Below are positions 1 through 64,000 of a stretch of DNA of 64,000 nt, piece after piece. The notes under the pieces were generated by a model. The model made no database searches. It had not been told where the DNA came from and saw nothing but the letters and a program-made list of their open reading frames with translations. This stretch comes from Eledone cirrhosa. Taxonomy: Eukaryota. Numbering within the stretch: the stretch's first letter is position 1; each line of letters begins with the position of its first letter. The translations under genes were made by a program, and so were the position numbers. The DNA lies in the NCBI GenBank assembly GCA_964016885.1, contig OZ024761.1, forward strand, positions 9,858,001 to 9,922,000, written 5' to 3'.

Positions 1-32556: not shown

Positions 32557-35500
32557 TACCACAGTCACCAACAGTCTTCTAAACAGGAAACTTCTTCCTC
32601 TTTTTTAGCCATAATGAATCTGGCAAAAGAACTGGAAAAAAACATTCGAGCTATCACCCAGCACCACCCTCCACTATCACCCCACTGCACAAACTCCCAT
32701 TGCTGCCATTAACAAACAAACAAATTAACAACACACCAAAACAATTAAAACCATCCACTCTCGCCTCTACATTTTTGCTTAACGCCCAAGGCATCAGCCC
32801 TTCCACTAATACTCAAAAATGGAAGATCAAATTCCTGGAGGACTGGATTGATGTCCATCCAAACCACATCCCTTTCTTCGTCCTCACTGAAACCCATCTC
32901 AGTAACCTCCACTTGGAAGCCGAGGTGAAAGTGAAAAATTTCAAAGCCATCCGTGCTGATCGCGCTGGCAGAAGAAAGGGCGGAACTGCCATTTATGTCC
33001 ATAATTCTTTCTCAACAGAGGCTATGAACATATTCACTAATGGATACTGTGAGGCAGTCACTGTATTCAGTCAAACCAACAACCTATTAGTAGTTGGGCT
33101 CTATAGGCCACCCCAAACGCCTGTACCATGCTTCAAGGAATGCCTCAACAGCATAAAGTGTTTCATCCAAGAGTGTCACCCTGACAACATCTTAATGATG
33201 GGGGACTTCAACCTCCCCGGAGTTGACTGGTCCACAAACAGCCTGCCACCAGGTTCTTCTGCCTCAACCTCTGACAGGGAAGCTGTGGAATCGCTTCTTG
33301 ACTTCATGGATGATTTCTTCCTATCCCAACTGGTGCTCGAACCAACGAGGTGCCACAAAAACGTCCTAGACTTAATTTTCAGCAATCACACTGACAATAT
33401 CCACAATATTGCAGTGGAGAAAACTCTACTCTCTGATCATGACATGGTTCTCTGTGATCTGAGATTCCACCGTCCAATATACAAACCCAATGTCATCTCT
33501 CCTGTCCATCCGTTTGACGCTATGGATTTCCACAATGCAAACTGGGAAGCGATCAGTCATGATCTTGCACATGTCGACTGGTCCTTCACGCACACTCATA
33601 CACCCACTAACATCAAAAAGTCCTGGCAGACATTTGTGGACACTGTTACAAACATATGTGCTAAACACACCCCATTAAGAACTATAAACAAATCTAAGAG
33701 CAGAATCCCTAGAAATAGAAAAACGCTCATCAGAAAAATTAAGAGAACCGAACAAAAAAATCAACAAGCTGAAATACTGTCAGCAGCAACACATCAACTT
33801 GACTGCCATTTCATCACTAGAGATTAAAAAACATAACCTCCAAAACAACATAATGTCCCTCATCAACAATCAGAGAAGAGCTGAAGAGGCCTGGGCCATT
33901 GAGAAGATCAAACTCAATCCCAAAGTGTTCTTTTCATTTGCAAAAAAACACAAAATCACTGGCTCTACTGTTGGCCCTCTAATTGATGAAAATGGCACTC
34001 TTCAAGACAATGCTAAAACCATGGGTGAGATACTGCAGAAACAATACTGCTCTGTTTTCAGCAATCCTGATATGGCCGATCTGGGCTGTATCGGCGATGT
34101 TACTCCCAATTACACCTTATCGGACATAACGTTTGGCGCCCCTGATGTCTTGGCGGCAATAAAGGAAATCAAGCATAATTCAGCAGTAGGTCCCGATAGG
34201 TTCCCTGCTTGTGTCTTGAAGGCGTGTCAACACCAACTTGCATCTCCTCTTGCCAATCTGTGGCGGAACTCACTGGATGCTGGATATGTGCCAGAAAACC
34301 TTCTATCCCAGTCTGTTGTCCCAGCTTTCAAAAAGGGAAACAAATCCCTTGCCGTGAATTACCGTCCAATCTCACTCACCTCTCATATCATTAAGGTATT
34401 TGAGAGAGTGGTGAGATCGCGAATGACCCACTTCCTTGAGAGTAACAATATGCTGAACTCCAACCAGCATGGATTCCGTAATGGAAGGGATTGCCTGACG
34501 CAGCTACTGCATCACTTTGATGACATTTTGAGAGCCTTGGGAGAGGGTTCCAACACTGATGTTATCTACCTTGATTTCAGCAAGGCCTTTGACAGGGTTG
34601 ATCATAACATTCTACTGAGAAAACTGTCCAATATTGGTGTCACTGGAAAGCTGCTGCAGTGGATCAAGAGCTTCCTGTCAAACAGAACCCAACATGTTGT
34701 AGTTGAGGGAGTCAAATCAAGCCCAGCCAAAGTCAGTAGTGGGGTCCCACAAGGCACTGTGTTGGGCCCACTTCTCTTCATCATCTATATTAATGACATC
34801 ACTGACATCATCAAACACAGCAACATTAAAATTTTCGCTGATGATTCCAAGCTCCAAAAGGTCGTCAATGGCGTGGATGACCGGATAAGCCTTCAGTCAG
34901 ACCTACTGGCTGTTACCCAATGGGCAGAAAAGAACAACATGTTACTGAACGAAGACAAATTCGAACTGATCCACTTTGGAAAAGAGGATGCTCTGAAACT
35001 CCCGTACTCCCTTCCCTCCGGGGAAACTCTCGTGGCATCTAACAACATCAGAGACTTGGGAGTAACTGTGGACAGCAACATAAGCTGGACCACGCATATA
35101 AGCAGCAAAGTTGACATGGCCCGCAGAATGTGTTCCTGGATCCTCAGAACCTTCCAGTCGAGAGATTCCCGCACCATTATCCTTCTCTTCTCTACTTTTG
35201 CCCGACCACACCTTGAATACTGTTGTCCACTGTGGTCTCCCCACACGAAACAAAGTATCATGAAACTTGAAGCTCCTCAAAGGGCAATCACGAAAAAGAT
35301 AGATGGCATGTCAAACCTTGACTACTGGGGTCGATTAGAAAACCTGAAACTTTACTCACTCCAACGTCGCCGTGAGCGTTATATTATCTGCATGATGTGG
35401 AAAATGTTCCATCATCACTGCCCAAATGATGTTGGCATCGCCTTCAAGATACACCCAAGGCTTGGGCCCCGTGCTATCCGTCCCATTCAAAAATCTAAAT

Positions 35501-35808
35501 CGCAACTCATAACAACAATACGGCACAATTATTTCACCTCAATCGGCCCTGCTCTCTTCAACATCACACCAGGACACGTCAAAACAGAAACTGACCACAC
35601 AAAATTCAAGAAGTCTTTAGACAAATTCCTCCAAGTAATCCCGGACAAACCACCCACACCCGGATATGTCTCCGCAAACAGTAATTCTCTTCTCGAATGG
35701 GCCATGGTGCCCAAATCCTGAATTGAAAGACTTCGCCAGGTGGTGCTATTAAGTTAGACATGGCCTGGGCCAATACTGGCCAAAACATTGCAAAGTTATT
35801 CAAAGTTA
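32557..35808 (+). mobile_element. 5'-truncated CR1/L2-group LINE inserted in a (TA)/(TATACA) microsatellite
   Basis: Probable ORF1 C-terminus (stop at 32712), APE-RT ORF2, short 3'UTR ending CAAAGTTATTCAAAGTTA. Confidence 0.85.
32700..35721 (+). pseudogene. LINE ORF2 (APE endonuclease plus RT) split by one frameshift near 33746
   Basis: APE motifs LNAQG, TETH, YRPP, MGDFN, LDLIF, SDH in 32700-33827; RT motifs NYRPISLTS, QHGFR, YLDFSKAFD, SGVPQGTVLGPLLF, FADD in 33799-35721. Confidence 0.88.
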
Positions 35809-35855
35809 TACATATACATATATATATATACATATATATATATATACATATATAC

Positions 35856-35906
<51 letters not shown>

Positions 35907-36033
35907 CATATATATATATACATATATATATATACATATATATACATACATATATATATACATACATATATATATACATATATATATATACATATATATA
36001 TATACATATATATATATACATATATATATATAC

Positions 36034-36086
<53 letters not shown>

Positions 36087-36385
36087 CATATATATACATA
36101 CATATATATATATACATATATACACATATATATATATACATATATACACATATATATATATATACATATATATATATACATATATATACATATATATATA
36201 TACATATATATACATATATATATATATATATACATATATACACATATATATATATATACATATATACACATATATATATATACACATATATATACATATA
36301 TATACATACATATATATATATACATATACATATATACATATACATATATATATATACATATATATATATACATATATATATATAC

Positions 36386-36438
<53 letters not shown>

Positions 36439-36453
36439 CATATATATATATAC

Positions 36454-36523
<70 letters not shown>

Positions 36524-36589
36524 TATATATATACATATATACATATATATATATACATATAATATATATATACATATATATATATACAC

Positions 36590-36638
<49 letters not shown>

Positions 36639-36913
36639 TTTTATCAAGTATTTTTTATCATTGATTTTGCTTTTACCTGCTTAGCTTGATTTGCTTCTTG
36701 GCTGAGGTGGTTGATGCTTTCTTGGCCACTATTTCGGTTTTGTATGGCATCTTTACATATTGTTTAGCTCTGGTGTTTTAACTATTGAGCGCTTGCCAGT
36801 ACCATTTCAGGTTTTTGCGTTTCGTTTCGCCATTTCTACCCGCCGAAATGCGATTCTCGCTGAATCTATATTTATATATATTTATATATATATATATATA
36901 TACAGAAAGAAGG

Positions 36914-36994
<81 letters not shown>

Positions 36995-37229
36995 TATATG
37001 GATAAATAGATAGATTTCTTTATTTACCATAAAGGCATAAAAAGAAGGGACAAATACAAAGGGGGAGTTTACATATAATCGAGTAAAAAGGGTGTAACAT
37101 GAAAATAATCGAAAATAACCTCAAAAGGGAGGGGACGTGATGGGGGTTGCACACACCCCCGAAAAAGTGTGCAATCCTTTGCCCGGGGAGCACATGGAGA
37201 AGGTGCTCCCCTCTCCTTTACTTCTTTAC

Positions 37230-40200
37230 CTACAGGATGGTATACAGAGAAGGCCCATTTACACGAGCCATTCTCGCCACTATCACCCACCTTTCATAAA
37301 ACTGCCTGTGGCCAAGCACCTCTCTCTCCATTCTTATCCTTCTTCCGAAGTGATATCGGAAGAAGTAGACCAGACTATGGCCAGAGAGGAAGTTGCCTGA
37401 CCTCAGACCTTTCAATCGTGTCCACCAAACAACCTCTTTCAACATGGCTATTACGCACAGAAAAACCGCCTTTGCTTCCTTTGTGAAGAGGGGAGGCGGT
37501 TTGATTGTCATCACGGACTCGGCGGTCAATTTAATCGGCGCCACCCGCGACAGCAGTTGTTCGGCGTAGCCCCACAGATCAGCCACGCCAGGACATTGCA
37601 CTAATGCGTGTGCCACGGTTTCTTCGTGACGCACGCATCTAGGGCAAATCTTTTTTGAGGGATCCCTGCCCGGGCGCCCGTGTCTGTAGAGCCTCTCTCG
37701 AACGGGTAGAGCCCCCCGGTAGCACTGCCAGGCCAGTGACTTCTGGAAGTTGTCCATTGGTCCTGGGCCGAAAGTCCTACCGAACAGGCTGGCCAGTTCG
37801 TCTTCTTCCATGTCCAGCGACTCTCCAAGGGTGTCATCGCCCCTGCTAGCCACCAGCCCTCTATAGAATGATGAGGTGGATTCTCCACCGATGGCCCGGC
37901 CCGCTTGCCAGAGAGCCCTGAGCGCCTGAGCACACTCAGTGTGCCAGTCTCCCAGTTTTCCGGATCTTTGCTTGACCCAGGACTGTAGCTCGGTGAGTGA
38001 GACGAGTCTCGGAAAGGCTCGTTTCACGAACGGAGCCCACACCGGTTGACCAGTGAGGAATACCTGTAGGTGCCGTAGCCTTAATGCGTGCCTACGCATC
38101 ATCAACCACGGCATCCCCAGCCCTCCTTTCGAAGGTTGTTGGCAGCAGATGGATCTTCTCACCATAGGAGGACGCTTCTTCCAAAGAAATTGGAAGAGCA
38201 TGCGTTCCATGGTGGTGAGTGTTTCCTTAGGGCAAGGCACGACAGTCAGGCGGTAGTAAGTGACGGACGCTATGTAAATGTTCGCCACCTCCGCCCGGCC
38301 TTTTAGGGACAGCTTACACTTGGCCCATTTCTGGGTTAGTGCAAACACCTTGTTCGTAACCTCGTTCCAGTTCTTTTCCACCTGGAGGTCCGGTCCAAAC
38401 CAGACCCCAAGCAACTTTACCGGGCCCTCCGTCCAGTGTCCGACGACACCGTCAAGAGGCATCGGTTTGCCTCTCCACGTTCCGAGTTGCAGCCCGATGG
38501 ATTTTTCCCGGTTCAGTTTCGCTCCTGACAACCTTTCGTACTCCTCCAGTAAGGTACCGATCGCCTCGATCTCCGAGTCGGTTGATACCATTACTGTTAC
38601 GTCATCGGCGTAGGCCGACACCGCTTTGCTCAATCCTGGTTCCAGGGGGATACCCTGCAACAACTCCAACTTCCTCAGTAAAGGCTCGAGAGTCAATACG
38701 TACAGAAGGGAGGAGAGAGGGCACCCCTGTCGAATGGATCGTGTGATTTCGAACGGCTTCGAAAGGTAGCCGTTCACCTTGATCCTAGAACAGATGTGGT
38801 TGCTATGTAGGGCAGTGATCCAGCCTCTGAAAACAGGACCGAACCCAGCCGCCGCTAGCACCGCATCCAGGTAACCATGGTCGACCCTATCGAAGGCCTT
38901 AGACTGATCCAAGTTGATCAGGGCCCCACCGAAGCCGGGTTTGTTGCCAACCCTCTCTATGATGTATCGCATGAGGTGGAGGTTATCGTGAATGGACCTG
39001 GATGGGATAGTACATGTCTGCGCATCTCCCACCAGGCCACCCACGACAATCGCCAACCTCTTTGCTAACACCTTGGCCAAAATCTTTAACTCTGTGTTTA
39101 GCAGGGTTATGGGCCGAAAATTATTTATACTATCCCCCTTTTTCTCGTCCTTCCTCACCAGCGTGACTACGCCCTTGGCTACAGAACAAGGAATTCTCCC
39201 GTTCTGCTGCCAATTGCAGTAGACCGCTTCGAGGAGTTCGGAGAAGAAGACCGGCATTGCTAAATAAAGTTCGTAAGGTATACCATCGAGACCTGGAGAT
39301 TTGCGTCTGCTGCATTGGCTCAGCGCATCTCCGATCTCATCAGCCGAGATTGGTCCCTCGCAGGACTCTGCCTCTTTGTTCGAGAGACGCGGCAGGCCGT
39401 CGAGGTATGGACCGAAATCCACGCCCCGGCCCGGACCCTCGCCTCCCCCGAACAATCGGGCAAAGTGCTTTTGAAAGGCCTCGCACATCTGCTTAGGCTC
39501 CCGGATCACTCGTCCATCTTCGTCTTGCAACGATCGGATGGTGGATCGATTTCCACTTTTAGCTTCTGTCACGCGGGCCCATCCAACGGCTTTGGCCCCC
39601 TCATTACCTAGAGCACGTATTTTACTTCGAATGACGCAGCCTTCATGCTTTGCATCGAAAAACTGGTTCAAGGCCGTCCTCGATGCCAGCACTCTGGCCA
39701 CATCTTCGCTCTTGATTGCCTCTTCTAATTTACCTGTTAATTCTTTCTCGTTTCTATTCCTATTGGCAGCTAACATCTTGCTATAACTTATTGATTCTGT
39801 TCTAATCTCTCTTTTGAGAGATGCCCACCATCGGTTGTTGACGATTGCACCCGTCAACCTCTCCTTAACTAATCTGCTAATCCGGTTTCTGTAAGTCTCT
39901 TTTGCCGGTAAAGACAAATTAAGTTTCCAGTAACCGGGACCCTGTCTATGTGTTTTCTCGAGATTGACCACGCAGGTCACTAATTTGTGATCCGTGTAGC
40001 CAACCGTGCGCATTTCTGGACAGCTTAATATGTCCCTATCCTTACTTCTAACTAAGAATCTATCTAAGTACGATCTAGATTGACCACTGTGGTTTCTCCA
40101 AGTCCAGGTAGGCACAGTTGGAAAATCTAGTCGATATCTATCGACCAAGTTAAAACGGTCGAGTAACCCCTTGAGGCTGTTACACCCCCCTCTATTAGGA

Positions 40201-40667
40201 CATGCTCCTGCATAGTCCCAACGTGCATCTAGGATGTCATTCCAATCCCCCGCTAGAAGCAGGGAACGCGACGTTCCCAGAAAAGTCTCCAAACGCTGGA
40301 AGAAGTCGGGCCGTTCAGCTCCGAAAGGGGAGTAGACGGCGACCAGTCTCAAGGCCGCACTTTCACTACTGCCAACGTCTAGCACCAACAAACGACCCTC
40401 CGGGTCCGAGTGCACAACCTGTACGGCAAGACCCAGGTGTTTTTGCAGCAGCACGACAACCCCACCCCCACCTCCAGGTTGACAGAGAGATGCATGCACC
40501 TCAAAGTCATCGAAGGTGGGGGCCAGCTGCCGCATGACGCTGATTCGAGTCTCACAGATAACCATTACATTTATACTACATGACCTGAGGTCATTTAGAA
40601 GCTTTGCTTGCTTCCAAGTTGAGCCCAGGCCACGTGCATTCAAACATCCTACTCTTAACACATCCAT
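37230..40667 (-). CDS. Tx1 ORF2: APE endonuclease, reverse transcriptase and C-terminal zinc finger, 1145 aa, uninterrupted
   Basis: APE motifs LNARGL, CETR, GDWN, SYLDRF, TDH; GPGYWKLN linker; RT motifs SPGLDG, FRPITLLN, DQSKAFDRV, RQGCPLS, YADD; CPRC...ETVAHALVQC. Confidence 0.95.
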   Translation of the reverse strand: MDVLRVGCLNARGLGSTWKQAKLLNDLRSCSINVMVICETRISVMRQLAPTFDDFEVHASLCQPGGGGGVVVLLQKHLGLAVQVVHSDPEGRLLVLDVGSSESAALRLVAVYSPFGAERPDFFQRLETFLGTSRSLLLAGDWNDILDARWDYAGACPNRGGCNSLKGLLDRFNLVDRYRLDFPTVPTWTWRNHSGQSRSYLDRFLVRSKDRDILSCPEMRTVGYTDHKLVTCVVNLEKTHRQGPGYWKLNLSLPAKETYRNRISRLVKERLTGAIVNNRWWASLKREIRTESISYSKMLAANRNRNEKELTGKLEEAIKSEDVARVLASRTALNQFFDAKHEGCVIRSKIRALGNEGAKAVGWARVTEAKSGNRSTIRSLQDEDGRVIREPKQMCEAFQKHFARLFGGGEGPGRGVDFGPYLDGLPRLSNKEAESCEGPISADEIGDALSQCSRRKSPGLDGIPYELYLAMPVFFSELLEAVYCNWQQNGRIPCSVAKGVVTLVRKDEKKGDSINNFRPITLLNTELKILAKVLAKRLAIVVGGLVGDAQTCTIPSRSIHDNLHLMRYIIERVGNKPGFGGALINLDQSKAFDRVDHGYLDAVLAAAGFGPVFRGWITALHSNHICSRIKVNGYLSKPFEITRSIRQGCPLSSLLYVLTLEPLLRKLELLQGIPLEPGLSKAVSAYADDVTVMVSTDSEIEAIGTLLEEYERLSGAKLNREKSIGLQLGTWRGKPMPLDGVVGHWTEGPVKLLGVWFGPDLQVEKNWNEVTNKVFALTQKWAKCKLSLKGRAEVANIYIASVTYYRLTVVPCPKETLTTMERMLFQFLWKKRPPMVRRSICCQQPSKGGLGMPWLMMRRHALRLRHLQVFLTGQPVWAPFVKRAFPRLVSLTELQSWVKQRSGKLGDWHTECAQALRALWQAGRAIGGESTSSFYRGLVASRGDDTLGESLDMEEDELASLFGRTFGPGPMDNFQKSLAWQCYRGALPVRERLYRHGRPGRDPSKKICPRCVRHEETVAHALVQCPGVADLWGYAEQLLSRVAPIKLTAESVMTIKPPPLFTKEAKAVFLCVIAMLKEVVWWTRLKGLRSGNFLSGHSLVYFFRYHFGRRIRMEREVLGHRQFYERWVIVARMARVNGPSLYTIL

Positions 40668-40700
40668 GTGGGCGGCAGAGCCAAAGGAGAGTGTAGAGAC

Positions 40701-42578
40701 CTACCTTTCCGCTTCCCGGGGTTCGGGTTGCACGACTTCCATGGGGTCGGGGGTGTTGGGTGAAGGGGCGTCTTGTGGTGGTGTGGGGTCGTCGGTGTGT
40801 GGTGGGGTTGGGGTGTTTGGAGTTGTGTTGGGGAGGGGAAGGGGAGGGGGAAAGCTTTTTAGTAGGACGCGGTTTATGGGTTTGACAGAGGGTGGTCCTA
40901 CGTCCTCCTTAAAATCCTTTTTTAGTTTTTGGTAGAGGTTCATTGGGATTTTTATTAGTTTTAAATGTGGGTGGTTTTCTGATGAAACAAAGTTTACACC
41001 TTCGGTTTGTACCGAAGGATTATTGTATATGAGTTCATTTAATTTATTATTGTTTCTGTTGATGTAAGTATAGTGTAATGTCTTTTTTTCCGATGGTGTG
41101 AGTGTTTCGAAGAGGGGAGGGGCAGGTTTGGTTTTGTTTGTTGCTGGAGGGGTGTTTTCTGTTTTGTTAGATTGTGTTGCGATTTGGGTGGGGGTTGTTT
41201 GTCCTTGTGTGTTTTGCACATGTTTTCTTTTTTTCCTTTTAATCTGTCTGAAGGACTCCGTTTCTTCCTCCGAATTCGTTGGGTTATCTTCAGTGTTGGA
41301 GGGAAGAGGTATGTTTGCTGGTAATGTTTCCGTGTTGGTTTTCTTTGTGGGGGAGATGGATGTCACTATGTTAGACTGTGTTGTGTGTTGTGTCTGCGGT
41401 GGTTGTGTTGTTTTATTGAGTGAGAGGTTGGGTGGGCCTGTATTTTGTTTTGGGGTAATGTGTTGTGACTGTTTGTGTTGTGGTGGTGTTGTGGTGTTAC
41501 TGAGGGACGGGTTGGGTGGGACTGAGTTTTGTTGTTTGTTTATCTGTTGTGGTGGTGGTGGTGGAGCTGGTGTTGGTAGCAGGGTTTTCTTTTTGTTGAG
41601 TTGGGGACAAGCGGCCTTCAGGTGCCCTCTGCCTGCACAGATATGGCAGGACGGCCTTCTCCCCTCCACGCTAATGTTTATATACCCGTGGTCCTCTAAT
41701 AGGATTCTGTCGGGTATTTGGGCGATGCGTTCAGGCTTCATTTGTACTACCAGCTCTATACCTGTTCCACTGAACGCATTGCCTGTGGTTTTCCCAATGG
41801 AAATCACGTTGTCATTCACTGGATCGATGAAACCAGCTATGAGCCAGCAGTAGTCCACATCTGGCATCATTGCATCCAGCCATATGCGTTGAGTTTTTTT
41901 TCCCATATAAGATGGATAAAAGGTGAAATTTTTCGAACGAATCGGTGACAAAGCACATTTTTTTGCCGCCGATTCGTTCTTCATGATAATTGCTAGGCTT
42001 CCATACAGTCTGTCTTTTCTTATGAAAGTTGTTTCATTCAGTACTTCTGCGAGTACTGTTTTGATATCTGCTTGAGAAGGCTGTTCAGGTTTTTTTGTAT
42101 TGTTGTTGATGGTCCGAAACTTGACCGTTCGGCTTTCAATGTCTTTCGTGAATTCTTGAGGCATTTTTACCAATAAAATACCATTCTCACCTTCACTTAT
42201 GTATTGTTTTGCGTCCGTGATCCTTCGTACCACATCTGAAATGTTTTCCGCTATATAAGTCAAAGATTTCTTTGTTTTCTGTGCAAATGAAATCTTGTCG
42301 TCTGCTTTGTTTTCTGATATGATGTTATTTTCAACTGTTATTTTTTTGTTTGTTGTGTCTTTGTTTGTGTTATTAGTATTGTCATGCAATTTTTCAAATT
42401 TTTTTTTTTCGTTGTTTTCGTCATTTAATTTTTTCTCCGCAGATTCGTCCGTTTTTATTTTCATTTTTCCTTCCTTCTCTATGACGTTAGTTGGGAAGGA
42501 AGGGAGGACTAAAGCGTGCGAGCTTACAACTCTTACCGCTGTCCCCCCACCACTATTTTCGTTCGCTGCGTTTAACAT
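40701..42578 (-). CDS. Tx1 ORF1 (gag-like nucleic-acid-binding protein), 625 aa
   Basis: Long ORF directly upstream of ORF2; CCHC zinc knuckle CHICAGRGHLKAAC; Pro/Thr/Gln-rich C-terminal half. Confidence 0.88.
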   Translation of the reverse strand: MLNAANENSGGGTAVRVVSSHALVLPSFPTNVIEKEGKMKIKTDESAEKKLNDENNEKKKFEKLHDNTNNTNKDTTNKKITVENNIISENKADDKISFAQKTKKSLTYIAENISDVVRRITDAKQYISEGENGILLVKMPQEFTKDIESRTVKFRTINNNTKKPEQPSQADIKTVLAEVLNETTFIRKDRLYGSLAIIMKNESAAKKCALSPIRSKNFTFYPSYMGKKTQRIWLDAMMPDVDYCWLIAGFIDPVNDNVISIGKTTGNAFSGTGIELVVQMKPERIAQIPDRILLEDHGYINISVEGRRPSCHICAGRGHLKAACPQLNKKKTLLPTPAPPPPPQQINKQQNSVPPNPSLSNTTTPPQHKQSQHITPKQNTGPPNLSLNKTTQPPQTQHTTQSNIVTSISPTKKTNTETLPANIPLPSNTEDNPTNSEEETESFRQIKRKKRKHVQNTQGQTTPTQIATQSNKTENTPPATNKTKPAPPLFETLTPSEKKTLHYTYINRNNNKLNELIYNNPSVQTEGVNFVSSENHPHLKLIKIPMNLYQKLKKDFKEDVGPPSVKPINRVLLKSFPPPLPLPNTTPNTPTPPHTDDPTPPQDAPSPNTPDPMEVVQPEPREAER

Positions 42579-43065
42579 TTCTGTTAGACGATTGAAATTT
42601 TTTACACAAAATTTTTTTTAAAACAGGTTTTTCCCCTCTAGGAGGGGTAAAGATGAGCTGACCCACCGCCTGACAGTTCAGACGGAGGGTCAAGCTGCAC
42701 AATTGTATCAAAATTAAGTTTGAACTCACAAAATTTCCTCAATAAATTTGAACAAAACTTCTGTGCGAAGTGAATGACATCCACACTGTAGAACAGACGA
42801 CAGCTAGATTAATATATGGATAAATAGATAGTTAGTTAGATAGTCATTTGGAGAGAAAATGGACAGACAATGGGACAGATAGTGTAAGAAGACATCTGCA
42901 AACGTGACGTCAGAGTTGTGCCCTAATGACTTGGGCTGAATAAGTACTACTGACCTACGACACACAGACAGACTTGACACTGAACTCAATTGATAGAGAA
43001 TGCCAGTTAAGTGGCTTTTGACCTTGATATTCCATAAACAACTACATAGATAGATAGACTCATAT

Positions 43066-45960
<2,895 letters not shown>

Positions 45961-46022
45961 ATAGATATGCCTATATTTATAGATGAGGCATCTATCTATA
46001 TAGCTATCAATATATATAGGTG

Positions 46023-46085
<63 letters not shown>

Positions 46086-46124
46086 GATACTTATGTCTGT
46101 TTATGCAAATCTATGAGTCAATTC

Positions 46125-46930
46125 ATACATACATACAAACATGCATATATACATATATGCATACATACACACATGCATACATACATACATACATACACCA
46201 TGCATATATACATGCATACATACACACACGCATACATACAAACATGCATGCATACACACATGCATACATACATACATACATACATACACACATGCATACC
46301 TACATACATGCATACATACACTCACACATGCATACATACATACATTCATACATACATACATACATACATACATACACACATGCATACATACACACATGCA
46401 TACATACATACACGCATACATACATACACACATACATACATACATACATACATACATACATACATACATACACACACACATACATACATACATACATACA
46501 TACATACATACATACATACATACATACATACATGCATACATACACACATGCATACATACACACATACATACATACATACATACATACATACATACATACA
46601 TACATACACACATGCATACATACACACAAGCATACATACACACATGCATACATACACGCATACATACATACATGCATACATACATACACGCATGCATACA
46701 TACATACATACACGCATACATACACACATACATACTTACATACATACACACACACATGCATGCATACATACATACATACACACATGCATACATACACACA
46801 AGCATACATACACACATGCATACATACACACATACATACATGCATGCATACATACATACATACATACATACATACATACATACATACATACATACACACA
46901 CACACATACATACATACATACATACATATC
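46125..46930. repeat. (CATA)n microsatellite
   Basis: Direct reading. Confidence 0.95.
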
Positions 46931-47089
46931 GTACGTACGTACGTACGTACATATGCATACACACGAAGATGTCTTTGAGCTTCTGCATTATTTTGGCATT
47001 AAATCAGCTGTCATGACTTCTATTTAAAATATTCTAGTAGCTGTATCTTAGGGTCTCCCTCAGAAGAGAGATACACTGATGTATTCCAC

Positions 47090-47625
47090 TAATAATAATT
47101 GTTTTTACTTGGGGCACAAAACCTGCAATTTTCCCCAGTGCATTACTGGTGCTTTATTTTAATAACTGTTTCTACTTTTGGCACAAGGCCAGCAATTACC
47201 CAGTACATTACTGGTACTTTATTTGATCGACCCCGTAAGGATGAAAGTCAAAGTTAACTTCGGCGGGATTTGAACTCAGAATGGCAAGGGACGTAACTCT
47301 ATACGTCAAAGCATGGCGTCCGACCCTCTACCGATACTGCCAATCTGCCGAGCTTTATTTTCACGAGGCCAACAATTTCTTGTGGGGAGGGGAACAGTCG
47401 ATTAAATCGACCGCAGTGTGTTACTGGTACTTTATTTTATAGACCCCCGTAACGATGAAGGATAATAATTGTTTCTACTTTTGGCACAAGGCCAGCAATT
47501 ACCCCAGTGCATTATTGGTACTTTATTTTATTAACCTCGGCGGGATGTGAACTCAGAACGCAAAGGGCATAACTCTATGCCAGTCAGCATGGTGTCTGAC
47601 GCTCTACCGATTACTGCCAATCCAC
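47090..47625 (-). mobile_element. Cluster of about four SINE copies or fragments
   Basis: Repeated SINE tail and core motifs. Confidence 0.8.
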
Positions 47626-47739
47626 CAATGATAATGGGTGGTGAAGGTGGTGGGGGAACGGGACGGTCTGTCTCATTATAACTTTTACCAAATGTAAACA
47701 TGAGAGATATGATAAGATGTTTTAGGATATTTCAGGAAG

Positions 47740-48042
47740 GTCAAGGGTCATGTTGTTCAAATATTGCCAGAAAAATATAGTAAAACGCACGCACCGTTTG
47801 GTTTGGTTTGGTTTGGTTTGGTTTGGTTTGGTTTTCACTTCAGTATATTTTTATATTACTAAATATCTATAAATAATTCAGCTGGAAATCAATATCTATC
47901 ATTGATTGATCAACAGTTCGAAAATGTAAATATAGATATAAATAAATAAAATAGAATAAGGAAACATTGCCAGAACACAACAGGAGGAAATATAGAAACA
48001 TCACTGATGATGTCACAGATGTGTGACGAAAGAACTCAGAGA

Positions 48043-48048
<6 letters not shown>
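47740..48048. mobile_element. Family D rearranged copy; hammerhead core at 48004-48037 (plus strand), weak stem I
   Basis: CTGATGA-t-GTCACA gatg TGTGAC-GAAA-GAAC-TC; 47740-47850 resembles the 48360 and 50470 arm ends in the opposite sense. Confidence 0.6.
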
Positions 48049-48100
<52 letters not shown>

Positions 48101-48183
48101 GTGTGTGTGTATTAATAACAATGGAAGTGGTGAGCCTCTTGAAAAGTACACCACTACTGATTGACATATAACACGCTCACTCA

Positions 48184-48283
<100 letters not shown>

Positions 48284-48347
48284 CACATATATATATATAT
48301 AAATATATATACATATACATATATATATATATACATATATATATATA

Positions 48348-48783
48348 TTGTTATACTTGGGGAGGGTCATATTTGTGTAATATTGCCAGAATTAATAACA
48401 GAACACACTCACTGTTTGGTTGGTTTTCGCTTTTCGCTTCTGTGTCTTTTATATCGGTAATCTAATTTATTCGGTCCTCAATGTTGCCATTGACTGACCG
48501 ACGGTCAGAAACACAGATACAATATAGACACAAACACATATATATAGTTTATCAAAGTTCTTTCGTTGCACATCTGCAACATCGTCAGTGGGGCAATTGT
48601 TTCCTCCCGTTGCATTGTATTTTCTACGCCATCTTTATTTAGTCCGTTTATATATTTAACAGTGAGTGTGTTCTGTTATTAATTCTGTCAATATTACACA
48701 AATATGACCCTCCCCAAGTATAGCAATATTTGTTTCGACACACGATTTCATATCAAAAACCTCGCAAAACTAATTCATCGCCA
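48348..48783 (+). mobile_element. Family D foldback element with 69-bp inverted arms and tail; hammerhead motif at about 48551-48592 on the minus strand
   Basis: 48348-48416 is inverted relative to 48658-48726; minus strand reads CA-CTGACGA-t-GTTGCA gatg TGCAAC-GAAA-GAAC-TT-TG. Confidence 0.78.
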
Positions 48784-48788
48784 TATAT

Positions 48789-48875
<87 letters not shown>

Positions 48876-48913
48876 ACATATATACATACATATATACATA
48901 TATATACATATAC

Positions 48914-48996
<83 letters not shown>

Positions 48997-49277
48997 TACA
49001 ATTAAACATCCAATTTAACAACACTTTGTTCTCCATTGACCTCTTCACCTCACCACTACGTGTGTCACCTTGTGTCATTGTCTATTGTAATGTGTCACTA
49101 TTCATGCTGTCACTGGGTGGTGGTGGTGTTGGTGGTGATGGTGGTAGTGGTAATGGTGTTGTTGGTGGTGGTGACGATGGTGGTAGTAGTTGTGTTATTT
49201 GTATATCTATCAATCTATCGATATATATATATATGTGTGTGTATGTGTGTGCGTGTGCGCGTATGTGTGTGCATATG

Positions 49278-49353
<76 letters not shown>

Positions 49354-49373
49354 CGTGTGCGTGTGTGTGTGTG

Positions 49374-49407
<34 letters not shown>

Positions 49408-49832
49408 CTATATATATGTACTGCCTATCCGTGTTATTCTTCATTCCTTTATTATACACACACACACACACATACATATATATACACACACACATACACA
49501 CACATATATATATACACACACAGACACACACACATATACACACACACAGACACACACACATATATATATACACACACACACGGACACACACACATATATA
49601 TATATATATACACACTAATTTAAGGTATCACAACATATATATTTCCACCCCCTTTAACCCCCCCCCCCCCGAGTCAGTTCACCCGGGAAGCCAACCTGAC
49701 CCTCCCAGTGCAGAGGATTGAATACAATGGTTTACCAAATAATCCCCTGACCCCTTGCGCAGCTGAGGAATGTGTAAATGTTGAATATATTCATGTGGGA
49801 GAGGCATAGGCAACGTTGAGAGACACACACAG

Positions 49833-49877
<45 letters not shown>

Positions 49878-49881
<4 letters not shown>

Positions 49882-50070
49882 AAAAAGTAGGACCCCGAAG
49901 GAAGAGCTCAAGCCGATTCGACGGCTATTTCTAGACTAAATTAGAATTTTTAGCCTGGTGAATAAATAGCCGTCGGGGTCATACTTTTTCCTATTTCCCA
50001 CTCTACTACCCTAAGTATTGAGTACTCTGCTGCGTTATGGTCCACCTGGTTCCTTACCACATTTTCTTTG

Positions 50071-50074
<4 letters not shown>
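49878..50074 (+). mobile_element. Family B short foldback copy retaining the complete stem II insert
   Basis: Inverted arm runs through CGGCTATTTC...AAATAGCCG, then switches to the direct arm at GCCGTC. Confidence 0.8.
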
Positions 50075-50111
<37 letters not shown>

Positions 50112-50163
50112 TATTTATTAAGAAAGTAAAACAAAGAAGCCTTCAATACATCAAAAGTCTTTA

Positions 50164-50206
50164 TTAGCCGACAATGTTTCGTCCTATTAAGGACTCATCA
50201 GGGCAA
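50164..50206 (-). ncRNA. Canonical minimal type I hammerhead ribozyme (family F; element about 50115-50230)
   Basis: TTGCC-CTGATGA-GTCCT taat AGGAC-GAAAC-ATT-GTC-GGCtAA, followed by AATAAA. Confidence 0.85.
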
Positions 50207-50228
50207 TTAAAACAACAAGAAGTATTAA

Positions 50229-50266
<38 letters not shown>

Positions 50267-50269
<3 letters not shown>

Positions 50270-50364
50270 GGAGGTGAGTTTTATTGTAGTACAATAAAGC
50301 AATGCAGATATCGGATAAGAAGCACTCTACCATTTGTAGGACTGGAGTATATATAATATATAAG

Positions 50365-50370
<6 letters not shown>
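50267..50370 (-). mobile_element. Family E tail-only copy
   Basis: Near-identical to 30178-30280. Confidence 0.75.
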
Positions 50371-50451
<81 letters not shown>

Positions 50452-50623
50452 TTATATATATTGTTATACTTTGGGAGGGTCATGTTGCCAATAAGAAACA
50501 CACGCACCAGTTGCTTTCACTTCAATTTATTATATATTTATAAATTTATAAATTTATAAATTTATAAATTTATAGATTTCTGGTTGGTTGGTTGGTTCCA
50601 CAACCAGATAGTTGTTTATATAT

Positions 50624-50668
50624 AGTCATAGTTCTTTCGTCACACACTCTGTGACCTCTTCAGTGACT
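50624..50668 (-). ncRNA. Type I hammerhead ribozyme (family D; element about 50460-50737)
   Basis: AGTCA-CTGAAGA-g-GTCACA gagtg TGTGAC-GAAA-GAAC-TA-TGACT; one extra nucleotide after A9; CUA triplet. Confidence 0.78.
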
Positions 50669-50842
50669 GGGGATTCCTTTCTTTGTTTCTGTGCCTCTCC
50701 TTTGTTCTGTCCTACGCCATTTTGTTTCTGTTTCTGTATATATATATATAACGAAGGAAATGTGGTAAGGAACCAGGTGGATCATAACGCACCAAAGTAC
50801 TCAATACTTGAGGTAGTAGAGTGGGTAATAGGAACCAGTAAG

Positions 50843-50936
50843 ACCCCGACAGCTGAGCTCAAGCCGTTTCGACGGCTAATTCTGGACTAAATGAAAATTT
50901 ATCCTGGTATTGAAATAGCCGATCTTCTCAAGGGGT
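50843..50936 (-). ncRNA. Type I hammerhead ribozyme with U3-A8 variant core (family B, inverted arm)
   Basis: Near-exact reverse complement of 52876-52969. Confidence 0.75.
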
Positions 50937-52875
50937 AATTCCATATATGGTCAAAGTGATTGTCAAAAATCAGTAGTAATTCTGTGGTTGCAAATTAGTA
51001 GGGGAGATGGTGGCTAAACCTGCCAGTAGGAGAAAGAGGGGAGGGGGTGGAGTAGACCCAATCAAGCGTTTGTAGTGCCAGCTACAGCTGGGCATGAGGT
51101 CAAAGAAGATACAGGGGAGGGGGAGGGGGAGGAAGTCGGAACGGTAGGTAGAACAATGGGGGGTATATATACCATTATATATAGGAAAGAAAAAATACTG
51201 AGAGTGAAGAAAAGCAAATAAGTGTAAAGAAAAACAAATGAGTGTAAAGAAAAAAGTAAAGTAAATTAAATTCTACGACCTAGGTTTCTAGCTATTGTTA
51301 GGCTATTCTAGCTATTGTTAGGCTAGAATAAATAAATAAAGAAATAAAGAAAGAAAGAAGTAAAGAAAGAAATAAAGAAATAACGAAATAAGTAAAAGAA
51401 CTAGGTGGGACGGAATAGGCGAGGACCCTTTTAAGAGGTATAAGTACGTAAATGATACGGTGACGGGTCAACAAAAGGGGCCAAAATACTAAAGAAACTA
51501 CCACGAAATAAACAATAAAGGTTTCCATCCCGGGCACAATTCCAGCAACCACCCAGTGCAGCAAAGTGAACTAATACGAGATAATAATTCTGAGTCCCGA
51601 GAAAAATATACTAATGCTAACTCTAAAAGATCTAAAACAAGCTACATGAAAGTTCGTACGAAGTAAAGGTAGAATACGGAAAAATAAATTCAGAATCCAC
51701 CCCGCCCAAAAGAAAAGCCGGGGGGGGGGGGTAGACTAGGGCTATAACACCCCACTTGCCGATTTTGCAATGGGTAACCCCTGCTTGCCAAGGGAGACGT
51801 AAGATCTTCTTTGTTTCTTTTATCGCTTCCTTTATTTCCTTCCTTCCCCCCTCTCTCCTTAGTCCTTCTACCCCAGCTCTTCTCCTTTGTCGGCGTCTTT
51901 TCTCGCCCACCCGAGGCTGCCCTTTGGCCCCTTGTAGCCTTAGTACCCCCACCCCCTCCCCTAGTCTAGGATAGATTTGGCGGACTCCGCCCTTTATAGC
52001 AGTTGGTTTAGACCCCGGATACTTGTCCCCTTTTTCCGACCGCTCCCACTATTCTCTGTGCCCTCTATATTTCTTAGTGGCACTTATGCCTTATTTTTTC
52101 GTTTCAGTATTTCTTTCTTCGCTTTTCTTTTGGGCGGGGTGGATTCTGAATTTATTTTTCCGTATTCTACCTTTACTTCGTACGAACTTTCATGTAGCTT
52201 GTTTTAGATCTTTTAGAGTTAGCATTAGTATATTTTTCTCGGGACTCAGAATTATTATCTCGTATTAGTTCACTTTGCTGCACTGGGTGGTTGCTGGAAT
52301 TGTGCCCGGGATGGAAACCTTTATTGTTTATTTCGTGGTAGTTTCTTTAGTATTTTGGCCCCTTTTGTTGACCCGTCACCGTATCATTTACGTACTTATA
52401 CCTCTTAAAAGGGTCCTCGCCTATTTCGTCCCACCTAGTTCTTTTACTTATTTCGTTATTTCTTTATTTCTTTCTTTACTTCTTTCTTTCTTTATTTCTT
52501 TATTTATTCTAGCCTAACAATAGCTAGAGACCTAGGTCGTAGAATTTAATTTACTTTACTTTTTTCTTTACACTCATTTGTTTTTCTTTACACTTATTTG
52601 CTTTTCTTCACTCTCAGTATTTTTTCTTTCCTATATATTTCTACCCCCCATTGTTCTACCTACCGTTCCGACTTCCTCCCCCTCCCCCCCCCCTCCCCTG
52701 TATCTTCTTTGACCTCATGCCCAGCTGTAGCTGGCACTACAAACGCTTGATTGGGTCTACTCCACCCCCTCCCCTCTTTCTCCTACTGGCAGGTTTAGCC
52801 ACCATCTCCCCTACTAATTTGCAACCACAGAATTACTACTGATTTTTGACAATCACTTTGACCATATATGGAATT

Positions 52876-52969
52876 ACCCCTTGAGAAGATCGGCTATTTA
52901 AATACCAGGATAAATTTTCATTTAGTCCAGAATTAGCCGTCGAAACGGCTTGAGCTCAGCTGTCGGGGT
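52876..52969 (+). ncRNA. Type I hammerhead ribozyme with U3-A8 variant core (family B)
   Basis: ACCCC-TTGAGAA-GAtCGGCTA...TAGCCGTC-GAAA-CGGCT tgagctc AGCT-GTC-GGGGT; GUC triplet, predicted cut after 52964. Confidence 0.75.
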
Positions 52970-52979
52970 CTTACTGGTT

Positions 52980-53014
<35 letters not shown>

Positions 53015-53016
<2 letters not shown>

Positions 53017-54020
53017 TAGACATGAAAAATGCGCAAGCTCAAAAGTGCCACAGAATGTTATAATAAACCTTCAAAAGTGTGGGACTAGAGTTGTTGCTAA
53101 AAAATATTGTAATCATTATATATCGTACATTCTGTGGCATCCTTTATAAAAATAGCTTAAACCAACGAAGCCTTTATTTTTACGCTATTTCACTTAGTTA
53201 ATTCTTAGAGTGTAACATATAAAAATATGATTTACAACTATAAAATAAATTAATTAATATAATAACAGAGCTGCGGAGCTGAAATTTAGGAAATAATGGA
53301 GTATCGGATCCTGAGTTGGAGCCAGTCAATTTTTGACCGACTCCGCAGCCCTGTATAATACATTTCATATTAAAGTTATTAATAAACCTATTTTACACTT
53401 CATGCAAATTACCACGAGATATTGATATTAGATATAAGATACAGCGCAATATCTACAGCTGTAAAAGTACGAAAGCGAAGTAATAATAAGTGGCTTAAGG
53501 TAATTCCAATATGAAAGTTTGTAGTGATAAAAATTTGATAATGCAATACGATTGTTAATATTATAGTTCTATGAAAATGTAACAATAGATAACTAAATTA
53601 TTTTACTATTAGTATATTTAAGAAATTATCATTATAGATTTGATCGTTCATATAAGCATCATATTAAGTTTCAACACAATTATTTTGTTACTATGAGTAT
53701 ATGATAATAATATTACGTAATTATTTATAGCTGTTATTACATTAAACATAGATGTATTTATTTTTATATGTTACACTCTAAGAATTAACTAAGTGAAATA
53801 GCGTAAAAATAAAGGCTTCGTTGGTTTAAGCTATTTTTATAAAGGATGCCACAGAATGTACGATATATAATGATTACAATATTTTTTAGCAACAACTCTA
53901 GTCCCACACTTTTGAAGGTTTATTATAACATTCTGTGGCACTTTTGAGCTTGCGCATTTTTCATGTCTAGTTTAATATTTTTTTAAGGCAACGCTTGTAA
54001 TAACTCTAGTTAAACAGGAT
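53015..54020 (+). mobile_element. Family I foldback (about 213-bp near-perfect arms plus a 50-bp tail)
   Basis: 53015-53227 is inverted relative to 53758-53971; starts in (TA)n and ends GGATATATAT. Confidence 0.7.
53266..53353. mobile_element. Small hAT-type MITE nested in the family I spacer
   Basis: TIRs CAGAGCTGCGGAG / CTCCGCAGCCCTG; 8-bp flanks TATAATAA / TATAATAC (7 of 8 match). Confidence 0.6.
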
Positions 54021-54519
54021 ATATATTAATAATAAATTATCGTTGTAATGTAATTAGATTATGTAATTGTTATTATAAATTATCTTATAAATATTAGTGT
54101 AAGATGTATAAAAATATTTTCAGACTTTTAATATAAACAACTACAAAAAACAATCAATATTAAATCAATATATTATACATAATAGAAAACATAAAATATA
54201 CAATACAAAAACAAAATATTTACATACATTTGCAATTATCAGTGTATATACATTTTCTTTATATTCCCTGAGCAAATTAATAAGATTTGTTTTTATTGTA
54301 CATAATTTGATGACTTGTTGGAGTGTATTAAAAGATAGCAACAATTTGTGATTAAATTGTTATCTTAAGCAACTCACTTTTTAATAGTTGTTGGCTGAGC
54401 GAAATTGTAAAAGCCTATGAGCAAATATAAAAAAAAATACACAAACAACATTTCCTTGTGTTATTACAACATTAGATAAAATAATTGAGCAATGTCGTTA
54501 TATTTTGCTCTTATTGCAC

Positions 54520-54695
54520 ATTAATAGTGTTTCTATTTTTCGGCACAAATCCATTACGGCAGTCCATTACTGGTACTTTATTTTATCGAATTAGTAAGTA
54601 TGAAAGTCGAAGTTAACCTCGGCAGGATTTGAACTTAGAATGCAAAGGACCATAACAATACTGCAAAGCATGGTGTCTGACGCTCTACCAATACT
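54520..54695 (-). mobile_element. Diverged SINE copy
   Basis: CATTACTGGTACTTTATTTTATCGA...GGATTTGAACT. Confidence 0.7.
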
Positions 54696-55085
54696 TGTGT
54701 TGAGCTGGTCATTAATTTATGGTGGTCGTGCGTGAAGTAGAGCAATCGCTAGTTGAAATATTATGAACAAAACATTTTTATTTGCCGAAGAACATATTTT
54801 CAATACTGTTTGTGAATGTGACGAAGGAAATACATTCTGATATGGAACAGTGTACAAAGTGTGTCTGTGAATAACATAATGTTACCTCATGTTGTTGTCA
54901 AGACATAATGGATTTCGTTTATCCAGTTAGAAGATGAAACCTAGCCATCTCGGATTAGTTATATTTCATGCCATGTGTAAACGTGTTTGAGGATAGCAAA
55001 ATATGCGCGTTAATTATAATAATTAGTTAATAATATTACAAAATATACCTAATTAAACTCTTTGCTTGAAATTTTATCATTCTTC

Positions 55086-55164
<79 letters not shown>

Positions 55165-55388
55165 TCTAGTCCTTCGCTCAAGATTAATCTATAAGTTTAG
55201 ATGTTTGCCTTCGTTTAAGTAAATATTACAGTAAGATTTTTAATATAAACAACTGCAAAAAACAATTAATATTAAAACGAAAAAATTATCAATGATAAAA
55301 GAAGCGGATGCAACTTTTTTTTTTATAAAGTTATATTCCTGTTTCTTTAAAGAACATTTCATTTTTGTTCTATTGTAGGCGAAATAAT

Positions 55389-55574
55389 TGTTTCTACTTT
55401 AGGCACAAGGCCAGCAAATTACCCAGTACATTACTGGTACTTTATTTTATCGACCCCGTAAGGATGAAAGGCAAAGTTAACCTCGGCGGGATTTGAACTC
55501 AGACTGTAAAGGGACGTAACTATGCTAGAAAGCATGGCGTCCAACCCTCTACCGATACTGCCAATTCACCGCCC
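55389..55574 (-). mobile_element. Full-length tRNA-derived SINE (octopus-type)
   Basis: A box TGGCAGTATCGG and B box GAGTTCAAATCC on the minus strand; central GCCTTTCATCCTTACGGGGTCGATAAA domain; 15-bp TSD TGTAGGCGAAATAAT at 55374-55388 and 55575-55589. Confidence 0.88.
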
Positions 55575-56764
55575 TGTAGGCGAAATAATGCAATGGTTTA
55601 ATAGGGAAGATATAACTTACGAATTATGTCTCTAACCGTGTAACGCTTTTTAAGTAGATAACTACAATTGAAAATACTAAAGAAATGGAACCAACAATTC
55701 AATTTGAAAGTCGTCTAGTGACAGTGTATTACTGGTACTTTATTTTATCGACCCCGTAACGATGAAAGGCAAAAATGCAAATGCTTAAAATTTAAATTGC
55801 CTTAATTCTATCGTCTGCTGTTTCATTAAAGGGAGATTATCGTCTGTATTTAATTCTATCGTCTACTGTTCCACTAAACAGATATACCTTCACTATCGTC
55901 TCTATTTATACATTTTAACTTATAACTTATACACATTTGATTTGAAATATTTTATCTAGTCCCCCCTCTCAATATTATGATGATTTCTTTCGAATGAAAC
56001 AGTTCTAGTCCTGTAGAAGCCATTTATATATATAATTGAACTGAGTTAAAAATTCACAATATTTATAATTAAATAAGCTCATATATATATGTGTGTATTT
56101 ATCTGTTTATTGTATTATATATAATGTGTGTATATACAGGATGTCCCCCAAAAATATATACACACTTCAACAGCATTCTAATAACTATTGCCTGTACAGG
56201 TAATCAAAGTGTCAATCGAATGTTAGTTTCGTGTTTTAACAGTACAAATTTACAATACACACATAAAACCAGTGTATATACATACATGAGTGTGTATACA
56301 CATACATGAATGTGTATATACAATATATATGTATATATATATATAGACACATGTATTCACGGTGCAACGGTACATTAAAATATAGATGCGGGAGAGGGGG
56401 TGTATATATAGGGGCGCTGGGGATAAAGGAGTGTAAAGCGTGTGTAATTGATATATTGAAGGAGAGGAGCGTGCAGCGATAGAGTAACAAATATATAGAG
56501 AGGGGGAGAGATGGTATTGAAGGGGAGGAGTGCAAAGCGAAAGAGTAAGAGATATAAATAGAGACGGAACAGATAGAGAGAAACAGGCGTAAGTAACAGT
56601 GGAAGAGATATAGAGAGAGGTACTCTGATTGGTTGAAAATTAGCCAATGACATACGATCACCACCACGGCTATCCCCGAAAAATTTTTAAAGAAACTAGG
56701 CATATATGTTAGAACACGAAAAGTGAACATTCTGTGTTTCACACTTTTCGTGTTCTAACAGATA

Positions 56765-56976
56765 TAACGAAGGAGGTGTGGTAAGGAACCAGATGGACCA
56801 TAACGCACCAGAGTACCCAATACTTAGTGTTTAACCCCGACGGCAGAGCTCAAGCCGTTTCGACGGCTATTTTTGGACTCAGAAATAGCCGTCGAAACGG
56901 CTTCAGCTGTGCCGTCGGGGTTAAATTTTTTCCTATATATATATGTATATATATGTATCTTACCACACCCTCTTTG

Positions 56977-56980
<4 letters not shown>
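56765..56980 (-). mobile_element. Family B short foldback copy plus an adjacent tail fragment
   Basis: Tail, arms 56830-56872 / 56882-56923, and a tail-end fragment at 56956-56980. Confidence 0.75.
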
Positions 56981-57016
<36 letters not shown>

Positions 57017-57020
<4 letters not shown>

Positions 57021-57468
57021 GATATTAAATAAATGGAAACTATATTTATAAAACCATATTTATTTCATTATATATATTTCAGGGATATCATATTAAAAAT
57101 ATGGTATGCCTTCTTCAGACAAAATACAATATAAACAGTCTTATAAATAGATAGAGTTGACATACCTTACAACTTCAACTTCCATTTAAAAAGTTGATTT
57201 GGTAGTGAAAAATGTTAGGGACAGTTATAAAAAGAAAGAAAGAAAAAAAGAAAAAAAAGCGAAGAAAAAGAAGAAATGCATGCAACTAAATAGAGAGAGA
57301 TAGATATAGAGAGATAGATAGAGAGAAGAAATTCATGTAAAGAAACAGAGAGAGATAGATAGAGAGAGAAAAAACCAAATAAATATGGTTTTATAAATAT
57401 AGTTTCCATTTATTTAATATCGTAAATATACTCCAAATACTTGTTGAGTGCTTTTATATCAGTTATAA
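57017..57468 (+). mobile_element. Family C second copy; hammerhead at 57061-57126 on the minus strand
   Basis: Minus strand reads TATTTTGT-CTGAAGA-AGG...CCT-GAAA-TATATA-TA-ATGAAATA; arms 57017-57065 / 57377-57424; tail to 57468. Confidence 0.8.
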
Positions 57469-57669
57469 ATATTTACTCGTTGTAACCCAACAATTTAAAT
57501 AAAACTTTGCATATATATATATATATTCACACAAAACGACTGACTAAGCAATTATATATACTTATATGTACACACACGCACATAAACACACACACACATA
57601 CACACACACACATACACACATACACACACGCACATAAACACACACACACACATACACACACACACATAC

Positions 57670-57700
<31 letters not shown>

Positions 57701-57957
57701 GCAGATTTTCAAATATAAACTCAAGATTGCCGAAGGAAGAGCAGAAATATGGAAACGGAAATGGGGAACTGGTCTGTGTTTTTGTCACTTAGTTAATACT
57801 AATTTGATCGTTTCCATTGGTCACTTTTCCTGTCACGTGCTTTCCACTTGATGTTGTCACGTGCCCTTCCTCCCTTAAGACGTATCATACTTTTATATCT
57901 ATTTATTGTCACTGTGTTTATTGGTTTAATTATTTATGTTTGTTGTTGTCGTTGTTG

Positions 57958-58170
57958 CTTCTTCTTCTTCTTCTTCTTCTTCTTCTTCTTCTTCTTCTTC
58001 TTCTTCTTCTTCTTCTTCTTTTTCTTTTTCTTTTTCTTTTTTTCTTCTTCTTCTTCTTCTTCTTCTTCTTCTTCTTCTTCTTCTTCTTTTTCTTTTTCTT
58101 TTTCTATTACTTTCTTCTTCTTCTTCTTCTTCTTCTTCTTCTTCTTCTTCTTCTTCGTTCTTCTTCTTCG
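57958..58170. repeat. (CTT)n microsatellite
   Basis: Direct reading. Confidence 0.95.
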
Positions 58171-58624
58171 TTCTTCTATATGGTATGTTTGCTTGTAGGA
58201 CTGAGGATTGCTACTCCACAAAGACGTTGAATGTGGATAGATGAAACTTCCCTTAATGCCCGAAGGTATGGAAGTACCTAGATGAAAGATGAGAATCTTT
58301 TCTCGGGGTGTGCAGCAATACGATGCTGCATTGCGTTAGGTGAGGTTGCCCAAATAGGTGACCTAATGAAGTGAAATGTTTAGCCACGGTTCTGGTGAGT
58401 GTAGACATTTGCTGATGTCCTAGACGATAGCCGATTTCCTTCTCGCAAAGAGACCTGAAAAGTTTTCTGGTGATGCAGTTGTTATTTAGTAAAATCTCCC
58501 CAGGTCAGCTTTGATTAGGCTGACATAGGATCAACCCTCAGAACGCTTCTAAATATCATATAGCCTTCTTTGGGAGCATGAAGTAACAAGATCGTTAGAG
58601 CACCGAACAGAATACCTTGAGATA

Positions 58625-58797
58625 TTTACGTTCTGGGTTAAAATCCCATATAGGTTAGCTTTGATTTTCATCCTTGTGGGGTCGATAAAATAAAGCAGCA
58701 GTAATGCACTGAAGTCGATTTAATCGACTTACCCCTCGCCCCAAAATTGCTGGCCTTGTGCCTAAAGTAGAAACAATTATTATTATTATTATTATTA
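58625..58797 (+). mobile_element. SINE copy with (ATT)n tail
   Basis: Reverse orientation of the same family, ending GAAACAATTATTATTATT. Confidence 0.8.
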
Positions 58798-59028
58798 CCA
58801 GTGTGTTAAGAAGTAGTAAACAATACAAATAAGGCAGCAATGATGTTTTTCGTTTGGTCTTGTTCACACACAGTGAGAGGATGTGGAGGCAATTACATTA
58901 CACTTGTTTGTCTCTCGTAAACGTTTGTATTTATATGTGTATGTATGTATGTATGTATGTATGTATGTATGTATGTATGTATGTATGTATATGTGTAAAT
59001 ATACATATATGTGTATATATATATATAC

Positions 59029-59139
<111 letters not shown>

Positions 59140-59664
59140 TACTTATGTTTATATGCATGTATATAGGTGTACATGTATGGATGTATACATGTATGCATGC
59201 ATGAATGAGTATATATATATATATATATATATATCTACATATAGTACATATATATCCATATACATTTACATACATATATATACATACATATGTGTATATA
59301 TATATACATATGTGTATATATATACATACATATATATATATACATATGTGTATATATATACATACATATATACATATGTGTATATATATATATACATATG
59401 TGTATATATATATACATATGTGTATATATATATACATATGTGTATATATATATACATATGTGTATATATATATACATATGTGTATATATATATATACATA
59501 TGTGTATATATATATATACATATGTGTATATATATATATACAGTAAGTATTGCTGTACATGCACGTCTACGATGTACATTCATTCAGCCAACTAGAAAGA
59601 GCCACGGATGTCTCATATTAAACTCATTAATGAGAAGGTCAAACGGGGGAGGAGGGACGTATGC

Positions 59665-59696
<32 letters not shown>

Positions 59697-59937
59697 GTAT
59701 GTGTGTGTGTTTATGTGTGTGGGGAGGGGGGCTGAGCATAGGTTATTCTTTTGATGCAACCCCTTATATAAATATATATATATATATATATATCGATGTT
59801 TTTACATGTATATATATATATATATATATATCGATGTTTGTGAGTGTACATATATATATACGCATATATACGTATATGTATATATATAGATACATATATG
59901 TATATACATATACATATATGTATATATATATGTATGT

Positions 59938-59972
<35 letters not shown>

Positions 59973-59974
59973 AG

Positions 59975-60006
<32 letters not shown>

Positions 60007-60050
60007 CATACATATACATATATATATATATATATGTATATATATATCTC

Positions 60051-60128
<78 letters not shown>

Positions 60129-60129
60129 G

Positions 60130-60169
<40 letters not shown>

Positions 60170-60463
60170 TCGTTTCCTGTATCTACACCCTCATAGAGGA
60201 GACGTTTCCTCTTTTTATTCATAAGGGTGCTGCTGCTGCTTCCTAGAAGACCCATATTAAGGGGTCACTCACTTTATCTCACCATTCATTCTAGGACTTG
60301 ACTTATAGAAAAATCTTTGAAGGAGAAAATATCAAAATAAGAAAATAGATTTTATTTTGAAAACAAAAAATAACAAAAGGTTTTTGTAATTGTGTGTTTG
60401 TCTGTAGGCTTATGTATATATATATATGTATGTAGATACACACACATAAATGTATGTGTGTGT

Positions 60464-60571
<108 letters not shown>

Positions 60572-60582
60572 GTATGTGTGTG

Positions 60583-60652
<70 letters not shown>

Positions 60653-60818
60653 TGTATATCTAAATGTATGTATATATATATATATATATTTATTAAAATA
60701 ACAGATTAAAGTTTAAGCAAAGAATCGGTGCTTATTTATCCTTATCGAGCCCTCTTTGGATTTTAGTCTTCAAATTTATTATTACTATATATATATACAC
60801 ACACATATATATATATAT

Positions 60819-60873
<55 letters not shown>

Positions 60874-64000: not shown

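What the first reader, a model, noticed from the sequence alone, without database searches (positions are those of the whole stretch)
50749..52983. 2.2-kb foldback carrying two hammerheads with a non-canonical U3-A8 core
Seen: arms of about 0.87 kb (50829-51718 / 52121-52983) around a 400-bp spacer that begins with a G run. Each arm holds ACCCC-UUGAGAA-stem II-GAAAC-stem III-GUC-GGGGU. The right arm stops 19 nt after the predicted cut, the same boundary as in the short copies. Known: C3-G8 is a tertiary pair in the hammerhead core, and a U3-A8 swap keeps the pairing, so standard CUGANGA searches would miss it. Stem II has a long insert whose pairing is retained with different bases in the 49920-49975 copy. 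Inference: this is the longest form of family B in the window, and a read-through transcript would form about 0.87 kb of dsRNA, a potential ADAR/Dicer substrate.
Basis: partly seen in the sequence, partly recalled or inferred. Interest (0 to 1): 0.85.

Follow-up and report, generated by a model that had tools for sequence, protein, structure and literature searches.

The report
Two-armed Penelope retrotransposon insertion with hammerheads
The fold-back is one truncated, mirror-image insertion of a young, abundant jumping gene of a known kind whose odd hammerhead core is already in print; the new lead is that most copies in the genome stop abruptly inside the hammerhead, which likely marks the start of the element's RNA.

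Summary
The foldback is real, but it is the ordinary footprint of a Hydra-clade Penelope-like element (PLE). Intact 3.54-kb copies elsewhere in the genome encode a 719-aa RT plus GIY-YIG protein. The arms are two 5'-truncated copies joined back to back in (TA)n. The 'spacer' is extra 3' UTR, and the G run is the ORF's last codons. U3-A8 is the subfamily consensus (2,171 of 2,208) and is already published for PLE hammerheads. Only one hammerhead is sense per strand, and in read-through RNA it is predicted to be buried in the duplex.
More interesting, and not found in my literature searches: (1) 73 of 74 two-armed insertions pair two fixed ends (+17 and +98 from the cut). (2) About 80% of arms stop at a wall inside helix II, yet 0 of 26 ORF-length copies stop there. 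This points to a short RNA template starting in helix II and a separate long, possibly circular one. (3) Sister subfamilies with a C3·A8 mismatch also amplified (1,500 core copies). No RNA data could be obtained. Earlier scan notes describe similar two-ended U3-A8 elements on other DNA of this genome.

The parts
50750..52981 (.). Whole two-armed insertion of a Hydra-clade Penelope-like element, flanked by (TA)n on both sides
50750..51718 (-). Arm ending at site B (+98 from the cut): element positions -814 to +98
   Evidence: (WIN row)
50750..50830 (-). 81-nt one-sided 'tail' between the two fixed ends A (+17) and B (+98)
   Evidence: tail concept from Craig 2021 and Frangieh 2024
50799..50822 (-). 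Hairpin 1 (+26 to +49), just downstream of end A; a twin hairpin follows end B in tandem copies and is absent here. Candidate protein-binding or RT-start signal (inferred)
   Evidence: similar motif seen by eye in published Hydra consensus ends; lead from note e1-9560118
50843..50936 (-). Type I hammerhead, U3-A8 core, predicted cut after C50848
51719..52981 (+). Arm ending at site A (+17): element positions about -1210 to +17; joined to the other arm at 51718/51719
51719..51739 (+). Last codons of the PLE ORF (G run = Pro-Gly-Gly region; 12 G here, 8 in L032) and stop TAG at 51737-51739
51740..52120 (+). 'Spacer': the start of the 3' UTR, present only in the longer arm
52876..52969 (+). Type I hammerhead: U3 52881, A8 52886, helix II 52888-52941, 6-bp helix III with palindromic loop, predicted cut after C52964
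52918..52941 (+). 3' arm of helix II (-46 to -23): where most short family copies begin, with a wall at about -44 to -46
52982..53016 (.). (TA)n target tract, right flank
49877..50077 (.). Short two-armed copy of an older subfamily (A arm to -73, B arm to -6)
5295..5493 (.). Typical short two-armed copy (A arm to -41, B arm to -35); others at 712-889, 1018-1153, 12158-12353, 14351-14441, 24538-24660, 56764-56933

Best explanation
This is one 5'-truncated, back-to-back insertion of a young Hydra-clade Penelope-like retrotransposon into a (TA)n repeat, likely made when both ends of a DNA break primed reverse transcription at two fixed sites on the element's RNA and the two partial copies were joined. 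Shown: family identity, the two fixed ends, A+B pairing, (TA)n targets, varied short-homology junctions, and arms more alike than unrelated copies. Inferred: the GIY-YIG domain cuts both strands; one end primes at UAU near +18 and the other at UAU near +98, each just upstream of a conserved hairpin; the template was uncleaved or re-ligated, since cDNA runs through the cut site. Inferred (about 0.6): there are two template classes. A short-class RNA has its 5' end near -45 in the helix II loop (most simply the mRNA start in the pLTR) and gives the roughly 190-bp MITE-like palindromes that make up most copies. A long class (multimer or hammerhead-made circle) gives long arms like these. The hammerhead is predicted to fold and plausibly cleaves, but cleavage is untested and may be dispensable. 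This locus has no ORF and is a dead by-product.
For: Tandem 3,543-bp units with a 786-codon open frame. Motifs RWR, DKT, YRDD, CxCX5C, C-terminal GIY-YIG-like, CxxC and CxH match Craig's Hydra diagnosis. Many copies are 97-100% identical with long open frames. Ends at +17..20 or +98..103 against (TA)n. A+B in 39 of 39 short and 34 of 35 long two-armed insertions. In 42 of 42 arms the partner arm was closer than the median other copy, and it was the nearest in 23 of 42. Wall: young subfamily reaches -22 in 10,802, -44 in 2,076 and -47 in 1,866 matches, against 3-9% loss per 63 nt further upstream (n=99). A arms (about 55 nt) and B arms (about 135 nt) stop at the same coordinate. 26 of 26 ORF-selected copies that reach the upstream helix II pass it (22 independent loci). 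30 of 35 two-armed insertions with a long arm are long+long, and only 1 has a helix-II partner. Frangieh 2024 showed two internal RT starts, extension of both strands and hammerhead-independent insertion for a Poseidon PLE.
Against: No RNA or read evidence was obtained. No tree against published Hydra proteins was built; membership rests on motifs and by-eye comparison, and Pfam found nothing for the protein. The unit (3.5 kb) and tail (81 nt) are longer than the published <3 kb and 30-40 bp. No cap-derived G enrichment at the wall. The wall is soft (-44 to -46, a few to -53) and coincides with the end of the helix II 3' arm, as a structure-dependent stall would. The C3·A8 subfamilies made long copies too, which weakens a strict need for cleavage-made circles. 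Arm likeness could partly reflect later gene conversion. One long insertion was A+A (L044) and 27 of 62 long insertions had only one detected arm.
Confidence: 0.88

Rival explanations
1. The wall in helix II is a reverse-transcriptase stall on folded hammerhead RNA, not an RNA 5' end; long copies come from RNA molecules in which helix II is not folded.
For: Stops span exactly the 3' arm of helix II (-23 to -44) and cease at its loop. No cap signature was found.
Against: 0 of 26 long cDNAs stop at the second passage (P about 4e-16 for 22 independent loci at p=0.8). Long arms pair with long arms (30 of 35) where independent stalls predict about 11%. Most stops lie beyond the strongest G-C helix rather than at its base.
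Confidence: 0.25
2. The hammerhead is slow or inactive in this lineage, and long templates are uncut linear multimers; U3-A8 is a drift state rather than a compensated pair.
For: 1,500 of 5,839 cores are C3·A8, in older ORF-bearing subfamilies. The tail group that mostly carries this core has 14,949 arms. C3-G8 copies are rare (9 of 49 G8 hits) and the four in the tree are scattered. In Anolis, hammerhead mutants insert normally. No pile-up of ends at the cut site was seen.
Against: All other core positions and helices I and III stay conserved while N7 varies freely. U3-A8 hammerheads are reported active in vitro. Long cDNAs show no 5' limit, and some adjacent units share private breaks, as a circle predicts, though DNA-level duplication also explains this.
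Confidence: 0.35
3. The foldback is a host-used or autonomous hairpin RNA (retrozyme-like, ADAR or Dicer substrate).
For: A read-through RNA would form about 850 bp of duplex. A scan note reports edited Penelope hairpins elsewhere in this genome (e1-8671701, unchecked).
Against: Arm lengths and junctions differ at almost every locus. There is no A>G excess here. The hammerheads are on opposite strands, so no cut-to-cut monomer can form. There is no evidence of transcription.
Confidence: 0.05
4. The palindrome is an assembly artefact or a later DNA inversion.
For: The arms are nearly identical, and foldbacks are a known assembly problem (general knowledge). Long reads could not be checked.
Against: The arms end at two different family-specific sites, differ by indels, and have unique non-inverted flanks. 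The same layout recurs in 74 other examined insertions.
Confidence: 0.03

Closest known systems
Hydra clade of C-terminal EN+ Penelope-like elements (Craig et al. 2021, PMC8557442; passages, section 11 and supplement parts read)
   Same: Single ORF with DKT, RW(K/R), CxCX5C linker, CxxC/CxH and no CCHH; (TA)n insertion; hammerhead in the pLTR; inverted 5'-truncated copy and one-sided tail (their Fig. 2; Penelope-13_HM has one). The N-terminus resembles Hydra-1_Obim by eye.
   Different: All 26 Hydra rows of File S2 have a CUGA core, 3-7-bp helix II and 3-4-bp helix III (their descriptor would miss U3). Here the core is U3-A8 (or C3·A8, U3·G8), helix II is 54 nt and helix III 5-6 bp. The unit is 3.5 kb with a 1.1-kb 3' UTR, the tail is 81 nt, and copy number is at least 50,438 arms.
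Schistosoma Cercyon PLE hammerheads (Cervera and de la Pena 2014, PMC4209133; parts 1-2 of 4 read)
   Same: U3-A8 core in PLE pLTRs (about 1,300 hits); paired motifs on opposite strands 100-700 bp apart.
   Different: Those are minimal, dimer-dependent hammerheads; this one has a helix III predicted to form as a monomer, though its loop is also palindromic.
Anolis Poseidon PAc (Frangieh et al. 2024, PMC11167929; main text read)
   Same: Two internal RT start sites define the tail; both strands are cut and extended; AT-rich target; hammerhead not needed for insertion in vitro.
   Different: Different clade. The paper does not describe A+B pairing of inverted arms or a 5' wall inside the hammerhead.
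Animal non-LTR retrozymes (Cervera and de la Pena 2020, PMC7229834, passages; Li et al. 2026 bioRxiv, abstract only)
   Same: Type I hammerhead, tandem copies, proposed circular templates copied by PLE RT.
   Different: This family is autonomous; its short copies lack the 5' half of the ribozyme and are not tandem monomers.

Membership tests
Penelope-like elements (EN+) | Single ORF with RT and C-terminal GIY-YIG endonuclease | tested here: met
   719-aa ORF in full copies with YRDD and VIYQ..YIG motifs read by eye; 2,018 homologues of about 700 aa; Pfam scan itself blank
Penelope-like elements (EN+) | Tandem or partial-tandem pLTRs, inverted 5'-truncated copy, one-sided tail | tested here: met
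Hydra clade | DKT instead of DKG; RWK motif | tested here: met
   SDKTG present; RWR in place of RWK, as also in published Hydra-1_Crog
Hydra clade | CxCX5C linker, CxxC and CxH around conserved E and N, no CCHH | tested here: met
   CNCPDRSIC, CNLC..E, N..CKH; no CCHH seen by eye
Hydra clade | Insertion into (TA)n | tested here: met
Hydra clade | Canonical hammerhead; generally under 3 kb | tested here: not met
   U3-A8 core and 3,543-bp unit. These are typical traits in the paper rather than the protein diagnosis, hence 'variant'
Hydra clade | Phylogenetic placement of the RT | not tested
   Published proteins were seen only as supplement text and were not entered into any tool
Type I hammerhead ribozyme | Three helices around the conserved core with NUH cut site | tested here: met
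   MFE fold and pair probabilities; helix I 99% and helix II 89% paired across 30 representatives
Type I hammerhead ribozyme | Watson-Crick 3-8 pair | tested here: inconclusive
   Met in this copy and in 2,171 of 2,208 of its subfamily; not met in 1,500 C3·A8 and 39 U3·G8 relatives
Type I hammerhead ribozyme | Self-cleavage | not testable with these tools
   Needs an in vitro assay or RNA ends
Retrozyme | Non-coding cut-to-cut monomer between two same-strand hammerheads | tested here: not met
   Hammerheads on opposite strands; the parent element encodes an ORF
MITE (short copies) | Uniform copies of a few master elements with fixed internal sequence | tested here: not met
   35 distinct junctions in 39 short insertions, ends always A+B

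The most novel reading that the evidence does not exclude
This Hydra PLE starts its mRNA inside its own hammerhead (helix II loop, about -45). Twin priming near that 5' end produced tens of thousands of MITE-like palindromes, each made anew, while long and full-length insertions came only from hammerhead-made 3.5-kb RNA circles. The genome would thus record both a PLE's promoter position and a role for its ribozyme, with natural 3-8 mismatch subfamilies as built-in controls.
Probability: 0.35. Interest if true: 0.72.

Novelty: new variant of a known kind. Interest (0 to 1): 0.45.

Why it matters
The locus itself is ordinary. The family is useful because the function of PLE hammerheads and the origin of PLE inverted and tandem structures are stated as open in the papers read (Craig 2021, Frangieh 2024). 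A young family with intact ORFs, two fixed priming sites, a sharp 5' wall and natural U3-A8, C3·A8, U3·G8 and C3-G8 cores makes these questions directly testable. It also warns that MITE-like palindromes in (TA)n may be retrotransposon by-products, and that CUGANGA descriptors undercount PLE ribozymes.

Tried and rejected
Rfam: no hit. A DNA search of the own genome returned nothing because common words are skipped; patterns were used instead. Pfam and PDB sequence searches of the ORF: nothing useful. Covariation test of the hammerhead: not above shuffles. ADAR scar in the arms: absent. Cap-derived G at the wall: G at -45 in 8 of the first 100 non-C hits, and 4 of the 5 seen in context are explained by the partner arm or a long copy; inconclusive. 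An Inr-like word at the wall (consensus recalled, not from a call) is not kept in all subfamilies, so it was not used as evidence. The idea that an inactive core yields more long copies: not supported, since about 1,500 C3·A8 cores against 14,949 arms of that tail group is no higher than 2,208 against 10,802 (the groups do not match exactly). Short copies as self-propagating MITE or SINE: rejected on junction diversity and because they lack hairpin 2. Cleaved 3' product as template: no pile-up at +1. No sequencing-run data were obtained, so expression, editing and long-read support stay open. The kinetic papers on 3-8 exchanges (Przybilski and Hammann 2007; Nelson and Uhlenbeck 2008) were not held, so the activity of C3·A8 and U3·G8 is not sourced. 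Literature searches for the helix-II wall, A+B pairing or mismatch-core subfamilies listed nothing that describes them; subscription papers, bioRxiv supplements and Repbase/Dfam entries were not visible and may.

Full report
1. Observation. The inverted repeat is present: 50828-51718 pairs with 52121-52984 at 95% identity, with the differences mostly indels. Each arm holds a type I hammerhead with core UUGAGAA (U3 52881, A8 52886) and predicted cuts after C52964 (+) and C50848 (-). The three-way junction is the minimum-energy fold, although the energy z-score is only -0.62 and Rfam has no hit. Positions below are counted from the cut (C17 = 0).

2. What it is. The 21-nt 5'-half motif has 2,171 exact matches in the 3.0-Gb own genome and the reversed control has 0. 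Some lie in 3,543-bp tandems. [quoted passage not shown] The motifs fit Craig et al.'s Hydra clade (PMC8557442, section 11): RWR, DKT, CxCX5C, CxxC, CxH, no CCHH, and (TA)n targets. The best 150 scored copies of the N-terminal 193 aa are 94-100% identical and many have full open frames, so the subfamily is young. The window element is two 5'-truncated copies back to back. The minus arm covers -814 to +98 and the plus arm about -1210 to +17. The 'spacer' is the extra 3' UTR of the longer arm, and the G run is the ORF's last codons, with the stop at 51737-51739. An inverted truncated copy with a one-sided tail is described as typical of PLEs.

3. The core. U3-A8 is the subfamily state: 2,171 of 2,208 matches with positions 3, 7 and 8 left free, and all 17 non-U3 copies keep A8. 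Natural U3-A8 is in print and reported active in vitro (Perreault 2011, passages), and it occurs in Schistosoma PLEs (Cervera 2014). All 26 Hydra rows in Craig's File S2 have CUGA and short helices, so this is a variant for the clade. Against a simple compensated swap: among 5,839 family cores, 1,500 are C3·A8 and 49 have G8, of which 39 are U3·G8, 9 C3-G8 and 1 A3·G8. In a tree of 171 distinct sequences, most C3·A8 copies group together with C3-G8 copies scattered among them, and an old group is U3·G8 (no support values examined). C3·A8 loci carry ORF remnants 89-96% identical in protein. Across 30 representatives the helices stay paired (88.6% of cells), but covariation does not exceed shuffles.

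4. Ends. Essentially all 3' ends fall at +17..20 (A) or +98..103 (B) against (TA)n. Two-armed insertions are A+B in 39 of 39 short ones and 34 of 35 long ones; one was A+A, and 27 of 62 long insertions had a single detected arm. Partner arms are closer than the median other copy in 42 of 42 arms and nearest in 23 of 42. Each end lies at a UAU, 3-5 nt upstream of a similar bulged hairpin. I took this lead from note e1-9560118 and saw the same motif by eye at published Hydra consensus ends. Frangieh 2024 (main text) showed two internal RT starts and extension of both strands for an Anolis PLE. I infer twin priming from the two ends of one break, on RNA that is uncut or re-ligated.

5. The wall. 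The 3' half of the hammerhead has 50,438 matches across subfamilies. In 102 arms sampled by that motif, 84 begin between -23 and -49. For the young subfamily, 10,802 reach -22, 2,076 reach -44 and 1,866 reach -47 (longer exact patterns also lose some copies to mutation). Further upstream the loss is 3-9% per 63 nt (99 of the first 100 listed 5'-half hits). In 464 kb of unselected DNA, 15 of 18 A arms and 7 of 20 B arms stop at -23 to -55; 12 B arms stop earlier, and only this element's two arms are long. This is not a general RT block. Of 30 ORF-selected copies, 4 stop at +20 to +149 of the upstream unit and 26 of 26 pass helix II. Long arms pair with long arms in 30 of 35 cases. Junctions are varied (35 distinct of 39, microhomology in 23; some loci were chosen for reaching -44), so short copies are made anew. 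They also lack hairpin 2, so they are unlikely to be their own templates. The simplest reading is a short-class RNA with its 5' end near -45 that continues into the ORF, that is, the mRNA start. PLE transcripts are reported to start in the upstream pLTR (passages). Long arms need a template with site B downstream of the 3' UTR and no 5' limit: a multimer or a circle. A cap signature was not found, and the wall coincides with the helix II loop, so loop cleavage or a fold-dependent stall remain possible.

6. The dsRNA idea. A plus-strand read-through would pair 851 bases at long range and bury its only sense hammerhead. The right arm shows 1 A>G among 40 substitutions against a full-length copy. 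No expression data were obtained.

7. Verdict. The locus is a dead by-product of a known class, and both headline features (foldback, U3-A8) are published. The family-level patterns (strict A+B pairing, the helix II wall with two template classes, mismatch-core subfamilies) did not appear in searches, and they make open PLE questions testable. Scan notes on other DNA of this genome report the same two-end pattern and U3-A8 cores; they are unchecked and are not counted as support. The host species was not determined. Novelty: new variant of a known kind; interest 0.45.

Noticed in passing
window 20278-21432 (-): Uninterrupted 384-codon frame that looks by eye like a class A GPCR (DRY and NPxxY motifs).
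   Followed up: no
window 37230-42617 (-): L1/Tx1-like LINE by eye, with a 638-aa ORF1-like frame (zinc knuckle) and a 1,156-aa endonuclease-RT frame; a broken relative at 43984-45677.
   Followed up: no
window 32583-35721 (+): CR1/L2-like LINE by eye, endonuclease and RT in two overlapping frames.
   Followed up: no
window 53012-53974: Element with perfect 216-bp terminal inverted repeats at the far end of the same (TA)n tract, with a small nested inverted-repeat element near 53267-53353.
   Followed up: no
L033:226-3741 (G000:C1, about 91.49 Mb): A 55-bp piece of the PLE ORF is repeated about 65 times between a five-unit tandem arm and its inverted arm.
   Followed up: no
G000 C1:377714569/377718106, C2:11106756/11110302, C6:58006727/58010275: Adjacent tandem units show the same shortened frame or stop, as expected from one template copied twice or from DNA-level duplication.
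   Followed up: no
L193, L205, L216, L249-L274; L197, L222, L236: Sister subfamilies with C3·A8 (1,500 cores) or U3·G8 hammerhead cores that amplified with the same A and B ends.
   Followed up: partly
window 50799-50822 (-) and L032 tandem junctions: Twin bulged hairpins just downstream of ends A and B; a similar motif is visible in published Hydra consensus ends.
   Followed up: partly
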